DNA from: Quinella sp. | Lineage (GTDB): Bacteria > Bacillota > Negativicutes > Selenomonadales > Selenomonadaceae | DNA length: 64,000 nt | NCBI GenBank assembly: GCA_045118435.1 | Contig: JBGUYA010000153.1 | Span: forward strand, 4,391-68,390 | Direction of reading: 5' to 3' | Shown: positions 1 through 64,000 of the stretch, one piece after another | How the letters are laid out: each line of letters begins with the position of its first letter | Numbering within the stretch: position 1 is the stretch's first letter | Notes under the pieces: generated by a model | Seen by the model: the letters and a program-made list of their open reading frames with translations, nothing else | Database searches by the model: none | What the model was told of the DNA's origin: nothing | Translations under genes and position numbers: made by a program

Positions 1-98
1 ATTTCGCCGCGCTCAACCGAAAAACTCACGCCGCGCAGAATTTCCTTCCCACCGTAAGCGACGCACAGATTTTTTACGGTTAAAAGTTCGTCGCTCAT
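1..98 (-). CDS. ABC transporter ATP-binding protein, N-terminal fragment (gene runs off the left edge)
   Basis: Too short for the ORF track. Reverse-strand ATG at 98-96. Hand translation MSDELLTVKNLCVAYGGKEILRGVSFSVERGE is the typical ABC ATPase N-terminus just before Walker A. Confidence 0.6.
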   Translation of the reverse strand, partial: MSDELLTVKNLCVAYGGKEILRGVSFSVERGE

Positions 99-213
99 AA
101 AATCACCCGGTGAAAATTTTAATCGACTTGCGGAAAAAAAATAAGCCCCGCGCAGGGATATTCGTTGCAAACGTCAAACAAAACGGCTGATAATAATTGC
201 GCGAGGCGATTTT

Positions 214-1290
214 ATGAACGTTTTAAGCAAAGCTAAGGAAAAAATTTCTTCGGGCGCACGACTGAACTTTGATGAAATTCTTGCGCTATACGAGGACAAC
301 GATCTTTTGTATCTTGCCGAATCTGCGCGGCGCGTCAAGGAGGCGAAGACCGGCAAGAAAATTTTCTACACGATTAACCGCCACATAAATTTGACTAACG
401 TTTGCAGTGCGAATTGCCCGCTGTGCGCCTTCCAATGTCGGAGCGGCGACAATCGCGCCTTCACTCTCGAACTTGCCGACGTTGAAGAAGTGGTCAGGAA
501 TCAGGAATTGGGAGTCAGGGAAATTCATATCGTCAGCTCGTTGCACCCCGATAAAAATTTTTCTTACTACGTCGACGCCGTGAGGCTTGTGAAAAAAATT
601 CTGCCGCACGTCGGGATTAACGCCTTCACGCCCGTTGAGATTGTGAACTTCGCCAAGATAAGCGGCAAAAGTTTTGCGGAAGTTTTGCGCGAGTTGATTG
701 GCGCGGGCGTCACGAGTTTGGCGGGCGGAGGCGCGGAAATTTTATCCGACCGCGTTCGCGAAATTATTTGCCCAAAAAAATGTTCTGCGGCGGAGTGGCT
801 TGAAGTCATGCGAACGGCTCACAAACTCGGCTTGCGAACAAACGCCTCGATAATGTACGGGCACATTGAGACGATTCAAGAGCGCGTCGAACATTTAATC
901 AAACTGCGCGAGTTGCAAGACGAGACGGGCGGCTTTATGGCGATGATGCTTTTCCCCTTTCACCCCGAAAATACCGAGCTTGGAAAAAAATTCAACCTGC
1001 GACGCGTCGGAGCATGGGAAGATTTAAAAATGCTCGCGCTGTCAAGATTGATACTCGACAACTTCGCGCACTTCAAAGCGTTTTGGGTCATGCTGACGTT
1101 GTCGATAGCTCAGTTGGCACTGAACTTCGGCGCGGACGATTTGGACGGCACAATCGGCGAAGAAAAAATTATTCACGCGGCGGGCGCAAAATCTTCTGCG
1201 GGCATCACGCGCGAGACGTTGGAGAAAATTATTTCGGAGTGCGGCTATCAGCCCGTCGAGCGCGACAGCTTTTATAACGAAACGTTGTAA
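214..1290 (+). CDS. Radical SAM menaquinone (futalosine pathway) enzyme, MqnC/MqnE family
   Basis: 358 aa. CSANCPLC (CX3CX2C) cluster motif about 65 aa from the N-terminus. Length and layout resemble MqnC/MqnE/CofH-type enzymes. I cannot separate MqnC from MqnE by eye. Confidence 0.7.
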   Translation: MNVLSKAKEKISSGARLNFDEILALYEDNDLLYLAESARRVKEAKTGKKIFYTINRHINLTNVCSANCPLCAFQCRSGDNRAFTLELADVEEVVRNQELGVREIHIVSSLHPDKNFSYYVDAVRLVKKILPHVGINAFTPVEIVNFAKISGKSFAEVLRELIGAGVTSLAGGGAEILSDRVREIICPKKCSAAEWLEVMRTAHKLGLRTNASIMYGHIETIQERVEHLIKLRELQDETGGFMAMMLFPFHPENTELGKKFNLRRVGAWEDLKMLALSRLILDNFAHFKAFWVMLTLSIAQLALNFGADDLDGTIGEEKIIHAAGAKSSAGITRETLEKIISECGYQPVERDSFYNETL

Positions 1291-1300
1291 AATTTATCAC

Positions 1301-1323
1301 GGCTCCTGTTGGGAGCTTTTTTG
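1301..1323 (+). terminator. Rho-independent terminator after the mqn-like gene
   Basis: GGCTCC-TGTT-GGGAGC hairpin followed by TTTTTTGTT, 10 nt after the stop codon. Confidence 0.6.
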
Positions 1324-1436
1324 TTGAAGTGTACCTGTCAGGTATCAATTTTATTTATCTGGTAGGCGACAAAAGAAATTTTTCTGATAAAATGACAAGC
1401 AATAAAACAACGGTAAAAAACTTAGGAGGCGAAAAT

Positions 1437-1814
1437 ATGAAGGATGACTTTCGAGAAGAAATGCTCTGTATCGGAAAAAATATCGCGCTCTTTCGCAAGC
1501 TGAGAAATATGACGCAAACCGAGCTTGCCGACAAGCTTAACATAAATAAAAACTATCTGTCGCACATTGAAAACGCCTCTGCAAATAAGACAGTTTCGCT
1601 ATCAATGCTCATAAGAATTTCAAGGGCTTTGGACGTGGAATTGGCTCTGCTCACCGACATTGACGGCATTTACAAATCCGATTTGAAAAATTTTTGGAGC
1701 GACATGAAAGAAACACTTGAGGGAATAAAAAAACTCAACGACGACATGGACAAAATGCTTGAGCAGTTCGAGAAGGCAGATAAGATTTTTTCGGGCGGCT
1801 CCGAGAAAAATTAA
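1437..1814 (+). CDS. XRE-family helix-turn-helix transcriptional regulator
   Basis: I trimmed the ORF track entry 1329..1814 to the ATG at 1437, which has an AGGAGG 8 nt upstream. MTQTELADKLNINKNYLSHIENASANKTVSLSMLIRISRALDV is a classic Cro/C1-type HTH, followed by a charged helical tail. Confidence 0.8.
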   Translation: MKDDFREEMLCIGKNIALFRKLRNMTQTELADKLNINKNYLSHIENASANKTVSLSMLIRISRALDVELALLTDIDGIYKSDLKNFWSDMKETLEGIKKLNDDMDKMLEQFEKADKIFSGGSEKN

Positions 1815-1829
1815 GCGGGAGTGATAGAA

Positions 1830-1991
1830 ATGATTTCCAAAAGCGCGAGCTGTCCGAACTGCGGGCGCAAGCTCAATTCCTACACGGTCGACACGGCGAG
1901 CACGCAACGCACCGGCGGCACCTGTCCAAGTTGCGGCAAACGCTACACCGTCGAATACGGCAAGGGCAAAATTAAAGTTACCAAAAGTTAA
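1830..1991 (+). CDS. Small zinc-ribbon protein (53 aa, two CxxC pairs)
   Basis: Below the ORF-track size cut-off. Hand translation MISKSASCPNCGRKLNSYTVDTASTQRTGGTCPSCGKRYTVEYGKGKIKVTKS. GGGAG lies upstream of the ATG. Packed 15 nt after the XRE gene and 12 nt before the next ORF. Confidence 0.5.
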   Translation: MISKSASCPNCGRKLNSYTVDTASTQRTGGTCPSCGKRYTVEYGKGKIKVTKS

Positions 1992-2003
1992 AGGAGGTTT
2001 TTT

Positions 2004-2306
2004 ATGAGCGGCATAGATGAATTTGCAACCGCAATCAACATGAACGCCTATCGCTACGGCAATGTAATATTCGAAAGCTACGACTATAAATCCCGGAGAG
2101 ACTACGCCACAAGATTTAAAGATTGGATGGCTAACGATGACTTTGAGGCTTTGGCAGATTTCCTTGAGGGCTTGGCGGCAACATATAACAGACCAGACCT
2201 TTTCTCAGAAGTTATCGAGTACTTGCGCGATGAAAATCGTTCAGTGGCTGACCGCAAGCAATGCGGGAATGCATTTGCTTTAGGCGTTCACGGTTATGAA
2301 GGTTAA
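2004..2306 (+). CDS. Hypothetical protein (100 aa)
   Basis: ORF with AAGGAGG 7 nt upstream of the ATG. No family recognised. Confidence 0.5.
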   Translation: MSGIDEFATAINMNAYRYGNVIFESYDYKSRRDYATRFKDWMANDDFEALADFLEGLAATYNRPDLFSEVIEYLRDENRSVADRKQCGNAFALGVHGYEG

Positions 2307-2326
2307 CCAGTTAAGGAGGAATTTTT

Positions 2327-2518
2327 ATGGGATTATTTGATGCAATAGGCGGCGCGGTTAAAGATTGGGCGCAAGAGTCCAACGAGTACTACCGCGAGGC
2401 AATGAGCATGAGCCGCGAAGATTTGCGCGACGAACTTCGCCGCATGGGCAACAGCACTGCCAACATGGCAAAGCGCAACGGCTACAGGAAAGCGGCAAAG
2501 GAACGCGGTCTTCTGTAA
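2327..2518 (+). CDS. Hypothetical small basic/helical protein (63 aa)
   Basis: ORF with AAGGAGGA upstream. Last gene of the small XRE-led cluster. No family recognised. Confidence 0.45.
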   Translation: MGLFDAIGGAVKDWAQESNEYYREAMSMSREDLRDELRRMGNSTANMAKRNGYRKAAKERGLL

Positions 2519-2591
2519 TTAAGAAACGGTTGCCCAAAAAGTTCGGCTGAGAAAAATTTTTCGGTCGAACTTTTTTTATCGCCCGCGCAGT

Positions 2592-2620
2592 TTTACAATC
2601 GCCCGATTCTTTGATATAAT
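2592..2620 (+). promoter_or_regulatory. Near-consensus sigma-70-type promoter upstream of recA
   Basis: TTTACA (2592-2597), a 17 nt spacer, then TATAAT (2615-2620), about 35 nt upstream of the recA start. Confidence 0.5.
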
Positions 2621-2655
2621 TTGCGCCCAAACTCAAATGGAAAAGGAGAGCAACT

Positions 2656-3714
2656 ATGGACAAAAAAGAAGCGTTGGCGGCGGCACTCAAGCAGATTGAA
2701 AAAGATTTCGGCAAAGGCTCGATAATGCGGCTCGGCGACGACTCGGCTCGCAAGGACATAAAAGCGGTGTCGACGGGGATTTTGCCGCTTGATATTGCGC
2801 TCGGAATAGGTGGACTCCCGCGCGGCAGGATAACCGAAATTTACGGTCCCGAAGCCGGCGGCAAGACGACTGTCAGCTTGCACATGGTCGCCGAAGTTCA
2901 AAGGAACGGCGGCACGGCGGCTTTCATTGACGCCGAACACGCGCTTGATCCAATGTACGCAAAAAAGCTCGGCGTCGACGTGGATAATCTTCTCCTTTCG
3001 CAACCCGATACCGGCGAACAAGGGCTTGACATTGCCGAAGCTCTGATTCGCTCGGCGGCGGTAGATATTGTCGTTATCGATTCGGTTGCCGCACTCGTGC
3101 CCAAATCCGAGATTGATGGCGAAATGAGCGATGCCAACGTCGGACTTCACGCGCGCATGATGAGCAAGGCAATGCGCAAGCTCACGGCGATTATCGGCAA
3201 GACAGATACAATCGCAGTGTTTATCAATCAGATTCGCGAAAAGGTCGGGATAATGTTCGGCAACCCCGAAGTCACGACGGGCGGTCGCGCACTGAAATTT
3301 TATTCGACGATTCGTCTTGAAGTTCGCAAGGGCGAGGCGATTAAGCAGGGCACGGAAGTTGTCGGCAATCGCGTCAAGATTAAAGTCGCGAAGAATAAAG
3401 TTGCGCCGCCCTTCAGAACCGCCGAGTTCGATTTGATTTATGGCGAAGGTTTTTCGCGCGTCGGTAGCACTTTGGATTTGGGCGTTGCTTTCGAGATAAT
3501 CACCAAAGGCGGTTCGCACTTTTCTTACGGCGAGGAAAAACTCGGTCAAGGCAAGGAAAATGCTAAAAAATATCTGCGCGAGCACCCCGAAGTCGCCAAC
3601 GAGATTGACGCCAAAATTCGCGAGAAAGTTTTAAAGTCAGCTGTGCCGCTTGAACTTTCCGAGCCGGAAAATTTTGATGACACGGAGGATTTCGAGGAAG
3701 ATAAAGAAAATTAA
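2656..3714 (+). CDS. recA: Recombinase RecA
   Basis: 352 aa. [12 protein letters not shown] Walker [11 protein letters not shown], and [13 protein letters not shown]. Unmistakable RecA. Confidence 0.98.
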
Positions 3715-3735
3715 ACTTTGATTAAAAATTTGACG

Positions 3736-3771
3736 ACGGGCAAATTTAAAAGGGCTTGCCGCTTTTTTTTT
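3736..3771 (+). terminator. Probable terminator after recA
   Basis: GGCAA...TTGCC short stem followed by a run of nine T (3762-3770). Confidence 0.45.
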
Positions 3772-3842
3772 ATCTTCATTTGTGCTAAGCTTAGCAAAAA
3801 TTTTGCGGCGAACGCGAAAGAATTCAGCAGGGAGAAATTTCA

Positions 3843-6308
3843 ATGGGGATGATTACTAAAAAGGATTTCGGAACGCGGCGTTATCTCTTCGCTGTTGCAA
3901 TTTTTTTCGGTGTGAGTGCCACGACTTGCCAAGCCGCCGATTCTCAAACGGAAAGTTCCGCCGTCGAGAGCGAGGCGGATAAAAATATCGGCTTGCAAAT
4001 TTCCGGCGTGGGTGATGAAGTCGTGCAGAGCAAAGATATTTTGCTTACGGACGACTCGGCAATCGGCATTCTCGTTGACGGCTTGGGAAATAAAATCACA
4101 ATCTCGCGCGGCACTGTGATTCAGTCCGGCGGCAAAGGCATTTTGATTTCCTACGGGCGCGGTCAAACGCTCAACGTCGCGGGCAACGTCACGGCGTCGG
4201 GCAATGCCATTGAGTTCAATTTTGATGAGACAACTTTAGACACGGGCGGCGAGTTTCGCGGTTCCTATATCCGTTATCTGCGCGGCTACGACGCGGAAGG
4301 AAATCTTGTTTCGGCGGTCAATCTTCCGCTTATCATGAACGACGGCGAGTTTAATTACGCGTCGGACGAGCTTAACGGCGCGATTGTCAACGACTTTAAC
4401 TTGTCGGGAAAAATTTCGGGCAAGCGGGCGATTTACATTGGCAAAAATACTTTCGTCAAAAATATCAACGTCAACAAGGGCGCGCAGATAAGCGGCAATA
4501 TCGTTTCCGATTGGAAACACTTCGCGGCGTTTGCTTCAAGCGAAAATGTCGAGCCGATTAAAATTCAATACGGCGACAAAGTTTTTACCGCCACGCGATA
4601 TATCCCCGACCTCGTCACGAACTTGAACTTCAACACGAGCTTGACTTACGCTGGAAACATTTCGGGCGCGGATAATATTCGTGTGAACGTCAACAAGGGC
4701 ACGCTGAATTTTTCGGGCACGGCTAACGTTGTGAGCGTCGAGGTCATGAGCGGCGCGAAACTTTACGGCGGCACTTTCTATCTCAACGACCAAACGTTTA
4801 TGATTGCCGACGGCTACAGCGACGAGGCGACGGGCAAGTTCATAAATCACGGAACTATTGCCGCGAACTCTCCCGACACGAATTTAATCATCAACGGCGA
4901 TTTGGTTAGCGACGGCGTGATTCAGAAAGTTTCGGGCGGCGTGGGCGGCTCAATTATCGTCAGCGGCAACGCCAATATCGACGGCTCGACCGTCACGACT
5001 GATTCTCTCCTGCCGAATCAAACCGCGACTGTTCTTGTCGCTAACTCAATCACGGGCGACATTAAAAATCCGACCGGCAAGCCTATTCCGATTTCCGCGA
5101 CGCTCAGCGCGACCGGCAAGATTGTCGATAATACTTTGCTTGTCACGACTTACGCGACGGAGAATACCGACGGCATGACTTCGCAAGAGACCAAGACTTT
5201 AAACGCAATGCACGACATGTTTGAAAATCTCAAAGGTGACAGTCAACAAAAAGAAATGCGCGAGCTTTACAACTTGGACGAACCCACGACCAAGAAGACG
5301 CTGACGGAGATTGGCTCAACCGACGCCGCGCAGGTTATGAGCGTTGCGCAACAAAATACCGCTGTTGACAAAATGATTTCAAGCCGTGTCACGAAAGTTT
5401 TTGCGCCCGAAATCGCGCCCGATTATATCAGCGTGAATGTCAGCTCGCTTGCCTTCGCCGACGGTGAAACTAATTCGCCCGAAATGAAAGTCAAGGTCAA
5501 AGTTCCTTCGCGGCAGGAGAATAATTTTTGGCTTAACTACATGAAGAATTGGGGCAACCTGCGCGGCGGCACGGATTATCATGGCTCGGTTATCGTTGGC
5601 GGCTATGACAGACCGTTTGGCAAGAAAGTTCGCGCGGGCATTTTCGCGACGTACGGGACAATCGGCTATGGCGCGGAGTCTTCGCGGGCGACGGTTTACG
5701 ATACGCGGTTGGGGCTTTACGCGGGCTATCACAACAAGGCAAGCGATGTTTATTTTTATGTCAACGGCGGGCAGTTGCGCAACTCTTTGCACAGAGGAAT
5801 TTCGTCGTTGGGTTTGGCGACCAGTGCCAATTACAAAAGTCACATTGTCGAAGTCGGCGGCGAGTATAAGTATGACCTTTCGCGCAAAAAGACTTGGCAT
5901 GTCAGTCCATTTGTAAATTTTCAGGCGTCATATCTCAAGCAGAGCGGCTACAACGAGCGCGGTGCGGGCATTTACAATCAGCACGTCGACGCGGGTAGCA
6001 ACACCTATTTTGCGGCGCAAGTTGGCTTTGATTTCAAGCGGTATTATCGCGACGGCATGATTGGCATGAGGTTTGGCGTTAAGCACGGGTTCACGGGAGC
6101 CGACCCCGATTTGCGAATCAGCTACGAGGGCAACGACGCCGGAAGTTATAAAATGCGCTATGACCGCGACAAGACGCATTTTGTCTGTTCGTTGCGCGGC
6201 GAAAATGAATTTGCGCGTGGTTGGTTTATTGGCGGCGAGGCGGAACTCCAGCGCGGTGAAACCGATAAAGACGTTACGGCGTCGCTTATGTTGAGGAGGA
6301 CTTGGTAG
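3843..6308 (+). CDS. Autotransporter outer-membrane protein (type Va secretion)
   Basis: 821 aa. N-terminal signal peptide (LFAVAIFFGVSATTCQA). Gly/Asn/Ser-rich passenger with beta-helix-like repeats (GNISG, LSGKISG, VSGNANIDG). C-terminal ~280 aa show alternating hydrophobic beta-strand patterning and end ...ASLMLRRTW, an aromatic terminal residue typical of OM beta-barrels. Confidence 0.8.
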   Translation: MGMITKKDFGTRRYLFAVAIFFGVSATTCQAADSQTESSAVESEADKNIGLQISGVGDEVVQSKDILLTDDSAIGILVDGLGNKITISRGTVIQSGGKGILISYGRGQTLNVAGNVTASGNAIEFNFDETTLDTGGEFRGSYIRYLRGYDAEGNLVSAVNLPLIMNDGEFNYASDELNGAIVNDFNLSGKISGKRAIYIGKNTFVKNINVNKGAQISGNIVSDWKHFAAFASSENVEPIKIQYGDKVFTATRYIPDLVTNLNFNTSLTYAGNISGADNIRVNVNKGTLNFSGTANVVSVEVMSGAKLYGGTFYLNDQTFMIADGYSDEATGKFINHGTIAANSPDTNLIINGDLVSDGVIQKVSGGVGGSIIVSGNANIDGSTVTTDSLLPNQTATVLVANSITGDIKNPTGKPIPISATLSATGKIVDNTLLVTTYATENTDGMTSQETKTLNAMHDMFENLKGDSQQKEMRELYNLDEPTTKKTLTEIGSTDAAQVMSVAQQNTAVDKMISSRVTKVFAPEIAPDYISVNVSSLAFADGETNSPEMKVKVKVPSRQENNFWLNYMKNWGNLRGGTDYHGSVIVGGYDRPFGKKVRAGIFATYGTIGYGAESSRATVYDTRLGLYAGYHNKASDVYFYVNGGQLRNSLHRGISSLGLATSANYKSHIVEVGGEYKYDLSRKKTWHVSPFVNFQASYLKQSGYNERGAGIYNQHVDAGSNTYFAAQVGFDFKRYYRDGMIGMRFGVKHGFTGADPDLRISYEGNDAGSYKMRYDRDKTHFVCSLRGENEFARGWFIGGEAELQRGETDKDVTASLMLRRTW

Positions 6309-6315
6309 GGTTATT

Positions 6316-6362
6316 CATACTTTCTTTGTCGGCGTCAAAGAAAGTATGCAAAGAAAGACGCT
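6316..6362 (+). repeat. Copy A of a three-copy structured intergenic element
   Basis: CATACTTTCTTTG-tcggcgt-CAAAGAAAGTATG, then CAAAGAAAG and GACGC. Same architecture as 32471-32520 and the reverse complement of 42185-42231. Confidence 0.7.
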
Positions 6363-6399
6363 CAAACCCGTTGCTAATTGATAAGGAGGAAATTTTTTA

Positions 6400-7089
6400 A
6401 TGGCAGATAGTGCAAAAATATTTATCGTGGAAGACGAGCGACCGATTGCGCGACTTCTTCAGTTAACTTTGGAACGCGAAGGCTTCAAGACTGCAACCGA
6501 GTTAAACGGTCGAAAAGCTTACGAGCGGATTCTTCAAGAAAAGTATGATTTGGTTTTGCTTGACGTAATGTTGCCCGACATGGACGGCATGGAAATTTGC
6601 AAGCGCGTGCGCGAAGTGAGCGACGTGCCGATAATCATGTTGACGGCGCGTGATGAAGTTCGCGACAAAGTGGAAGGGCTTGACTTGGGCGCGAACGATT
6701 ACATGACAAAACCTTTCGCGGCGGAAGAACTTTTGGCGAGGATACGCGGCACACTCAAGCGGCACAATGAAAAAATCCGCGCGACGGAGGAGACGCGCTA
6801 CGTCGTCAAGAACATGATTCTTTATCCTGAACGCTACGAAGTCACGGTTAAGGGCGAAAAGGTCGAGTTGACGCACAAGGAATACGCGCTGTTGAAATAT
6901 TTGGTCGAGAACAAGCGCAACGTCTTGAGCCGCGATCAGATTTTACAGACGGTTTGGGGCTACGACTTTATCGGCGATACCAATGTTGTTGACGTTTATA
7001 TCAGTTATCTTCGCTCCAAGATTGATGAGCGATTCGGCGAGAAATATATTTACACGACAAGAGGCGTCGGCTATGCAATCAGAGATTGA
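6400..7089 (+). CDS. OmpR-family two-component response regulator
   Basis: 229 aa. Receiver domain (IFIVEDE, LLDVMLPDMDG, MLTARD, KPF) plus a winged-helix output (LTHKEYALLKYL, TRGVGY). Confidence 0.92.
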   Translation: MADSAKIFIVEDERPIARLLQLTLEREGFKTATELNGRKAYERILQEKYDLVLLDVMLPDMDGMEICKRVREVSDVPIIMLTARDEVRDKVEGLDLGANDYMTKPFAAEELLARIRGTLKRHNEKIRATEETRYVVKNMILYPERYEVTVKGEKVELTHKEYALLKYLVENKRNVLSRDQILQTVWGYDFIGDTNVVDVYISYLRSKIDERFGEKYIYTTRGVGYAIRD

Positions 7090-7771
7090 GGCGGCGTCGG
7101 AAAGTTTTCTGCAACAGCAACGCTTTGTAAATGACGTGTCGCACGAACTGCGGACGCCGCTTACGATAATTCGCGGTTACATTGACTTGTTGGAGAGTTA
7201 CGGCGCGACGGACCCTGAGCTTTTTAAAGAGGCGGTCACGTCGATAAAGAATTCCGCGCAGAACATGCAGAATTTAGTTGAGGGCTTGCTGTTTTTGGCG
7301 CGAGCGGATCAAGGACGCCAGCCGCTGACGAAAGTCCCTATCGATTTAGATGACCTGTTGAAAAAATTTATTGAGGCGTATCACTCGCCGCGCGTGAAGG
7401 TTTCAAAATTGCCGCCCTGCAAGATTTTGGCGGACGGAGAATTTTTAAAGAAAATGTTCGCCGCCTTCCTCGATAACGCTTTGCGTTACAGCACCGGCGC
7501 GGTCAAGGTTGAACTGACGACGACCAACAACGCCGCGATTTTGAAATTTATTGACAAGGGCATTGGCATTGCCAAAGAGGACAGCAATAAAATTTTTGAC
7601 AGGTTCTATCGCACAGACAAGGCGCGTACCAAAATCAACGACAAGGAAAACTCGGTTGGCTTGGGCTTGTCGGTTGCGAAGTGGATTGCCGACCGTCACG
7701 ACATTAAAATTAATCTCAAGAGCAAGCCGGGTGAAGGTTCGACTTTCACTTTGACGATTCCGAGAATATAA
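7073..7771 (+). CDS. Histidine kinase with only DHp and catalytic domains (no TM, sensor or HAMP region)
   Basis: I trimmed ORF 6983..7771 to the ATG at 7073, which overlaps the regulator stop. H-box VSHELRTPL starts ~20 aa from the N-terminus. N box LDNALRY, G1 DKGIGI, G2 GLGLS. About 232 aa in total. Confidence 0.8.
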   Translation: MQSEIEAASESFLQQQRFVNDVSHELRTPLTIIRGYIDLLESYGATDPELFKEAVTSIKNSAQNMQNLVEGLLFLARADQGRQPLTKVPIDLDDLLKKFIEAYHSPRVKVSKLPPCKILADGEFLKKMFAAFLDNALRYSTGAVKVELTTTNNAAILKFIDKGIGIAKEDSNKIFDRFYRTDKARTKINDKENSVGLGLSVAKWIADRHDIKINLKSKPGEGSTFTLTIPRI

Positions 7772-7773
7772 AA

Positions 7774-7882
7774 GGTGTTAGGTGTTAGGTATTAGGGGTT
7801 AGGGGTTAGCTCAAACCTAATACCTAAAACCTAAAACCTAAAACCTAATACCTAATACCTAATACCTAATACCTAATACCTG
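7774..7882. repeat. Heptamer-repeat quasi-palindrome (TTAGGKN arm / CCTAANA arm)
   Basis: GGTGTTA GGTGTTA GGTATTA GGGGTTA GGGGTTAGC-TCAA-ACCTAAT ACCTAAA ACCTAAA ... ACCTAAT. Lies between convergent genes (kinase stop 7771, cobO stop 7888). Confidence 0.9.
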
Positions 7883-7887
7883 TAATA

Positions 7888-8403
7888 TCAGAACTCAATT
7901 CCAATCTGCGCGGGCACTCCGCTTTTGAACGGGTGCTTAATCAGTTTCATTTCGGTTACGAGGTCGGCGGCGTCGATTAGTTCGGGCAAGGCGTCGCGCC
8001 CCGTGAACACCAAATGCAACGTCGGCGGGCGAATTTTTATCAGCTCCAAGATGTCCGCCGCGTCGAGCAAGCCGAATTTCACCGCGTAATTTATTTCGTC
8101 CAAAATTATCAAATCCCACGCGCCCGATAAAATTTCTGTCTGTGCGAGTTCGATTGCCGCCCGCGCAGATTTTTTTTGTTCGGAAAAATTTTCTTTGGTT
8201 ATAAATCCGAGTCCGCATTGTCTGACTTCGACGCCCAACATCTCCAAAGCCGCTAACTCGCCTGATTTTTTTCTGCCCTTAATGAATTGCAAGATTAAAA
8301 CTCTCAAGCCCGCGCCACTCGCTCGCAACGACAAGCCGAGAGCCGCCGTCGTCTTGCCTTTGCCGTCGCCCGTGTGCACGATTATTAATCCGTGTCTCTC
8401 CAA
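7888..8403 (-). CDS. cobO: Cob(I)yrinic acid a,c-diamide adenosyltransferase
   Basis: 171 aa. GLIIVHTGDGKGKTTAALG P-loop, ILQFIKG and LDEINYA, typical of the CobO/BtuR family. Confidence 0.85.
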   Translation of the reverse strand: MERHGLIIVHTGDGKGKTTAALGLSLRASGAGLRVLILQFIKGRKKSGELAALEMLGVEVRQCGLGFITKENFSEQKKSARAAIELAQTEILSGAWDLIILDEINYAVKFGLLDAADILELIKIRPPTLHLVFTGRDALPELIDAADLVTEMKLIKHPFKSGVPAQIGIEF

Positions 8404-8417
8404 AATAATTCCCCCTT

Positions 8418-8451
8418 AATTACGCATTACGCATTACGAATTACGCATTGC
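8418..8451. repeat. Heptamer tandem repeat (ATTACGC/ATTACGA units)
   Basis: aATTACGC ATTACGC ATTACGA ATTACGC ATTGC in the cobO/proB divergent intergenic region. Confidence 0.9.
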
Positions 8452-8463
8452 TTTAAATTTTCC

Positions 8464-8492
8464 TTGCGCAAATGGCAAAATGAATTTATAAT
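8464..8492 (+). promoter_or_regulatory. Candidate promoter for proB
   Basis: TTGCGC (8464-8469), a 17 nt spacer, then TATAAT (8487-8492). Confidence 0.4.
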
Positions 8493-8507
8493 GAAACCAA
8501 AAAGGAC

Positions 8508-9332
8508 GTGATTAAGTTGAGCAGGGCGAGAGAAAGTTTGAAGACCGCGCGGCGGATAGTTATCAAGGTCGGGACGAGCACGCTGGCGCACGCCAAGACC
8601 GGCAAGTTAAATTTGTACAGGATTGAACATTTGATACGCGAGATAGCTGACCTGCACAACGCGGGCAAGGAAATAATTTTCGTGAGTTCGGGCGCAATCG
8701 CGGCGGGCATGAACAAACTCGGAATAAAAATCAAGCCGCAGACCATTCCCGAAAACCAGGCGTTGGCGGCAATCGGTCAAGGTGTTCTCATGCATATCTA
8801 TGAAAAATTTTTTGCGGAGTACGGTCAAACAATGGGGCAAGTGCTCTTGACTAAGGAAAACGCCGCTGACGAACACGCCCGCGAAAATTCTCGCAACTCT
8901 TTGGGCGCAATTCTCGACTTGGACGCTATTCCCGTTATCAATGAGAATGACGCGGTCGGCGTCGACGAGATACGAATCGGCGACAACGATAACCTTTCCG
9001 CAATCGTCGCCGCTATGATTAATGCCGAAGTTCTGATTATCCTAAGCGACATTGACGGGCTTTATGACAGCAATCCGAACGTCAATAAATCTGCGCGGCT
9101 GATTGACGAGGTGCCCGAAATTACTTCCGAGATTGAGCGCATGGCGGGCGGTGTTGGGACAAAGCTCGGCACGGGCGGCATGTACACGAAAATTCAGGCG
9201 GCGAAAGTTGCGACTTCAAACGGCGTGACTATGCTTATCGTCAATGGCGCGACCATCGGAAATTTGCGGCGAGCTTTAAACGGAGAAAACGTCGGCACGA
9301 TTTTTCCAAAGCAGGTGATTAACAATGAGTAA
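8508..9332 (+). CDS. proB: Glutamate 5-kinase (short form, no PUA domain)
   Basis: 274 aa. RIVIKVGTSTL, FVSSGAIAAG, INENDAV, and GTGGMYTKIQAA. Confidence 0.9.
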   Translation: MIKLSRARESLKTARRIVIKVGTSTLAHAKTGKLNLYRIEHLIREIADLHNAGKEIIFVSSGAIAAGMNKLGIKIKPQTIPENQALAAIGQGVLMHIYEKFFAEYGQTMGQVLLTKENAADEHARENSRNSLGAILDLDAIPVINENDAVGVDEIRIGDNDNLSAIVAAMINAEVLIILSDIDGLYDSNPNVNKSARLIDEVPEITSEIERMAGGVGTKLGTGGMYTKIQAAKVATSNGVTMLIVNGATIGNLRRALNGENVGTIFPKQVINNE

Positions 9333-10662
9333 TGCGCAATTCGTAATTCGTAATTTATTTGTGGTGGTGATTTTTATGTTGATGACGGTGACCGCGCAGG
9401 CGGCGGGCATTGCAATTCAAGACAACCGCGCGACCGCTGATTATTGGGTCGGCAAGAATAAAAAGGGCGAGGAAGTTTTTGTTTCGACCGTCGACTTGGA
9501 GCGGCTCAACATGCAAATCATGCAGAAGAGCGCGAATACAATCGTTGACCTTGCGAAATATCCCGAAAAAGTTTACACGCAATGGATTAAAAATAAAATC
9601 ACCATGCCTTTGACAATCGGCGGCTTTCAAGAAGACACAGTTCCCAAACTCTTCAAGGGCGGCGCGGCGTTGACGGAGTTTAGTTTTAAACATGCCAAAG
9701 AAAATTGCGGGCTTGAAGACGCTCCCGCTGTCAGCGAAGTTCGTTACGCCTTGACGATTGACAGAACAAATCTCCGACTTCTGCCCGAAGTTGACGGTTG
9801 GTTTACTGCTAAAGACGATACCCATTACGACCAACTTCAAGCGACTGTCCTTGACCCGTGCGAGCCGTTGGCGGTTTTAATCGACAGCAAGGATAAGCAG
9901 TTCGTCTTGGTTGACTCGCGGGCTTATACGGGTTGGGTTAAGACTTCCGAGCTTGCTTTCACCGACAGGGCGACTTGGCTTAAGTACGTCGCGCCGAAAA
10001 ATTATCTGACGGTTATCGCGAGCCGCAAGACTATTCCGAGCGGCAAGGCTTTCTATCAAATGGGCGGCAAAGTTTTGCTCCGCGCAGACGACTTGCAAAA
10101 GGACGGTAGCTGGGCAATTTACATGCCGACACTTGACGCGAACGGTACAATTATTGAGCAGGGCTTGAATATTCCCAACGATAACGGCGTTGTCAAGGGC
10201 GTGTTGTCTTGCTCCGAGAACAATTTGATTCGGCAGGCATTCAGATTTTTGGGCGAAGGCTACGGCTGGGGCGGCATGGAAAAAAATGTTGATTGCTCGT
10301 CTTTCGTACAAGATGTTTATCGCAGTGTCGGCATCGAACTCCCACGCGATGCCAACCGCCAAGAAAAGGTCATGACCAATTCCATTTCCGTTAAAAATAT
10401 GACGCACAAGCAACGCCTTGAGATTATCAAGAAATCAAAGCCGGGCGCGTTGCTTTTCATGCCCGACCACGTCATGATGTATCTCGGCAACGACGACAAC
10501 GGCGAGCCGCTTGCAATTCACGCGCTCAGCAGTTATCACGTCGTCAACGGCGACAAGTTGGAAAAGCACTACGTCAGAAAAGTTTTGGTCAGCGATTTGC
10601 ATTTCAAGAACAAGGACAACATTGAGATAATCGACCGCATTACGAGCGTCGGGAATTTCTAA
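9325..10662 (+). CDS. Secreted NlpC/P60-family cell-wall peptidase with SH3-like region
   Basis: 445 aa. Signal peptide (VVVIFMLMTVTAQA). C-terminal NlpC/P60 core with catalytic Cys context (GWGGMEKNVDCSSFVQDVY) and His (MPDHVMMYLG). The start codon is uncertain because the N-terminus is read from the repeat array. Confidence 0.8.
   Translation: MSNAQFVIRNLFVVVIFMLMTVTAQAAGIAIQDNRATADYWVGKNKKGEEVFVSTVDLERLNMQIMQKSANTIVDLAKYPEKVYTQWIKNKITMPLTIGGFQEDTVPKLFKGGAALTEFSFKHAKENCGLEDAPAVSEVRYALTIDRTNLRLLPEVDGWFTAKDDTHYDQLQATVLDPCEPLAVLIDSKDKQFVLVDSRAYTGWVKTSELAFTDRATWLKYVAPKNYLTVIASRKTIPSGKAFYQMGGKVLLRADDLQKDGSWAIYMPTLDANGTIIEQGLNIPNDNGVVKGVLSCSENNLIRQAFRFLGEGYGWGGMEKNVDCSSFVQDVYRSVGIELPRDANRQEKVMTNSISVKNMTHKQRLEIIKKSKPGALLFMPDHVMMYLGNDDNGEPLAIHALSSYHVVNGDKLEKHYVRKVLVSDLHFKNKDNIEIIDRITSVGNF
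9329..9354. repeat. Heptamer tandem repeat (TAATGCG/TAATTCG units)
   Basis: GTAATGCG CAATTCG TAATTCG TAATTTA. It spans the proB stop codon and the first codons of the next ORF. Confidence 0.85.
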
Positions 10663-10663
10663 A

Positions 10664-12019
10664 ATGGATAAGCAGGAGAAGTTAATCGCCCAACTGTTCA
10701 AGGATACCTTTATCGTCTTCGTGATGTCGACATTTGCGGCGACTCTGGGGAATTTAATCGACGCCATACTCATATCAAAATTTCTCGGCACAGAGGCAAT
10801 CGCGGCGTTCGGCTTGACAATCCCACATCAAAAGTTCACCGACATGTTGCCCGCAATTATCGCACTCGGAATGCAAGTGCTCTGCAGTAAAAGTTTGGGC
10901 AAAGGTAATTTGCGAGAAGCCAATCAAATAAGGAAATCAGTTTGAAGTTCCTGCGCGAAATGTTGCTGATTGGTTTCCCGATAATTCTTGGGCGCATTTC
11001 TTCCACACTGCAGAGTGGTTTCTTCAACAGAATGGCGGTTGCATTGGCGAACGGCGTCGGCGTAGCAGCTTACGCCGTTATTGGAAATTTTGCCGGACTG
11101 CTGGAGATAATTCCAAAGTCTCTCGGCTCGGCAACGCAAATGATCAGCGGTATTCTTATCGGCGAACAAGACCGCAACTCAATCCTGCGGCTGGTGAAAA
11201 TCGCGCTGAAATATTCGCTGATACTCTCCTTGACAACAATGGCGGCGATGTTTTTGGCGGCACCTTTAATCGCAGACATTTATATCCCAACCGACCCGCC
11301 GGCTAATCAAATGGTGTGCGAGGGCGTTCAGTTGTTCATAGCGTTTTTGCCCTTCTACACGATCGCCACAGTTTTTCAGTACTTCCATCAAGCTTACGGG
11401 AGATTCAAACTCGTCAGCATATTGTCGGTAGTAAGCAATATCGGGTTCGTTGTGCCAATAGTTTTGCTCTTGAAACCGCATTTCGGAATTGCTTCTCTGT
11501 GGCTTGCCTTCCCGTTGAACGCCGCCGCGTACCTGCTTACAATATTTTTCATAACGTGTCGTCATTGCGGAAGGATAACTTTTCGGCTTGAAGATTATCT
11601 GCTGTTGCCCGAAAAATTCGGCACGCCTAAGGACAAACAACTTGACATAACCGTAACGACAAAGGAGGAGGTGTTTGGCTTATCGGAGACAGCTCAAGCT
11701 TTTTGTGAAGAGCGGGCATTGACGCGCGGCGCAGTATGTTTGCGGGCATTTGCATAGAGGAAATGGCGGGCAACATTGTCGATTACGGCTTTGACGATGT
11801 CAAGAAACATTTCGTCGACGGCACGTTATCGTTGACGGTCAGCAGGTTATAATAAGGTCGCGCGACGATTGCCACCCCTTCGACCCGAAAAAGCAAGTTG
11901 AGCTGTATAATTCCGAAGACACGACGGCGCATATCGGCATAAGGCTTTGCAGGAAGATTGCGACAGAATTTAATTATGTCAACGTCTTAAAGCTTAACAA
12001 CTTGATTATAAAAATTTAG
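10664..12019 (+). pseudogene. Decayed gene: MATE-like transporter fused to a C-terminal SpoIIAB/RsbW-like GHKL kinase domain
   Basis: Frame 1 (10664-10945) gives a MATE N-terminus. A frame change follows, and 10942-11757 gives the second MATE half, so TM2-6 appear to be missing. After two further frame changes near 11730 and 11830, hand translation gives ...FAGICIEEMAGNIVDYGFDDVKKHFVD... and ...VDGQQVIIRVRDDCHPFDPKKQVELYNSEDTTAHIGIRLCRKIATEFNYVNVLKLNNLIIKI* (stop 12017-12019). These are the N-box and G1-box of an anti-sigma-type kinase. Confidence 0.65.
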
Positions 12020-12030
12020 GAGTGATTTTT

Positions 12031-13284
12031 ATGTTATTCATGAAAGAACACGTGACTAAACAGGCAAAGCGAGCAAAGGAGGCGTCGCGGCAGTTGGCGT
12101 TGGTGCCTGTCGAAGTTCGCAACGCGGCACTTTTGGCAATGGCGGAGGCTTTGGAAACTCATCAGGAAGAAATTTTGGAGGTCAACGCAAAAGAAGTTGC
12201 GGCGGCTAAGGAAAAGGGCACGCGCCTAAACATGATTGACCGCTTGACTTTAAACCCGAAAAGAATTGCGGGCATGGCGGAAGGGATTAGGCAAGTGGTC
12301 AATCTCGACGACCCAATCGGAAAAATTGACTTTGAAACGACGCGCCCCAACGGTTTAAAGATTCGGCGTGTGAGAGTTCCCTTCGGCGTCATCGGAATTA
12401 TTTACGAGGCTCGCCCGAACGTCACGGCGGACGCGATTGCGCTTTGCATTAAATCCGGTAACGCTTGCCTTCTGCGCGGCGGCTCGGAGGCGGTTCGCAC
12501 AAATAAAAAAATCGTCGAAGTCATGCGCGAAGCGGCGGTTGCTCACGGCTTGCCCGAAAAGTCGATTGAATTCCTTTCCATTCTCGACCGCGACGCCATT
12601 GTTGTAATGTGCAGACTTCGTAAGCTTATCGACGTGATTATTCCGCGCGGCGGCGCAGGGCTTATTTCTCGCGTCATTGAGCACAGCACTGTTCCCGTGA
12701 TTGAGACGGGCACGGGCATTTGTCACACGTTCGTTGACAAGACCGCCGATTTTGACATGGCGATTAAAATTTGCGTCAACGCCAAAACGCAACGCCCTTC
12801 CGTCTGCAACGCAATGGAAACGCTTTTGATTCACAAGGACATTGCGGAAGACTTCTTGCCGAAAATCGCGGCGGCTCTTGAAAATGTCGAACTGCGTGGC
12901 GACGAGGCTTGCTTGAAAATTTTACCTGACATGAAGGCGGCGACTGATGACGACTGGACGACCGAATATAACGATTTGATTCTCTCCGTGAAAATTGTCG
13001 ACGACGTGGACGCGGCGATTGAGCACATTAACAAATACAGTAGCGAACATTCCGACGCGATTATCACGCGCGACAAGGACAACGCCGCGAAGTTTGAACA
13101 GAAAGTTGACTCGGCGGCGGTTTATGTCAATGCCTCGACGCGTTTCACTGACGGCTTTGAGTTCGGCTTTGGCGCGGAAATTGGAATCAGCACGCAGAAA
13201 CTTCACGCGCGAGGACCTATGGGGCTTGAGGCTCTCACCACGATCAAATATCTCATTGACGGCGAAGGACAGATAAGGCAATGA
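12031..13284 (+). CDS. proA: Gamma-glutamyl phosphate reductase (glutamate-5-semialdehyde dehydrogenase)
   Basis: ORF 12022..13284. ATG at 12031 has AGGAG 9 nt upstream. IPRGG, VCNAMETLL (catalytic Cys context) and HSDAIIT are typical ProA. Confidence 0.9.
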   Translation: MLFMKEHVTKQAKRAKEASRQLALVPVEVRNAALLAMAEALETHQEEILEVNAKEVAAAKEKGTRLNMIDRLTLNPKRIAGMAEGIRQVVNLDDPIGKIDFETTRPNGLKIRRVRVPFGVIGIIYEARPNVTADAIALCIKSGNACLLRGGSEAVRTNKKIVEVMREAAVAHGLPEKSIEFLSILDRDAIVVMCRLRKLIDVIIPRGGAGLISRVIEHSTVPVIETGTGICHTFVDKTADFDMAIKICVNAKTQRPSVCNAMETLLIHKDIAEDFLPKIAAALENVELRGDEACLKILPDMKAATDDDWTTEYNDLILSVKIVDDVDAAIEHINKYSSEHSDAIITRDKDNAAKFEQKVDSAAVYVNASTRFTDGFEFGFGAEIGISTQKLHARGPMGLEALTTIKYLIDGEGQIRQ

Positions 13285-13290
13285 GGAATT

Positions 13291-13311
13291 TGCAATGCGT
13301 AATGCGTAATG
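13291..13311. repeat. Short heptamer repeat (CAATGCG TAATGCG TAATG)
   Basis: Immediately after the proA stop codon. Confidence 0.7.
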
Positions 13312-13436
13312 AAAAAGCTTGTTGGATATTTTAAGACGCTGAGGAATTATTTTCGGACGGCGAAGGCTCGCCACGACTTCAAGGACTATGCTCGCGCCCT
13401 TGCAATAATTTTTCTTACGGCGGCAATCGTCTGGGG

Positions 13437-14048
13437 GTGTTTAAGTTGAAAATCGGAATATTGGGCGGCACATTCGACCCGATTCACTTAGGACACTTGG
13501 CGACGGCGGAGGCTGTTCGCGAAATCTTCACGCTCGACGAAATTTTATTTATCCCCGCCGCGCGACCGCCGCACAAGCTCGGCAGAAAAGTCATCGACGA
13601 ACAACACCGCCTGGCAATGACAATCCTCGCGACGCGCTCAAATAAATTCTTCAAAGTCTCGGACATGGAATTAAAACGCACGGGACTTTCCTACACGCTC
13701 GACACAATGAACGAACTGCATAAACTTTTCGGGAGTACAACGGAATTATTTTTCATAATCGGCGCGGATTCGCTGGCGGACTTGTCGAAGTGGTACGAGG
13801 CAAAAACACTGGTCGAGAAATGCCACTTCATAGCGACGACTCGGCACGGCGTTGACATAGATTTTTCTGCGATAAAAAATTATTTCGGCGCGGCGGCAAG
13901 TGAACACATTCACCGCGTGACGACGCCCGGCTTAGAAATTTCTTCAACCGACATTCGAGAAAAAATCCGGCTCGGACGTTCGATAAAATATCTTGTGCCC
14001 GAAGTCGTCGAGGAATACATTTTGCGGGAGCAACTTTATCGGGAGTAA
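13437..14048 (+). CDS. nadD: Nicotinate-nucleotide adenylyltransferase
   Basis: 203 aa. IGILGGTFDPIHLGHL (HxGH motif) and ISSTDIR. The start could instead be the in-frame TTG at 13446. Confidence 0.9.
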   Translation: MFKLKIGILGGTFDPIHLGHLATAEAVREIFTLDEILFIPAARPPHKLGRKVIDEQHRLAMTILATRSNKFFKVSDMELKRTGLSYTLDTMNELHKLFGSTTELFFIIGADSLADLSKWYEAKTLVEKCHFIATTRHGVDIDFSAIKNYFGAAASEHIHRVTTPGLEISSTDIREKIRLGRSIKYLVPEVVEEYILREQLYRE

Positions 14049-14055
14049 AAGTTTT

Positions 14056-14892
14056 ATGGCTAAAAAATATCGAGACGGTTTGTTCAGAAATTATTTCAGC
14101 GACAAGAAAAGACTGTTGGGGCTGTGCAATTTGCTGACGGGCGAAAACGCGACTGATCCCGACGAAATTAAAATCAACACGCTTGACGGGATTTTTTTCG
14201 GCAAGTTAAAGAATGACATATCGTGCCTGTTTCGCGGGAAATTTCTTGTGATAATCGAACATCAAGCCACGATAAACGAAAACATGCCGCTGAGAATTTT
14301 GTTTTACGCGGCGGAACTGTTGCGGCAATACGTAGACGAGCAAAAGAAAAAAATTTATTTGGAAGAGTTGGTGCCGCTACCCAAACCGCAATTCTATGTT
14401 TTCTACAACGGCAGGAAAAAAGAGGCGGAGCGTCGAGAAATGCGCCTGTCGGATGCCTTCGGAGGATACACCTGTCTTGAAGTCGTCGTTCAAATGTACA
14501 ATCTCAACGCGGGCATGAACGAGGATTTCATTTTGAGCGACGAGAGCTTGAATAATTATTGCGCCTTCGTTAATCTTTATCAAAAATTTTTGGCGGAGGG
14601 CGTCGACCGTGACCATGCATTTAAAGCAACGTTTGATTATTGCATAGAGCACGGGATTATGGCTGACTATCTGAAAACGATTAAAAAGGAGTTGGCGAGC
14701 ATGTTGAGATTGGAATATGACCATGAACTTGAGCGGCAGGCTTTGATTGAAAAAGGTCGCGAAGAAAATCAATTGGAAATGGTCAAAAAAATGTTGCAGG
14801 AAAAAATATCCATCAAAAGCATAATCAATGTGACGGGCTGGACTAAAGAAAAGATTTTGGAAGTTGGCGAGCATGTTGGCGTTGAAATATGA
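14056..14892 (+). mobile_element. Rpn-family (YhgA-like) PD-(D/E)XK recombination-promoting nuclease / putative transposase
   Basis: I trimmed ORF 13993..14892 to the ATG at 14056. YRDGLFRNYF, LFRGKFLVIIEHQATINENMPLRILFYAAELLRQY (core D/E...EXQ and RxxxY motifs). The tail EKGREENQLEMVKKMLQEKISIKSIINVTGWTKEKILEV is typical of this family. It sits between nadD and yqeK, which are normally adjacent. Confidence 0.6.
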
Positions 14893-15310
14893 TACTGAGC
14901 TTGAGCAAAAGATTTGGCTTGAACACGGCGTAGAAGAACGCGAACTCGCTTTGGTAAGACTTTTATTGAAATGGCACGTGTCGATAGAGAACATAATCGC
15001 AGTAATGAATCGAACAAGGGAACAAATTTTAGAAATCAGAGAGCAGTTGGGATTGAGACATGACTCCGAATCGGAGCAAGAATCTTGCTTTGACAAGGAA
15101 TTTTTGGAAGAATACGCCGAAGAATTCAGGGAAAGATTTGAAGTGAACTTTAGAGAAGGCGTCAGACAAGGTTGCGAAGAATCGCGATTGGAAGTTTTAA
15201 AAAATATTCTGAAGAATAAACTGCCGATAGAATACTTCATTAAGGCGACGGGTTGGAGCAAGGAACAAGTTTTGAAATTCGCCGAAGATCATTTTGAAGA
15301 GGAATATTTC
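14864..15310 (+). other. Two further degenerate copies of the Rpn tail module, open and in frame with yqeK
   Basis: MASMLALKYDTELEQK... repeats ELASMLRLEYDHELERQ... from the preceding gene. At DNA level compare gagttggcgagcatgttgag at 14691 with gaagttggcgagcatgttggc at 14861. ...VSIENIIAVMNRTREQILEI and ...PIEYFIKATGWSKEQVLKF are tail-module copies. Its frame is +1 relative to the Rpn gene. Confidence 0.5.
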
Positions 15311-15877
15311 ATGACGATTGACGAAATGCGCCGCGAGTTACAACGGCGTTTGAACAAAAACAGATTTGCGCACTCAATCGGCGTGGCGAATACTGCCGTT
15401 AAGTTGGCAAAGAGATTCGGCGTCGACGAGACCAAAGCTTATATCGCGGGCTTGTTGCACGACTGCGCGAGGGAATTTGAAAACGACGAGCTGCCCGCGC
15501 AGGCTAAAGCTCGCGGAATTACAATCGGCGAAGTCGAACGGGCGATGCCTTTGCTCCTGCACGCCTATATCAGCGCGAAGATGATTAAAGAAGTTTACGG
15601 CGTGTACGACGCGGAAATTGAGCAGGCGATTTATCGGCACACGGTCGGCGCACGCGACATGACCAAGCTTGACAAAATTATTTACTTTGCAGACATGATT
15701 GAGCCGAACAGAAGTTATCCAGGTGTCGAGAAACTCCGCGCCCTCGCTGAGACCGCCGAGCTTGACGAAATTTTGTTGACGGCGTTCAGCGAGACGATTG
15801 CCTTTGTCTTGCAAAAGAATTCGCTGATTCACCCTGACACCGTCGCCGCCCGAAATTTTTTGTTGCTTAATAAATAA
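15311..15877 (+). CDS. yqeK: HD-domain bis(5'-nucleosyl)-tetraphosphatase YqeK
   Basis: ATG at 15311 inside ORF 14864..15877. RFAHSIGVANTAVKLA, LLHDCARE and YFADMIEPNR are YqeK signatures. Sits in the nadD neighbourhood. Confidence 0.85.
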   Translation: MTIDEMRRELQRRLNKNRFAHSIGVANTAVKLAKRFGVDETKAYIAGLLHDCAREFENDELPAQAKARGITIGEVERAMPLLLHAYISAKMIKEVYGVYDAEIEQAIYRHTVGARDMTKLDKIIYFADMIEPNRSYPGVEKLRALAETAELDEILLTAFSETIAFVLQKNSLIHPDTVAARNFLLLNK

Positions 15878-15880
15878 AAA

Positions 15881-16915
15881 GTGAGCGGAAACCCTATGGC
15901 TAACGAAACCAAAGCAAATGTCGAAAAGAAACGCAAAAGCATGAGGCGTAAGCGCAGAGTCAAGACCTTACGCCTGATTTTTGCGCTTGTGGTTTTGTGC
16001 TTGATAGGGGTTGCGATTTTGTTTGTCGGCTACGGAATTTACAGCGCGGGCAGTCGCGTTTATAATGAGTTCACGGAAATGTATCAGGGCTACAACGACC
16101 GCAAGACTTCGCGCTTGGGCACTGCCGACCCGAAATTTGACGGCTACACAAATATTTTGATTCTGGGCGTCGACGACAGCATAAGGCAAGAGGCTGATAC
16201 GATTCTGGTACTGAGCTTTTCAAACGACACCGGCAAAAGTCGAATCATTTCAATTCCGCGCGACACTTGGATAACTATGCAGGGCAATTCGGGGCGCATT
16301 GGCACGATTTATGGCTGGGGCGGCGTCAATCGCATGGTCAAGGAAGTTTCGCAACTGTTGAGAATTTCGATTCATCAGTACATAATTATTGACATGGCGA
16401 CGTTCGCGGAGCTTATCGACGTTTTAGGCGGACTCGATATTTATGTTGAAGAGAACATGGACTACAACGACGAGGCGGCGGGCTTGTCAATACATATCGG
16501 GCAGGGCTATCAGCATTTGTCAGGCGAGGATGTTCAAAAGTATTTGCGCTATCGCGGCGAGAAATTGGGCGACGTGGGGCGCGTTCAACGTCAGCAGAAA
16601 TTTATCAAGGCGTTGTATGCGAAAGTTCTTCAACTCGACACGATACCCAAACTCCCAGCAATCGCCGACATTTTCCGCAACAGAATGGAGACAAGCGCGG
16701 AGATTTTTGACTCGGCGCACTTGGCAAATGTTTTACGGCGAATGAGTTCCGACCCGCCCACAACGTTAATGTTGCCTGGTTCGGAGAATCTTGACGGCGC
16801 ATGGGTTCCGAACGTTGCCGAGCTTGAGGCGCGAATCAGTGAACTTTTCCCGTTGCAGGATATTATTCAGCACTCGGACGAAGGCGACGCCGACAGTGAG
16901 GAAATAGGGAATTAG
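15881..16915 (+). CDS. LytR-CpsA-Psr (LCP) family glycopolymer transferase
   Basis: 344 aa. N-terminal TM anchor, NILILGVDD, ADTILVLSF and ISIPRDTW. Confidence 0.85.
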   Translation: MSGNPMANETKANVEKKRKSMRRKRRVKTLRLIFALVVLCLIGVAILFVGYGIYSAGSRVYNEFTEMYQGYNDRKTSRLGTADPKFDGYTNILILGVDDSIRQEADTILVLSFSNDTGKSRIISIPRDTWITMQGNSGRIGTIYGWGGVNRMVKEVSQLLRISIHQYIIIDMATFAELIDVLGGLDIYVEENMDYNDEAAGLSIHIGQGYQHLSGEDVQKYLRYRGEKLGDVGRVQRQQKFIKALYAKVLQLDTIPKLPAIADIFRNRMETSAEIFDSAHLANVLRRMSSDPPTTLMLPGSENLDGAWVPNVAELEARISELFPLQDIIQHSDEGDADSEEIGN

Positions 16916-16990
16916 GGAAATAGGGAATTAGGGAAATAGGGAATTAGGGAATTAGTTGTTAGGAAATTAGCTACTTCACTACTTCCCTAA
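16901..16990. repeat. Heptamer/octamer repeat array (ATAGGGA/ATTAGGGA units) with a short complementary right arm
   Basis: GAAATAGGGAATTAGGGAAATAGGGAATTAGGGAAATAGGGAATTAGGGAATTAG...GAAATTAGCTACTTCACTACTTCCCTAA. It supplies the last codons and the TAG stop of the LCP gene. Confidence 0.85.
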
Positions 16991-17010
16991 AAAATAGGAG
17001 GCGATTTAGT

Positions 17011-17355
17011 TTGAAGACTTACGATTTGGCAAAAAAGATTTGCAAGGCGGCAAGCGACAAGAAGGCTAGCGAAGTTATCACAATGGATATGCGCGACGTC
17101 ATGTTCTCGACGGATTATTTTGTCGTGTGCTCCGCGCAGACCGCAACGCAGGTTCGCGCGATTGCCGACAATATCGAGGCGGAGCTTGACAAGGAAAATA
17201 TCCATTACAATCACCGCGAGGGCTATCACGAGGGCGAATGGATTCTTCTCGATTACGGCGATGTCGTCGCGCACATTTTCAAGGAAGAAAATCGCCAGTA
17301 CTATTCGCTTGAGCAACTTTGGAGCGAGGCTGAGATAAAATTCTATGAAGACTAA
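17011..17355 (+). CDS. rsfS: Ribosome silencing factor RsfS
   Basis: 114 aa with a TTG start. TDYFVVCSAQTATQVRAIADNI, WILLDYGDVVAHIF and YYSLEQLW. Confidence 0.9.
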   Translation: MKTYDLAKKICKAASDKKASEVITMDMRDVMFSTDYFVVCSAQTATQVRAIADNIEAELDKENIHYNHREGYHEGEWILLDYGDVVAHIFKEENRQYYSLEQLWSEAEIKFYED

Positions 17356-18211
17356 ACCGCAACTTAAACCGATGACGGTCGCCGAGCTTAAAGTTGTTCG
17401 CATGAGCGACATGGGCGCGTTCCTCGACGCGGGCACGGGCAACACTTCCGACGATATTCTTCTGCACAAGGCACAACAAACGGCGGAAGTTTCAATCGGC
17501 GACGTCGTGAAAGTTTTTCTCTACCTTGACCCGAAGCAACGGTTGACGGCAAGCATGCGCGTTCCGAAAATGCGCGTGGGGCAGATTGCACAACTGAAAA
17601 TTATCAACGTGACGAACGACGGAGCTTTTGTCGACGCAGGAGCCGAGCGCGGAATTTTTATGCCGTTCGCCGAAATGCGCGGGCGTCCCAAAGTCGATGA
17701 GATCGTCTGGGTAAAACTCTATAGCGATAAATCGGGGCGGCTTGCGGTATCTATGAAAGTTTCCGACGAGATCCGCCGCGCCTCTCTGCCCGCCGTAAAT
17801 ATCAAGCGCGGCGACAAGGTCAAGGGAGCAATCTTTAACATAATCGACGCGGGCGCGTTCATGTTCAGCGAGCAAAGATTTATCGTCTTCATTGCGCGAA
17901 AGGAAATGCCGAGCCCGTTGCGAATCGGTGAAGTTGTCGAGGCGCGAGTAACTTTTCTGCGCGAGGACGGAAGACTTGACGCCTCACTTCGCGAGATAAA
18001 AGAAACTGCCTTGAACAGCGACGCCGAAAAAATTTTTAAGTTCATGCAGGAGAACGACGGCTCAATGCCCTTCAACGACAAGACTTCGCCCGATAAAATT
18101 TATGACGTGTTCAAAATCAGCAAGGCGGCGTTCAAGCGGGCAGTCGGTCACCTTTTCCGCGAACGTCGCATTGAAAAGGTTAACGACAATTTCCGAATCG
18201 TTCAGAAATAA
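17345..18211 (+). CDS. cvfB: CvfB/YitL-family S1-domain RNA-binding protein
   Basis: 288 aa. Repeated S1-like segments (GAFLDAG, GAFVDAG, GAFMF) and a C-terminal winged-helix-like tail (SKAAFKRAVGHLFRERRI). Confidence 0.75.
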   Translation: MKTKPQLKPMTVAELKVVRMSDMGAFLDAGTGNTSDDILLHKAQQTAEVSIGDVVKVFLYLDPKQRLTASMRVPKMRVGQIAQLKIINVTNDGAFVDAGAERGIFMPFAEMRGRPKVDEIVWVKLYSDKSGRLAVSMKVSDEIRRASLPAVNIKRGDKVKGAIFNIIDAGAFMFSEQRFIVFIARKEMPSPLRIGEVVEARVTFLREDGRLDASLREIKETALNSDAEKIFKFMQENDGSMPFNDKTSPDKIYDVFKISKAAFKRAVGHLFRERRIEKVNDNFRIVQK

Positions 18212-18215
18212 AAAA

Positions 18216-18248
18216 GGCGTCGGGAGAAATCCTGACGCTAATTTTTTC
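18216..18248. terminator. Bidirectional terminator between convergent cvfB and the GT2 gene
   Basis: A-run, then GCGTCGGG-agaaat-CCTGACGC hairpin, then TAATTTTTTCT. Confidence 0.6.
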
Positions 18249-18346
18249 TCAACTAGCAATGCGCATGCATTGCGTACCGGCGCGGAAGGTTACTCCGAAT
18301 TATCGAGCGGCACGGCGCGACCACTGGATGCAACGTCACGTTGCCG

Positions 18347-19336
18347 CTAATTTTTTTTACCATAATTCCGTTCGAGCGGCACGAGGACTTCTTTATAAAT
18401 CATGCGCCGCCCGTCAATCTCGTCAATCAGATAAATTGGTCGGCGTTTGGTCTCGTGGAAAATTTGTCCGAGATACTCGCCGATTATCCCCAACGCCAAA
18501 AGTTGCATGCCGCCCAAGAAAAGCATGACCGTCATCAAAGTCGGGTAGCCCGCCACCGGGTCGCCGTAAAGCAACGCCATTGTCAGCACGAAAAACATAT
18601 ACAGCATCGCGCAGATTGAAACCGTGATTCCAAGAAACGTCATCAATCGTAGCGGCGCGGTCGTGAAAGACGTCATGCCCTTCATTGCCAAGTTGAACAG
18701 CGCGAGGAAATTCCAAGTCGTCGTGCCGGCGGCTCGCGGCTGAACTTCAAACGGAATTTCTTTTTTGTGAAAGCCGACCCACGTGAACAAGCCTTTAGTG
18801 AACCGCTGATTCTCGCGCAGAAGTTTCAACGCTTCAATACATCTGCGGTCTAGCAGTCGGAAGTCGCCAACGTCGCGTTGCATTTCGTAAGACGTACTGA
18901 ACTTTTTCATAACGGCATAAAAAATATTCGCGCAACTTCTTTTTAGCCAAGTCTCGCCCGCGCGGTCAATTCTTTTTCCGCAAACATCGTCGTAGCCTTC
19001 ACGCCAAAATTTTATCATCTCGGAAATTTTTTCGGGCGGGTGTTGAAGGTCAGCGTCCATGATAATCACGGCGTCGCCGTCGGCAAAGTCAATGCCCGCC
19101 AGCATAGCCGATTCTTTTCCAAAATTCCGCGACAAGCTCAGATAAGTCACGTCATCATGAGCGGCGGAAAGTTCGCGGAGCTTTTCCAAAGTCGCGTCGC
19201 GACTCCCGTCGTTGACAAAAATATAATTAAACTCGCAGTCGGGAATCTTCGTGACGTGCGCTTGAACTGCGGGATAAAAAAGTTCGATAACCTCCTGCTC
19301 GTTGTAGCACGGCACAATGATTGTAATCTTGTCCAT
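18347..19336 (-). CDS. Family 2 glycosyltransferase, polyprenyl-phosphate sugar transferase type (GtrB/CsbB-like)
   Basis: 329 aa. IIVPCYNE, VNDGSRDAT, MDADLQHPP, and two C-terminal TM helices. Confidence 0.85.
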   Translation of the reverse strand: MDKITIIVPCYNEQEVIELFYPAVQAHVTKIPDCEFNYIFVNDGSRDATLEKLRELSAAHDDVTYLSLSRNFGKESAMLAGIDFADGDAVIIMDADLQHPPEKISEMIKFWREGYDDVCGKRIDRAGETWLKRSCANIFYAVMKKFSTSYEMQRDVGDFRLLDRRCIEALKLLRENQRFTKGLFTWVGFHKKEIPFEVQPRAAGTTTWNFLALFNLAMKGMTSFTTAPLRLMTFLGITVSICAMLYMFFVLTMALLYGDPVAGYPTLMTVMLFLGGMQLLALGIIGEYLGQIFHETKRRPIYLIDEIDGRRMIYKEVLVPLERNYGKKN

Positions 19337-19429
19337 AAAATTTCCTCCGCGAAAATTATAGCACAGATTTTCATTGATAAAAGACGGGCAATGATATAAA
19401 ATCGGGAAAATTTTATGCGAGGTTCAAAC

Positions 19430-20143
19430 ATGAAGAGAATTTTTTTGGAAGACTTGACCGCCGCCGAGCTTAAGATAAGCGGGCAAGACGCGCGGCATTT
19501 GGCGTATTCGCTTCGGGCGCGGCGCGGCGACAAAATTAGAGCAGTCGACAGGGCGGGCAACTGCGCGGTCATTGAGCTGATTGATTTTAATAATGACAGC
19601 GTTAAGGCGCGGCGCATTGGCGAAATGCAGAAAGTTGCCGTTGAGAGAAAAATTATCCTTGCCGACTGCTTGCCAAAACAAAATCGCTTTGAGACGATTA
19701 TTGAGAAGGCGACGGAGCTGGGCGTAGATAAAATTCAGCCGCTCATTTCGGAAAGGACAATCGCCCGCCCGAAAGACAAGTTGGAGCGTTGGCGGCGCAT
19801 TGCGAAAGAATCTTCCGAGCAGTGCGGGCGCGATACCATTCCCGAAATCGGCGACGTGCGCAAGCTTGACGATTGGCTTAAGGAAATTTTCCCGCTCAAA
19901 GAAAATTGGCTGTTCCTTTTCTGTTGGGAGTTGGAAAAGACGACGACTGTCCGCGAAGTTTTGAGCGCGAATAGAAATTCAAATATTATCGTGTTGATTG
20001 GACCGGAGGGCGGCTTTTCGGAGCGCGAAGTTTTGGCGATAAAAATTGCCGGCGGCGTGAGTGCGAGTTTGGGCAGTCGCATTTTGAAGACGGACACGGC
20101 GGCTATTTCCGTGTTGGCGATGATTAACTATGAACGCATGTAA
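19430..20143 (+). CDS. rsmE: 16S rRNA (uracil1498-N3)-methyltransferase
   Basis: ORF 19415..20143. ATG at 19430 follows GAGG. RFETIIEKATELGV, LIGPEGGFSEREV and RILKTDTAA (SPOUT knot). Confidence 0.85.
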   Translation: MKRIFLEDLTAAELKISGQDARHLAYSLRARRGDKIRAVDRAGNCAVIELIDFNNDSVKARRIGEMQKVAVERKIILADCLPKQNRFETIIEKATELGVDKIQPLISERTIARPKDKLERWRRIAKESSEQCGRDTIPEIGDVRKLDDWLKEIFPLKENWLFLFCWELEKTTTVREVLSANRNSNIIVLIGPEGGFSEREVLAIKIAGGVSASLGSRILKTDTAAISVLAMINYERM

Positions 20144-21428
20144 AGTTTTCTTCATGACGCTGGGTTGCAAGGTCAATCAGTACGAGTCGGAGGCAATGCA
20201 AAAACTTTTCGAGGCGGCGGGCTACGAAGTCGCGGAGGAAATTTCTTCGGCTGATGTCGTCGTCGTGAACACCTGCACAGTGACGGCGGTTAGTTCGCAG
20301 AAGTCGCGGCAGATGATTCGTCGCGCGGCGAAGGAAAATTGCTTGGTGGTGGTCGTCGGCTGTTACGCGCAGAGCGAGCCAGAAGAGATTGCAAAGATTG
20401 ACGGCGTTGATATTATAATCGGCACGAAAGATAGAGTTCGCGTTGTTGAGCTTGTCGAGGCGGCTTTGGCAATTAGGAATGAGGAATTAGGAATTAGGAA
20501 TTTTGTTGGAAGCGTTGAAGATATTCGCGACTTTGAAGAGCTTCCGCACACGCCGCACAGGACGCGAGCTTTCTTGAAGATTGAAGACGGTTGCAACAAT
20601 TTCTGCTCCTACTGCATAATTCCCTACGTTCGCGGGCGCGTTCGCAGTCGCAACCTTGAAAGTATTCGCGCGGAGTGTCTTGCGCTCAAGGCGGCGGGCT
20701 TTAAAGAAATTGTCTTGACGGGAATTCACATTGGAGCTTACGGGCGCGACTTCAAAGATAAAAACCTTGTCGACGCGATTAAGACTGTGCTTGACGCGGC
20801 TAATCCATTAAGACTTCGTTTAGGTTCGCTTGAATCCGCCGAGTTGACCGACGAATTGATTGAGCTGATTAAAAATGATAAGCGCATTTGCAATCATGTA
20901 CATTTGCCGTTGCAATCGGGCAGTGACGAAATTTTAAAGGCGATGCGCCGCCCTTACACGACAAAAAGCTTCGCGGAGCTGACTGCGCGGCTCGTCAAAG
21001 AAGTTCCAGAAATTTCAATCGGCACAGATTTAATCGTCGGCTTTCCAGGCGAGACTGATAAACACTTCAACGAGACGCTGGAGTTTATCAAAGCGCAACC
21101 GTTCAGCAAAATTCACGTGTTCCCATTTTCTGCGCGGGCAGGCACAGTTGCGGCGACGTTGCCGAATAAAATCCCTCCGCAGATAAAAAAAGTCCGCGCA
21201 GGTCGAGCATTGGAAGTTTCTCGTGCGAAGTCGGAAAGTTTTTGCAGTCAGCTAATCGGCAAGACGGTTGAGATAATCGCGGAGACTTCGACGGGCGGAG
21301 TTGTTGACGGCTTGACTAAAAATTATGTTCGTGTCTACGTGCCCGATGAAAATATTAAACTCGGCGAAGTCGTCAAGGTTCGCGTCGAAAAAATTTTCAA
21401 GGACGGCGTGACGGGCGCAAAAATCTAA
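20130..21428 (+). CDS. mtaB: tRNA t6A37 methylthiotransferase MtaB
   Basis: 432 aa. MTLGCKVNQYES, NTCTVT, radical SAM CNNFCSYC, and a C-terminal TRAM domain. Carries an in-frame heptamer-repeat insert at 20471-20503. Confidence 0.88.
   Translation: MNACKVFFMTLGCKVNQYESEAMQKLFEAAGYEVAEEISSADVVVVNTCTVTAVSSQKSRQMIRRAAKENCLVVVVGCYAQSEPEEIAKIDGVDIIIGTKDRVRVVELVEAALAIRNEELGIRNFVGSVEDIRDFEELPHTPHRTRAFLKIEDGCNNFCSYCIIPYVRGRVRSRNLESIRAECLALKAAGFKEIVLTGIHIGAYGRDFKDKNLVDAIKTVLDAANPLRLRLGSLESAELTDELIELIKNDKRICNHVHLPLQSGSDEILKAMRRPYTTKSFAELTARLVKEVPEISIGTDLIVGFPGETDKHFNETLEFIKAQPFSKIHVFPFSARAGTVAATLPNKIPPQIKKVRAGRALEVSRAKSESFCSQLIGKTVEIIAETSTGGVVDGLTKNYVRVYVPDENIKLGEVVKVRVEKIFKDGVTGAKI
20471..20503. repeat. 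Heptamer repeat (AATTAGG units) inside the mtaB coding sequence
   Basis: AATTAGG AATGAGG AATTAGG AATTAGG AATTT. It is 33 nt and in frame, encoding IRNEELGIRNF in the linker before the radical SAM domain. Confidence 0.85.
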
Positions 21429-21497
21429 GCGGTTGTCCCTTGCCCGTTGCCCCTTATCTGTTGTACAATGCTTGAAACTTTAAAGGGGTGTGATTTG

Positions 21498-21776
21498 ATG
21501 AGCGACGAGACCAAAACGGTCAGCGACGAAACGCGCATGTTCAACTTCGGTGCGGAGGAAAATCGTGCGCAAAGCGTCATTAAGAATGCATACAGAGCAA
21601 TGACCGAGAAGGGCTATAATCCCGTGCACCAACTTGTTGGCTATCTTTTGAGCGGTGACCCCGCGTATGTAACAGGTCACTTGGAGGCGCGCAGTAAAAT
21701 TCGCAAAGTAGAGCGCGACGAACTTTTGGAAGAACTCGTGCGAACCTACCTTGCGCACTTGGAGGGCAAAAAGTGA
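21498..21776 (+). CDS. ireB: IreB-family regulatory phosphoprotein (UPF0297)
   Basis: I trimmed ORF 21447..21776 to the ATG at 21498. TRMFNF, YNPVHQLVGYLLSGDPAYVT and ELLEELVR. Confidence 0.85.
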   Translation: MSDETKTVSDETRMFNFGAEENRAQSVIKNAYRAMTEKGYNPVHQLVGYLLSGDPAYVTGHLEARSKIRKVERDELLEELVRTYLAHLEGKK

Positions 21777-22189
21777 GAGCACTCGCCCTTGACATTGGCG
21801 ACAAGACGATTGGCATTGCCGCGAGCGATTTACTCGGCATAACCGCGCAGGGCGTCGAGACTATTCGCCGCACGTCAGATAAAAACGATTTGAAACGACT
21901 TGGCGAACTCGTAAAAGATTTTGAAGCGACGACTTTCATTATCGGCTTGCCGAAAAACATGGACGGCACGGAGGGAACTCGTTGCGAGCTTGTTAAAAAG
22001 TTCGCGGAAAAAATCTGCGCGGTTTTCCCAGAAGTCAATCAAATTTTTTGGGACGAGCGGCTAAGCACGGTTGCGGCGACGAAAAATTTAATCGCGGCGG
22101 ATGTCAGCCGCAAGAAACGCAAGAAGGTTATCGACAAAATGGCGGCAGTTTATATCTTGCAGGGCTGGCTTGATTCAATTAGGAATTAG
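21773..22189 (+). CDS. ruvX: Holliday junction resolvase-like nuclease RuvX (YqgF)
   Basis: 138 aa. ALDIGDKTIGIA, IGLPKNMDGT, WDERLST and DKMAAVYILQ. Confidence 0.9.
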   Translation: MRALALDIGDKTIGIAASDLLGITAQGVETIRRTSDKNDLKRLGELVKDFEATTFIIGLPKNMDGTEGTRCELVKKFAEKICAVFPEVNQIFWDERLSTVAATKNLIAADVSRKKRKKVIDKMAAVYILQGWLDSIRN

Positions 22190-22209
22190 GAATTAGGAAT
22201 GAGGAATTT
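22177..22209. repeat. Heptamer repeat (AATTAGG units)
   Basis: AATTAGG AATTAGG AATTAGG AATGAGG AATTT. The last ruvX codons ATT AGG AAT TAG are part of the array. Confidence 0.85.
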
Positions 22210-22212
22210 GTA

Positions 22213-22518
22213 ATGGGTAAAGAAGAAAATTTTGACGACGATTTTTTGATTGAGATGACCGACGACGAAGGCAACGTTTTCTATTACGTCGAGGAAATGA
22301 TTATCCCCGTCGGCGAGGAAACTTTCGCGCTGTTGGTTGAGGTCAAAGACGAACATGAACACGGCGCGGGTTGCGATTGCGGCTGTGAGAACGACGACGT
22401 TATCATTGCCAAAATCGTTGTGAACGCGAACGGCGAGGAAGAGTATATCGAGCCGACGGATGAGGAGTTTGAAAAAGTTCAGGCGGCTTACGAAAAACTT
22501 TTGGATGAGGAAGAATGA
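22213..22518 (+). CDS. DUF1292 (UPF0473/YrzB) family protein
   Basis: 101 aa and acidic. DDEGNVFYYVEEMIIPVGEETFALLV is typical, and it sits in the conserved ruvX-DUF1292-mltG position. Confidence 0.75.
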   Translation: MGKEENFDDDFLIEMTDDEGNVFYYVEEMIIPVGEETFALLVEVKDEHEHGAGCDCGCENDDVIIAKIVVNANGEEEYIEPTDEEFEKVQAAYEKLLDEEE

Positions 22519-23675
22519 GAGACCCCGACGAGCACGAATCCAAAATCCCGTCGCGCCGCGCAGGCAAGAAGTCTTTTGCAACTTTCGTGCGCGAAAAGCT
22601 CCGCGAATCCTACAGCGGCTTGCGCGAGGAAATTTCTTTTAAGTACGTCGCGAGCGTGGCGGGCGCGGTTTTCTTTTGCATTGTGGCAATCGGTGCGGTG
22701 TTGATTTTCGCCGATCCTACCGTTGCTCATATCAACAAGCCCGTTGCAACGGAGGGCGATGAAACTTCGACTGCCGATATTGAACGACGCGTCAACGTCA
22801 AAATTCGAGAGGGACTTTCGACGGCAGAGATTGCCGACCGTTTGGCGGAGAAGGGCATTATCGACAGCACGTTGAAATTTCGATTGATGGCGCGGATTTA
22901 CGGTTACGACGACAAGTTGAGACCCGGCTCCTACAGTTTTACTCTTGGCATGTCGGAGGAAGAAGTCTTTGCAAAACTTTTGACGGGCGAGAAAAAATTG
23001 GTTCAGTTCACGGTGCCGGAAGGCTTTGGCGTCAAAGAAATTGCCGAGCGGCTTTATAACCTTGAACTTGCCGACAAGGAAGAATTCCTGCGCGAGGCGG
23101 AGACTTTCGCGCCGTTCGAGTACATGCACAAGCACAAGGATACTTTCTTTGCGGCGGAAGGTTTTCTCTTCCCCGACACGTACACGGTCGAAAGCGACGT
23201 TGAGATTGAGGAAATTTTGAGCTTAATGGCAAACACCTTCGACGAGAAATTAACGCGGTCAATGCGCGAGCAAGCTTTGAAAATGGACTTGTCGATTTAC
23301 GAGCTGATAACATTGGCGTCGCTTGTCGAGCGCGAAGTCCGATTCCCCGAAGATCGCGCGATTGTCGCGCAGGTTTTGTTAAAGCGGCTCAAAATGAACA
23401 TGCCTTTGCAGACCGACGCGACGTTGCAATATTTAATGGACACGCCAAAGGAAGAAGTCTCGATTGCCGACACGCAGATTGATTCGCCGTACAATACTTA
23501 TCAGCACGCTGGACTTCCTCCGGGACCGATTGCAAATCCGGGCATGGCGTCGATTGAGGCAGTCCTTCACCCCGCCGACACCGATTATCTTTACTTTGTC
23601 GCCGACCGTAGTGGGCACAATCACTACGCCAACACTTACGAGGAGCATTTGAATCTTGTCAATAAATATCGGTAA
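22515..23675 (+). CDS. mltG: Endolytic murein transglycosylase MltG (YceG-like)
   Basis: 386 aa. N-terminal TM anchor, LRPGSYSF, ASLVEREV and SPYNTYQHAGLPPGPIANPG. Confidence 0.9.
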   Translation: MRDPDEHESKIPSRRAGKKSFATFVREKLRESYSGLREEISFKYVASVAGAVFFCIVAIGAVLIFADPTVAHINKPVATEGDETSTADIERRVNVKIREGLSTAEIADRLAEKGIIDSTLKFRLMARIYGYDDKLRPGSYSFTLGMSEEEVFAKLLTGEKKLVQFTVPEGFGVKEIAERLYNLELADKEEFLREAETFAPFEYMHKHKDTFFAAEGFLFPDTYTVESDVEIEEILSLMANTFDEKLTRSMREQALKMDLSIYELITLASLVEREVRFPEDRAIVAQVLLKRLKMNMPLQTDATLQYLMDTPKEEVSIADTQIDSPYNTYQHAGLPPGPIANPGMASIEAVLHPADTDYLYFVADRSGHNHYANTYEEHLNLVNKYR

Positions 23676-24912
23676 AGCAATGCGAAATGCGCAATGCGTA
23701 ATTCGTAATGAATTCGTTAAGCCTGAACTTTTGGCACCTGCTGGGAATTTTGAGAAGTTGCAAGCCGCGCTGATTTACGGGGCGGACGCGGTTTATTTTG
23801 GCGGCAAAAGTTTCAGTCTTCGCGCTTACGGCGACAACTTCACACGCGACGAAATTTTGAAGGCGGTCGACTTCACGCACGCGCTTGGCAAAAAGATTTA
23901 TGCGGCGGTGAATATCTTCGCGCACAACGGAGACCTCGCCGCCCTTGCCGACTACTTGAAGTTTTTAGCCCGCGCAGGTGTCGACGCGGTTTTAGTTTCG
24001 GACTTGGGAGTTATGACTTTGGCGCGTGAGTTGACCGATTTAAAAATCCACGTCAGCACACAAGCGAACGTCACGAATTGGCGGGCGGCGAAGTTCTTTC
24101 ACGAACTCGGAGCAAGTCGAATCGTCTTGGCTCGCGAACTCACGCGCGAAGAAATTCTGGAGATTAAGGCGAACTGCGCGGCGGAGTTGGAAATTTTCAT
24201 ACACGGCGCAATGTGCATATCGTATTCGGGGCGGTGTTGGCTGTCGAAGTTTTTAACGGGGCGCGACGCGAATCAAGGCGCGTGTACTCATTCTTGCCGC
24301 TGGAAATACAGGTTAGTTGAGGAAAAACGCGCGGGCGAATTTTTTCCAGTCGGCGAAGACGAGCGCGGCTCCTACGTCATGAACTCAAAAGACTTGTGCT
24401 TGCTCCCGTTTCTTGATAAGGTGATTCAAAGCGGCGTCGCGAGCTTGAAGATTGAAGGGCGCATGAAGAGCGTTAATTACGTGGCGGGTGTTGTGAAGGT
24501 TTATCGGGCGGCGATTGATTCTTACTTCGACGGCAATTTTAAAGTGCGCGACGAGTGGCTTGCCGAACTGAATAAGATTGCGCACCGACCGTATACGACG
24601 GGCTTTTTCATGAGCGACGGCGAGCCGACAGAAATTTACGAGACTTCAAAGCCAAGTCGCGCGTCAAACTTTTTGGGGATAGTTCGCGCCTTCGACGCAA
24701 GCACAATGACCGCAACGCTTGAACAGCGCGGCAAGTTTGAAGTCGGCGAGCGCGTTGAGTTTTTTCAACCGCGCGGCGAAACTTTTTCACAAAAAATAAC
24801 TGCACTGCGCGACACGGACGGGCAAGAAATTTTATCGGCACCGCACGCGCAACAAATTGTAAAAATACCCGTCGACAAGCCCGTTGACATTTGGTCACTA
24901 ATGAGGAGTTGA
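23656..24912 (+). CDS. Peptidase U32 family protein
   Basis: 418 aa. KPELLAPAGNFEKLQAALIYGADAVYFGG and the CxxxxxxC region HGAMCISYSGRC. The first ~18 codons are read from the repeat array, so the true start is uncertain. Confidence 0.85.
   Translation: MSINIGKAMRNAQCVIRNEFVKPELLAPAGNFEKLQAALIYGADAVYFGGKSFSLRAYGDNFTRDEILKAVDFTHALGKKIYAAVNIFAHNGDLAALADYLKFLARAGVDAVLVSDLGVMTLARELTDLKIHVSTQANVTNWRAAKFFHELGASRIVLARELTREEILEIKANCAAELEIFIHGAMCISYSGRCWLSKFLTGRDANQGACTHSCRWKYRLVEEKRAGEFFPVGEDERGSYVMNSKDLCLLPFLDKVIQSGVASLKIEGRMKSVNYVAGVVKVYRAAIDSYFDGNFKVRDEWLAELNKIAHRPYTTGFFMSDGEPTEIYETSKPSRASNFLGIVRAFDASTMTATLEQRGKFEVGERVEFFQPRGETFSQKITALRDTDGQEILSAPHAQQIVKIPVDKPVDIWSLMRS
23677..23711. repeat. Heptamer repeat (AATGCGN/TAATTCG units)
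   Basis: GCAATGCG AAATGCG CAATGCG TAATTCG TAATG, at the mltG / U32 junction. Confidence 0.85.
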
Positions 24913-24917
24913 GACTT

Positions 24918-25265
24918 ATGAGCTTTTGGAGAAATATATTTGGCGGCGCGGACGAAGACGCCGAGACGATTGCGGCGGTCAACGTCGAAAATGCCGTTCG
25001 CAAGGCTGGCAGGGCAGAAGGTCGAGTTCAAGGCGTCGGCTTTCGTTTTTTTGTTCAGAGCAATGCAAAGACAATGGACTTGACGGGCTGGGTTAAAAAC
25101 ATGAGCGACGGCTCAGTTACCATGGAACTTCAGGGCGAACCGGAGACCGTTGAACGCCTTATCGCCAAGATTAAGAAGGGCAACGACTGGATTAAAGTCA
25201 CGAACTTTGAGGAAAGTGATTTGCCCGTTGTTGACGGCGAAAACACTTTTGCTATCAGATATTGA
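24918..25265 (+). CDS. acyP: Acylphosphatase, tandem copy 1
   Basis: ATG at 24918 with AGGAG upstream (ORF 24891..25265). [11 protein letters not shown] signature and [17 protein letters not shown]. Confidence 0.85.
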   Translation: MSFWRNIFGGADEDAETIAAVNVENAVRKAGRAEGRVQGVGFRFFVQSNAKTMDLTGWVKNMSDGSVTMELQGEPETVERLIAKIKKGNDWIKVTNFEESDLPVVDGENTFAIRY

Positions 25266-25274
25266 GGTGCGATT

Positions 25275-25553
25275 ATGGATTTAGTTCGCAAGGCAGGTCG
25301 CGCAGAAGGTCGAGTTCAAGGCGTTGGCTTTCGCATGTTCGTCAATGATTTGGCAATGGAACTCGGCGCAACTGGCTGGGTTAAAAATATGCGCGACGGC
25401 TCGGTTACAATGGAGTTGCAGGGCGAGCCGCCGACTATTGAACGCCTTATCGCCGAAATTAAAAAGGGCGATGATTGGATTAAAGTCACAAACTTTGAGG
25501 AAAGTGATTTGCCTGTTGTCGCTACCGAAAACACTTTTGCCGTAAGATATTGA
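25275..25553 (+). CDS. acyP: Acylphosphatase, tandem copy 2
   Basis: 92 aa. [11 protein letters not shown] and [17 protein letters not shown]. Long stretches of DNA identity with copy 1. Confidence 0.88.
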   Translation: MDLVRKAGRAEGRVQGVGFRMFVNDLAMELGATGWVKNMRDGSVTMELQGEPPTIERLIAEIKKGDDWIKVTNFEESDLPVVATENTFAVRY

Positions 25554-25562
25554 GGAGGAGTT

Positions 25563-25883
25563 ATGGGTTTACTTACCGATAAATTTTGCAACCAGGTCGA
25601 GTCCGAAAAGATCGTTCGCAAGGCGGGCAGGGCTAAAGGTCGCGTTCAAGGCGTTGGCTTTCGCGTCTTCGTCAGAAATTCTGCGCGGGATTGCGGCGTG
25701 ACGGGTTGGGTAAAAAATATGAGCGACGGCTCAGTTACAATGGAGTTGCAGGGCGCGGAGCAGATTCTTGAACAACTCGTCGAGAATATAAAAATGGGCA
25801 GAGGTCGAATCAAAGTCAACGAGCTGGAGCTTGACGACTTGCCCGTTGCGGAAGGAGAGAAAGGCTTTGCAATTAGAAAGTGA
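25563..25883 (+). CDS. acyP: Acylphosphatase, tandem copy 3
   Basis: 106 aa. [11 protein letters not shown] and [17 protein letters not shown]. More diverged C-terminus. Confidence 0.85.
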
Positions 25884-25887
25884 CGGC

Positions 25888-26337
25888 TTGAACGTCAAGA
25901 GAATTTTAGTTTTGAACGGACCGAATTTGAATTTGCTTGGGACGCGCGAACCGGAAATTTACGGACGAACGACGCTCAACGACATAAACGAAATACTGCG
26001 CGAGCGTGCGGAAGAGGCGGGCGTTGACGAGATAAATTTTCTGCAGTCAAACTTCGAGGGCGAACTCGTCGAGGCGATACAAAAGGCGCGAGGGCGTTAC
26101 GATTTCATTTTGCTCAACGCGGGCGCACTGACGCATTACAGCATAGCTCTGCGCGACGCGATAGCCGCCGTGCCCGTGCCTGTGATTGAGTTGCACTTGT
26201 CGAATATACACAAGCGCGAGGAGTTCCGCCACACGTCAGTTATCGCGCCGGTCGTCATGGGGCAAATCTGCGGTTTCGGAATTGACAGCTACATTGCCGC
26301 GCTTGACATTGCAATTCGCAAGTTGCAGAAGAGTTAG
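25888..26337 (+). CDS. aroQ: Type II 3-dehydroquinate dehydratase
   Basis: ORF 25831..26337. The in-frame TTG at 25888 gives (M)[25 protein letters not shown], the canonical AroQ N-terminus. Also [13 protein letters not shown]. Confidence 0.88.
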
Positions 26338-26342
26338 GGACA

Positions 26343-27416
26343 ATGACGAACTTTGATTTCACAGAGCGACTTGCCAAGCTTTACGAGAAACTTTCTGCGG
26401 AAGAAGTCGACGCGCTTTTGATTAGCAAGGCGGTCAATGTCAGCTATTTCAGCGGCTTTCGCGGAGACAGTTCGGCTTTGCTTGTCGGGAAAAATTTTCG
26501 CAAGCTCATAACCGACGGGCGATACACTGAACAGGCGCGGCGCGAGACTAAAAATTTTCAAGTCGTTGAACAAACCGAAGGGCTTTATAAAAAAATCTCG
26601 GAGGAACTCGCGGGTTGTAAGAAGGTTGGCATTGAGGGCTTGGATATGACGGTTGCCAAACGCGATTATCTCGTCAAGGAAATTAAGGGCGTCGAGTTGA
26701 AATCCGTCGAGCTTGATAACCTGCGGCAGGTCAAGGACGCGGCGGAGATTAATTGCATTAAAAAGGCTTGCGAGATTGCCGACCGCGCCTTTGCGAAAAT
26801 TTTGGACTTCATCAAGCCCGAAGTCAGCGAGGTTGAAGTTGCCGCCGAGTTGGAATATTATATGCGCAAGTTTGGTTCCGAACGCGCCGCCTTTGATACG
26901 ATTGTTGCGTCGGGTTGGCGCGGCAGTCTTCCACACGGCACGGCGACCGATAAAAAAATCTGCGCGGGCGAACTCGTGACGATTGACTTTGGCGCGATTT
27001 ACAACGGCTACTGCTCCGACATTACGCGCACGATTTGCGTCGGCAAGGCTTCCGCCGAGCAAAAGAAAATTTATAATGCTGTACTCGCCGCGCAGACTTA
27101 CGGCCTGGAAGTCATCACGGCGGGCAAGAGGGGCAAGGAGATTGATGCGGCTGTCAGAAAAGTTTTGGAGGACGCGAGCTTTGGCAAGTATTTTGTTCAC
27201 GGCTTGGGGCACGGCGTCGGCTTAGAAATTCACGAGGAGCCGCGCCTTTCCAAACTCAGCAAAACGGAAAGTCTCTTGCCCAATATGATTGTCACCGACG
27301 AGCCGGGCGTTTACGTTGAAAATTTCGGCGGCGTCAGGATTGAGGATACAGTTTTGGTGACGAGCGGGGCGGCTCAGCCCTTGACGCGCTCACCAAAAAA
27401 TTTGATTGAGCTATGA
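26343..27416 (+). CDS. M24-family Xaa-Pro aminopeptidase/dipeptidase
   Basis: 357 aa. Creatinase-like N-domain, DFGAIYNGYCSDITRT, HGLGHGVGLEIHE and EPGVY...GGVRIED. Confidence 0.88.
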   Translation: MTNFDFTERLAKLYEKLSAEEVDALLISKAVNVSYFSGFRGDSSALLVGKNFRKLITDGRYTEQARRETKNFQVVEQTEGLYKKISEELAGCKKVGIEGLDMTVAKRDYLVKEIKGVELKSVELDNLRQVKDAAEINCIKKACEIADRAFAKILDFIKPEVSEVEVAAELEYYMRKFGSERAAFDTIVASGWRGSLPHGTATDKKICAGELVTIDFGAIYNGYCSDITRTICVGKASAEQKKIYNAVLAAQTYGLEVITAGKRGKEIDAAVRKVLEDASFGKYFVHGLGHGVGLEIHEEPRLSKLSKTESLLPNMIVTDEPGVYVENFGGVRIEDTVLVTSGAAQPLTRSPKNLIEL

Positions 27417-27423
27417 CAGCTTA

Positions 27424-27511
27424 TAGGTGTTAGGGGTTAGGGGTTAGCTAAAACCTAAAACCTAAAACCTAATACCTAACACCTAACACCTAATACCTAA
27501 AACCTAACCAC
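27424..27511. repeat. Heptamer-repeat quasi-palindrome (TTAGGKN / CCTAANA)
   Basis: TAGGTGTTAGGGGTTAGGGGTTAGC-TAAAACCTAAAACCTAAAACCTAATACCTAACACCTAACACCTAATACCTAAAACCTAACC, between pepP-like and efp. Confidence 0.9.
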
Positions 27512-27533
27512 TAATAAACGGAGGTAGATACCA

Positions 27534-28091
27534 ATGATTTCAAGTACCGATTTCAGGACAGGCTTAACGATTGAGATTGACGGGGCGGCGTGGCAAGTCG
27601 TCGAGTTCCAACACGTCAAGCCCGGCAAAGGCGCGGCGTTCGTCCGCACGAAGATTAAGAACGTCGAGACTGGCGCGGTCGTCGAAAGAACTTTCAACCC
27701 CAACGAGAAAATGCCGCCCGCTCGCCTCGACACCAACAAAATGCAATTCCTCTACGAATCCGACGGGCAATATACCTTCATGGACGTTGAGACTTACGAG
27801 CAAATCGAACTTAACAAAGAGCAACTCGGCACCGCGCTGAATTATCTTATGGAAAATATGGAAGTCAACGTGCAGACGTTTAAGGGGCGCATTATCGGCA
27901 TTAACCTGCCCAACAGCGTCGAGCTTAAAGTTATCGAGTGCGAACCCGCCGTTAAGGGCAACACCGCCACCGGCGCGACTAAAAACGCCACTGTCGAGAC
28001 GGGCTACATTGTCCGCGTGCCGCTGTTCATCAACGAAGGCGACGTTCTCAGAATCGACACGCGCACCGGAAGTTATATCGAACGCGCTTGA
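27534..28091 (+). CDS. efp: Elongation factor P
   Basis: 185 aa. [19 protein letters not shown] (modified Lys context) and three OB-like domains. Confidence 0.97.
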
Positions 28092-28096
28092 AAGGC

Positions 28097-28129
28097 AATT
28101 AGTAATGCGCAATTCGTAATGTGTAATGA
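28097..28129. repeat. Heptamer repeat (TAATGCG/TAATTCG/TAATGTG units)
   Basis: CAATTAG TAATGCG CAATTCG TAATGTG TAATG, just after the efp stop. Confidence 0.85.
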
Positions 28130-28146
28130 TTTTGACGTTAAAAATT

Positions 28147-28179
28147 ATCTGCTCCTCGCGTTGAAGAGCAGATTTTTTC
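28147..28179 (+). terminator. Rho-independent terminator after efp
   Basis: ATCTGCTC-ctcgcgttgaa-GAGCAGAT perfect 8 bp stem followed by TTTTTTCTT. Confidence 0.75.
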
Positions 28180-28226
28180 TTGCTGTGATATAATTCGCCG
28201 CGTAGAAAATTTTTGGAGGAAAGTTT

Positions 28227-29345
28227 ATGGCAAAGGGAAAAGGACGAATTTATTCACTGGACATGTTGCGAGGGTTCTTCGTGGCGACGATTTTTTTCTT
28301 CGACGCGCCGCCCGATAATATGTACCCGATACTTATGCACTCGCAATGGGAAGGGTTCACGCTCGCGGAATTCGGCTTCCCGCTGTTCGCGTTCATCATG
28401 GGCGTTTCAATGGCAATCTCGCTGTCGCGGCGCAATCCTCCGCTCAAAACTCTTTTGAAACGCGTCGCGATAATTTTTGCACTCGGAATTTTTCTGGGCA
28501 CGTTGCCGCATATTTTTTCCTTAATGTTCGTCGAAGGTTTCACTTGGCAAAATTTTCTTGACCGCGCAATCATACACGGGCGATTGTTCGGCGTCTTTCA
28601 ACGGCTCGCGCTGATTTACCTGTTCGCGGTTTTGCTCGTCAAGGCGATAAAAAACGACTTTAAACTTTTTGGCGCGGCGTTTATCTTGTTGGCGTTGTCG
28701 TCGGCGGGCTATCACCTTTACGCGCCCGAAAATCCCTTTGCGATTGAACATAACATCAGCCGCGCAGTAGATTTTATTTTTCCCGGCGCGAATCATATTT
28801 ACTTGCCCACTCATGACCCCGAAGGGCTTTACGGCTCAATCGCGGGCACGGCGTCGGTGTTGTTTGGATATTTGGCAGGAAAAATTTTAATCGACAATGC
28901 TCAGCTACGCGACAGGATTTTTTTTATGATAGCAGTCGGCGTCGTGCTCTTAATCGCGGGCGGAGTTTGGAGCCGCTTTGATATTATCTGCAAAAATCTT
29001 TGGACGACGCCTTACACGCTGATTAATGCGGGTGTCGACTTCATTTGGCTTGCAATCTTCATGAAAATTTTCGACGCGGGCTTTAAAATGACAAAGATTT
29101 ATGAGTTGATGATTGCGTTCGGGCGCAACCCGCTGTTCTTTTTCTTTACAAACAGCGTTGTCGTTCTGTTCCTGTTTATAATGCCGCTCGGCGACACCAA
29201 CGCTTACTTTTGGCTTTATCGGCACACGACAGCGGGAATTATCTCGCCTGAGTTCGGCGCGACGCTTTTCTGTACGCTGTGGACTTTGCTTTGGTTGCCC
29301 GTCGCCGAAATCTTCCACAGGCTAAACCTCGTGATAAAAATTTAA
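28227..29345 (+). CDS. Polytopic membrane acyltransferase-like protein (HGSNAT/DUF1624/DUF5009-like), paralog 1
   Basis: 372 aa with about 10-11 TM segments. RIYSLDMLRGFFVATIFFFDAPP N-terminal motif and FGVFQRLALIY. Confidence 0.55.
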   Translation: MAKGKGRIYSLDMLRGFFVATIFFFDAPPDNMYPILMHSQWEGFTLAEFGFPLFAFIMGVSMAISLSRRNPPLKTLLKRVAIIFALGIFLGTLPHIFSLMFVEGFTWQNFLDRAIIHGRLFGVFQRLALIYLFAVLLVKAIKNDFKLFGAAFILLALSSAGYHLYAPENPFAIEHNISRAVDFIFPGANHIYLPTHDPEGLYGSIAGTASVLFGYLAGKILIDNAQLRDRIFFMIAVGVVLLIAGGVWSRFDIICKNLWTTPYTLINAGVDFIWLAIFMKIFDAGFKMTKIYELMIAFGRNPLFFFFTNSVVVLFLFIMPLGDTNAYFWLYRHTTAGIISPEFGATLFCTLWTLLWLPVAEIFHRLNLVIKI

Positions 29346-29357
29346 GGGGGAAAATTC

Positions 29358-30467
29358 ATGCAACGAATTTACTCGCTGGACGTCCTGCGCGGGCTGGCGA
29401 TTTTCATAATGATTTTCGTCGACGCGCCGCCCATACTCGAAGAAATTTATCCTATCTTTGTTCACGCGACGTGGGAAGGCTTGACGTTTGCCGACTTGGC
29501 ATTTCCGGGCTTTGTCTTCACAATGGGCATGTCGGCGGCAGTTTCAATGTCAAGGCGCGAACCTTCAACGCAAAAAATTTTAAAGCGGTCGGCAATCCTC
29601 TTTGCAATCGGAATTCTTTTCAACGAGTTGCCGTTTATCTTCGCGTACTTTTTATGGGACGACTTCACGGGCGCGGAGTTTTATGAACAGGCAATCGCTC
29701 ACATAAGAATTTTCGGGATACTTCAGCGGCTCGCGTTGACTTATCTGTTCGCAATGCTTTTGATTCGGGCGATAAAAAATGACGCGGGGATTCTCCTTGC
29801 GTCGTTCGTGCTGTTGATTTTGTCATCGGCGGGCTTTCACATTTACGCGCCCGATAATCCTTTTGCGATTGAACACAACATTAGCCGCGCAGTCGATTTC
29901 ATTTTTCCCGGTGCGAATCACATTTGCGAGCCGACTCACGACCCCGAAGGGCTTTACGGAACTTTCGCAAGCGTCGCCTCAATGCTGTTCGGATTTTTGG
30001 CAGGGAAAGTTTTAATCGACCGAGCCGCTTTGCGCGACAAGCTTTTAATGTTCTGCGCGGCGGGCACGATATTTTTAATCGCGGGCGGCGTCTGGAGTTG
30101 CTTTGACATAATCGCGAAGAGAATTTGGACGGCTCCCTTCGCGCTGATAACGACCGCCATTGAAATTTTTTTCCTGGTTGCGATAATTTATCTTTCCGAA
30201 AAAAATAACCGGCGGCGATTTTTGCAACCGCTCGCCGCAATCGGCTTTAACCCGCTGTTCTTCTTCCTGCTGTCGAATTTTATGTTGCTGTTCTTCAAGA
30301 TATGGCAAGTCGGCGGCACGGGTGTTTATTTCCTTGTTTACGAAAATATTTTCAAGCACTTGTTTAGTCCCGAACTCGGCTCGACAATTTTCTGTTTAAT
30401 CTGGACGCTGAGCTGGTTGCCGCTCGCAACGCTCTTGCACAGGCGCGGTATCGTGATAAAAATTTGA
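29358..30467 (+). CDS. Polytopic membrane acyltransferase-like protein (HGSNAT/DUF1624/DUF5009-like), paralog 2
   Basis: 369 aa, collinear with the upstream paralog (RIYSLDVLRGLAIFIMIFVDAPP, FGILQRLALTY, IEHNISRAVDFIFPGANHI). Confidence 0.55.
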   Translation: MQRIYSLDVLRGLAIFIMIFVDAPPILEEIYPIFVHATWEGLTFADLAFPGFVFTMGMSAAVSMSRREPSTQKILKRSAILFAIGILFNELPFIFAYFLWDDFTGAEFYEQAIAHIRIFGILQRLALTYLFAMLLIRAIKNDAGILLASFVLLILSSAGFHIYAPDNPFAIEHNISRAVDFIFPGANHICEPTHDPEGLYGTFASVASMLFGFLAGKVLIDRAALRDKLLMFCAAGTIFLIAGGVWSCFDIIAKRIWTAPFALITTAIEIFFLVAIIYLSEKNNRRRFLQPLAAIGFNPLFFFLLSNFMLLFFKIWQVGGTGVYFLVYENIFKHLFSPELGSTIFCLIWTLSWLPLATLLHRRGIVIKI

Positions 30468-30601
30468 GCGCGACTTTTTCATAGTAAAAATCATGAAATC
30501 GACTCCTTTGAAACTTTATCGGCGAGCAAAAAAATTTTCTTAAAGTAGATTAGCGGCGGCGTTTGGTGTATAATCGCTTAAAAAATTTTTGAGGAATTGC
30601 T

Positions 30602-31834
30602 ATGACTGAACTTGATTTTGCAAAAAAAATCGGCGAGGCGGACGGCAAGGCTTATCTTGTCGGCGGAGCGGTTCGCGATAAATTTCGCGGCGTCGCGGCT
30701 CACGACAGAGATTATTGCGTCACAGGTCTCGACGAAAAAACTTTCAAGGAAATTTTTCCGGACGCGCCGAAGTTCGGCAAGAGTTTCCCCGTTTACTCCA
30801 TTGATATTGACGACGCGCAATGCGAGGTTGCTTTTGCCCGCACGGAAATAAAAGTTGGCACGGGCTATCGCGGCTTTGAAATTTTGTTTTCGCCAAGTGT
30901 GACGATTGAGCAGGATTTGTATCGGCGCGACACTACGATTAATGCAATGGCGATTGAACTTTTGAGCGGAGAGCTTGTTGACCCGTTCGGCGGGCGCGAG
31001 GACGTGCTTAATAAAAAAATCCGCGCAGTATCCGAACATTTTACGGACGATCCTGTCAGGGCATTGCGGGCGGCGAGGCAAGCGGCGCAATTCAACTTTG
31101 AAATTTGCGCGGAAACGATCGCGGCAATGAAACTTTGTGGCGAGGAATTGGCTCACGAGCCGACGGAAAGAATTTTTGGCGAACTGGAGACCGCGCTAAA
31201 AACCGACAAACCGTCAATCTTTTTCAGGAGTTTGGAGCTGGCGGAGCTATTGCAATTAACCTTCCCCGAAATTTTTAATCTGCGCGGGAAAATTCAACCG
31301 AGCGAGTTTCACCCCGAAGGCGACGCCTACGAACATACAATGCAAATTTTGGACGAGGTGGCGAAAATAAATCCCAAGCCGATTGTTCGATTTGCAGCTT
31401 TGGTTCACGACATTGGCAAGGGTAAGACGCCGCACGAAATGTTACCGCATCACTATCTGCACGAGAAGCGTGGGCTTGAAGTTTTAAATGAAATGAATCG
31501 CCGCATGACCATTCCGAGCGATTGGAAAAAAGTTGCGGCGTTCGTGATACGTGAACACATGAGGGCACCGCGTCTTGAGAAGGCTGGGAAAGTCGTCGAC
31601 CTGCTTTTAAGTCTTAACGCCTTGAAAATCACCGCGAACGATTTTTGCGACATAATCAACTTAGACAATCACGGCTTGCCGCCTTACCTAGAACACGCGC
31701 AGGAGATTATCGATGAGCTTTTGAAAATCGGTGGGAAGGACGCGCCGCCCGAACTTGAGGGCGCGGCAGTTGGAAAGTGGATTCATGACGAGCGCATTCG
31801 TCTTTTCGTTAAAATTTATGGGAAGGATTGGTAA
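30602..31834 (+). CDS. cca: CCA-adding tRNA nucleotidyltransferase with HD domain
   Basis: 410 aa. YLVGGAVRD...DRDY, RRDTTINAMA, and HD motif HDIGK. Confidence 0.85.
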   Translation: MTELDFAKKIGEADGKAYLVGGAVRDKFRGVAAHDRDYCVTGLDEKTFKEIFPDAPKFGKSFPVYSIDIDDAQCEVAFARTEIKVGTGYRGFEILFSPSVTIEQDLYRRDTTINAMAIELLSGELVDPFGGREDVLNKKIRAVSEHFTDDPVRALRAARQAAQFNFEICAETIAAMKLCGEELAHEPTERIFGELETALKTDKPSIFFRSLELAELLQLTFPEIFNLRGKIQPSEFHPEGDAYEHTMQILDEVAKINPKPIVRFAALVHDIGKGKTPHEMLPHHYLHEKRGLEVLNEMNRRMTIPSDWKKVAAFVIREHMRAPRLEKAGKVVDLLLSLNALKITANDFCDIINLDNHGLPPYLEHAQEIIDELLKIGGKDAPPELEGAAVGKWIHDERIRLFVKIYGKDW

Positions 31835-31835
31835 A

Positions 31836-32375
31836 ATGGAAGCGATAATTCTGCCGTACAAGGGCAAGGAGCCGAAGATTGCAAAGGACGTATTTGTTGC
31901 GCCGAGTTCGTCGATTGTCGGCGATGTTGAAATTGGCGCAGGGTCGAGCATTTGGTTTGGCGTGACGGTTCGCGGAGATTTTCAGCCCGTGAAAATCGGC
32001 AACTACACCAACATTCAAGACAACTGCACGGTGCACGTTATGGGCGACTCGCCGACGGAGATTGGCAACTACGTGACGATTGGGCACAACGCGATTATTC
32101 ATTGCCGCAAAATCGGCAACGACTGCTTGATTGGTATGGGGTCGATAATCTTGGGCTACTCGGAAATTGGCGACAACTGCATTATCGGCGCGGGCACGGT
32201 CATTACGCAGTACAAGAAAATTCCGAACAACTCGCTTGTCTTCGGCAATCCCGCTAAGATTATGCGTGCCCTTCGCGAAGACGAAATTGTCGCGCTGAGA
32301 ACTTCCGCCATGCACTATTACGAGTGCGCCAAAGAATACGTCGTTCATCTTGGTATGACTGCTTGGCGGGATTAG
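31836..32375 (+). CDS. Left-handed beta-helix protein, gamma-carbonic-anhydrase-like / transferase hexapeptide family
   Basis: I trimmed ORF 31731..32375 to the ATG at 31836. PKIAKDVFVAPSSSIVGDVEIGAGSSIWFGVTVRGD and hexapeptide repeats. Confidence 0.8.
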   Translation: MEAIILPYKGKEPKIAKDVFVAPSSSIVGDVEIGAGSSIWFGVTVRGDFQPVKIGNYTNIQDNCTVHVMGDSPTEIGNYVTIGHNAIIHCRKIGNDCLIGMGSIILGYSEIGDNCIIGAGTVITQYKKIPNNSLVFGNPAKIMRALREDEIVALRTSAMHYYECAKEYVVHLGMTAWRD

Positions 32376-32470
32376 CCCCCCTTTTGTCAAAGCGTGGGCA
32401 CGCGGAACCGACTGCGGAGTTGACGGCTTGTCTCGCTGTTTTGTTTTTGAAAATATTTTTTTGTATTGAA

Positions 32471-32590
32471 CATACTTTTCTTTGCTACGCCCAAAGAAAA
32501 GTATGCAAAAGAAAGGGCGTCAGCCCCGCTGATTTCGCATCACGCGAAATAGCGCGGGCGACCGCACGTCCTGTGCGACCGGGTTGCGAC
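32471..32590 (+). repeat. Copy B of the three-copy structured intergenic element
   Basis: CATACTTTTCTTTG-ctacgcc-CAAAGAAAAGTATG, CAAAAGAAAG, GGGCGT. Then ATTTCGC-atcac-GCGAAAT hairpin and GCACGTCCTGTGCG block, the latter shared with copy C. Confidence 0.7.
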
Positions 32591-32703
32591 TACCCGCTAC
32601 GTTTCAAAATTTTTGGACGGCTAATAAAATCGGTGGGCACAAAGCTTGCCGTTTTTTTTTGCTTAGGATACAATGATAAAAAATTTTTGGCGGTGAGTTT
32701 CGT

Positions 32704-33753
32704 TTGAAGAAAAAAGTTTTGTCGGCAATCGTCGCGGCGAGTTTGTTGCTCGTCGGTTGCAAGGAAGAAGTTGCTGTTCAAAAACCGCCGCTCGTCAAAG
32801 TTCAGCAGATAAAACTTTCCAACGCCGCGCAGGAAGAAAATTATTCGGGCGTCGTCAAAGGTCGCTACGAAACTAATCTGTCTTTCCAAGTCGGCGGCAA
32901 GATTATTTCTCGCGACGTGCAAGCTGGTTCTGTTGTTCGTGGCGAAGAAGTTTTGATGACGCTTGACCCGAAAGACATTGCCGAACAATTCCGCAGTGCC
33001 GACGCGCAAGTTGTCTCGGCTCGCGCTCAGCTCGAACTCGCCAAATCTAATCTCGACCGCTACACCGAACTTTTTAAATCGGAGGCGATTGCCGCCGTTG
33101 TTCTCGACCAATATCAAGCTCAGTTCGACGCCGCGCAAGCCGCCTATGATTCCGCAGTCGCTCAAGCCCGCCAAACTCAAAACGCCCTCGAATACACGAC
33201 GCTAACCGCCAACGCCGACGGAGTTATCTCGGAAGTCGCGGCGGAAGTCGGGCAAGTCGTTGCGGCGGGTCAAACCGTTTTAAAGCTCGTGCAGACCAAT
33301 GAACTTGAAGTTGTCGTTGACATTCCCGAAAACAAAATTTCCACCGTGCAAATCGGTCAGCGCGTCTCGATAAATTTTTGGGCGACAAATGAAACTGTCG
33401 GCGGCTCCGTTCGCGAGATTGCTCCTATGGCTGATTCTGCCTCACGGACTTTTACCGTGAAAATTTCTCTGCCCGACGTTCGCAACGTTCAGCTCGGCAT
33501 GACGGCAAATGTCTTGATGGCTTCCGCGACTTCGACGAACGCAATTATCCTGCCCTTGAGTGCGATTTATCAGACGGGCGACGCCGCGCAGGTTTGGCTT
33601 GTCGAAGATAATAAGGTCGTTTTGAAAAAGGTTGAAGTCACTGCCTTTGACGATAACGCTGTTCAAGTTCGCGGATTAAATGCGGGCGATATTGTCGTTG
33701 TGGCGGGCGTTCACAAACTACGCGACGGGCAAGCGGTAAGGACGGGTGATTGA
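32704..33753 (+). CDS. RND efflux periplasmic adaptor (membrane fusion protein), lipoprotein
   Basis: 349 aa with a TTG start. Lipobox LLLVGC, coiled-coil hairpin (AQLELAKSNLDRYTELF) and beta-barrel domains. Confidence 0.88.
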   Translation: MKKKVLSAIVAASLLLVGCKEEVAVQKPPLVKVQQIKLSNAAQEENYSGVVKGRYETNLSFQVGGKIISRDVQAGSVVRGEEVLMTLDPKDIAEQFRSADAQVVSARAQLELAKSNLDRYTELFKSEAIAAVVLDQYQAQFDAAQAAYDSAVAQARQTQNALEYTTLTANADGVISEVAAEVGQVVAAGQTVLKLVQTNELEVVVDIPENKISTVQIGQRVSINFWATNETVGGSVREIAPMADSASRTFTVKISLPDVRNVQLGMTANVLMASATSTNAIILPLSAIYQTGDAAQVWLVEDNKVVLKKVEVTAFDDNAVQVRGLNAGDIVVVAGVHKLRDGQAVRTGD

Positions 33754-36700
33754 CTTGCGCAACTTAACGGAGCTGTCACTCAAAAATAAAAATCTCGTGT
33801 GGTATTTTATCGTCGTGGCGTTCGTGGGCGGAATTTTTTCGTACTTCGCACTTGGGCGCATGGAAGATCCAAAATTCGTCGTGCGCGAAATGCTGGTGGC
33901 GGCGTATTGGCAGGGCGCGACCGCTTACGAAATGCAGGAGCAAGTTACTGACAAGCTCGAAAAAAAGCTGCAGGACATTCCCAATCTTGACTACTTGGAC
34001 AGCAAGACGCGACCCGGCTCAACGATGATTTATGTTCGGCTCAATGAAGAACCTGCAACCGAACAAATCCGCCCGACTTGGCGCGACGTTAGAAACTACT
34101 GCGCGGATATTCAAAGCGAGTTGCCGGAAGGAGTCGTCGGTCCTTTCTTCAATGACACCTACGACGAAGTTTTTGGCTCAATCTACGCGCTGACGGGTGA
34201 CGGCTTTAATTATGAGGAACTCCGCCGCTACTCTGAAGAAATTCGCCGCTTGCTACTCGGCATTGACGACGTTAAAAAAGTTGAACTCGTAGGCGTGCAG
34301 GAGGAAGTTGTTTACGTCGAGATTGAGCACGTCAAACTTTCCGAGTTGGGAATCAGCCCGCAAGTCATTTCCGAGACGCTCGCCGCGCAGAACGCAATGA
34401 CGCCCGCCGGTATGGTTGAAACTTCAAGCGACAATGTTTATTTGCGCGTGACGGGGATTTTTGACGACGTTGACGAAATAGAGAGCTTGCCGATAAACGC
34501 GGCGGGCAGGATTTTCCGACTCGGCGACATTGCCAAAGTTGAGCGGCGATTCGTCGACCCGCCCGCGCCCAAAATGTTTTTCAACGGCGAACCGGCGATT
34601 GGAATTGCCGTTGCAATGGAGGACGGCGGAAATATTTTAAAGCTCGGCGAAGAACTGCGCGGCATGACGGAAAAAATACAGCAGGAATTGCCGCTTGGCT
34701 TGGAACTTCATCAAGTATCCGACCAACCGCAAGTCGTTAAAGAATCAATCGGCGTGTTCGTCGAAACTTTAATCTTGGCAATCGTAATCGTGCTTGCTGT
34801 GAGTTTCGCAAGCTTGGGCGTGCGGACGGGGCTTGTCGTGGCGGGCTGTATACCGCTCGTGTTGGCGGGGACGTTTTGTTTCATGTACGCGCTGGGGATT
34901 GACCTGCACAAAGTTTCACTCGGCTCGCTGATAATCGCGCTGGGCTTGCTCGTCGACGACGCGATAATTGCGGTGGAAATGATGAGCGTACAACTTGAGC
35001 GCGGGCTTAGTCGATTTGACGCGGCGTGTCATGCGTTCAACGTCACGGCAAAGCCAATGCTGACGGGCACGCTGATAACCTGCGCGGGCTTTATTCCGGT
35101 TGCGTTTGCAAAGGGCGTGGCGAGCGAATTTTGCCGCGACATGTTTTGGGTCGTGTGCATCGCGTTGTTGTTGAGTTGGATAGTTTCAGTCATGGTTGCG
35201 CCGCTGTTCGGGACGTATATAATCCGCGTCGAGAAAAAACCGGAGGGCGAGCTTTACGACAGCCGCTTTTATAAAATTTTTCGGCGCGTGTTGGAAATTT
35301 TCTTGGACAATAAAATCTTGGTGTTGAGCGGGACAATCTGCGCTTTCGCTGTAACAATCTTTGCGTCGGACTTTGTTCAAGAAGAATTTTTCCCGCCGTC
35401 GACGCGCCCCGAAATCTTAATCAATTTGAACTTGCCCGAAGGCTCCTCAATGGCGGCGACGCAAGCGGAGGCTGACCGCTTTGCAAAGTTCCTTAACACG
35501 GAGCGCGACAACTTGAATAATTTTGCTTACTACGTCGGGACAGATACGCCGCGTTTCGTCTTGACGATTAATCCAAAAATTGAGGCTGACAATGCGGCGA
35601 AGTTCGTCATCACTGCCAAAGACGACAACCGCGACGAGTTGATAGAAAAGATTCGCCGCGAGCTTGAAGAAAATTTTCCGCTCGTTCGCGCGAATATCCA
35701 ACTAATTCAGACGGGACCGCCCGCCGATTATCCGATTATGCTCCGCGTCGCCGGCACAGATATTGAAAAAGTTCACGCGCTCACCGCGCAGGTTGCCGAC
35801 CTTATCGCGCAAGATTCAAACGTCGTCGACATCAATTTTGACTGGAACGAGAAATCTAAAGTCGTTAAAATTGAGCTTGACCAAGATAAACTTCGCGCGC
35901 TCGGCGTCTCAAGTCAAGCCGTCAAGTCGATGCTCTACGCCGAGATAACCGGCGCGAAAGTCTCCGAATTCTACACGGGAGACAGGACAATTGACATTGA
36001 TTTAAGATTGGCGGCGGCGGACAGAAATAATCTTGCCGCGCTGAAAAATTTGCCGATATATCTTGGCGAGGCGGGCTACGTTCCGCTTGAGCAGATTGCC
36101 AAAATTTCCTTCGACGCTGAATATGGCTTAATCAATCGCCGCAACCTCAAGCCGACGATCACAGTGCAGGCAGATATTTTATCGGGCACAGCGAACGACG
36201 AGGCACAAAAAGCCTTCGACGCAACGGAGGACTTGCGCAAAAATTTACCGCTCGGCTATTCAATCGAACCGGGCGGCGACCTTGAGCAGGGTGACAAATC
36301 GACGAATCATTTATTGGCGATGTTGCCGCTCGTCGTTTTTATAATTATGACGTTGTTAATGTTCCAACTGCACGACGCAAAGGCAATGTTCCTGACGCTG
36401 TTGACCGCGCCGCTCGGCTTAATCGGCGTAATCTTCGCGCTGATAATTTTGTCAAAGCCGCTGGGGTTCGTCGCCGAACTCGGCGTAATCGCGTTGTCAG
36501 GCATGATAATTCGCAACTCGGTAATCCTAATCGACCAGATTCAACAGCACGAGGCGGCGGGCGAAAGTCTTCACGACGCAATAATCGATTCAGCAGTTTT
36601 AAGATTCCGCCCAATCATGCTGACGGCGGCGGCGGCAGTTCTCGGCATGTTGCCTTTGATGATGAGCATATTCTGGGCACCTATGGCGGTTGCGATAGCG

Positions 36701-36781
36701 GGCGGGTTGTTAGTCGCGACGGTTTTAACGCTGTTAGTTTTGCCTGTCATGTACGCGGCAGTTTATTTTGGAAGGAGTTAA
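33746..36781 (+). CDS. RND efflux permease (AcrB/AcrD/AcrF family)
   Basis: 1011 aa. 12-TM architecture with two large periplasmic loops and the LVDDAIIAVE motif. Confidence 0.92.
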   Translation: MIDLRNLTELSLKNKNLVWYFIVVAFVGGIFSYFALGRMEDPKFVVREMLVAAYWQGATAYEMQEQVTDKLEKKLQDIPNLDYLDSKTRPGSTMIYVRLNEEPATEQIRPTWRDVRNYCADIQSELPEGVVGPFFNDTYDEVFGSIYALTGDGFNYEELRRYSEEIRRLLLGIDDVKKVELVGVQEEVVYVEIEHVKLSELGISPQVISETLAAQNAMTPAGMVETSSDNVYLRVTGIFDDVDEIESLPINAAGRIFRLGDIAKVERRFVDPPAPKMFFNGEPAIGIAVAMEDGGNILKLGEELRGMTEKIQQELPLGLELHQVSDQPQVVKESIGVFVETLILAIVIVLAVSFASLGVRTGLVVAGCIPLVLAGTFCFMYALGIDLHKVSLGSLIIALGLLVDDAIIAVEMMSVQLERGLSRFDAACHAFNVTAKPMLTGTLITCAGFIPVAFAKGVASEFCRDMFWVVCIALLLSWIVSVMVAPLFGTYIIRVEKKPEGELYDSRFYKIFRRVLEIFLDNKILVLSGTICAFAVTIFASDFVQEEFFPPSTRPEILINLNLPEGSSMAATQAEADRFAKFLNTERDNLNNFAYYVGTDTPRFVLTINPKIEADNAAKFVITAKDDNRDELIEKIRRELEENFPLVRANIQLIQTGPPADYPIMLRVAGTDIEKVHALTAQVADLIAQDSNVVDINFDWNEKSKVVKIELDQDKLRALGVSSQAVKSMLYAEITGAKVSEFYTGDRTIDIDLRLAAADRNNLAALKNLPIYLGEAGYVPLEQIAKISFDAEYGLINRRNLKPTITVQADILSGTANDEAQKAFDATEDLRKNLPLGYSIEPGGDLEQGDKSTNHLLAMLPLVVFIIMTLLMFQLHDAKAMFLTLLTAPLGLIGVIFALIILSKPLGFVAELGVIALSGMIIRNSVILIDQIQQHEAAGESLHDAIIDSAVLRFRPIMLTAAAAVLGMLPLMMSIFWAPMAVAIAGGLLVATVLTLLVLPVMYAAVYFGRS

Positions 36782-36785
36782 AAAA

Positions 36786-38021
36786 ATGATTGAGTTTAAG
36801 GACTTCGGCATTGAGGACAACGCGCGGTATTTGGAATATCTCAAGCGTTGCATTCAAATTCCGTCCAATGCCTCGCCGATGATGGTTCTTGCCGCTAAGG
36901 AAAAGTATGATGTTCGTCGTGCTTACGTCGATAATCTTTGCTGGCAAAAGTTTTCTATTGGCGACACGGAATTTTGGGGGGCACCTGCCGGCGATTGGAA
37001 CGAAATTGATTGGCAGAAAGTTTTTGCGGCGCATGTGCCGGCGGGGACTGTCTTTAATTTGGTGCCGGAGTATTTGCTTAAGATTTGGCAACGCGAACTT
37101 GGCGCGGCGATTGAGATTGAGGAAGACCGCGACTTTTGGGATTATATTTTGTATCTTGACCGCATGAAAAATCTTGAGGGCAAAAAGTTGAAAAGCATTC
37201 GTCAAGGGCGCAATTCCTTCGAGAAAAAATATAACTACGAGATAGAAGAGATTTCGCCCAAGATTTTTGACGAGTTGCGGGCGTTTCAAACCCGGTCGGA
37301 AGAAAATCTTCAAAGCCGCGTCGACAGTGTCGAATTTGCGCAAGATGACGATTCAAATTTTCTGTTCTCACTTGAGCATTGGGACGAGCTGAAAAATTTA
37401 TTCGGCTTTGTGATTCGTGTTGACGGAAAAATTGTCGCCTACTGTTTAGACGAGCAAATTGACGAGACGCACTCAATCGCGCCCTTTGCGAAGGCTGATT
37501 ATAATTTTGTCGGCGCGAATCAATTTGCTTACTGGTACGACGCGAAGATAAATTTGGAACGCGGCATTTTGACTCAAAACATTATGGACGACGTCGGCGA
37601 AGAAAATCTGCGTTTCTTCAAGGAGCATTTGTATCCGCTCGTCATGATGAAAAAATTTATCGTGACATACACGGGCGCGGAAGAATTGCCAATCGTCGAG
37701 ACGCGCGAGGAGCACGGTTTAAAAATTTCCTGTGAGCGACTCAAAAAAGATTTGACGATAAAACTTTCGGGCAAGCTCAACACGGACGCGGCGAACACTT
37801 CAAAGGATAAAATCTTGGCGGCACTCGACGGCGCGGAGAAAGTTCTCTTCGACTTGGACGGCTTGGAATATATTTCTTCGTCGGGCTTGAGAATTTTGGT
37901 TGCGGCATTTAAAAAAGTCAAAGCGCAGGGCGGCACGATGACGATTAAAAATATCGGCGAGCAAGTCAAAGAGGTTTTGGACATGACGGGTTTCGCGCAG
38001 ATTTTCAACCTGGAGGAATAA
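36786..38021 (+). CDS. Fusion protein: DUF2156-like (lysyl-PG-synthase C-terminal/GNAT-like) domain plus C-terminal STAS anti-sigma-antagonist domain
   Basis: ATG at 36786 (ORF 36768..38021) with GGAAGGAG upstream. The C-terminal ~105 aa LTIKLSGKLNTDAAN...VLFDLDGLEYISSSGLRILVAAFKKVKAQGGTMTIKNIGEQVKEVLDMTGF is a clear SpoIIAA/RsbV-type STAS with the SSG phospho-site context. The N-terminal assignment is weaker. Confidence 0.65.
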   Translation: MIEFKDFGIEDNARYLEYLKRCIQIPSNASPMMVLAAKEKYDVRRAYVDNLCWQKFSIGDTEFWGAPAGDWNEIDWQKVFAAHVPAGTVFNLVPEYLLKIWQRELGAAIEIEEDRDFWDYILYLDRMKNLEGKKLKSIRQGRNSFEKKYNYEIEEISPKIFDELRAFQTRSEENLQSRVDSVEFAQDDDSNFLFSLEHWDELKNLFGFVIRVDGKIVAYCLDEQIDETHSIAPFAKADYNFVGANQFAYWYDAKINLERGILTQNIMDDVGEENLRFFKEHLYPLVMMKKFIVTYTGAEELPIVETREEHGLKISCERLKKDLTIKLSGKLNTDAANTSKDKILAALDGAEKVLFDLDGLEYISSSGLRILVAAFKKVKAQGGTMTIKNIGEQVKEVLDMTGFAQIFNLEE

Positions 38022-38024
38022 GCT

Positions 38025-39380
38025 TTGCGGGAAGATTTTTTCTCAACAATCGGCGAGATTGTCAAGTACGGCGGCTCGACGTTCGCGGCTTTAGTCGCAA
38101 TGAGCATTTACACGACGACCGACGGCTTGTTTATCGGCAACTGGGTCGGCACTGACGGCTTGGAGGCTATGGCGTTGGTTTATCCCGTCACGATGATTTT
38201 TATGGCACTTTCCACGCTCTTTGAAACGGGCGGCTCGGCGGTCGTCTCTCAAATAATCGGCGATAACAAAAAAGCTCTCGCTGAAAAAGTCATGCGGAGC
38301 AATTACGTTTGCGCGTTCGTCGTCGGGATAATAATCGCGGTCGTCGGCAACATTTTTATCGAGCCGTTGCTTCAAGTCCTTGTCACCAGTGCCGACGAAC
38401 AACACATAGTCGACTTGGCAATTTCCTTCCTGCGAATAAGTTTTTGCGGGTTGCCGTTCCTGCTGACGGTTTACTTGACGGGCGCATTTATGCGTTGTAT
38501 CGAAAAGCCGGCGCATGTCTTTTATCTCGTCGGCTTAACGTCGCTTGCGAACATAATCTTGGACGCGCTGTTTATAATCGGGTTTGGCTGGGGAATGCAG
38601 GGCGCGGCGTTCGCAACGGTCTTGGCGCAAATTATCGGCACGGCAATTTCTTTATGGTACTTCAAATTTTCGCCGCAAAAATTCACAACGTCGTGGAGCT
38701 TGGCAAGTCTCGAATACATTTGGCAGGAGGTCAAAATCGGCGCGGGCTTTGCCATCTCAACGTTGATGATGTGCTTTATCGAATACTTCATGAACGCGAC
38801 GCTTTTAAACTACGACGCGCCCCGACTGCTTGCGGCGGCGACAATCGCTAACATAATCTTGACGTTCGTCTATCTGCCGCTGAGCGGCTTGGACACGGGC
38901 ATACAACCGCTAATCAGCCGACTTTTCGCCGCGCATAAGGAGCAACATTATCTGCGGGTCATGCGCTACGGCTTTTTCTTGACAATGATTTTGACGTTTG
39001 CGATTTATGCGGTGCTAATGATTTTCACGGAGGAATTGATGAACGTCTTCATTGCGGAGGGCGAGCCGGTCACCGCCGAAATGCTAACTTTCCTGCGAAT
39101 GATGTTCCTGCTTCAACCATTTGTCGGAATTGCGACTTGGCTCAGCGGAATCATGGCGGCGTTGGAGGACGAGTGGCGCAACTTTGTTATAGCGTTATTG
39201 CCGCTTGTCGTGCAAGTGCCGTTGATTTGGTTCTTGCCTAAGTTCTTGCCGATAGAATTTATCGGATTAAATTATTCCGTTAATGACGTTGCGGAAGCGG
39301 CGGTTGCGTTCCTGCTGATTCGGTCTTTCCTGCGTTCGCACGGAATTTCGTTTAAGAAAATTTTTGCACAAAGGAGCTGA
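38025..39380 (+). CDS. MATE-family efflux transporter
   Basis: 451 aa, 12 TM. TTDGLFIGNWVGTDGLEAMALVYP and duplicated 6-TM halves. Confidence 0.85.
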   Translation: MREDFFSTIGEIVKYGGSTFAALVAMSIYTTTDGLFIGNWVGTDGLEAMALVYPVTMIFMALSTLFETGGSAVVSQIIGDNKKALAEKVMRSNYVCAFVVGIIIAVVGNIFIEPLLQVLVTSADEQHIVDLAISFLRISFCGLPFLLTVYLTGAFMRCIEKPAHVFYLVGLTSLANIILDALFIIGFGWGMQGAAFATVLAQIIGTAISLWYFKFSPQKFTTSWSLASLEYIWQEVKIGAGFAISTLMMCFIEYFMNATLLNYDAPRLLAAATIANIILTFVYLPLSGLDTGIQPLISRLFAAHKEQHYLRVMRYGFFLTMILTFAIYAVLMIFTEELMNVFIAEGEPVTAEMLTFLRMMFLLQPFVGIATWLSGIMAALEDEWRNFVIALLPLVVQVPLIWFLPKFLPIEFIGLNYSVNDVAEAAVAFLLIRSFLRSHGISFKKIFAQRS

Positions 39381-39385
39381 TTTGT

Positions 39386-39697
39386 TTGGAAAATTTTAGC
39401 GTGGCGATAAGTTTCAAGGGCAGCTTGGGTTGGGTTGAGTATGACGAGGCGGCAAAAAAAGTTGTCGTGACTTTGGGTGACGACGAGGGCAAAGCTCTTG
39501 CCGAAAAGTTTTTGACGACGCCGCACAAAATTAAAATCCCCCATGAAACGCTGTTGGACTTCACAGAGGAGGATATTGACCCGAACTTGAGCGCGGAGAA
39601 TTTGAAATTGGTTTTGACGCGGCTTTGGGAGTCTACGTGCGTTCATGTCGATTGGAGCCGCCCCGTCGAGTACGTCAAAGCTCATCCTCATTATTGA
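39386..39697 (+). CDS. Hypothetical protein (103 aa)
   Basis: ORF with a TTG start 5 nt after the MATE stop. No family recognised. Confidence 0.45.
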   Translation: MENFSVAISFKGSLGWVEYDEAAKKVVVTLGDDEGKALAEKFLTTPHKIKIPHETLLDFTEEDIDPNLSAENLKLVLTRLWESTCVHVDWSRPVEYVKAHPHY

Positions 39698-39728
39698 TTA
39701 GGGACTAGTTGAGTTAGGAGGAATTTTT

Positions 39729-39938
39729 ATGGCGACTTACGACAGCTGCCCGAAATGCGGGCGTACTGATTTTGGCGTGATTTATCATTGCGACCGTTGC
39801 GGCATGGAATTTTGCGCCAAATGCGTAGGCAAACGCACTTTGCCCGACGGCACCAAATACGAATGCTGCCCCCGTTGCGGCGCGGAAGTTGACGAAGACG
39901 AAGACAGCGTCCGCATTGTTGCCAAACAAAAAAGGTAG
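39729..39938 (+). CDS. Small zinc-ribbon protein with four CxxC pairs (69 aa)
   Basis: AGGAGGA upstream. CPKCG...CDRCG...CAKC...CCPRCG, followed by an acidic tail. Confidence 0.55.
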   Translation: MATYDSCPKCGRTDFGVIYHCDRCGMEFCAKCVGKRTLPDGTKYECCPRCGAEVDEDEDSVRIVAKQKR

Positions 39939-39950
39939 GAGGGAATTTTT

Positions 39951-40538
39951 GTGGCGAACAATAAAATTTATGCGTTACTCGGACCGCACACGTCGGGCAA
40001 GTCGACGATGGTTTCTCAGCTCGTGTCAATGGGAATCCATTATATTCCGACGATAACCACGCGCGTTTTCGACGACCGCTACGCCTACAAGCGCAAACTC
40101 TACAAGTCCGTTAAAAGCAAAGACTACGAAAACGAAAAATATATCGTCAACGTGACGTATCAAGCGCAGTCTTACGGCTTGCGCAAGGCGGACGTGCTCG
40201 ACGCTTACCAGAATCACAAAATCTCCGTCGCGATTATGCAGGACGTGGCGGGCATTAAGCAGCTGACGAAATTTATCAATCAAGACCTTGTGACGATTTT
40301 TTTAATGATTAATGACGATGTTTTTGTTGACCGAATGCTCCGCGCGGGTTGCTCGAACGACGAGATAAGATATTACGTTGAGACGGCGGAGGAGACGGGC
40401 GAGTTTGATCATTGGCGCGACGTTGATTTTGTCGTCAAAAACACATCGACAGCCCGCGCCGCGCTCGAACAAATTTTGGCGATAATGGGACTGGTGACGC
40501 TCGTGCCGCAAGCCGACTTCGATTTTCTTGTTAGATAA
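39951..40538 (+). CDS. P-loop NTPase, divergent guanylate-kinase-like protein
   Basis: 195 aa. LLGPHTSGKSTMV Walker A, then IPTITTR as in guanylate kinase SHTTR, but it lacks the usual GMP-binding RxxExxGxxY region. Confidence 0.5.
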   Translation: MANNKIYALLGPHTSGKSTMVSQLVSMGIHYIPTITTRVFDDRYAYKRKLYKSVKSKDYENEKYIVNVTYQAQSYGLRKADVLDAYQNHKISVAIMQDVAGIKQLTKFINQDLVTIFLMINDDVFVDRMLRAGCSNDEIRYYVETAEETGEFDHWRDVDFVVKNTSTARAALEQILAIMGLVTLVPQADFDFLVR

Positions 40539-41313
40539 AAAGCCGCGTCAACATCAAAAATTTTAGGAAGTCGAATCGCTTTAGGACGGCGGAAATTTTT
40601 TCTTCGACTCGCAAATCATCTGCGCGGAAAAAAATTCCCGTGACAGTGCCGGAGTGAGCAACGTTGACCGCGACGGCGTTCAAAGTTTTTGCAAAGTTCA
40701 TAAGTTCTTCAAGCCCGCGCTTGGGCAAAACCTTTTGATTAGCCAGCGCGGATTTTTTTATGAGTTCAAAGTTAATCGCGTCGTCGAGTGTCGGGAAAAT
40801 GAAATCACTGCGGCAGTTGAGCTTGAGCGTATCGACTTCGCCGCCGTAATCGAACACCGCGATTAAAAATTTCTCGCGCACTCGAATTTTTTTTATAAAT
40901 TGCCCGGTCAGCGGATTCATTGCGACGACGCCCGAATAAAAAATTCCGTCGGTCGGCTCAATAACCGCGCAGAGTCTTCCGAGTTCGTCGGGCGAAAAAT
41001 TTTTCCCAAGCGACTTCGCAACAGCCAATGCAACCGCCGACAAATCTGCCGAAGATGACGCCATACCCTTGCCACGTGGCAACTCCGAAGTCAATCGCAC
41101 TCCAAAATTAAAATCCGTCGCGTCGAAAATTTTTAGAACTTTATCGAGCATTACCAGAGATTTTTCGCCGAGACCTTCGACGCCCGCGAACTCGTCGGAG
41201 ATTGTGACCGTCGAAAACTTTTCAATCGGGCAAGTGATAAGAATCGGCTCGCCGCAGTAAAAACCTTGAGCCAACTCGCCGCATGTCCCGCGCATTTTTA
41301 CAACTAATCTCAT
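40531..41313 (-). CDS. GHMP-family kinase, L-threonine kinase (PduX-like) of cobalamin biosynthesis
   Basis: I trimmed ORF 40531..41685 to the ATG at 41313, which forms an ATGA overlap with the cobS stop. GTCGELAQG, and the GHMP motif LPRGKGMASSSADLSA. Confidence 0.65.
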   Translation of the reverse strand: MRLVVKMRGTCGELAQGFYCGEPILITCPIEKFSTVTISDEFAGVEGLGEKSLVMLDKVLKIFDATDFNFGVRLTSELPRGKGMASSSADLSAVALAVAKSLGKNFSPDELGRLCAVIEPTDGIFYSGVVAMNPLTGQFIKKIRVREKFLIAVFDYGGEVDTLKLNCRSDFIFPTLDDAINFELIKKSALANQKVLPKRGLEELMNFAKTLNAVAVNVAHSGTVTGIFFRADDLRVEEKISAVLKRFDFLKFLMLTRLFI

Positions 41314-42098
41314 CGCAAATAATTTCCTATCAGCAAAAAGGTTATCAACGAAAACATTTCGGTAAGCGTCGTGATTGCGCCGTAAATGTCGCCCGTGACT
41401 CCGCCGATTTTTTCCGTCGAGAAACAGGCAAATTTTATTGTCACAATTAAAGCTACGCAACTTGCCGCCGCCGCGCAGATTAAAAATATTTCGCTGACAA
41501 ACATTAGCGGGAGCAACAATAAAATCGTCTCGCCCGCCGCAAAAATTATCGTGCGTCGCGTCGTGAACTGCGCGAAGGCTTTGCCCATGCCGGATTGCCG
41601 CGCGTAGGGAAATGCGCCGATTGTAACGACCATCATTAGCCGCGCGATTATCGGCGCAGAATAAATCGCCGAGCACAGCCACCACGTCGACAGCAACGCC
41701 AATTCAATCAGCGTAGAAATTTCTAACGCCGCGACTAAAATCATGCTCACAACGCCGAACGCGCCCGCCCGACTGTCTTTCATTATCTCCAGAATTTTTT
41801 CGCGCTCGCGCCCCGAAAACAATCCGTCCGCCGAATCCATTAGACCGTCGCAATGGATGCCGCCCGTCAAAATTATCATCGCCGCAAAGCCGACTGCGCC
41901 CGTGAATAGCGGCAAGTTCAAAAAGCTTATCGTGCCTACAATCGCCGCATAAAAAATCCCAAGTATCGCGCCGACTGCAGGAAAAAATTTCACCGACTCG
42001 CCGAAACTCTGCTCCGTCCAAACGCTCTGCTTGACGACAAAAATCCTCGTCAGGAATTGTAACCCGATTAAAAACGAATTCATAAACATCTCAAACAA
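41310..42098 (-). CDS. cobS: Adenosylcobinamide-GDP ribazoletransferase (cobalamin synthase)
   Basis: 262 aa polytopic protein. FLTRIFV, FFPAVGAILG and GGIHCDGLMDSADG. Confidence 0.88.
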   Translation of the reverse strand: MFEMFMNSFLIGLQFLTRIFVVKQSVWTEQSFGESVKFFPAVGAILGIFYAAIVGTISFLNLPLFTGAVGFAAMIILTGGIHCDGLMDSADGLFSGREREKILEIMKDSRAGAFGVVSMILVAALEISTLIELALLSTWWLCSAIYSAPIIARLMMVVTIGAFPYARQSGMGKAFAQFTTRRTIIFAAGETILLLLPLMFVSEIFLICAAAASCVALIVTIKFACFSTEKIGGVTGDIYGAITTLTEMFSLITFLLIGNYLR

Positions 42099-42112
42099 AA
42101 ATTAGTAGAGGT

Positions 42113-42231
42113 TTGCTTAAACCCGGGCGCACAGGACGTGCGCCCGCCGGCAATAAAAACAGGGATGTTTTTTTTGCCGGTCAAACGCCCTTTCTTTGCA
42201 TACTTTCTTTGGGCGCAGCAAAGAAAGTATG
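42113..42231 (-). repeat. Copy C of the three-copy structured intergenic element (reverse orientation, same sense as flanking genes)
   Basis: The reverse complement reads CATACTTTCTTTG-ctgcgcc-CAAAGAAAGTATG, CAAAGAAAG, GGGCGT, then an ACCGGCAA...TTGCCGG hairpin and GGGCGCAC-gtcct-GTGCGCCC. Confidence 0.7.
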
Positions 42232-42240
42232 AAAAACCAG

Positions 42241-42690
42241 CTACCAACGTAACTTCCTCTGCCAGGCGAGCAAATCTTTTTTACCGAGAGGCAAGTCAAT
42301 CGATTGCCCGTTGTCATAAAAAATTTTTACGCGAATTTCTTTAGCCAAAAGCAAATCCTTCAAACTCGACTTGGGGAAATGTAAAAACAATTTATTTTCA
42401 TTGCGCCAACCTTTGCGCGTCTGCTTGGTAACCGCGTCAATTTCCCAAGGTGCGCCGTCCGTGAAAACAATCGCCTTGTTGAGGAGCCGCGCGTTGTCAT
42501 AACGATAATCCCAAAGGCTCAGCGTTGCACTTTCCCAGTTACCGTCGCCGTCGCGAGCAACTTGAAATTCAAGCACCGCATATTTGTCAAGCGTCTCCGC
42601 CGCGCGGTGATCGTGGTGCCAAGTGTAACTCGCGCCGAATATTCCCAAAAGAATCAGCAACACTCCGACCCCCATCAAAATTTTTTGCAT
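42241..42690 (-). CDS. Hypothetical membrane-anchored protein (149 aa)
   Basis: N-terminal TM helix (ILMGVGVLLILLGIFGASY) and a Trp-rich soluble domain. No family recognised. Confidence 0.5.
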   Translation of the reverse strand: MQKILMGVGVLLILLGIFGASYTWHHDHRAAETLDKYAVLEFQVARDGDGNWESATLSLWDYRYDNARLLNKAIVFTDGAPWEIDAVTKQTRKGWRNENKLFLHFPKSSLKDLLLAKEIRVKIFYDNGQSIDLPLGKKDLLAWQRKLRW

Positions 42691-42784
42691 AGCCGACCTC
42701 CGCTTTACTTTACATTTTGCTTGCGCTTATAGTACAATATCTTCGCAGTATTTTTCAATAATTTTTTCGGGGGGAGTCCTGTGT

Positions 42785-43165
42785 ATGCTTAGACCGCGTT
42801 TTGAAGACGAAGAAGAAGTTTATATTCCTGAAATAGGCGAAGAAGAATCCGATTTTAATGTTCATGACCGAATTCCGCACTCGAACGCCGGCATTGCGCT
42901 GGGCTGGTCGGCGTTGGAACAACAAATGTTCGACATGCTCCTTTTGAATCGCTTTGCCGCCGACGATCAGGAATTGCTCGACGAGACGGCGCGTACCATT
43001 GCCCGCTTGGTTGAAACTTTCGAGGCGCACGAGATCGCCCGAATCATGGCGGTTGCGATGATGTCCTTTCAACTTGCCGCCTCTGAGGATAAATCTTTTG
43101 AAGACGAATACAACAAGTACCGCGAATACATTAAGAAGCACCCTGAAGATTTGGAAGAGATTTGA
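42785..43165 (+). CDS. Hypothetical acidic protein (126 aa)
   Basis: ORF with coding-like composition. No family recognised. Confidence 0.45.
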   Translation: MLRPRFEDEEEVYIPEIGEEESDFNVHDRIPHSNAGIALGWSALEQQMFDMLLLNRFAADDQELLDETARTIARLVETFEAHEIARIMAVAMMSFQLAASEDKSFEDEYNKYREYIKKHPEDLEEI

Positions 43166-43213
43166 GCAACGAAAAATTTTAAACGCCGCCGAAATCTGCG
43201 CGGCTTAATTTTT

Positions 43214-44359
43214 TTGGGAGGAATGACTTTGAACTTAAGAGAAAAATTCTCGGAGCTACTCGACAACACGCGCGTCACGGAAAATTTCGGTGTCAGTGGC
43301 AATATTTTAATCGTAAATTCTCTCGCCGTCATGATGAAGGCGAACGTCTACATTGTCGCCGAAAATGATTTGCACATTTACGTTCGCTTGTTCAAAAGCT
43401 GGGGCTTGAACGTGCGCAAGGTCGTTTGCTTTTTTCCCAAAGACTTTCAAAAAGTCGACGACGTGGAAATCATTTCACCCGCCGATTTGCCGAACGACAA
43501 CACTCCGAATAAATTTCTGTATGTATTCAAGGCGGACTACAACGTCGATAAGCCGGAGGAATTTTGGAGCAAATTCAGTAAAATATTTTCCGCGTTCGGA
43601 ATTTACTACGTTGAGCCCGGCGACAAACTGGCGATGAGTTTCAACTTTCCCAACTACGATGTAAACAGCCTTCATTATTACCAGTCTCACAAAAAGGATT
43701 TGCTTGAGCTTTTTGATTCGCTTGCTGACGAAACTTCCAAGCAGACTTTGTATTATTACGTCGAAACTTATTTGCGCAACACCGTTTATAAGGGCGAACA
43801 TACCGCCACGCGTTGGAAATATTTTTTCGGCAGAGAACATGAACGGCTTTACAAACATCTCGACGGCGGCGAGTGTTGGATTAATTGCGGCGCGAATGTC
43901 GGCGACACGATTTTTGCTTATTTTGCTTTTGACTTCAAGCCCAAGAAAATTTATGCGTTCGAGGGAGATAAAGCAGTTTATGACGGCATGTTGACCACTT
44001 TGGAATTATTGCCGCCCGATAAGCGTGAACTCGTCGAGCCGATTAACCAAATGATTGACGAGACGACCGACTTTGAAAAAATTTTGGCGGGCAACAAGTG
44101 CACACTCCTCAACGCCGACATTGAGGGCGCGGAACTTTCTTTGCTCCACTCCATGAAAAATATTATTCAAGCCGACCGCCCCGTTATGGCGATTTGCGTC
44201 TATCATTTCAAGGAAGACCTGCTGACTGTGCCGCAATTCATTCAGTCTATTTGCCCCGATTACTTTTATTATCTCAGAAAATACACTTCTTATATCGGGC
44301 ATTGGAGACACGTCGGCGAGATGACTTTTTATGCTGTTCCTAAAGAACGTATGCTGTAG
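43214..44359 (+). CDS. FkbM-family SAM-dependent methyltransferase
   Basis: 381 aa. WINCGANVGDTIFAYF (SAM-binding glycine loop), KIYAFEGD and LLNADIEGAEL. The start is ambiguous (TTG 43214, ATG 43223, TTG 43229). Confidence 0.65.
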   Translation: MGGMTLNLREKFSELLDNTRVTENFGVSGNILIVNSLAVMMKANVYIVAENDLHIYVRLFKSWGLNVRKVVCFFPKDFQKVDDVEIISPADLPNDNTPNKFLYVFKADYNVDKPEEFWSKFSKIFSAFGIYYVEPGDKLAMSFNFPNYDVNSLHYYQSHKKDLLELFDSLADETSKQTLYYYVETYLRNTVYKGEHTATRWKYFFGREHERLYKHLDGGECWINCGANVGDTIFAYFAFDFKPKKIYAFEGDKAVYDGMLTTLELLPPDKRELVEPINQMIDETTDFEKILAGNKCTLLNADIEGAELSLLHSMKNIIQADRPVMAICVYHFKEDLLTVPQFIQSICPDYFYYLRKYTSYIGHWRHVGEMTFYAVPKERML

Positions 44360-44370
44360 GAGGAAAGTTT

Positions 44371-45456
44371 ATGGCTGTAAAATATATAAGCGGAGGCGAA
44401 AGTCACGGCTCGCGGCTCGTCTGCATTTTGGAAGGCTTACCTGCGGGCGTCAAAGTTTCGAGTGAGTTCGTCAACGCGGAGCTTAAGCGTCGGCAAGGCG
44501 GCTACGGGCGCGGCGGACGCATGAAGATTGAAAGTGACCGCGTGGAATTTTTATCTGGTATTCGCTTTGGTGAGACGCTCGGCAGTCCGATAACGTTAAG
44601 CGTTGCGAATCGCGACTGGGAAAATTGGCAAGATCGCATGAGCGCGGAAGGCGTTCCAACTGGCGAGAAGGTCACAAACGCGCGTCCCGGTCATGCAGAT
44701 TTGACGGGCGCGGCAAAATACAATCGCGCGGATGTTCGCGACATTTTAGAAAGGTCAAGTGCTCGCGAAACGGCAATGCGAGTTGCGGCGGGCGCGTTGT
44801 GCAAAATTTTTCTCAAGGCTTGCGGCGTCGAGATTTCGGGAGAAGTTTTGAGCGTCGGCGGAGTTCGTGGCGAGGCTGAGATTAAAAATCGGATTGATGA
44901 GGCGAAGGCGGCGGGCGATACGGTCGGCGGCATTTTCGAGATAAAAATTTCGGGCGTACCTGCGGGCTTGGGCAGTCATATTCAATGGGATAAAAAGCTT
45001 GACGCGAAGTTTGCGGCGGCGTTCATGTCTATTCAGGCGATAAAGGCGGTCGAACTCGGCGACGGCTTTTCAAACGCAAGCAAGCTCGGTAGCGAAGTCC
45101 ACGACGAGATTTTTATTAAAGACGGGAAGATTTTCCGCAAGACTAACAGGGCGGGCGGCTTTGAAGGCGGCATGACCAACGGCGAGGATTTGATTATTCA
45201 CGCGGCGATGAAACCCATTCCGACTTTGATGAAACCGTTGCGAACCGTTGACATTGCGACGAAAATTCCGACGACGGCAAGCAAAGAACGTTCGGATACC
45301 TGCGCGATTTGGGCGGCGGAAGTCGTCGGCGAGGCAATGGCAGCGATTGTCACGGCGGACGCGATTGTTGAGAAATTCGGCGGCGACGCATTGATTGATA
45401 CGCTTGCCAACTTGAAAAGCTATCGCGAGCGGCTTGCGAGGGATTACGGCTTATGA
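44371..45456 (+). CDS. aroC: Chorismate synthase
   Basis: 361 aa. GESHG, RRQGGYGRGGRM, RPGHADL and SARETA. Confidence 0.95.
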   Translation: MAVKYISGGESHGSRLVCILEGLPAGVKVSSEFVNAELKRRQGGYGRGGRMKIESDRVEFLSGIRFGETLGSPITLSVANRDWENWQDRMSAEGVPTGEKVTNARPGHADLTGAAKYNRADVRDILERSSARETAMRVAAGALCKIFLKACGVEISGEVLSVGGVRGEAEIKNRIDEAKAAGDTVGGIFEIKISGVPAGLGSHIQWDKKLDAKFAAAFMSIQAIKAVELGDGFSNASKLGSEVHDEIFIKDGKIFRKTNRAGGFEGGMTNGEDLIIHAAMKPIPTLMKPLRTVDIATKIPTTASKERSDTCAIWAAEVVGEAMAAIVTADAIVEKFGGDALIDTLANLKSYRERLARDYGL

Positions 45457-45974
45457 AAGACAACGTGATATTGACGGGATTCATGGGCACAGGTAAGACG
45501 AGTCTCGGAAAACTTTTGGCGACGCGGCTCGGCAGACCGTTCGTTGACATTGATAAAAAAATCGAGGACGAGGCGCACATGGCAATCCCGAAAATCTTTG
45601 AGCGATTCGGCGAGGAACATTTCCGCGAACTTGAACGCGCGGCAGTCAAAGACCTTTGCGAACGGCGCGGCTTGGTGATAGCGACGGGCGGCGGCACGAT
45701 TAAGGACGAGGAAAATCTTCGCCTGTTGAAAAGTTCGGGCGTGATGATTTGCTTGACGACTGAACCGGAAGAAATTTTTAATCGGACTGCGCGACGCGGC
45801 GAACGACCCGTACTCGACGGCGGCGGCAACGAGCGGCTTGAGACGATTAAAAGACTTTTGGCGGAGCGGAAAAAATTTTATGACCAAGCAGATTATCAAG
45901 TCGACACAACAACTTGGTCGCCGATTCAAATTATCGATGACATATGCAGACATTTGCGGCAGTTTAGTTTTTAG
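45453..45974 (+). CDS. aroK: Shikimate kinase
   Basis: 173 aa. LTGFMGTGKTSLG, FVDIDKKIE and ATGGG. Confidence 0.9.
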   Translation: MKDNVILTGFMGTGKTSLGKLLATRLGRPFVDIDKKIEDEAHMAIPKIFERFGEEHFRELERAAVKDLCERRGLVIATGGGTIKDEENLRLLKSSGVMICLTTEPEEIFNRTARRGERPVLDGGGNERLETIKRLLAERKKFYDQADYQVDTTTWSPIQIIDDICRHLRQFSF

Positions 45975-46055
45975 GTATTAGATATTAGGTATTAGGTATT
46001 AGGTTTTAGGTTTAGCTAATCCCTAATCCCTAACCCCTAACATCTAACCCCTAAC
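45969..46055. repeat. Heptamer-repeat quasi-palindrome (TTAGGTA/TTAGATA arm, CCCTAAN arm)
   Basis: TTTTAGGTATTAGATATTAGGTATTAGGTATTAGGTTTTAGGTTTAGC-TAATCCCTAATCCCTAACCCCTAACATCTAACCCCTAAC, between aroK and aroB. Confidence 0.9.
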
Positions 46056-46069
46056 AAGGAGTTGAACTT

Positions 46070-47113
46070 ATGGAAAGCGTTTTGGTCAATCTCGGCGCGG
46101 CGAGCTATGAAATTTTTATCGGCGAAGACATTTTGAGTAGCGTCGAAAATTTTATCAAGGGCAAGGCTCTGCTCGTCACGCAGAAAAATATTCCCTGTGA
46201 GAAAAATTTCCCATGCGAAGTCGCATTTATCCCCGACGGCGAGACTTCCAAAAGTCTTGGCGAGGCTGAGAAACTTTACACGCGGGCGATTGAGTGCGGG
46301 CTTGACAGAAAATCTGCGATAATTGCATTGGGCGGCGGCGTTGTCGGCGATTTGGCGGGCTTTGTCGCGGCGACGTTCATGCGCGGCATTGACTTGATTC
46401 AAATCCCGACAACTTTGCTTGCGCAGGTTGATTCGAGTGTCGGCGGCAAGACCGCTGTAAATCACGCGCTCGGCAAGAATTTAATCGGCGCATTTCACCA
46501 GCCCCGCGCAGTTTTTATCGACTTGAACTTTTTAAAGACGTTGCCTGACCGCGAGATTAAATCGGGTCTCGGCGAGGTCGTCAAGTGCGGCGTGATTAGC
46601 GACGAAAATTTTTTCACCTTCCTTGAAGAGAACGCCGAGAAAATTTTGAGCCGCGACTTGAAAACTCTGGCGCATGTCGTCAAGCGTTCCTGCGAGATTA
46701 AAGCGGAGGTCGTCGGCGCGGACGAGAAAGAATCGGGCTTGCGCAGAATTTTGAACTTCGGACACACTGCGGCGCACGCTATCGAGGAGCAAACTCATTA
46801 TAAAAAATATCGTCACGGCGAGGCGGTCGCTATCGGCATGATTGCGGCGGCGCGGATAAGTTGTGAACTCGGCAAGACTTCCGCCGCGAACGTCGAACGC
46901 TTGGAGCGGCTGATAAAAAAATTCGGCATGGTCACGACCTGCGCGGGTCTTGACGCCGATAAGCTTTACGAAGTGACTTTGCGCGACAAAAAAGCCGTCG
47001 GCGGCAAAGTTAATTGGGTGCTCATGAAAGATTTTGGCGAAGTTGAAATTTCAAACGACGTGCCCGCGCAGATTGTCAAAAAAGTCTTCGGGAGATTATG
47101 CGATGGAAATTAG
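46070..47113 (+). CDS. aroB: 3-dehydroquinate synthase
   Basis: 347 aa. GGGVVGDLAGFVAATFMRGI, DSSVGGKTAVN, and HGEAVAIGM. Confidence 0.93.
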   Translation: MESVLVNLGAASYEIFIGEDILSSVENFIKGKALLVTQKNIPCEKNFPCEVAFIPDGETSKSLGEAEKLYTRAIECGLDRKSAIIALGGGVVGDLAGFVAATFMRGIDLIQIPTTLLAQVDSSVGGKTAVNHALGKNLIGAFHQPRAVFIDLNFLKTLPDREIKSGLGEVVKCGVISDENFFTFLEENAEKILSRDLKTLAHVVKRSCEIKAEVVGADEKESGLRRILNFGHTAAHAIEEQTHYKKYRHGEAVAIGMIAAARISCELGKTSAANVERLERLIKKFGMVTTCAGLDADKLYEVTLRDKKAVGGKVNWVLMKDFGEVEISNDVPAQIVKKVFGRLCDGN

Positions 47114-47906
47114 AATTGATGACGACTTCGACTTGAAAAAAATCGTCGACAGCGGGCAATGTTTCCGTCCGCGCGAAGTTGAGGCGGGCTTGTTCAGATT
47201 TATTGTCGGGGAAAAGATTTTGCACATGCGCGAGCGCGGCGACAAGATTTTTGAAGTTGACTGCGCGGCGGAGACTTGGGAGCGCGTCTGGAAAGTTTAC
47301 TTTGACCTTGAGACGAATTACGCAAGCATTCGACGCGACATTGAAACCTTCGCGGCGGGCAAGCCCTACGAAAAAATTTTGCGCGAGGCGACGGAGTTTG
47401 GCAAGGGCATTCGCATTTTGAATCAAGCTCCCTTTGAAATGCTGATAAGCTTTATAATTAGCCAGCGAAAAAATATTCCGTCGATAAGGAGTTCGGTTGA
47501 AAAAATCTGCGCGAGGTTCGGTCGTCACGTCGGCGAAGTTAATCTTTTCCCGCGCCTTGAAGAGTTCACAGACGACTTGACGGGCTTGGGCTTGGCTTAT
47601 CGGAAGGATTATATTCGCGACGCTCTCGAAAAAATTTCAAGCGGCGAGATTGATTTGACTGCGCTTGAAAAACTTTCGGATGCGGAGCTTGTTGATGAGC
47701 TTAAAAGGATTAAAGGCGTCGGCGATAAGGTTGCGAATTGCGTTGCGCTGTTCTCCTACCACAGAGTTAATCGCGCCCCCGTCGACGTTTGGATTAAGCG
47801 GGCGATTGACGAAGACTTTAACGGCGAAAATATCTTTGACGCCTTCGGCGCGAACGCAGGCATTCTCCAGCAATACATTTTCTATCATAAACGGTCGAAC
47901 AAATGA
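47103..47906 (+). CDS. ogg: 8-oxoguanine DNA glycosylase-like HhH-GPD enzyme (Ogg/AlkA superfamily)
   Basis: I trimmed ORF 47034..47906 to the ATG at 47103. SGQCFR, ISFIISQRKNI, and the HhH-GPD motif LKRIKGVGDKVANCVALF...PVDVW. Confidence 0.75.
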   Translation: MEIRIDDDFDLKKIVDSGQCFRPREVEAGLFRFIVGEKILHMRERGDKIFEVDCAAETWERVWKVYFDLETNYASIRRDIETFAAGKPYEKILREATEFGKGIRILNQAPFEMLISFIISQRKNIPSIRSSVEKICARFGRHVGEVNLFPRLEEFTDDLTGLGLAYRKDYIRDALEKISSGEIDLTALEKLSDAELVDELKRIKGVGDKVANCVALFSYHRVNRAPVDVWIKRAIDEDFNGENIFDAFGANAGILQQYIFYHKRSNK

Positions 47907-47914
47907 AAACAAAG

Positions 47915-47943
47915 AGCGGCTCGGATTTCTCCAAGCCGCTTTT
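47915..47943. terminator. Bidirectional terminator between convergent ogg and M23 peptidase genes
   Basis: AGCGGCT-cggatttctcca-AGCCGCT 7 bp stem, flanked by an A-run upstream and TTT downstream. Confidence 0.6.
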
Positions 47944-47961
47944 AAAAAGTCATTGTGTTTG

Positions 47962-49248
47962 TCAAAGATAATCCCAAGGACTGACAGGCTCGCCGCCAAG
48001 CCTAACTTCAAAGTGACAGTGCGGACCTGTCGAGTTGCCAGTTGAGCCGCAATAAGCGATAACGTCGCCTTGATTGACCGCCTGTCCGACGCCAACCGCG
48101 AGGCTTTCGTTGTGACCGTAAAGCGTGACAATCCCGCCGCCGTGATCAATCATAATCGTGTTGCCGTAGCCGCCTATCCAACCCGACTCAATCACTACGC
48201 CGCCTTGAGCCGCATGAATCGGAACGCCGTAATCAGCTCCAATGTCAAGCCCACTGTGAAATCTCGCGTTGCCGAAAATCGGGTGGGTTCGCCAACCAAA
48301 TTCCGACGTTACGGGACCGCTGACGGGCCAAATCATGCCGCCGCCGTAACTTTGCATGACATAGCCGCCTTCGTCTTCGCCGAACTCGACAATATCAACG
48401 TTGCCGGCTTGAGCCGCTCGCGCTTCCATTTCCGCTCGACGTTGAGCTTCTTCCGCTTGTCGACGACGCGCCTCTTCTTCCGCCGCCTTGCGATATTTAT
48501 TCTCTTGGATCAGTCGTTCAACCTCTGCCGAAGACGCCATCATTTCATCGTACTGCTGATTGTAAATTTCCTTGTCATTTTCCATTAAATCAATCAGTGC
48601 TTGCTGTTGCGCGACCTTCTCAAGCTTCAGATCTTTAGCTTCTTCAGCTTTAGCCGCCTGTTCGGATTGAACTTGTCGGTCGGCTTCAAGTTGCTTGCCG
48701 ACTTCTTTTATCTTGTTTTGATAAGCCAAGACGTCCGCCACAAGCTCCGAGTCGCGGATTATAACTCGCTTTAACAAATCCATGCGCGTTAAAAAGTCTC
48801 CGAAGTCTTGCGCTCCAAACAGCACGTCGAGATACGAAATTTGCCCGTTGATATAAATGTCGCGAACGCGATTTTTCAAGACGCCGTGTTTTTCATTAAG
48901 CTCCTCCGTGACTTCCGCAAGTTTAGTTTCATTCTCGGCAATGCGATAAAGCGTTTCGTCGAGGGCGGCTTGTTTTTCCTCGTAGTCGGCAGTAGCCTCC
49001 GCTGCGTCTAAGTCGAGTTGCCGCTTGAACTCCGACACAGAATCAATCTTGCCTTGAATAAGCTCGGCAGTCGCCGCCGCCTTTGCCGCCGCCTCTTCGT
49101 AGGAAAGTTTTTCCTCTTCGAGCTGCTCAATTTCTATGTCAATCTGCTCAAGTTCGTCGAGTTCCTCAAAGTCGTCCTCGTCGTCAGCTGATACCGGCGT
49201 ACACGTCAGCAAGGTTATCGCCACCAGCAACGTTAAAAATTTTTTCAA
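47962..49248 (-). CDS. M23-family metallopeptidase with long N-terminal coiled coil (EnvC/PcsB-like)
   Basis: 428 aa. Signal peptide, ~270 aa of heptad-rich coiled coil, and a LytM domain (HSGLDIGADYGVPIHAAQGG, GSTGNSTGPHCHFE). Confidence 0.88.
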   Translation of the reverse strand: MKKFLTLLVAITLLTCTPVSADDEDDFEELDELEQIDIEIEQLEEEKLSYEEAAAKAAATAELIQGKIDSVSEFKRQLDLDAAEATADYEEKQAALDETLYRIAENETKLAEVTEELNEKHGVLKNRVRDIYINGQISYLDVLFGAQDFGDFLTRMDLLKRVIIRDSELVADVLAYQNKIKEVGKQLEADRQVQSEQAAKAEEAKDLKLEKVAQQQALIDLMENDKEIYNQQYDEMMASSAEVERLIQENKYRKAAEEEARRRQAEEAQRRAEMEARAAQAGNVDIVEFGEDEGGYVMQSYGGGMIWPVSGPVTSEFGWRTHPIFGNARFHSGLDIGADYGVPIHAAQGGVVIESGWIGGYGNTIMIDHGGGIVTLYGHNESLAVGVGQAVNQGDVIAYCGSTGNSTGPHCHFEVRLGGEPVSPWDYL

Positions 49249-49255
49249 ACTTTAT

Positions 49256-49294
49256 CATTCCTCATTACACATTTCATTACGAATTACGCATTGC
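49256..49294. repeat. Heptamer repeat (CATTACN/AATTACG units)
   Basis: CATTCCT CATTACA CATTTCATTACG AATTACG CATTGC, between ftsX and the M23 gene. Confidence 0.8.
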
Positions 49295-49297
49295 TTT

Positions 49298-50185
49298 TCA
49301 AACCTCCATGAACCGCTTAAGCGAAACCGTGCTGCCCAAAATGCCGATTAGCACGCCCGCGCAGATTAGCCCGATTGTCACGTAATGCATGAACGGATAC
49401 TGCTCGACCATTGGGAAGAACGTCAGCGACTCGTAAACTTTTTCGAGCATTGCCGCATAAAATTCTTGCAGGGCGAACGCGCTCACGCCGCCGCCGATTA
49501 TCCCAAGCCCGACGCCTTCCAGTATGAAGGGCCAACGAATAAACCAGTCGGTCGCGCCGACGTACTTCATGATTGCAATTTCCTTGCGCCGCGCGAAGAC
49601 CGTCAGGCGTATTGTGTTTGAAATGATAAAAATCGTCGCGCCCATAAGCAAGCCCATGAGCACCACGCCGAAAAGTCTCATTAAGTGCGTGAGTTCAAAG
49701 AGATTCGCGGCGACGTCTTGCCCGTACTTAACCTCGTCGACGCCGTAAAGGTCAGCGATTGCCGCCGCAGTCTTTTTAACGTCGTCGGCGTTGTTGACCG
49801 TGACAAGGAAAGCATTTGGCAAAGGATTTGAGTCGCCGAGCGCGTCGAGAATTTTTTTATTTTCGCCGAGCCGCTCCTGCAAATTTTTTAAAGCAACTTC
49901 GCGCGGCACGTACTCAATCTTCGCGACGCTCTTCATGTCGCGGGTCATGCGTTCAATTTCGCCGCGCCCCTGTTCGGGCAACTGGTCATTTATGTAAACG
50001 GAAATTTGAACTTGACTTTCGAGCGACGCCGCCATTTTGTTCATGTTCATGACCAGAATTAGGAAGACGCCCAACACGAACAGCGACACCGCCACTGTGC
50101 CGATTGATGCCGCCGTCATCCATCGGTTGCGAATCATCGACACGAGCACTTCGCGGAAAAAATATTCGACGGTTTGAAGTTTCAT
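49298..50185 (-). CDS. ftsX: Cell-division ABC transporter permease-like protein FtsX
   Basis: ORF 49298..50227, with ATG at 50185 giving MKLQTVEYFFREVLVSMIRNRWM. Four TM segments, a large first extracytoplasmic loop, and AIMKYVGATDWFIRWPF. Confidence 0.88.
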   Translation of the reverse strand: MKLQTVEYFFREVLVSMIRNRWMTAASIGTVAVSLFVLGVFLILVMNMNKMAASLESQVQISVYINDQLPEQGRGEIERMTRDMKSVAKIEYVPREVALKNLQERLGENKKILDALGDSNPLPNAFLVTVNNADDVKKTAAAIADLYGVDEVKYGQDVAANLFELTHLMRLFGVVLMGLLMGATIFIISNTIRLTVFARRKEIAIMKYVGATDWFIRWPFILEGVGLGIIGGGVSAFALQEFYAAMLEKVYESLTFFPMVEQYPFMHYVTIGLICAGVLIGILGSTVSLKRFMEV

Positions 50186-50285
50186 TAGACCACCCCACGC
50201 GCCGATTATAGCACAAAAATTTGGCATTGCATATTTTCTGTGGTAGAATTAGCGCACTTCAAACAGATAAAAAGGAGAAGTTTTT

Positions 50286-51794
50286 ATGAAATACACGAGT
50301 ACGCGCTCTAAAATCGAGCCGATAACTTCAGCGGAGGCAATTCTTCAAGGCTTGGCGGAAGACGGCGGGCTGTTCGTTCCCGAAAAAATTCCCAAAGTCA
50401 CGCTGGAAGAGATTGAGAGTTTGAAAGATAAGAGTTATGAAGAACGCGCAGCCTGGCTTTTGGGAAAATATTTGACGGATTATACGGAATATGAGTTGGG
50501 CGAGTGCGCGGAGCTGGCTTACAACTGGTTTGATATTCCTGCGCGGGTGCCTGTCGCGATTTTGATTCAAGATCAAAATAATCCCGTCGCGCCCGTCGGC
50601 TCAATGGAACTTTGGCACGGACCGACCTCCGCTTTTAAAGACGTTGCGCTTCAAATGTTGCCGCACTTAATGCGCATGGCGTTAAAGAAAGTCGGCGAGA
50701 CCAAAGAAATTTTAATCCTCGTCGCAACTTCGGGCGACACGGGTAAGGCGGCATTGGCGGGATTCGCGGACGTGCCTCAAACAAAAGTCATGGTGTTTTA
50801 TCCCGATGGTGGCGTCAGCAAAATTCAACGGTTGCAAATGGTCACGCAACGCGGCAAAAATGTCAACGTCACGGCGGTTCGCGGCAACTTCGACGATGCG
50901 CAGAACGGCGTTAAAAAAATCTTCAACGACGAAAAACTTCGCGCCGAACTCGACAAGCTCAACGTCAAACTTTCCTCCGCCAACTCGATTAACTGGGGGC
51001 GACTCGTTCCGCAAATCGTCTACTACTTTTCCGGCTATATCGAACTCGTCAAGGCTAATCAAGTTAAACTCGGCGAGAAAATTATTGTCAGCGTCCCGAC
51101 CGGCAACTTTGGCAATATCCTTGCCGCCTACTACGCGACCAAAATGGGCTTGCCTGTCAAGAAAATTATCTGCGCGTCGAACATTAACAACGTGCTCACC
51201 GAATTTTTCGCGACTGGCACTTACAACCGCAAGCGCGAATTTTTCAAGACAATTACGCCGTCAATGGACATTTTAATTTCAAGCAACCTTGAGCGGCTCC
51301 TCTATCACGAGACCGACGGCAACTTTAAGCTCGTCAAACGCTACATGGGCGAGTTGAGCAAGCTCGGCAAATACAAAATCGATAAGAAACTCAAAGAGCG
51401 GCTCGATAAGATTTTCTACGCCGAGTACGTGACCGAAGACGAGACCCGTGACTTTATCAAGCGAATTCAAGGCACGTTCGGCTATCTGATTGACACGCAC
51501 ACTGCCGTTTCCATTTGCGCGTTGAGTAAGTATCGTGGCAAGACGCACGACTTAACGCCCGTACTCAGCGCGTCGACTGCTAGCCCCTACAAGTTCACCG
51601 GCGCGGTTTTGACGGCTCTTGAACAGCAGGTTGAAGACGTCGACGACTTCGCGCAACTCAAAATGCTCAACAACTTGACCAACGCCACAATCCCCAGAAA
51701 TCTCGCCGAACTTTCAAAGGCAAAAGTTTTGCATGCGGACATTTGCAACAAGGAAGAAATGGCTCAGCGCGTCCTTAACTTCGCCGCAAAATAA
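50286..51794 (+). CDS. thrC: Threonine synthase (long form)
   Basis: 502 aa. PTSAFKDVALQ (PLP lysine), ATSGDTGKAA and SANSINWGRL. Confidence 0.93.
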   Translation: MKYTSTRSKIEPITSAEAILQGLAEDGGLFVPEKIPKVTLEEIESLKDKSYEERAAWLLGKYLTDYTEYELGECAELAYNWFDIPARVPVAILIQDQNNPVAPVGSMELWHGPTSAFKDVALQMLPHLMRMALKKVGETKEILILVATSGDTGKAALAGFADVPQTKVMVFYPDGGVSKIQRLQMVTQRGKNVNVTAVRGNFDDAQNGVKKIFNDEKLRAELDKLNVKLSSANSINWGRLVPQIVYYFSGYIELVKANQVKLGEKIIVSVPTGNFGNILAAYYATKMGLPVKKIICASNINNVLTEFFATGTYNRKREFFKTITPSMDILISSNLERLLYHETDGNFKLVKRYMGELSKLGKYKIDKKLKERLDKIFYAEYVTEDETRDFIKRIQGTFGYLIDTHTAVSICALSKYRGKTHDLTPVLSASTASPYKFTGAVLTALEQQVEDVDDFAQLKMLNNLTNATIPRNLAELSKAKVLHADICNKEEMAQRVLNFAAK

Positions 51795-51815
51795 AATCTG
51801 TTCGGCAAAAAAATT

Positions 51816-51840
51816 CCCTCCAACGCGGAGGGTTTTTTTT
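51816..51840. terminator. Bidirectional terminator between thrC and the glycosyltransferase operon
   Basis: An A7 run, then CCCTCC-aacgc-GGAGGG, then T8. Confidence 0.75.
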
Positions 51841-51873
51841 ATTACGAATTACGCATTACGAATTACGCATTGC
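51841..51873. repeat. Heptamer repeat (ATTACGA/ATTACGC units)
   Basis: ATTACGA ATTACGC ATTACGA ATTACGC ATTGC. On the minus strand it encodes the last residues (CVIRNA*) of the first glycosyltransferase paralog. Confidence 0.85.
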
Positions 51874-53186
51874 AGTTCTGGCGGCGTCAAATTTTTATCA
51901 ACAATCAAACGCTCAACAGCATTGATGACTTGGCGCGGATAAATTTTCTTTTGACACTCAAGCTCGCGCGACGTGCCTTTGTGATACGGGCAAGTGTCGT
52001 GCGTAAAAATCACTCGCAAATCGTGGAAGCAACCGTTGCACACAAGGCGATTTGCGACACGATAAGGCGTATAAAGCTCGTGCCAATCTTGAGTAAAGCC
52101 GGCAATCATGACAACGGGACAACCTACCGCGTCGGCAATCCACGCCAAGCCGCTACTCAAGCCGATAAAAAATTCCGCATGATAAAGCATGTTCGCCCGC
52201 TCCATAATCGAGAAGTCGCCGGTAAAATCTTCGGCATTGGCGGGCATCGCGACCGAGTAATTTCCTTCGCTTTGAAAATTTTTCTTGTCAATGCAAAAGA
52301 CGCGGTAGCCCAGACTGTTAAGATAGTTAACGAGAATTTCCCAACCGTTTGGATAAAGCCAGCCCTTGCGCGGCGACGACGCTTGAACACTTATACAAAC
52401 ATACGGCTCGCGCGTGACGGGTGGCAACGTCGGCTTAAACTTCGGCTTCGGCGGCAAGGTGTTCAAATTTAAAATCGCGTTGCCCATGCGCTCCAATGGC
52501 ATATTCCGATAATCGACTGTGCAAAACGGAAAGTCGCCGCCGTACATTTTATAGAAATAAGTCGCATAGTTGTCAAAATTTATCTCGGCAACCTGCGGCA
52601 AGTCGGGATAAAGATTCGCCGCAAGCTCGCGCAAATATTCCGGCAAGCAAATCGAGACCGCGCAATTAAACTTTCGCTTGAACTCTGCGGCGGAAGGAAG
52701 AAAAATCAAATTGTCGCCAAGCCCGCAAGTTTTAGCGAAGTTTAAAAGAACTTTCTGCCCTTCAGGATTGAAGTCATGCTCAAAAATTTTCTCGCCGTCT
52801 TGAAAAACTTCAACGCGCCAACGAATAAAATACTTCTCGACAGAAATCAATCGCACGTCGGAAATGTCCCTGTCGAAAAAAATTTGCCCGTCGTTGTCGC
52901 CAATCGTGACGTGAAAATTTCCTTCGGGCACATCGAGCCGCAAGCCAAAGTTAAAATCCAGTCGCAAGCCTTCAATGCCCGTCTCGCCGCAAATTTCAGA
53001 GTCGCAACCCGCCTCGCGCTGTTCATAAATTTTCATTACGTCGAACAAAAAATCTTGAATGGCGGGTGCGTCTGTCAACGCCGGAAAATTCGGGTCGAAG
53101 TCGGGCGTCTTGTTCAGCGCGTCGACGTTCATCACGCCCCGAAGATAGTCGCGAATATCCCGTGCGCAGAAGTAAAATTTTCGCAT
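51849..53186 (-). CDS. TibC/Aah-like autotransporter O-heptosyltransferase (BAHT family, GT9-like fold), paralog 1
   Basis: 445 aa. Collinear with TibC as I recall it: EPYVCISVQAS, GW.ILVNYLNSLGYRVFCID, AEDFTGDFSIMERANMLYHAEFFIGLSSGLAWIA, ELYTPYRVAN, and a Cys cluster CNGC...CPYHKGTSRELEC. Confidence 0.75.
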   Translation of the reverse strand: MRKFYFCARDIRDYLRGVMNVDALNKTPDFDPNFPALTDAPAIQDFLFDVMKIYEQREAGCDSEICGETGIEGLRLDFNFGLRLDVPEGNFHVTIGDNDGQIFFDRDISDVRLISVEKYFIRWRVEVFQDGEKIFEHDFNPEGQKVLLNFAKTCGLGDNLIFLPSAAEFKRKFNCAVSICLPEYLRELAANLYPDLPQVAEINFDNYATYFYKMYGGDFPFCTVDYRNMPLERMGNAILNLNTLPPKPKFKPTLPPVTREPYVCISVQASSPRKGWLYPNGWEILVNYLNSLGYRVFCIDKKNFQSEGNYSVAMPANAEDFTGDFSIMERANMLYHAEFFIGLSSGLAWIADAVGCPVVMIAGFTQDWHELYTPYRVANRLVCNGCFHDLRVIFTHDTCPYHKGTSRELECQKKIYPRQVINAVERLIVDKNLTPPELQCVIRNA

Positions 53187-53190
53187 AGAA

Positions 53191-54498
53191 TTACCTTAAC
53201 AAATTTTTGTCGAGAATCAACTGATTAATCGCGTCGATAACTTGGTGCGGAGAAATTTTTTTCTGGCACTCAAGCTCGCGCGACGTGCCTTTGTGATAAG
53301 GACAAACCTCGTTTACAAAACCGACATGTAAATCATTAAAGCAGCCATTGCATACAAGGCGATTTGCCACACGATACGGCGTATAAAACTCGTACCAATC
53401 TTGCGAAAAGCCGCAAATCATGACGACGGGACAACCTACCGCGTCGGCGAGCCACGCCAAGCCGCTCCCCAGCCCGATAAAAAATTCCGCGTGATAAAGC
53501 ATGTTCGCCCGCTCCATAATCGAGAAGTCGCCCGTAAAATCTTCGGCATTGCTCGGCGCGGCAGTTGTATAATTTTCGTCACTCTGAACTTTTTTCTTGT
53601 CAATGCAAAAGATGCGGTAGCCCAAACTTTTCAGATAGTCAACGAGAATTTCCCAGCCGCCGGGATAATGCCAACCCTTCGTCGACGTGGAGGCTTGCAC
53701 GCTTATGCAAACATAAGGCTCGGCGCAAAATCTCTGCGCGGTCGGTTTGAAAGTCGGCTTTGTCGGAAGAGTTTCAAGCCCCAAAATCGTGCCGCCCATG
53801 CGCTCCATTGGATTGTTGCGAACGTCAACGGGCAAATACGGCAAAGGACTCATCAGCGCGAAAACAAAGAACGTCGCGTAATTTTCCAAGTTGATTTGGT
53901 CGACGTGCTTAAGCGCGGGATAAAGATTTGTCGTAATCTCGCGCAGATATTCGGAAAGGTGGATTGAGACTTCGCAGTTGTGCCGCCGCCTGAACTCCTC
54001 GACCGCAGGGAGCATTGCAAGCGTATCGCCCAATGCCGCTTGAACTCTGAAAATCATGAGCACGCTTTGACCTTCGGGATTGAAGACGTGTTCAAAAACT
54101 TTCTCGCCGTCACGGAAAATTTCAATGCGCCAACGGATAAAATACTTTTCAAGCGAAATCAGTCGTACGTCGGAAATATCTCTGTCGAAAAAAATCTGCC
54201 CGTTGTCGTCGCCAATCGTGACGTGAAAATTTCCTTCGGGCACATCGAGACGCAACCCGAAATTAAAATCAAGTAGTAATCCGTCAATGCCCGTCTCGTA
54301 ATAAATCGGCGCGTCGAAATATTCTTCGCAGTTCGGATAAATTTTCATTAGGTTAAGCAAATGGTTTTGAACAATGGGTGCGTCGGTCAATTCGGGCATG
54401 GTCGGCTTGAAGTTCGCGACCTTTTCCAACTCGTTGACCTTGACTATATCTTTAATGTAATCGCGAATGTCGCGGGCGCAAAAAATTAATTTTTTCAT
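53191..54498 (-). CDS. TibC/Aah-like autotransporter O-heptosyltransferase (BAHT family), paralog 2
   Basis: ORF 53191..54513. ATG at 54498 gives MKKLIFCARDIRDY, parallel to paralog 1, with GAGGT upstream. Same motif set, including CNGC...CPYHKGTSRELEC. Confidence 0.75.
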   Translation of the reverse strand: MKKLIFCARDIRDYIKDIVKVNELEKVANFKPTMPELTDAPIVQNHLLNLMKIYPNCEEYFDAPIYYETGIDGLLLDFNFGLRLDVPEGNFHVTIGDDNGQIFFDRDISDVRLISLEKYFIRWRIEIFRDGEKVFEHVFNPEGQSVLMIFRVQAALGDTLAMLPAVEEFRRRHNCEVSIHLSEYLREITTNLYPALKHVDQINLENYATFFVFALMSPLPYLPVDVRNNPMERMGGTILGLETLPTKPTFKPTAQRFCAEPYVCISVQASTSTKGWHYPGGWEILVDYLKSLGYRIFCIDKKKVQSDENYTTAAPSNAEDFTGDFSIMERANMLYHAEFFIGLGSGLAWLADAVGCPVVMICGFSQDWYEFYTPYRVANRLVCNGCFNDLHVGFVNEVCPYHKGTSRELECQKKISPHQVIDAINQLILDKNLLR

Positions 54499-54499
54499 G

Positions 54500-55804
54500 T
54501 TAAGACCTCGCAATCGGTGGCGTCAAATTTTTGTCGAGAATCAAACGTTCAATGGCGTTGATAACTTGGCGCGGGTGAATTTTTTTCTGACACTCAAGTT
54601 CGCGCGACGTGCCTTTGTGATAAGGACAAAAATGTTTAATAAAAAACACGCGAATATCATTGAAGCAACCATTGCACACAAGTCGATTTGCCACACGATA
54701 CGGCGTATAAAACTCGTGCCAATCTTGCGAAAAGCCGCAGATCATGACGACGGGACAATCTACCGCGTTGGCGAGCCAAGACAAGCCGCTCCCAAGCCCG
54801 ATAAAAAATTCCGCGTGATAAAGCATGTTCGCCCGCTCCATAATCGGGATGTCGCCGGTAAAATCTTCGGCATTGCTCGGCGCGGTGACCGTGTAATTTT
54901 CGTCGCTCTGAACTTTTTCCTTGTCAATGCAGAAGACGCGGTAACCCAGACTTTTAAGATAGTCAACGACAATCTCCCAGCCGCCAGGATAATGCCAACC
55001 CTTCCTAGCCAATGAAGCTTGCACGCCAATACAAACGTAAGGCTCACTCGTGACAGGCGGCAAGGTCGGCTTAAAAGTCGGCTTCGGCTGGATAGTTTTG
55101 AGTCCCAAAATTACGCCGCCCATGCGCTCCATTGGCATATTTCTAAGGTCGGCGGCGATCGTTCGGATAGATGCCATTGGCATTAGTGGATAATAAGTTG
55201 CGTACGTTTTGAAATTTATTTCGTCGACTTGCGGAAGGTCGGGATAAAGTTGTGCGGCGAACTCGCGAAGATATTCGGGCAAATAAATTGACAGCTCGCA
55301 ACGATTACGCTTTTGAAACTCTCGCGAGTACGGCAACAACGCAATTATGTCGCCCAAGGCGTTTTGTCGAAAGGCAAGCAAAACTTTCTTCCCCTCCAAG
55401 TTCAACGTGTGCTCAAAAACTTTCTTATCGCCTGAAAAAATTTCCACGTGCCAACGGATAAAATGTTGCTCAACGGAAATCAGTCTGCCGCCCGAAATGT
55501 ATTCGTCGAAAAAAATTTCATCGGTTTCGGCGTCGCCAATCACCACGCGAAAATTGCCTTCGGGCACGTCGAGTCGTAAACCGAAGTTAAAATCCAGTCG
55601 CAAGCCCTCAATGCCCAGCTTGCCGTAAATCATGGAATCGAAAATTTCTTGCGGAACATTAAAAAAGCCCTTTTTATAAGAAAGAAAATATTTCTTTTCA
55701 AAATCCTCTTGCGTCTCGTCGAAAGGCATTTCCTTCTCCATAAACTCGAAGTAAACTTTCCTGTGATCCTCAATATTTCTCGCGCTGAAAAAATGAATCC
55801 TCAT
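54500..55804 (-). CDS. TibC/Aah-like autotransporter O-heptosyltransferase (BAHT family), paralog 3
   Basis: 434 aa. Same motif set (EPYVCIGVQAS, AEDFTGDIPIMERANMLYHAEFFIGLGSGLSWLA, CNGC...CPYHKGTSRELEC) with a more diverged N-terminus. Confidence 0.75.
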   Translation of the reverse strand: MRIHFFSARNIEDHRKVYFEFMEKEMPFDETQEDFEKKYFLSYKKGFFNVPQEIFDSMIYGKLGIEGLRLDFNFGLRLDVPEGNFRVVIGDAETDEIFFDEYISGGRLISVEQHFIRWHVEIFSGDKKVFEHTLNLEGKKVLLAFRQNALGDIIALLPYSREFQKRNRCELSIYLPEYLREFAAQLYPDLPQVDEINFKTYATYYPLMPMASIRTIAADLRNMPMERMGGVILGLKTIQPKPTFKPTLPPVTSEPYVCIGVQASLARKGWHYPGGWEIVVDYLKSLGYRVFCIDKEKVQSDENYTVTAPSNAEDFTGDIPIMERANMLYHAEFFIGLGSGLSWLANAVDCPVVMICGFSQDWHEFYTPYRVANRLVCNGCFNDIRVFFIKHFCPYHKGTSRELECQKKIHPRQVINAIERLILDKNLTPPIARS

Positions 55805-55815
55805 GAAAAAATCTC

Positions 55816-56541
55816 CTAAAGCAGGTTGATAACTTTATGCGTCTGCGGTATGACGCGGACATTTTTCAATATGCGGAGCGCGTCGGCTTGCAACGATAAA
55901 ATTTTCTCCGCCGTCGCCGCGCGTATTCCTTTGACGGGCGTTACGGGTTGTAGGATTAACAAAATTTCTCTGTCGACGCCCGCGATTAGCTCGACTGCCG
56001 CTAAAAATTCTTTGCGCGGCGTTTCACCCGTCACCACGATTTTAACATACAAATCCTTTTTCTGCGCGGCTCGCAAAAATTTTTCGTGCAAGGCGAAAAG
56101 ATTTTGCCCAAGTTTTATATCCATGCTCACAATGTCGACTGCGTCCGAAATTTTTTCAAACTCGTTGTAAAGTGTGCCGTTAGTCTCAAGAAAAATTTTC
56201 ACGCCGAGATTTTTAACTGAGCGGGCGACTTCGCCAATAAATTGCCAATGCAAAAGCGGCTCGCCGCCCGTAAAACTCACGGCTTGCGTCGGAACTTCGC
56301 TTGCAAAAGTTTTTATGACCTCAGCGACCTGCGCGGCGTCGAGAGGATTTTTTTCTTCGCGAAAGTTCATTGAGCCGACAAAAGTTTCAACTTTGCAAAA
56401 GTCCGCGCGAGCAAAATTCGTGTCGCAGTACGCGCAGTTCAAGTTGCAATCGGCAAGCCGAACAAAGATTTGTCGGCAACCTAAATACTTTCCCTCGCCT
56501 TGAACCGACGAAAAAATTTCTATGACGTTCGCCTTATTCAT
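55816..56541 (-). CDS. queE: 7-carboxy-7-deazaguanine synthase
   Basis: 241 aa. EIFSSVQGEGKYLGCRQIFVRLADCNLNCAYCDT (radical SAM CX3CX2C preceded by the QueE-specific SxQGEG) and TGGEPL. Confidence 0.88.
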   Translation of the reverse strand: MNKANVIEIFSSVQGEGKYLGCRQIFVRLADCNLNCAYCDTNFARADFCKVETFVGSMNFREEKNPLDAAQVAEVIKTFASEVPTQAVSFTGGEPLLHWQFIGEVARSVKNLGVKIFLETNGTLYNEFEKISDAVDIVSMDIKLGQNLFALHEKFLRAAQKKDLYVKIVVTGETPRKEFLAAVELIAGVDREILLILQPVTPVKGIRAATAEKILSLQADALRILKNVRVIPQTHKVINLL

Positions 56542-56905
56542 AATACGTCACGCAGGAATTGGGCGTCTCAAAAACTTTGACTGCATAAAGTTTCGTCGTG
56601 CCGCTGAAAATTTCACTCGCCGCAAGTTTTTTAAAAACCTTCCGCGCAAGATTCTCCGCCGTCGGATTTTCTTCCGCAAAACTTTCAAGCTCATTCAAAA
56701 ATCTGTGGTCGAACTCGTCAAGAACTTTGTTAAGCTCCGCCTTGAGAACTTTAAAATCAACGAGCATACCGAGCGCGTCAAGCTCCTCGCCGCGAATCAC
56801 CGCCTCAATATTCCAATTATGCCCGTGAAGTCGCGAACACTTGCCCGCGTAGCCGTCAATGAAATGCGCCGCCTCGAAAGCCGACCGAACTGTCAATTCA
56901 TACAA
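56534..56905 (-). CDS. queD: 6-carboxy-5,6,7,8-tetrahydropterin synthase
   Basis: I trimmed ORF 56534..57034 to the TTG at 56905, which has AAGGAGGAG 7 nt upstream. (M)YELTVRSAFEAAHFIDGYAGKCSRLHGHNWNIE and ENLARKVF are typical QueD/PTPS. Confidence 0.85.
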   Translation of the reverse strand: MYELTVRSAFEAAHFIDGYAGKCSRLHGHNWNIEAVIRGEELDALGMLVDFKVLKAELNKVLDEFDHRFLNELESFAEENPTAENLARKVFKKLAASEIFSGTTKLYAVKVFETPNSCVTYYE

Positions 56906-57017
56906 AATTTTTCTCCTCCTTACGTTAAATCGCTTGCCGCCTGCCGAGCCGCTCCAAAATTTTCCAAATCGTCTCGCGCAGACGATTTTTTTGTTATAAT
57001 CAATCGCAGGTGATTTT

Positions 57018-59666
57018 ATGCGTTTCAAATTCAAATTTCAAGCCTTCCAAGCCGCCGCCGCCGATTCAATAGCCGATTTATTCACAGGTCAGCCTCTTCA
57101 AACTCAAAACTTCGCTCTAAATCGTCTTGATGAATTTTTTATCGGCTCCAATCAGAAAATTTTCCTTCCCGAATCAAAAATCTTGAAAAATCTGCGCGGC
57201 ATTCAAGCTCGCAATAACATTCAGCCTTCCGAAAGCCTTTGCGGCATGAATTTTTCTGTTGAAATGGAGACCGGCGTCGGGAAAACCTATTCTTACATCA
57301 AAACTATCTATGAACTCAATAAACGCTACGGCTGGAGCAAATTTATCGTTGTCGTGCCCAGCGTCGCCATCCGCGAAGGCGTTAAAAAGTCTTTCGAGAT
57401 GACTGAAGACCATTTCGCAGAGATTTACGGCGAAAAAATCCGCCACTTCGTCTATAACTCCAAAAATCTCTCCGTCATTAAAAATTTCGTCTCCGATTCT
57501 AAAATTTGGGCGATGATTATCAATGTTCAAGCATTTAATGCTCGCTCCGCCGACGCCCGCCGCATGTTGCAACCGCTTGACGAGTTTCAAAGCCAAATTC
57601 CGATTGAAATTATCGCCAAAATCAATCCCATTGTCATTATCGATGAGCCGCAGTCGGTTGAAGGCACTGTTGCACGCGAAAAAATTAAAAATTTTAACCC
57701 GCTAATGATTTTGCGCTACTCCGCAACTCATAAAAAACTTTTTAACCTTGTTTATCGCCTTGACGCGCTCGACGCATATAATCAACGCCTCGTTAAGAAA
57801 ATTTCCGTTAAAGGTATCGAAAAATGCGGAGGCAATTCGACAGGCTATATTTTTTTTGAGAAATTGAACCTTTCCAAGCAAAATCCAACCGCAACGCTCA
57901 CTTTTAACAGCAAAATTTCCTACGGAACAAAAAAAATTACCCGCAAAATTGCTACGGGCGACGATTTATTTATTTTATCCGGCGGACTTGAAGATTATCG
58001 CAATTTTAAAGTGACTTTGATTGACGGCGCAGAAAAATCAATTGAATTTATTAACGGAATTAAAATTTTCGTCGGTCAAGTTATCGGCGACGTGGACGAA
58101 GATGAATTCAGGCGCATTCAAATTCGTGAGACTATTCAAAGTCATCTGGAGCGCGAATATCAACTTTTTCAATACGGAATTAAAGTTTTGTCGCTGTTTT
58201 TCATTGATGAAGTCGCCAAATATCGTCAATACGACGGAAATAATCCCGTTGCGGGCGTCTATGCCAAGATTTTTGAGGAAGAATATATTTCTGCAGTTAA
58301 AAACTTTAAAGCCGACGACGATTATAAAAATTATCTTAATTCAATCGCCGCGCAGGATACTCATGCAGGTTATTTCTCGATTGACAAGAAAAATCGAGCC
58401 ACAAATTCAAAAGATGATGACGCTGACGCTTATAATTTGATTATGCGCGATAAGGAGAGGCTTTTGGACTTGAAAAATCCCGTTCGATTTATTTTTTCGC
58501 ACTCGGCGTTGAAAGAAGGCTGGGATAATCCAAATGTTTTTCAAATTTGCACGCTCAAGCAGACTGCAAGCGATATTCGGCGGCGGCAAGAGGTCGGGCG
58601 CGGCATGAGACTTTGCATAAATAATCGCGGCGAACGCATGGACTTTGAAAAAATCGGCGCGGACGTTCACAATATAAATATTTTAACCGTCATTGCAAAC
58701 GAAAGCTATAAAAATTTCGCGGCGGGCTTGCAAAAAGAACTTTCTGAGGTATGCGCGGCGGCTGACAAGATAAAAATTGAAAATGCTCGCGATATTGACG
58801 TTGAGGCGACGGCTGACGACAAAAAATTGCGCGATAAAAATTTCCTCGAACTCTGGGCTAAAATCGATCAAAAAAGTTTCTACAGCGTCGAATTTGATTC
58901 GGACGAATTAATAAAAGGCGCGATTGAGACTCTTAACAGCAAATTATCTGCTACTAAAAGCTATTTTATTATCGAAAGCGGCACTTTGAATTACGATTTA
59001 AAATTTGATAAGGAAAATATTCGCACGGAAGAATTTCAAAGCGTTTCTGAGGCTCCAGAAATTGATTTAATCGCCGAACTCTCCGCCGAAACTGACTTGA
59101 CGCGCCGCGATATTGCCGAAATTCTTAAACGTATCGAACTCGTCAAGTTTAATCACGAAAAATTTATCCCGAACGTGAAAAAAATTATTCTCGACGCAAA
59201 AGCCACGCAGGTGACGGCAAATATTTCATACACCGCGCTTGACGAGCGATTTAATATTAAAATTTTCTCCGCTCCGATTAAAGGACGTTTAAACGTCAAC
59301 GCAACGCCAACTGCAAAAAATATTTATGATTATCTGATTTTCGACTCTGATATTGAGAAAAAATTTGCCTCCGAACTCGAAAAAGCCGACGGAGTTTTGA
59401 TTTATGTTAAGTTGCCGAAAAGTTTTTATATCCCGACGCCGCTCGGCAAATATAATCCAGATTGGGCGATAGTTTTCCGCGACGGCGACGTTAAAAATAT
59501 TTATTTCGTCGTTGAAACTAAAGGCTCGACCGAAGAAACTCAAATGCGCGGCTCTGAAAAGGCTAAAATTACTTGCGCAAAGAAATTTTTTGACATAATC
59601 AGCGGAGGCAAGGTAAAATATCTCGTGACTGACAGTTTTTATAAGTTATTGGAGGCGATTAAATGA
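57018..59666 (+). CDS. res: Type III restriction endonuclease subunit Res (SF2 helicase-like plus C-terminal nuclease)
   Basis: 882 aa. FKFQAFQAAAADSIADLF N-terminus as in Type III Res. Helicase motifs (METGVGKTY Walker A, VIIDEPQS DEAH-like, SATH, HSALKEGWDNPNVF, QEVGRGMRL). PD-(D/E)xK-like C-terminus (NPDWAIVF...YFVVETKG). Confidence 0.88.
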   Translation: MRFKFKFQAFQAAAADSIADLFTGQPLQTQNFALNRLDEFFIGSNQKIFLPESKILKNLRGIQARNNIQPSESLCGMNFSVEMETGVGKTYSYIKTIYELNKRYGWSKFIVVVPSVAIREGVKKSFEMTEDHFAEIYGEKIRHFVYNSKNLSVIKNFVSDSKIWAMIINVQAFNARSADARRMLQPLDEFQSQIPIEIIAKINPIVIIDEPQSVEGTVAREKIKNFNPLMILRYSATHKKLFNLVYRLDALDAYNQRLVKKISVKGIEKCGGNSTGYIFFEKLNLSKQNPTATLTFNSKISYGTKKITRKIATGDDLFILSGGLEDYRNFKVTLIDGAEKSIEFINGIKIFVGQVIGDVDEDEFRRIQIRETIQSHLEREYQLFQYGIKVLSLFFIDEVAKYRQYDGNNPVAGVYAKIFEEEYISAVKNFKADDDYKNYLNSIAAQDTHAGYFSIDKKNRATNSKDDDADAYNLIMRDKERLLDLKNPVRFIFSHSALKEGWDNPNVFQICTLKQTASDIRRRQEVGRGMRLCINNRGERMDFEKIGADVHNINILTVIANESYKNFAAGLQKELSEVCAAADKIKIENARDIDVEATADDKKLRDKNFLELWAKIDQKSFYSVEFDSDELIKGAIETLNSKLSATKSYFIIESGTLNYDLKFDKENIRTEEFQSVSEAPEIDLIAELSAETDLTRRDIAEILKRIELVKFNHEKFIPNVKKIILDAKATQVTANISYTALDERFNIKIFSAPIKGRLNVNATPTAKNIYDYLIFDSDIEKKFASELEKADGVLIYVKLPKSFYIPTPLGKYNPDWAIVFRDGDVKNIYFVVETKGSTEETQMRGSEKAKITCAKKFFDIISGGKVKYLVTDSFYKLLEAIK

Positions 59667-61489
59667 CGAATCTTGATAAAATCGCGGAGATTTTCCCCGA
59701 AGTCATAACCGAAACTGAAGACGATGACAGGAATTTGATTCGCGCAATTGATTTTGAACACCTTAAGCAAATTTTATCTGATGAGTTGCTTGACGGGCGC
59801 GAGGCTTATATTTTTAACTTTGTCGGGAAGAAAAAAGCCGAATTTGAGGCGCATAAACCGATAAAAAAGACGCTCCGACCGATTATTTCCGCAAGTCGCG
59901 ACTTCAACACAACGAAAAATCTTTATATTGAGGGCGATAATCTTGACGCGCTGAAAATTTTGCAAGAAAGTTATCTCGGCAAGGTGAAAATGATTTATAT
60001 CGACCCGCCATACAACACCGGAAACGATTTTATTTATCTTGACGACTACAAACAGGACGCTGACGTCTTCGACGACGCCGCGCAAGTGCTTGATGACGAC
60101 GGCAACCGCCTTTTAAATCGCGAAAGTCGCGGGCGTTTTCATTCCGATTGGTGCGCTATGATTTATTCGCGTCTTTTGCTCGCCAAAAACTTTCTTGCGC
60201 CCGACGGAGTCATTTTTATCAGCATTGACGACCACGAACAGGCTAATCTTAAAAAAATGTGCGATGAAGTCTTCGGTGAGAAAAATTTTGTCGAAAATAT
60301 CATTTGGAAGAAACGCTACGGCGGCGGTGCCAAAGAAAAATATCTTGTATCACTTCAAGAATATATTTTAATGTATTGCAAAGACATTGACCGCCTTAAA
60401 GAAATATTTATTCCATTATCTGACGAATCTGCGAAAAAATATTACGGTAAACGCGACGAAAAATATAATCTGCGCGGCGGCTACAGGACACATCCTTTAG
60501 AAGCTGGCAAAGCAATGGACGCTCGCCCGAATTTGATTTATCCAATTCCAGCACCTGACGGTAGTTTAATTATGCCAAAGCGTCAATGGTTATGGGCTAA
60601 AGAAAGAACTTTCGAGGCTCTAAAGAACAATGAGCTTGAAATTATTCGCGGAAATGACGGCAAATGGGTCGTTTCTTCAAAACAATATTTAAAAGATGAC
60701 GCTGGAAATACACGAATGGGCAAAATGTTTTCGATAATAGACAATGTCTTCACTCAACACGGAACGAACGAGATGATTTCTATTCTTGGCAATGCAAAAA
60801 TTTTTTCTTATCCAAAACCAACCGAACTGATTAAAATTCTTTTGCAAATTGCGACGGACGCTGATTCAATCGTCATGGATTTTTTCAGCGGCAGTGCGAC
60901 GACGGCGCATGCAGTAATGGAATTGAACGCACAAGACGGCGGCAATCGTCGATTTATCATGATTCAGATTGATGAGCTGACGTCCAAAAATTCGGAGGCT
61001 CGCCGCGCAGGTTTTAAAACCATTTGTGACATTGGCAAGGAGCGGATTAGACGCGCGGGCGACAAAATCAAAGCAGAAAATCCCGCAATCGACACGGGCT
61101 TTAGGGTTTTCAAAGTTGATTCGTCGAATTTCAAAGACATTCCGCGAGTTTGGAATAAACAAACGATAATGGACTTTGCCGAAAACATAAAAGACGACCG
61201 CGACGAGTGGGATTTACTTTTCGGGACGTTACTTGAGACGGGCAAGCAGATAGATTTAGCGGTTAATGTTGAAGAAATGGGCGGCGTAAAGGTTTTGAAC
61301 TGCGCAGGCGGCGAGATATTGGCGAGTTTCGATAAAAATATCTCTGCGGAAGTTTTTAGGACATTGGCAAGGCGAAAACCGCAGAAAATATTCTTCCGCG
61401 ACGCGTCTTTTACGAGTTCTGCAGATAAAATCAACGCGCTTGAGTTTTTCCGCAACTTCGCTCCCGATACAACCGTAAAAGTTCTGTAA
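59663..61489 (+). CDS. mod: Type III R-M DNA methyltransferase subunit Mod (beta-class amino-MTase)
   Basis: 608 aa. MIYIDPPYNTGNDFIY (motif IV DPPY) precedes VMDFFSGSATTAHA (motif I FxGxG). 4 nt overlap with res. Confidence 0.88.
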   Translation: MTNLDKIAEIFPEVITETEDDDRNLIRAIDFEHLKQILSDELLDGREAYIFNFVGKKKAEFEAHKPIKKTLRPIISASRDFNTTKNLYIEGDNLDALKILQESYLGKVKMIYIDPPYNTGNDFIYLDDYKQDADVFDDAAQVLDDDGNRLLNRESRGRFHSDWCAMIYSRLLLAKNFLAPDGVIFISIDDHEQANLKKMCDEVFGEKNFVENIIWKKRYGGGAKEKYLVSLQEYILMYCKDIDRLKEIFIPLSDESAKKYYGKRDEKYNLRGGYRTHPLEAGKAMDARPNLIYPIPAPDGSLIMPKRQWLWAKERTFEALKNNELEIIRGNDGKWVVSSKQYLKDDAGNTRMGKMFSIIDNVFTQHGTNEMISILGNAKIFSYPKPTELIKILLQIATDADSIVMDFFSGSATTAHAVMELNAQDGGNRRFIMIQIDELTSKNSEARRAGFKTICDIGKERIRRAGDKIKAENPAIDTGFRVFKVDSSNFKDIPRVWNKQTIMDFAENIKDDRDEWDLLFGTLLETGKQIDLAVNVEEMGGVKVLNCAGGEILASFDKNISAEVFRTLARRKPQKIFFRDASFTSSADKINALEFFRNFAPDTTVKVL

Positions 61490-61613
61490 ATAATCCTTGA
61501 CAGTGTTGCCGCGTCGTCATAAGTTTTTCTAATCATAATCGTTTCAGCGTGTAATGTTAAATCAATTTACACAGAGTTGATTTTTATTAATCAAGAACAA
61601 GCGGGGGGAAATT

Positions 61614-61949
61614 TTGCGAGCTAACGTCAAAACTTTGTCGGAGTCGCTCAAGTCGGCGATTGAATTCACTCTCGAAACTTTTTATCAGCCGCCGAGTGCG
61701 TCAGAATTGGCGAAAAAATTCTTGGCAAGCTTGCCGTCAATGACGTCGGAAGACGCACATTTAAAAGCAAGAAGCGATGTAGCATATTTCGCATTGCAAA
61801 ACAATTTGGAATTCTGGTTGAGCCTTGAAAATTTGCCGCACGAAATTTGGAATAAAAGAGGTTTGTCACGAAAGCCCAAAAGAACCTGCGGTTGGCTGGA
61901 GAAAGGAAGAAAATATTCATTGGCAATGTATCTTCCGTATCAAGTCTGA
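61614..61949 (+). CDS. Hypothetical protein (111 aa), possibly part of a decayed mobilisation module
   Basis: TTG start after GGGGGG. No family recognised. Its 3' end overlaps, in another frame, the relaxase-like relic. Confidence 0.3.
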   Translation: MRANVKTLSESLKSAIEFTLETFYQPPSASELAKKFLASLPSMTSEDAHLKARSDVAYFALQNNLEFWLSLENLPHEIWNKRGLSRKPKRTCGWLEKGRKYSLAMYLPYQV

Positions 61950-62067
61950 TAAGAAATCGAACGGAACAAAAATTTCTGCTGTCCAACACGTTGAGTATAT
62001 CAATCGTGAAGGCAAATTTTCTACGCCGGAGCAATGTTATCATGTCACTTGTTCCGACATAAAGTAA
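61885..62067 (+). pseudogene. Relic of a MOBQ (MobA/MobL-type) relaxase N-terminus
   Basis: The frame of ORF 61825..62067 reads ...NIHWQCIFRIKSDKKSNGTKISAVQHVEYINREGKFS.... Compare RSF1010 MobA as I recall it: MAIYHLTAKTGSRSGGQSARAKADYIQREGKYA. There is no ATG at the homologous start, and the frame stops about 20 codons later. Confidence 0.4.
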
Positions 62068-62467
62068 TGGAAGTTGAGCTGATTTGCTCAAGCGTGACGT
62101 ATTACCGTCTTCGCCATAAATTTGGACAGAGAAATCATTGCTGTTAACGATGTCATTGCCTGTACCACAGTGAATGCTAGAACTACCGTTATTGTCAATT
62201 GTGCCGTCGCCGCCTTTAGCTTCAATTGTGACGCCATTATGGTTTCTTGGGTTGTAAATGCAATCGTTGCCCTCAGTGCCTTTTAGATGATGATTGTAAT
62301 TCGTGACCCCTTTCCTTTTTTCTGACCATAAAAATCACTTCCTAAAAAAGTTTCAGTTATTTACACGTCGAGACGAGCGGTTTCATTTACGAGGAGTCGA
62401 AAAATTTTTTTACATTGCGAATGAAGCCGTTGCCGTTGGTGCCGCTTACGGAATACACCTGCGCGGT

Positions 62468-63727
62468 TCAGGGGATTATCACGGTTACAATCGTTCCGCC
62501 ACCTGCGCGGGTTTGTATCGTCATTTTTCCGCCGCACATTATTTCTAAGCGTTGCCGTATATTTTTTAGGGCGATATGCGGTTTGCTGTCGTCAGATTTG
62601 AAGTCAAAGCCGGGACCGTTGTCCTCTACAATAATTTCACTGCCGGAACTTGTCTCGCGGGTTCGTATGGTTATGTGGAGCGGAGAATATTCCGGATCCA
62701 TGCCGTGCTTAATGGAATTCTCAACGATAGGTTGCAAAGTCAGCGGCGGCAAGCGAAATTCTTTATGATATATATCGTACTCAATAAAAAGACTGTCCTC
62801 GAACTGAACCTGCTCTACGGCTAAATAAGCGCGTGTATGTTCCAATTCGTCGGAGAATGGAACGGTATCTTCGCTGGCAATGGCGGTAAAGTTCTTGCGA
62901 AGATAAGTTGTAAAATCCAGCGTGACTTGCTGAGCTTTTTTAGCGTCTTTCGCGCAGAGATAATAAATACTCATCATGGCGTTGTAGATAAAGTGCGGTC
63001 GCATTTGCAATACCATAATGCTTGCGCGTTGGTGAGCAATTTCCCGCTGTTGTTCTACGTACTGTTCAATCTGGTCGTACAGAATAATTACGAACAGCGA
63101 AAGAATCGAAACGCACGCGCTTAAAACGACGGTTGCGAGAAATTCATAAATAAAACTGTTGATAAACAAAGTGACCTGCAACGGTATCAGATGAATCAGG
63201 AACGCGACATAATATTTTTTGGGTAATTTGTCGCGTTTCTTTATAACGCTTGCCAAATTTATAAACATAACCGCAAACGCGGGAGCAACCATAAGCGAAT
63301 GCCAAGAACCTTGTACAAATTGATTATCCGCCGTGATGTAATAAAAAATCGTCGTAAACTGTGCTGTTGCCAACAAAATAAAATATATGCCCCATAAAAC
63401 GACGACCGTGCGGAAAATCGAACTCTTTTGCCAGTCTTCGCCGCAAGTGCGCAACAAGTAAGCCGTAAACATTGGCATCGGTATCGACAGGAACAGATAT
63501 TCAAAGTAGACGGCAATTTTTTCCGCCCATGCCAAGTTTGGCTCATCGTAAACCACCAAGTCAACTAAAGCAGAAATCATATACAACACGAAAACAGCAA
63601 ACAATATGACGAAGAAACGCTTGTTCCATTGGCTCGTGCTTGGAATGATTACGGAAATCCAAAGTACCATTGCCGACAATGCTATTACTGCGCCGCATAC
63701 GAAAAAATAAAATTGATTCAAACTCAT
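62468..63727 (-). CDS. LytS/YehU-type sensor histidine kinase (multi-TM sensor plus His_kinase/GHKL)
   Basis: ORF 62468..63835. The internal ATG at 63727 (MSLNQFYFF...) abuts the upstream gene's stop codon. About 6 TM helices, then LQMRPHFIYNAMMSIYYL (H-box of the LytS family), PLTLQPIVENSIKHG and VEDNGPG. Confidence 0.85.
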   Translation of the reverse strand: MSLNQFYFFVCGAVIALSAMVLWISVIIPSTSQWNKRFFVILFAVFVLYMISALVDLVVYDEPNLAWAEKIAVYFEYLFLSIPMPMFTAYLLRTCGEDWQKSSIFRTVVVLWGIYFILLATAQFTTIFYYITADNQFVQGSWHSLMVAPAFAVMFINLASVIKKRDKLPKKYYVAFLIHLIPLQVTLFINSFIYEFLATVVLSACVSILSLFVIILYDQIEQYVEQQREIAHQRASIMVLQMRPHFIYNAMMSIYYLCAKDAKKAQQVTLDFTTYLRKNFTAIASEDTVPFSDELEHTRAYLAVEQVQFEDSLFIEYDIYHKEFRLPPLTLQPIVENSIKHGMDPEYSPLHITIRTRETSSGSEIIVEDNGPGFDFKSDDSKPHIALKNIRQRLEIMCGGKMTIQTRAGGGTIVTVIIP

Positions 63728-64000
63728 TACTCTGCACCTCCTGACGGAAACGGGTAGCGGAGTTTTTTTAGTTGCGCTCGGACATTTTCCGCCGTAAGCG
63801 GCTTTAAAAGAAAGCCACAAGCTCCTGTGTTCCACGCATCAAATGAATATTCAATGTACGCTGTCAAAAATACAACGTTTGTGCAGGGATTCAGCTCAAG
63901 CAGCGTGCGGCAAAGATTTAATCCGTTCATTTTGCCCATTTCAATATCCAAAAACGCCAGCGCAATTAAATGAGTCTTCGCGTATTCAATTGCTTCCGAA
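63727..64000 (-). CDS. Response-regulator receiver domain protein, C-terminal part (gene runs off the right edge)
   Basis: ...IALAFLDIEMGKMNGL (phospho-acceptor Asp context), VVFLTAY and GFLLKPL. It ends shortly after the receiver fold with no visible LytTR output domain downstream. Confidence 0.7.
   Translation of the reverse strand, partial: SEAIEYAKTHLIALAFLDIEMGKMNGLNLCRTLLELNPCTNVVFLTAYIEYSFDAWNTGACGFLLKPLTAENVRAQLKKLRYPFPSGGAE

Follow-up and report, generated by a model that had tools for sequence, protein, structure and literature searches.

Three intergenic elements in a Quinella genome belong to a multi-phylum repeat family with a predicted triplex pseudoknot

The window analysed here, a 64,000-nucleotide stretch of a Quinella genome, carries three intergenic copies of one structured element, each running in the same direction as its flanking genes. 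Copy A (about 6309–6379, plus strand) lies between an autotransporter gene, whose stop codon it follows by 8 nt, and a response regulator gene; copy B (about 32463–32600, plus strand) lies between genes for a hexapeptide-repeat protein and a HlyD-type membrane-fusion protein. Copy C (about 42100–42238, minus strand) follows a gene whose product has no Pfam match and precedes CobS; it starts 10 nt past the stop codon of a 149-amino-acid open reading frame, for which an exact-protein look-up returned no record. All six outer ends are approximate. These copies, neighbours and orientations agree with the original prediction, and the number of copies is exactly three: a covariance model scored copies A, C and B at 58.9, 59.4 and 35.9 bits, and elsewhere in the window found only weaker opposite-strand echoes of the palindromic stem. 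The 33-nt hairpin pattern had no match in 100 shuffles of the window and thus exceeds chance. Copy C is inverted together with its small island of minus-strand genes.

Copy A, delimited by sequence and covariance model, is a short form made of a T-rich leader, the core and a right-end remnant, CAAACCCGTTGCTAATT. The 5′ arm of its first stem (CATACTTTCTTTG, 6316–6328) pairs with the 3′ arm (CAAAGAAAGTATG, 6336–6348) in a 13-bp hairpin around a 7-nt loop (6329–6335). A third segment, X2 (CAAAGAAAG, 6349–6357), is a candidate third triplex strand by the mirror rule described below; it is followed by ACGCT (6358–6362), the 3′ strand of helix 2, which meets its partner GGCGT (6331–6335) in four Watson–Crick pairs and one G·U pair. 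Copy B is a full-length form of a longer-run class, T4-C-T3, with one extra T in the 5′ arm (CATACTTTTCTTTG, 32471–32484) and one extra A in each of the 3′ arm (CAAAGAAAAGTATG, 32492–32505) and the third segment (CAAAAGAAAG, 32506–32515), which mirrors that arm. Its stem is therefore a 14-bp hairpin, and helix 2 is formed by ACGCC (32487–32491), within the loop at 32485–32491, and GGCGT (32516–32520). In copy C, also full-length and read here on the minus strand, the 5′ arm (42231–42219) pairs with the 3′ arm (42211–42199); GCGCC (42216–42212), in the loop at 42218–42212, is the 5′ strand of helix 2, and GGCGT (42189–42185), beyond the third segment (CAAAGAAAG, 42198–42190), is its 3′ strand.

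Sequence and folding place a block of hairpins downstream of the core in copy B (about 32524–32596): at approximate coordinates, hairpin 1 with the loop ATCAC (32524–32558), hairpin 2 (CGCAC GTCCT GTGCG, 32563–32577) and a small terminal hairpin, GGGT...ACCC (32581–32596). Copy C has hairpin 1 with the loop ATCCCTG (42180–42147), hairpin 2 (GGGCGCAC GTCCT GTGCGCCC, 42145–42125) and a mini-hairpin, GGTTT AAGC AAACC (42123–42110), recognized from sequence, folding and comparison with sister copies. That copies B and C share a downstream block had been noted at the outset, and GCACGTCCTGTGCG is indeed present in both. Copy A is missing both downstream hairpins, and its right end resembles CAAACC...CTAATT of copy C.

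Only one module is invariant, a core of about 45 nt that consists of a homopyrimidine/homopurine stem of 13–14 bp, a helix of free sequence of 4–5 bp, which joins the stem loop to the downstream flank, and a linker of 9–10 nt, the third segment. Compensatory changes had been claimed for the short helix from the three copies, and additional copies preserve it. In a statistical test on 99 distinct cores from many taxa, four of its pairs covary beyond both controls: the covariation score is 0.322 against 0.079 in shuffles, of which 0 in 500 reach 0.322, and 0.035–0.086 when the 3′ partner is slid. Pair 18–43, for example, is UA in 40 cores, GC in 33, CG in 21, GU in 4 and unpaired in 1. This covariation bears out the structural constraint that had been suspected. 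Of the five or six bases first assigned to helix 2, the four pairs stand; the fifth pair is unpaired in 77 of the 99 cores and finds no support, and the first assignment includes a C–G pair that uses the first base of the 3′ arm and competes with the closing pair of stem 1. At its foot, stem 1 itself covaries, at pair 1–32 (CG 53, GC 41) and at pair 2–31 (UA 67, CG 15, AU 14) in the same 99 cores.

What was initially taken for a repeat of a stem arm, the third segment, in fact mirrors the 3′ arm. Among 202 distinct cores tabulated, about 85 are asymmetric and fall into eight run-length classes (T4CT2, T4CT3, T3CT4, T5CT3, T3CCT2, T3CT2, T2CT4 and variants). Nearly all of them show the mirror pattern, five have off-pattern run lengths and none is a direct repeat; the scan for T4CT2 left the third segment free of constraint. 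Base by base, the linker is a mirror image of the purine strand of the stem. Because it is always a mirror and never a direct copy, the pattern argues for a three-stranded alignment, the sole arrangement that requires a mirror. This mirror rule, a regularity read from aligned sequences, is new here. Classes 3-1-3, 4-1-2, 4-1-3, 5-1-3 and 3-2-2 amount to a natural mutational series in which the triplex is directly testable.

One helix has its 5′ strand inside the loop of the other, and the junction spacer is 0 nt, which is the layout of an H-type pseudoknot. From this geometry and the covariation we infer that the core probably folds as an H-type pseudoknot, with the linker as a third strand in a groove along the long stem. 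A pseudoknot and a pair of mutually exclusive helices had both been offered; the first is favoured over the second because the third segment co-varies with stem 1, which needs both helices and the segment to be present together. Three binding sites of a single protein, an inverted pair plus a direct one, are rejected because the third segment is a mirror and not a direct repeat. Alternate pairing of the 5′ arm with the third segment, as in a switch, fails because the asymmetric classes break that pairing.

In kind the element is not new: it is related to TwoAYGGAY RNA (RF01731) and to the extension of that RNA reported in a preprint of September 2026 (bioRxiv, 10.64898/2026.09.22.753630). The extended RNAs described there have a 3′ pseudoknot and a terminal hairpin, occur in high and variable copy number and form divergent doublets; copies in Bacillota are generally without the extension, and REP arrays occupy a fixed position beside TwoAYGGAY in Pseudomonas fluorescens SBW25 (10.64898/2026.09.22.753630). 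In Pseudomonadota we found RF01731 immediately 5′ of the core, both read on the opposite strand to the one first noted. RF01731 matches above the gathering score sit directly beside the core on that strand once at locus L039 and twice at L066, and a further one at L124 lies about 300 nt from the core on the same side and strand. The order of hairpins, then core, is also visible in the Weinberg 2010 flanks for Psychromonas, and the Pseudomonas loci L117, L122 and L124 have the module order of extended TwoAYGGAY. By position and neighbours, the core fits the 3′ pseudoknot of the preprint.

The window copies represent a variant, that of Selenomonadaceae, which escapes RF01731: the model had no match in the window at its gathering threshold (43 bits) and none around copies B and C at E values up to 10. 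Other Rfam models gave only chance microRNA-like matches on the palindrome and a weak Flavo-1 match of 20 bits. For a typical sister copy from Selenomonadales (L015), the best Rfam match was TwoAYGGAY, on the opposite strand, at 26.1 bits against the threshold of 43 and spanning only model positions 49–109. Read on that strand, the loops of copy C become CAGGGAU and CAGGAC, which contain GGA without being strict AYGGAY, and those of copy B become CGUGAU and CAGGAC; copy A has no hairpins to compare. Most Selenomonadaceae sister copies have AUGGAU or ACGGAC loops, and in Selenomonadales sister copies the two hairpins with such loops align to both RF01731 hairpins. Copies B and C and the sister copies all have the hairpins first and the pseudoknot 3′ of them on the opposite strand. 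A basal stem P1 enclosing both hairpins was not conserved in folds of either strand, and the window copies do not show the trait set of the extended form (a terminal 3′ G+C-rich hairpin, an elongated basal stem, extra hairpins and 5′ GMTBT(T) repeats); where Proteobacteria have the G+C-rich hairpin they have a T-rich leader of 6–9 nt.

Companion modules vary by lineage, being GGA-loop hairpins of TwoAYGGAY plus a terminal G+C-rich hairpin in Pseudomonadota, and two shorter hairpins of the same loop type, with no basal stem, in Selenomonadaceae. The element and TwoAYGGAY have in common that they are present many times per genome, form inverted (divergent) doublets, are flanked by short repeats and have no linked gene. 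Unlike the extension as the preprint presents it, the pseudoknot here is present in Negativicutes and Clostridia, and in Clostridia, Bacteroidota and CPR bacteria it is also seen with no AYGGAY hairpins beside it. A triplex goes unmentioned in the main text of the preprint. The pseudoknot-bearing element reaches Bacillota, Bacteroidota, Fusobacteriota and CPR bacteria, whereas the earlier work put the extension mainly in Pseudomonadota. TwoAYGGAY, until now an orphan two-hairpin motif, may accordingly be seen as one lineage-specific cargo of a broader pseudoknot-bearing element.

The sense strand of the neighbouring genes had been assumed to be the functional one; family-wide wobble counts and the orientation of the adjoining RF01731 matches point instead to the opposite strand. 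On the first-noted strand, 66 cores have C·A or A·C at pair n3–m1 and 1 has a pair of the G·U type; read on the opposite strand, the same 66 cores have G·U wobbles there, a count of 66 to 1 that represents one base pair and few proliferated lineages. Folding energies of the two strands differ in raw form, and this difference is gone once base composition is corrected.

On the strand that carries TwoAYGGAY, the core reads as stem 1 of 4–5 bp, a U-rich loop 1 of 9–10 nt, stem 2 of 13–14 bp, no loop 2 and a short loop 3. The linker, CUUUCUUUG, is parallel-complementary to the purine strand of the long stem (U to A, C to G), as judged from covariation only. It would lie in the major groove, parallel to the purine strand, in six U·A–U triples and one C+·G–C triple; four extra pairs at the foot of the stem would give the offset, and the third strand would join the helix strand without a spacer. 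The H-type layout and a loop 1 that is parallel-complementary to a purine strand are shared with the triplex pseudoknots of telomerase RNA and the SAM-II and SAM-V riboswitches, and the strand order of Hoogsteen pyrimidine, Watson–Crick pyrimidine and A-rich strand is common to the element and ENE/MALAT1. Unlike these known triplex RNAs, the element is multi-copy and dispersed, has no fixed gene context and shows no sequence or Rfam similarity to them. Its run of uninterrupted triples, predicted by covariation, is longer than that of the SAM-II and SAM-V riboswitches, and its place at an RNA 3′ end, unlike that of ENE/MALAT1, is only putative.

Taken as a whole, the best explanation, to which we assign a probability of about 0.6, is a mobile-looking repeat family with an H-type triplex pseudoknot that likely serves as an RNA cap. 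In the proposed mechanism, of which the cap is the weakest step, the triplex pseudoknot would form a compact, mechanically stable end that shields the adjoining hairpin RNA from exonucleases or delimits it; in this Selenomonad, the copies would ride in mRNA sense just after stop codons, in the manner of REP elements.

Other roles fared less well. An attenuator or processing site, as originally suggested, does not suit gene contexts that are unrelated to one another, and a consensus scan for intrinsic terminators (a G+C-rich hairpin followed by at least 5 T in 8 nt) found none inside copies A, B and C; terminator-like sites flank copy B separately at 32422–32440 and 32631–32651. Frameshifting or readthrough is rejected, as there is no slippery site and the upstream autotransporter ends at a natural C-terminus (...LRRTW). 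For a promoter inside the element, the sole match has a −10 box of CATACT, and its start would fall within the stem.

The setting of the Selenomonadaceae copies brings in a different reading, in which the RNA of the first-noted strand acts, like REP, within 3′ UTRs and between cistrons. A very stable pseudoknot set 2–17 nt past the stop codon would block 3′-to-5′ decay of the upstream cistron and hinder terminating ribosomes, and the second G+C-rich hairpin followed by GGGUUUU would be a weak terminator. In Selenomonadaceae the first-noted strand has the same sense as the flanking genes, as in all three window copies, and 15 of 25 copies start 2–17 nt past the stop codon of a co-directional gene, where the null expectation for lying within 20 nt is 5.8% (p about 5e-13, with some of the sites orthologous and not independent). 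Many copies have the ribosome-binding site of the next gene 20–30 nt further on. Because of this sense-orientation bias and the ribosome-binding site so soon after the element, an independent opposite-strand transcript is hard to place in Selenomonadaceae. E. coli REP elements no more than 15 nt from a stop codon are said, by Liang, Rudd and Deutscher in Mol Cell in 2015, to lower translation. Hairpin 2 is followed by a run of 2–4 T in most copies, most commonly as the conserved GGGTTTT; G·U pairs in the Selenomonad hairpins slightly favour the first-noted strand (10 against 5), as does the composition-corrected energy difference (−1.26 kcal/mol, p = 0.06).

Against this sense-strand reading stand the 66-to-1 wobbles, the outcome of the terminator scan and copy A, which has no hairpins. 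Outside Selenomonadaceae, moreover, gene orientation is weak (13 same/same against 8 opposite/opposite), and in high-G+C Proteobacteria copies prefer gene 3′ ends with no clear strand. On the sense strand the mirror rule would also imply a purine·purine–pyrimidine triplex, which is unusual for RNA, or minor-groove triples; to our knowledge, neither is established as a base-by-base readout in RNA. We therefore regard a REP-like role on the sense strand as rather unlikely. The resemblance to REP, BIME and REPIN sequences is one of habit: these repeats too are short, structured and extragenic, lie at the 3′ ends of genes, in many cases right past stop codons, and occur as singletons, tandem arrays and inverted doublets without target-site duplication. 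REPs differ in being species-specific, simple imperfect palindromes with a 5′ GTAG, whereas the core of the element hardly differs between phyla and includes a pseudoknot and a predicted third strand. The flanks compared showed no conserved GTAG.

The three copies belong to a very large family of structured intergenic repeats that looks mobile and spans many phyla. Exact-pattern scans returned 36 loci and then two sets of at least 120 loci each, from isolates and metagenome-assembled genomes of at least seven phyla; the groups in which the core was found are Pseudomonadota, Bacillota, Bacteroidota, Fusobacteriota, Desulfuromonadales, Latescibacterota and CPR bacteria. Among the few loci fetched, single genomes carry several copies (six loci in Marinobacterium profundum, for example). 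Copy B is absent at the orthologous site of a sister species (L005), an empty site; the candidate ortholog of copy A in L007 lies at a site that is not syntenic. Complete E. coli genomes gave no match to the core and phage records only partial matches of 20–23 nt. IMG/VR held 7 and 2 loci among 2.9 million viral contigs, several of them close to contig ends, and this scarcity argues that phages are not the main carrier. A literal search of the literature for the core sequence found no paper. The core is a compact marker with which hundreds of unexplained intergenic repeats could be annotated.

The dispersal that had been likened to that of MITEs is borne out by several copies per genome, many phyla, the empty site and the absence of a linked gene: no gene is common to the neighbourhoods within 2.5 kb of about 190 copies, and an all-versus-all comparison of neighbouring reading frames returned ABC-type ATPases, other common families and spurious frames within the repeats. 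Like Correia elements and other MITEs, the elements are non-autonomous, multi-copy, intergenic and polymorphic for presence or absence, and they appear to multiply as a mobile repeat does. They differ from MITEs in that no parent insertion sequence was found and that their covariation pattern calls for single-strand folding, not for transposase-binding repeats. Visual comparison of the flanks of Selenomonadaceae and Marinobacterium copies revealed neither terminal inverted repeats nor target-site duplications.

Such behaviour would also be expected if the structure acted in DNA. The hairpin, triplex and lock helix would then form in single-stranded DNA or as supercoiled H-DNA and be acted on by a transposase or recombinase encoded elsewhere, and the covariation would stem from selection on the ability to transpose, with no host function behind it. 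Target-site duplications and terminal inverted repeats, missing from the single copies compared, are likewise missing from elements that transpose in single-stranded form, and hairpins are the substrates in the IS200/IS605 and REP/RAYT systems. The 3′ arm and third segment form a homopurine mirror repeat with a 4–6-nt spacer, the classical H-DNA-forming arrangement. DNA can accommodate both triplex motifs, neither strand folds better than the other, and the many copies with near-identical cores across phyla, the empty site and the inverted doublets suit this scheme. However, the surroundings of the roughly 190 copies contain no transposase or RAYT gene out to 2.5 kb, no flanking tetranucleotide is conserved as a cleavage or target site, and orientation tracks local gene direction, as with copy C and its minus-strand island, and not a single direction of replication. 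Elements are, moreover, kept at orthologous sites across species with a compensatory change in helix 2 (L002 versus L010 and L030). A purely DNA-level role thus seems to us improbable.

An RNA triplex pseudoknot remains the preferred reading, and its boldest version goes further. The element may be a natural bacterial RNA triple helix found from CPR bacteria to Proteobacteria, with six U·A–U triples and one C+·G–C triple locked by a pseudoknot, carried on a self-propagating geneless element; as a counterpart of ENE/MALAT1 or a structure recognized in copying, it would enable persistence and spread. We hold this version tentatively, at somewhat less than even odds. If real, the triplex would rank among the most widely distributed triple helices of natural RNA (or single-stranded DNA). 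How a geneless element with a near-invariant core spreads across phyla, and why the Selenomonadaceae copies settle 2–17 nt past stop codons, are the questions that the family raises. Tandem and inverted doublets of the element occur, and Burkholderiaceae contain units of 500–700 bp bounded by inverted copies of 95–140 nt, which are two whole modules and not short termini.

Re-reading of the sequence located all three elements with the architecture of the original prediction, at 6316-6362 (copy A), 32471-32590 (copy B) and, as the reverse complement, 42113-42231 (copy C); the hairpin pattern had no matches in shuffles of the window. Each contains a core of ~45 nt, made up of a long stem with 5′ and 3′ arms, a loop, a third segment and a second helix (helix 2) between the loop and the downstream flank. 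A covariance model scored copies A, B and C at 58.9, 35.9 and 59.4 bits, respectively, and found no fourth copy in the 64 kb, its other matches being lower-scoring hits to the palindromic stem as read on the opposite strand. All copies lie in the sense orientation between co-directional genes, and Pfam agreed with the neighbours originally named: an autotransporter and a response regulator (A), a hexapeptide-repeat protein and an HlyD-type fusion protein (B), and a protein without a Pfam hit and CobS (C).

Helix 2 is real. Four loop/downstream pairs covaried strongly in 99 distinct cores whose loop is 6 nt long, and the proposed statistical test, run on these cores, gave a covariation score of 0.322 versus 0.079 in shuffles (0 of 500 reached 0.322), with slid registers scoring at most 0.086. 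Pair 18-43 was UA in 40 cores, GC in 33, CG in 21, GU in 4 and unpaired in 1. The long stem is the other covarying helix of the core: its two outermost pairs also covaried, and the next pair inward was frequently C·A or A·C when read on the strand on which the copies were described (hereafter the original strand). The spacer at the helix junction is 0 nt, and the short loop side 1-3 nt.

The third segment, CAAAGAAAG, had been taken for a repeat of the 3′ arm, but run-length variants revealed a mirror of that arm instead. Where the T and C runs of the 5′ arm are ordered T4-C-T3, as in copy B, the 3′ arm is A3-G-A4 and the third segment A4-G-A3; T4-C-T2 goes with A2-G-A4 and A4-G-A2, T3-CC-T2 with A2-GG-A3 and A3-GG-A2, and T5-C-T3 with A3-G-A5 and A5-G-A3. 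In the copy B class, 14 cores were mirrored and 0 direct, and the T3-C-T4 and T2-C-T4 classes were mirrored as well. A T4-C-T2 scan that left the third segment unconstrained returned, among the matches listed, ~100 cores with CAAAAGAA and 0 with CAAGAAAA. Across 202 distinct cores, ~85 were asymmetric, in 8 classes; nearly all were mirrored, five had off-pattern run lengths and none was direct.

The third segment thus follows the stem in mirror fashion. Three similar binding sites for one protein would call for a direct repeat, and an alternative Watson-Crick pairing of the third segment would need a reverse complement; both were rejected. A segment that mirrors the purine strand is equally one that complements the pyrimidine strand in parallel, the hallmark of a third strand lying along a duplex, and the topology agrees, as the third segment exits the stem foot and returns along the stem to be anchored at the top by helix 2. 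Of the two possibilities first offered, a pseudoknot or mutually exclusive helices, the mirror rule and topology together therefore favour the pseudoknot.

Read on the original strand, the third strand consists of purines, and the triples would be purine·purine-pyrimidine. The opposite strand reads as stem 1 of 4-5 bp, loop 1 of CUUUCUUUG, stem 2 of 13-14 bp, no loop 2 and a loop 3 of 1-3 nt; loop 1 would run parallel to the purine strand, forming U·A-U and C+·G-C triples. Telomerase RNA, SAM-II and ENE elements contain such triples in their standard major-groove triplex, and by analogy such a triplex may apply to the core. Across the deep groove, several base pairs can be spanned by just one or two nucleotides, a rule that the four extra pairs at the stem's far end would fit. 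On the original strand, the often-mismatched stem pair is C·A or A·C in 66 distinct cores, against a single core of G·U type; the opposite strand turns this mismatch into a G·U wobble. Folding energies did not discriminate between the strands after base-composition correction. For the family as a whole we consider the opposite strand probable, on which the triple-helical pseudoknot would be most canonical and the core could form a rigid, nuclease-resistant cap for an adjoining hairpin RNA. We found no earlier description of the triplex feature.

The opposite strand is also that of the Rfam motif TwoAYGGAY (RF01731), to which the core is linked in Pseudomonadota. All four above-threshold RF01731 matches in the loci searched lay on this strand, directly adjoining the core once in locus L039 and twice in L066, and ~300 nt from it in L124. 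Psychromonas flanks in the Weinberg 2010 alignment hold a diverged core beside the motif, outside the annotated structure; that paper gave TwoAYGGAY no function, and the proposal that its GGA loops bind CsrA came in a 2015 paper. A preprint (bioRxiv 10.64898/2026.09.22.753630, 24 September 2026) describes, in Pseudomonadota, three extra hairpins, an elongated basal stem, a pseudoknot on the 3′ side and a terminal 3′ hairpin; medians of 11-23 copies per Pseudomonas genome (up to 202); 68% of pairs as divergent doublets, with flanking repeats; mobile-element-like expansion; and Bacillota copies generally without the extension. Pseudomonas loci here read, on the opposite strand, GGA-loop hairpins, TGTG, UUUCUUUG, CUUA, CUUUCUUUG, CACAAG, CAAAGAAAG, UGAG and a G+C-rich hairpin, the same module order as in the preprint, whose divergent doublets correspond to inverted pairs ~500 bp apart in our Burkholderiaceae loci. 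Short (GGTTT)n and (GCTTTT)n tandem repeats abut such doublets (L047:~5440-5640, L072:~420-600) and may be the 5-6-nt GMTBT(T) repeats mentioned there.

For a Selenomonadales sister copy (L015), the top Rfam hit was TwoAYGGAY on the opposite strand, with an alignment that takes in both hairpins but scores 26.1 bits where the threshold is 43; the window copies gave no TwoAYGGAY score at all. Clostridia, Bacteroidota and CPR bacteria join the core to other hairpins without AYGGAY loops; the pseudoknot is therefore the common module and TwoAYGGAY one companion. The structural element is real and well supported, partly known as a kind, and new as a lineage variant because the Rfam model misses it.

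Exactly three copies occur in the window, but the core is no three-copy oddity, belonging to a very large family of dispersed multi-copy elements that crosses phyla. An exact search of a database of one genome per species found 36 loci (Selenomonadaceae MAGs, Marinobacterium, Undibacterium, Paraburkholderia and two CPR lineages). Relaxing only the stem foot gave at least 120, with Burkholderiaceae, Ralstonia, Oxalobacteraceae, Neisseriales, Xanthomonadales, Pseudomonas, Bacteroidota isolates and Desulfuromonadaceae among the matches listed; the T4-C-T2 scan again gave at least 120, those listed adding Clostridia/Oscillospiraceae, Latescibacterota, Gallionellales and Thiobacillus. Plasmid and chromid records added Ilyobacter (Fusobacteriota), Pseudoalteromonas, Variovorax and Chitinibacter. 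The core was absent from the E. coli genomes searched and almost absent from viral contigs. A 20-nt string, CAAAGAAAGTAACCAAAGAA, equal to 3′ arm plus third segment, lies in Prevotella phage Lak-B1 (MK250020.1:221754-221773) and was found five times per Lak megaphage record.

Full-length elements (B, C and most sister copies) run from a T-rich leader and the core through an A+T-stemmed and a G+C-rich hairpin to GGGTTTT and ~15 conserved bases. In Selenomonadaceae, the family from which the window comes, a co-directional stop codon lies 2-17 nt before the start of 15 of 25 copies, versus 5.8% predicted by random intergenic placement (p about 5e-13, some sites being orthologous), and for many the next ribosome-binding site is within 20-30 nt downstream. 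Such placement is evidence for the original strand in this bacterial family and is best explained by a REP-like element on the mRNA sense strand, a rival to the opposite-strand triplex that we favour for the family of elements as a whole. Copy A likewise follows a gene rather than interrupting one, since the autotransporter before it has a natural C-terminus. Over 6309-6379 it retains the leader, the core and, at its right end, a remnant shared with copy C (CAAACC...CTAATT), with both hairpins gone, and looks like an internal deletion derivative; GGGTT (6308-6312) can pair with AACCC (6365-6369) around it. Two terminator-like hairpins with T runs bracket copy B (32422-32440 and 32631-32651), followed before the efflux operon by a promoter-like site (TTGCCG, 17 nt, TACAAT; window:32422-32450 and 32631-32674), so that copy B, unlike A and C, could be a separate transcription unit. 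Three Selenomonadales/Selenomonadaceae species (L002, L010, L030) carry the element at an orthologous site, after the same gene end, with compensatorily different helix 2 (GCGCC/GGCG versus TTGCC/GGCA), through either in-place evolution or copy replacement. In a single case, a tRNA gene lies ~64 nt upstream on the same strand (L007:1747-1820).

The element may propagate as a non-autonomous repeat. An ortholog of the window (L005, 81-87% identity) has 22 nt in place of the 252 nt that include copy B, a presence/absence difference between species too diverged for exact ends. Flanks compared by eye showed neither target-site duplication nor terminal inverted repeat, and no neighbouring gene was common to the loci. 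As a rival to the RNA cap, the conserved fold could be a single-stranded DNA or H-DNA structure needed for mobilisation. In Burkholderia sp. Ac-20365 (L090:3045-6003), a 488-aa ORF (3782-5248) sits between two mutually inverted ~700-bp foldback units, with inverted cores at the ends of each unit (outer arms of 140 nt with 98% complementarity), an arrangement resembling a composite with the capacity to carry a gene. In L001, a match to group II intron D1-D4 (RF02005, 70 bits; L001:336-597) lies ~1.8 kb from a Marinobacterium copy, which is itself followed, a few hundred nt downstream, by a second, degenerate core. Xanthomonas maliensis has three whole elements in tandem, ~310-400 nt apart (L110:6391-7149), resembling BIME/REP arrays.

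What the first reader, a model, noticed from the sequence alone, without database searches (positions are those of the whole stretch)
51849..56905. queD-queE translationally coupled to three TibC-like glycosyltransferases, with no queC, back-to-back with a Type III R-M operon
**Seen in the sequence.**
- Five minus-strand genes are packed head to tail.
- queD (56905-56534) overlaps queE (56541-55816) by 8 nt.
- The queE stop TAG is the first part of the TAGGAG Shine-Dalgarno of the next gene (ATG at 55804).
- The next junctions are 1 nt (stop 54500, ATG 54498) and 4 nt (stop 53191, ATG 53186).
- A strong bidirectional terminator closes the unit at 51816-51840.
- The window contains no queC, queF, tgt or folE.
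- The 112-nt leader (56906-57017) shows nothing resembling a preQ1 riboswitch.
- The same 112 nt separate the unit from the divergent res-mod operon.

**Established knowledge.**
- QueD and QueE take 7,8-dihydroneopterin triphosphate to 7-carboxy-7-deazaguanine.
- QueC is required to go on to preQ0.
- 7-deazaguanines occur in tRNA (queuosine). They also occur in DNA, in Dpd systems and phage genomes, where they counter restriction.
- They also occur in deazapurine nucleoside antibiotics.
- TibC/Aah enzymes are ADP-heptose-dependent GT-B-fold transferases.

**Inference.** I do not know of a described arrangement in which CDG-forming enzymes are co-expressed with three sugar-nucleotide transferases.
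- It could mark a glycosylated 7-deazapurine metabolite or a macromolecule modification pathway.
- Such a pathway might be functionally linked to the neighbouring R-M system.
- It could also be a coincidental fusion of two operons.
Basis: partly seen in the sequence, partly recalled or inferred. Interest (0 to 1): 0.75.

Follow-up and report, generated by a model that had tools for sequence, protein, structure and literature searches.

The report
Queuosine genes carrying adhesin heptosyltransferase passengers
In a rumen Selenomonadaceae bacterium, two ordinary queuosine-precursor genes (queD, queE) share an operon with three TibC-like protein heptosyltransferase genes; the arrangement is real and conserved in the family, but it looks like a sugar-transferase module inserted into a housekeeping operon, not a new deazapurine-sugar pathway.

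Summary
- **Gene identities.** The genes are queD, a divergent queE, and three BAHT-family (TibC/Aah) heptosyltransferases. All three keep the TibC catalytic, sugar-binding and iron-finger residues.
- **Recurrence.** The queDE-GT adjacency is not strain-specific. 8 of 10 QueE-anchored Selenomonadaceae lineages, Quinella included, carry 1-4 GTs within about 15 nt of queE (74 nt in one), across at least four flank arrangements.
- **Most likely origin.** GT-less relatives have queD-queE-small ORF-flavodoxin. GT-bearing relatives have the GT array, usually with an Fe-S aldo/keto reductase, inserted after queE. At least six also have an orthologous giant RTX-like adhesin just upstream, a likely GT substrate.
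- **GTs elsewhere.** Sister GTs sit behind aroE, behind tatD, after an integrase, or alone. Distant homologues sit beside AIDA-type autotransporters and never beside queDE.
- **queC.** It is absent from the window but present elsewhere in the family, at a conserved map-grx-queC locus.
- **R-M system.** The Type III R-M is a mobile cassette: about 90% DNA identity to a relative, against 80% for queDE. The 112-nt leader is a deletion scar of an MFS gene.

Verdict: a composite operon of known parts. A chemical link between CDG and heptosylation, or a link to the R-M system, is not supported.

The parts
57013..57041 (-). Sigma-70-like promoter candidate for the queD operon (TTGAAA-17-TAAAAT). It lies in sequence shared with the res-proximal region of L023.
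   Evidence: 10 of 12 consensus matches. One search shows the same sequence upstream of the MFS gene in L023. This is a consensus match only and has not been tested.
56966..56988 (.). Perfect 9-bp inverted repeat (AAATCGTCT-GCGCG-AGACGATTT), unique to the window. It sits exactly at the edge of the R-M cassette homology, at the site where the MFS gene is missing.
56917..56961 (-). Remnant of the 3' end of the MFS transporter gene that precedes queD in relatives. It carries the queD Shine-Dalgarno sequence. The 'leader' is therefore a deletion scar.
   Evidence: homology to L023 8847-8888 and to L001 9581-9622, which are the last codons of the MFS gene.
56534..56905 (-). queD, 6-carboxytetrahydropterin synthase (123 aa). 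The CxxxHGH motif is present.
   Evidence: PF01242 at 4e-40; TIGR03367 at 104 bits against a cutoff of 89.
55816..56541 (-). queE, divergent 7-carboxy-7-deazaguanine synthase (241 aa). It has the CNLNCAYC cluster motif, an N-terminal QGEG motif and a C-terminal PQTHK motif.
   Evidence: The best PDB hits are the E. coli, B. subtilis and B. multivorans QueE structures. Orthologues are named QueE by NCBI.
54500..55804 (-). GT1, a BAHT-family (TibC/Aah-like) heptosyltransferase (434 aa). It belongs to the paralogue type that is usually first after queE.
53191..54498 (-). GT2, a BAHT-family heptosyltransferase paralogue (435 aa; 64% identical to GT1).
51849..53186 (-). GT3, a BAHT-family heptosyltransferase paralogue (445 aa; 63% identical to GT1).
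51816..51840 (.). Bidirectional intrinsic terminator, shared with the convergent thrC.
56988..61490 (+). Mobile Type III R-M cassette: res 57018-59666 and mod 59663-61489. It neighbours the operon but is not part of it.
   Evidence: One search shows 89-91% DNA identity to L023, against 80% for queDE.

Best explanation
The locus is a composite operon made of two functionally unrelated modules.

**Module 1: queD-queE.** These are the housekeeping enzymes that convert dihydroneopterin triphosphate to CPH4 and then to CDG for queuosine synthesis. The next enzyme, QueC, is encoded elsewhere in Selenomonadaceae genomes, at a conserved map-glutaredoxin-queC locus.

**Module 2: three old paralogues of BAHT-type (TibC/Aah) protein O-heptosyltransferases.** These presumably use ADP-heptose to glycosylate a surface adhesin in the cytoplasm.

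**How the two came together (inferred).**
- The ancestral operon in this family was queD-queE-small ORF-flavodoxin. Flavodoxin is a plausible reductant for the QueE radical-SAM cluster.
- A GT array, usually with an Fe-S aldo/keto reductase, became inserted directly after queE. It is transcribed by read-through.
- In many relatives a giant RTX-type adhesin gene lies immediately upstream of queD. It is the likeliest GT substrate.

**What happened in the window's lineage (inferred).**
- The queDE-GT segment now lies next to thrC, without the adhesin, the reductase or the flavodoxin.
- A mobile Type III R-M cassette abuts queD, and the upstream MFS gene has been deleted. That deletion left the 112-nt 'leader'.

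**Shown.** Gene identities, conserved residues, recurrence of the block, the alternative GT contexts, queC elsewhere in the family, and mobility of the R-M cassette.
**Inferred.** Co-transcription, a protein substrate for the GTs, and the absence of a chemical link between CDG and heptosylation.
For: **The GTs are canonical BAHTs.**
- They score 337-353 bits on TIGR04414 and match TibC 4RAP/4RB4 at E=4e-71.
- GT1 D152, S264, K268, R324, W343 and C377/380/393/405 align to TibC Asp110, Thr226, Lys230, Arg286, Trp305 and Cys339/342/358/370.
- Every one of these except S264 (S, T or N at the Thr226 position) is invariant in 9 family members (residue roles from PMC4358343).

**Distant homologues sit in the canonical context.**
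- Homologues at 38-43% identity lie beside AIDA-repeat adhesins or autotransporters in 5 of 6 loci tested.
- None of these loci has queD or queE, even at E<1e-2.

**Selenomonad-type GTs also occur away from queDE.**
- They are found behind aroE (L033, L034, L036) and behind tatD (L026).
- They are also found alone with the AKR (L027, L028) and after an integrase (L025).
- In a rough NJ tree the tatD-linked and stand-alone GTs nest inside the queDE-linked paralogue groups.

**The GT array looks like an insertion.**
- GT-less relatives have queD-queE-(small ORF)-flavodoxin (L008, L098).
- GT-bearing relatives carry orthologous flavodoxin and small ORF after the GT array and AKR.

**A giant adhesin accompanies the GTs.** An orthologous giant RTX-like protein lies upstream of queD in L004, L016, L032, L096, L097 and L100/101. 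All of these carry GTs, and neither GT-less locus has it.

**queC exists elsewhere in the family.**
- A Quinella genome table lists rpsO-queC-grx-map (PMC9585023, supplement 3).
- At least 120 QueC clusters at 72-93% identity exist, some named Selenomonadaceae by NCBI.
- A metH-map-grx-queC locus occurs in the same metagenome assembly that holds L001.

**The R-M is mobile.**
- It shows 89-91% DNA identity to L023, against 80% for queDE and 73% for the GTs.
- It is separated from queD by the MFS gene in L023, and it is absent from the other relatives examined.

**No defence or riboswitch signal.** PADLOC finds no defence match for QueD or the GTs. There is no riboswitch.
Against: - The queE-GT junction is strikingly stable. 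8 of 10 QueE-anchored lineages, at 71-89% QueE identity and including Quinella, keep GTs within about 15 nt of queE (74 nt in L009). This holds through at least four different upstream and three different downstream contexts.
- When the segment relocated in the window's lineage, queDE and the GTs stayed together. The adhesin, the AKR and the flavodoxin did not. Operon inertia can explain this but does not prove it.
- In the adhesin-bearing loci, queDE sits between the presumed substrate gene and the GTs. That is odd for a pure bystander.
- I could not inspect the rest of the source genome, so queC and tgt in this very organism are inferred from relatives.
- QueE scores below all curated QueE equivalog cutoffs.
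- The GT substrate is unknown, and the giant neighbour has no AIDA repeats.
- The GT tree is a simple NJ tree without support values.
Confidence: 0.7

Rival explanations
1. Regulatory coupling. Co-transcription of queDE with the giant adhesin and its heptosyltransferases is selected because the supply of queuosine-tRNA (which decodes Asn, Asp, His and Tyr codons) is tuned to the synthesis of an Asn/Asp-rich surface adhesin and its glycosylation. There would be no shared chemistry.
For: - The adhesin-queD-queE-GT order is conserved in at least six lineages, with 12-82 nt between the adhesin gene and queD.
- The adhesin has about 20% NAY codons, against 15-17% in neighbouring genes.
- The queE-GT junction is conserved in 8 of 10 lineages.
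Against: - The adhesin prefers C-ending NAC codons: NAU is 33-48% of NAY, against 44-64% in neighbours. That is the opposite of the published 'NAU-rich Q-dependent gene' idea.
- In the window and several relatives the adhesin is not nearby at all.
- GTs of the same clade also follow aroE and tatD.
- queC, which is needed for Q, is not co-located.
Confidence: 0.12
2. CDG made by QueD and QueE, without QueC, is the aglycone or a building block that one or more of the TibC-like enzymes glycosylates. The product would be a heptosylated 7-deazapurine metabolite or a modified macromolecule.
For: - Translational coupling is tight and conserved.
- No queC lies in the window or in any queDE-GT locus.
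- CDG-based products without QueC exist (tubercidin, roseomycin), as do glycosylated deazapurines (huimycin, dapiramicin), according to 10.64898/2026.04.15.718813.
- The Selenomonad GTs carry a clade-specific N-terminal extension of about 45-60 aa of unknown role.
Against: - The GTs keep the whole TibC protein-glycosyltransferase architecture, including the acceptor-side beta-barrel and the iron finger.
- The same clade, extension included, occurs without queDE.
- queDE occurs without GTs, with unchanged neighbours.
- QueC is present elsewhere in the family.
- No FolE, phosphoribosyltransferase, TGT/DpdA or tailoring genes are nearby.
- Known deazapurine glycosyltransferases belong to other GT families (PF13439).
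Confidence: 0.05
3. The operon is functionally linked to the divergent Type III R-M system, for example through a deazaguanine or sugar modification of DNA that complements or evades Res.
For: Only the back-to-back position and the shared 112-nt intergenic region in the window. A similar R-M lies near the operon in L023.
Against: - The R-M is 89-91% identical in DNA to L023, while the operon is 73-80% identical. That points to a recently transferred cassette.
- In L023 the MFS gene lies between the R-M and queD. All the other relatives examined lack the R-M at this site.
- The cassette has lower GC, 0.40-0.42 against 0.46-0.50.
- The window shows no DpdA/TGT-like hit, and the operon proteins have no defence-family match.
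- Mod is an ordinary N6/N4 methyltransferase.
Confidence: 0.02

Closest known systems
BAHT family: TibC/TibA (ETEC) and Aah/AIDA-I (DAEC) autotransporter heptosyltransferase systems
   Same: - About 40% identity to TibC over the full catalytic region.
- The same TibC_1st beta-barrel plus GT9-like catalytic domain.
- The catalytic Asp, the sugar-binding Lys/Arg/Trp and the Cys4 iron finger are all conserved.
- Tandem paralogues also occur in distant family members.
   Different: - The window has no AIDA-repeat autotransporter next to the GTs. In relatives the large neighbour is an RTX-like (type I secretion style) giant protein without AIDA repeats.
- The GTs carry a clade-specific N-terminal extension of about 45-60 aa (FFCARDIRDY motif).
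- They are embedded at the 3' end of housekeeping operons: queDE, aroE or tatD.
- The host is a diderm Firmicute (Negativicutes), not a Proteobacterium.
Canonical queuosine/preQ0 operons (e.g. B. subtilis queCDEF with a preQ1 riboswitch)
   Same: - queD and queE are adjacent and overlapping.
- Both keep their catalytic motifs.
- In GT-less relatives they are followed by a flavodoxin.
   Different: - queC and queF are not in the operon. In this family queC lies at a separate map-grx-queC locus.
- There is no preQ1 riboswitch.
- QueE is a divergent subtype, below the NCBIfam equivalog cutoffs.
- Foreign GT genes are inserted after queE.
CDG- or preQ0-derived natural-product clusters (tubercidin, roseomycin, huimycin, dapiramicin)
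   Same: They contain queD and queE. Some lack QueC, and some include glycosyltransferases.
   Different: - Those clusters are actinomycete BGCs. They carry FolE, regulators, and phosphoribosyltransferase or GT1-type enzymes acting on small molecules.
- None of these accompanies the window operon.
- The preprint's own definition of a full pathway requires FolE, QueD and QueE together, and that is not met here.
Type III restriction-modification systems (EcoP15I-like)
   Same: Res has a helicase domain and a C-terminal endonuclease domain. Mod is an N6/N4 methyltransferase. PADLOC REase_III and MTase_III matches are strong.
   Different: The gene order is res then mod, with a 4-nt overlap. The system is an incidental neighbour, not part of the operon.

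Membership tests
BAHT (TibC/Aah) heptosyltransferases | Match to the curated equivalog model TIGR04414 above its cutoff | tested here: met
   GT1 353, GT2 352 and GT3 337 bits, against a cutoff of 200.
BAHT (TibC/Aah) heptosyltransferases | N-terminal beta-barrel (TibC_1st) plus GT-B/GT9-like catalytic domain | tested here: met
   PF21129 and PF01075 are found in all three; alignment to TibC residues 19-386.
BAHT (TibC/Aah) heptosyltransferases | Catalytic base Asp110 and sugar-binding residues Thr226, Lys230, Arg286 and Trp305 (PMC4358343) | tested here: met
   These map to D152, S264, K268, R324 and W343 in GT1. D, K, R and W are invariant in 9 family members. The Thr position is S, T or N.
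BAHT (TibC/Aah) heptosyltransferases | Cys4 iron-finger motif (TibC Cys339, 342, 358 and 370) | tested here: met
   C377, C380, C393 and C405 are invariant.
BAHT (TibC/Aah) heptosyltransferases | Gene paired with an AIDA-repeat autotransporter substrate | tested here: not met
   The window has no adhesin-like ORF near the GTs. In relatives the neighbour is a giant RTX-like protein with no AIDA hit. Distant homologues do pair with AIDA proteins.
BAHT (TibC/Aah) heptosyltransferases | Dodecameric assembly and ADP-heptose-dependent O-heptosylation of protein Ser residues | not testable with these tools
   This needs biochemistry. Indirect support only: LPS-type GT9 heptosyltransferase genes occur in the family (L026; Quinella waaC and rfaQ). 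ADP-heptose is therefore probably available.
QueD (6-carboxytetrahydropterin synthase) | TIGR03367 equivalog above its cutoff, and the CxxxHGH active-site motif | tested here: met
   104 bits against 89.25. The motif CSRLHGH is visible in the translation.
QueE (7-carboxy-7-deazaguanine synthase) | A curated QueE equivalog model above its cutoff | tested here: not met
   the best match is TIGR03963 at 74 bits, against a cutoff of 260. All five QueE models rank at the top but are sub-threshold.
QueE (7-carboxy-7-deazaguanine synthase) | Radical-SAM CX3CX2C cluster motif, N-terminal QGEG substrate motif, closest solved structures are QueE, and the gene is coupled to queD | tested here: met
   - The solved QueE structures 6NHL, 5TGS and 4NJG are among the four best PDB hits, and 6NHL and 5TGS are the top two.
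- The motifs VQGEG, CNLNCAYC, GGEP and PQTHK are present.
- queE overlaps queD by 8 nt.
- Orthologues are named QueE by NCBI.
Complete de novo queuosine pathway | queC, queF, tgt, queA and folE present | tested here: inconclusive
   - None is in the window.
- queC is present elsewhere in family genomes.
- The rest of the source genome could not be examined.
- tgt, queA, queF and folE were not found or could not be tested in relatives.
Deazapurine natural-product BGC / Dpd-type DNA modification | FolE, QueD and QueE co-localised with tailoring enzymes, or a DpdA/TGT-like inserting enzyme | tested here: not met
   - The window gives no FolE or TGT hit.
- The operon proteins give no PADLOC defence match.
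- The criterion is taken from 10.64898/2026.04.15.718813.
- PADLOC was run only on the seven operon and R-M proteins, so the test is limited.
Type III restriction-modification | Res (helicase plus endonuclease) and Mod (N6/N4 MTase) pair | tested here: met
   REase_III 869 bits, MTase_III 651 bits, NF012027 353 bits (below its 564 cutoff).

The most novel reading that the evidence does not exclude
The persistence of the queD-queE-BAHT junction across Selenomonadaceae reflects a real functional dependency. One form would be a GT paralogue, through its clade-specific N-terminal extension, using a CDG/preQ0-derived acceptor. Another would be adhesin heptosylation needing a QueDE product. Either would be a previously unknown link between 7-deazaguanine metabolism and surface glycosylation. 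A milder version that the data also allow is that these BAHTs heptosylate giant type-I-secreted RTX adhesins, a new substrate class for the family.
Probability: 0.07. Interest if true: 0.8.

Novelty: new variant of a known kind. Interest (0 to 1): 0.3.

Why it matters
If the best explanation is right, this is mainly a caution about guilt-by-association. A tightly coupled, phylogenetically conserved operon can still join unrelated functions when a promoterless module is inserted into a housekeeping operon.

The modest positive value is threefold:
- It documents a BAHT clade in rumen Negativicutes, Quinella included. The clade has an N-terminal extension, 1-4 tandem paralogues and an Fe-S aldo/keto reductase partner.
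- It points to giant RTX-type adhesins as candidate heptosylation substrates outside the autotransporter paradigm.
- It shows that Selenomonadaceae split queDE(-flavodoxin) from queC.

Only if the unlikely chemical link were real would it open a new branch of deazapurine biology.

Tried and rejected
- **Exact look-up of the window's QueE.** Neither the window sequence nor its 100%-identical cluster representative P0001 was on record. The source contig and the rest of the genome could not be retrieved.
- **Genome-contig scan with QueE.** It returned only 5 loci because the word patterns were strict.
- **First literature search 'heptosyltransferase + QueE'.** It was polluted by 'Queensland' matches. 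Whole-word searches found no paper linking queDE with BAHT enzymes or Selenomonads.
- **The 2026 deazapurine genome-mining preprint.** It does not mention this arrangement.
- **Pfam and NCBIfam on the giant neighbour.** They gave only a sub-threshold RTX hit and no AIDA or autotransporter domain. The GT-substrate assignment therefore remains an inference.
- **Codon test for Q-dependent (NAU-rich) adhesin translation.** The trend went the wrong way.
- **Riboswitch idea for the leader.** Rejected, and on the finding that the leader is a remnant of the MFS gene.
- **Not run.** I did not run structure prediction or fold search, because the sequence match to TibC (E=4e-71) already settled the fold.
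- **Weak controls.** Their negative results are weaker than the QueC result, which used a family sequence.

Full report
**1. Observation**

- queD runs 56905-56534, starts with TTG and is preceded by AGGAGGAG.
- queE runs 56541-55816 and overlaps queD by 8 nt.
- The queE stop TAG is embedded in TAGGAG, 11 nt before the ATG of GT1 (55804-54500).
- GT2 (54498-53191) follows GT1 after 1 nt, and GT3 (53186-51849) follows GT2 after 4 nt.
- A bidirectional terminator at 51816-51832 closes the unit against the convergent thrC.
- The divergent res gene starts at 57018, 112 nt from queD.

**2. Identities**
- *QueD.* It passes the curated QueD equivalog: TIGR03367 at 104 bits, against a cutoff of 89.
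- *QueE.* It is a radical-SAM protein.
  - Its best NCBIfam matches are all five QueE models, but every one is far below its cutoff: 74 bits against 260 for the best.
  - Its best solved-structure matches are the E. coli, B. subtilis and B. multivorans QueE structures.
  - It has the VQGEG, CNLNCAYC, GGEP and PQTHK motifs.
  - NCBI names its orthologues QueE.
  - I accept it as a divergent QueE.
- *The three GTs.*
  - They pass the Aah/TibC equivalog at 337-353 bits, against a cutoff of 200.
  - GT1 matches TibC at E=4e-71.
  - Each TibC residue shown to matter aligns to a matching residue in GT1 (roles from PMC4358343). These are the catalytic Asp110, the sugar-binding Thr226, Lys230, Arg286 and Trp305, and the iron-finger Cys339, 342, 358 and 370.
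  - All of them except the Thr226 position (S, T or N) are invariant across nine family members.
  - The GTs are 58-64% identical to one another. They fall into three old paralogue lineages that relatives have lost differentially.
- *Res and Mod.* They form a Type III R-M system.

**3. Organism**

QueE homologues at 70-89% identity are all from rumen-type Selenomonadaceae, including Quinella MAGs.

**4. Is the adjacency unique? No.**

I anchored on QueE rather than on the GTs.
- Of ten distinct lineages, eight carry GTs directly after queE.
- The GT counts are: the window 3; UBA7018-type (L001) 2; L007 1; L009 2; L004 1; Quinella 3Q1 (L096) 4; L097 3; L100 1.
- The spacer is usually 15 nt or less.
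- Two lineages (L008, L098) have none.
- A GT-anchored scan of metagenomes found about a dozen more queDE-GT loci.

The flanks differ between loci.
- Upstream neighbours are an MFS transporter, the R-M cassette, a giant protein, flagellar genes, or chorismate mutase with an AKR.
- Downstream neighbours are thrC, an Fe-S aldo/keto reductase, or other genes.

The block is a family trait.

**5. What the comparison suggests about its origin**
- *The GT-less state.* The GT-less loci read queD-queE-(59-62 aa ORF)-flavodoxin.
- *The GT-bearing state.* Several GT-bearing loci read queD-queE-GT(1-4)-AKR(Fe-S)-(same small ORF)-flavodoxin. The AKR (83-95% identity), the small ORF and the flavodoxin (77-86%) are all orthologous.
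- *A functional reason for the ancestral operon.* Flavodoxin with flavodoxin reductase is the 'biological' reducing system used for QueE (PMC11994313). A queD-queE-flavodoxin operon therefore makes functional sense.
- *The insertion.* The GT(+AKR) block looks like an insertion into that operon.
- *The giant neighbour.* In L004, L016, L032, L096, L097 and L100/101, an orthologous giant protein lies 12-82 nt upstream of queD.
  - It is up to 6643 aa long, rich in Thr, Gly, Asn and Asp, and has RTX-like GGxGxD repeats at the C-terminus.
  - Every locus with this adhesin has GTs, and neither GT-less locus has it.

**6. The GT family outside queDE**
- *Distant homologues.* At 38-43% identity they lack the N-terminal extension. 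In five of six cases tested they sit beside proteins with AIDA repeats, some with pertactin or autotransporter beta-domains. That is the canonical TibC/Aah context. They often occur as tandem pairs, and L045 has six in a row. None is near queD or queE, even at E<1e-2.
- *Within the Selenomonad clade.* GTs also follow shikimate dehydrogenase (L033, L034, L036). They follow TatD, between an LPS heptosyltransferase and PrfA (L026). They also stand alone with the AKR (L027, L028) or follow an integrase (L025).
- *Tree.* In a rough NJ tree the tatD-linked and stand-alone GTs nest inside queDE-linked groups. GTs have therefore moved between contexts.

The linkage to queDE is common but not obligate. 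Heptosylation and shikimate dehydrogenase or TatD have no evident chemical connection either.

**7. queC**

The window has none. The family does have it.
- The Quinella genome table in PMC9585023 (supplement 3) lists rpsO-queC-glutaredoxin-map, with TIGR00364 and PF06508 hits.
- Using that sequence as a query, I found at least 120 clusters at 72-93% identity, some named QueC of Selenomonadaceae by NCBI.
- One of these lies in a metH-map-grx-queC locus, in the same metagenome assembly (ERZ1756109) that contains the queDE-GTx2 locus L001, and also in a UBA MAG.

I could not examine the window's own genome beyond the 64 kb. queC in this organism is therefore inferred, with high probability.

**8. 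R-M system and leader**
- Window 56988-61490 is 89-91% identical in DNA to L023, except for a non-homologous stretch inside mod (about 60309-60840), presumably the target-recognition domain.
- queDE is only 80% identical to L023, and the GTs about 73%.
- GC content is also lower across the cassette.
- In L023 the cassette lies beyond the MFS gene that precedes queD. The other relatives examined lack the cassette at this site.
- The window's 112-nt 'leader' has three parts:
  - the res-proximal promoter region, shared with L023;
  - a unique 23-nt perfect hairpin (56966-56988);
  - about 45 nt that are the last codons of the MFS gene.
- The leader is therefore a deletion scar, not a regulatory leader.
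- No Rfam family matches the leader.
- PADLOC finds no defence-system match for QueD or the GTs.

**9. Rivals**
- *Regulatory Q-adhesin coupling.* This is conceivable, since the adhesin has about 20% Q-decoded codons. But it prefers NAC over NAU more than its neighbours do, and in the window the adhesin is not linked at all.
- *CDG-glycoside pathway.* This is not excluded, but it has no positive support beyond the adjacency.
- *Link to the R-M.* This is effectively refuted by the comparative data.

**10. Verdict**

The locus is a real, conserved and previously undescribed gene arrangement built from known parts.
- It is best explained as a BAHT glycosyltransferase module riding on the queDE operon.
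- The likely functional partner of that module is a giant adhesin.
- I found no paper describing the arrangement.
- Interest is modest, at 0.3.
- The residual novel reading, a true link between deazapurine metabolism and heptosylation, gets about 7%.

Noticed in passing
window 60309-60840 (inside mod, 59663-61489): The only stretch of the R-M cassette with no DNA similarity to the otherwise 89-91% identical cassette in L023. It is probably a swapped target-recognition domain, which would give a different methylation and restriction specificity.
   Followed up: partly
window 57018-61489: The Type III system has the gene order res then mod, with a 4-nt overlap, rather than the textbook mod-res order. 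From about 57000 to the end of the window, GC content is 0.40-0.44, against 0.46-0.52 elsewhere.
   Followed up: partly
window 56966-56988: A perfect 9-bp stem with a 5-nt loop sits exactly at the junction between the R-M cassette homology and the MFS-gene remnant. It is absent from L023 and L001. It could be a recombination scar or an operator, but its function is unknown.
   Followed up: partly
window 51849-55804; alignment A1: All Selenomonad-type BAHTs carry a clade-specific N-terminal extension of about 45-60 aa, with a conserved F-F-C-A-R-D/N-I-x-D-Y motif. TibC and the distant homologues lack it. Its role is unknown.
   Followed up: no
L004 12154-13302; L096 14109-15185; L097 13057-14205; L100 8775-9923 and others: An aldo/keto reductase with a C-terminal 4Fe-4S dicluster domain follows the GT array in many loci, including the two GT loci without queDE (L027, L028). 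It is more conserved than the GTs (83-95% identity). It is absent from GT-less loci and from the window. It may be a functional partner of the GTs.
   Followed up: partly
L097 14218-14403; L098 8824-9012; L008, L096 and L100 equivalents: A conserved 59-62 aa ORF with no Pfam match always sits just upstream of the flavodoxin gene, both in queDE-flavodoxin operons and in queDE-GT-AKR-flavodoxin operons.
   Followed up: partly
L045 861-8238: Six BAHT paralogues lie in a head-to-tail array on one 9.7-kb metagenome contig, at 46-49% identity to the window GTs.
   Followed up: no
L096 7835-8008 (Quinella sp. 3Q1): A 57-aa PTPS/QueD fragment is called between queD and queE. It is a small duplication or pseudogene remnant inside the operon.
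   Followed up: no
L025 1-150: A Selenomonad-type GT lies directly downstream of what reads as the C-terminus of a tyrosine recombinase/integrase (LGHANTQITQNLYTH...). This hints that some GT copies travel on mobile elements.
   Followed up: no
L034 7973-9112: A DUF5672 protein, followed by shikimate dehydrogenase, precedes the aroE-linked GT. A CNNM/CBS/CorC transporter follows it.
   Followed up: no
L090 11215-16881: The large neighbour of a distant BAHT combines AIDA repeats with a Por/T9SS C-terminal sorting domain, fn3 and Calx-beta domains. BAHT substrates may therefore extend beyond type V secretion in other phyla.
   Followed up: no
window 61614-62091: Between mod and the histidine-kinase gene (62468-63835, minus strand) lie short overlapping ORFs on both strands. 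The one tested (61614-61949) has no NCBIfam match. The content of this stretch is unexplained.
   Followed up: no
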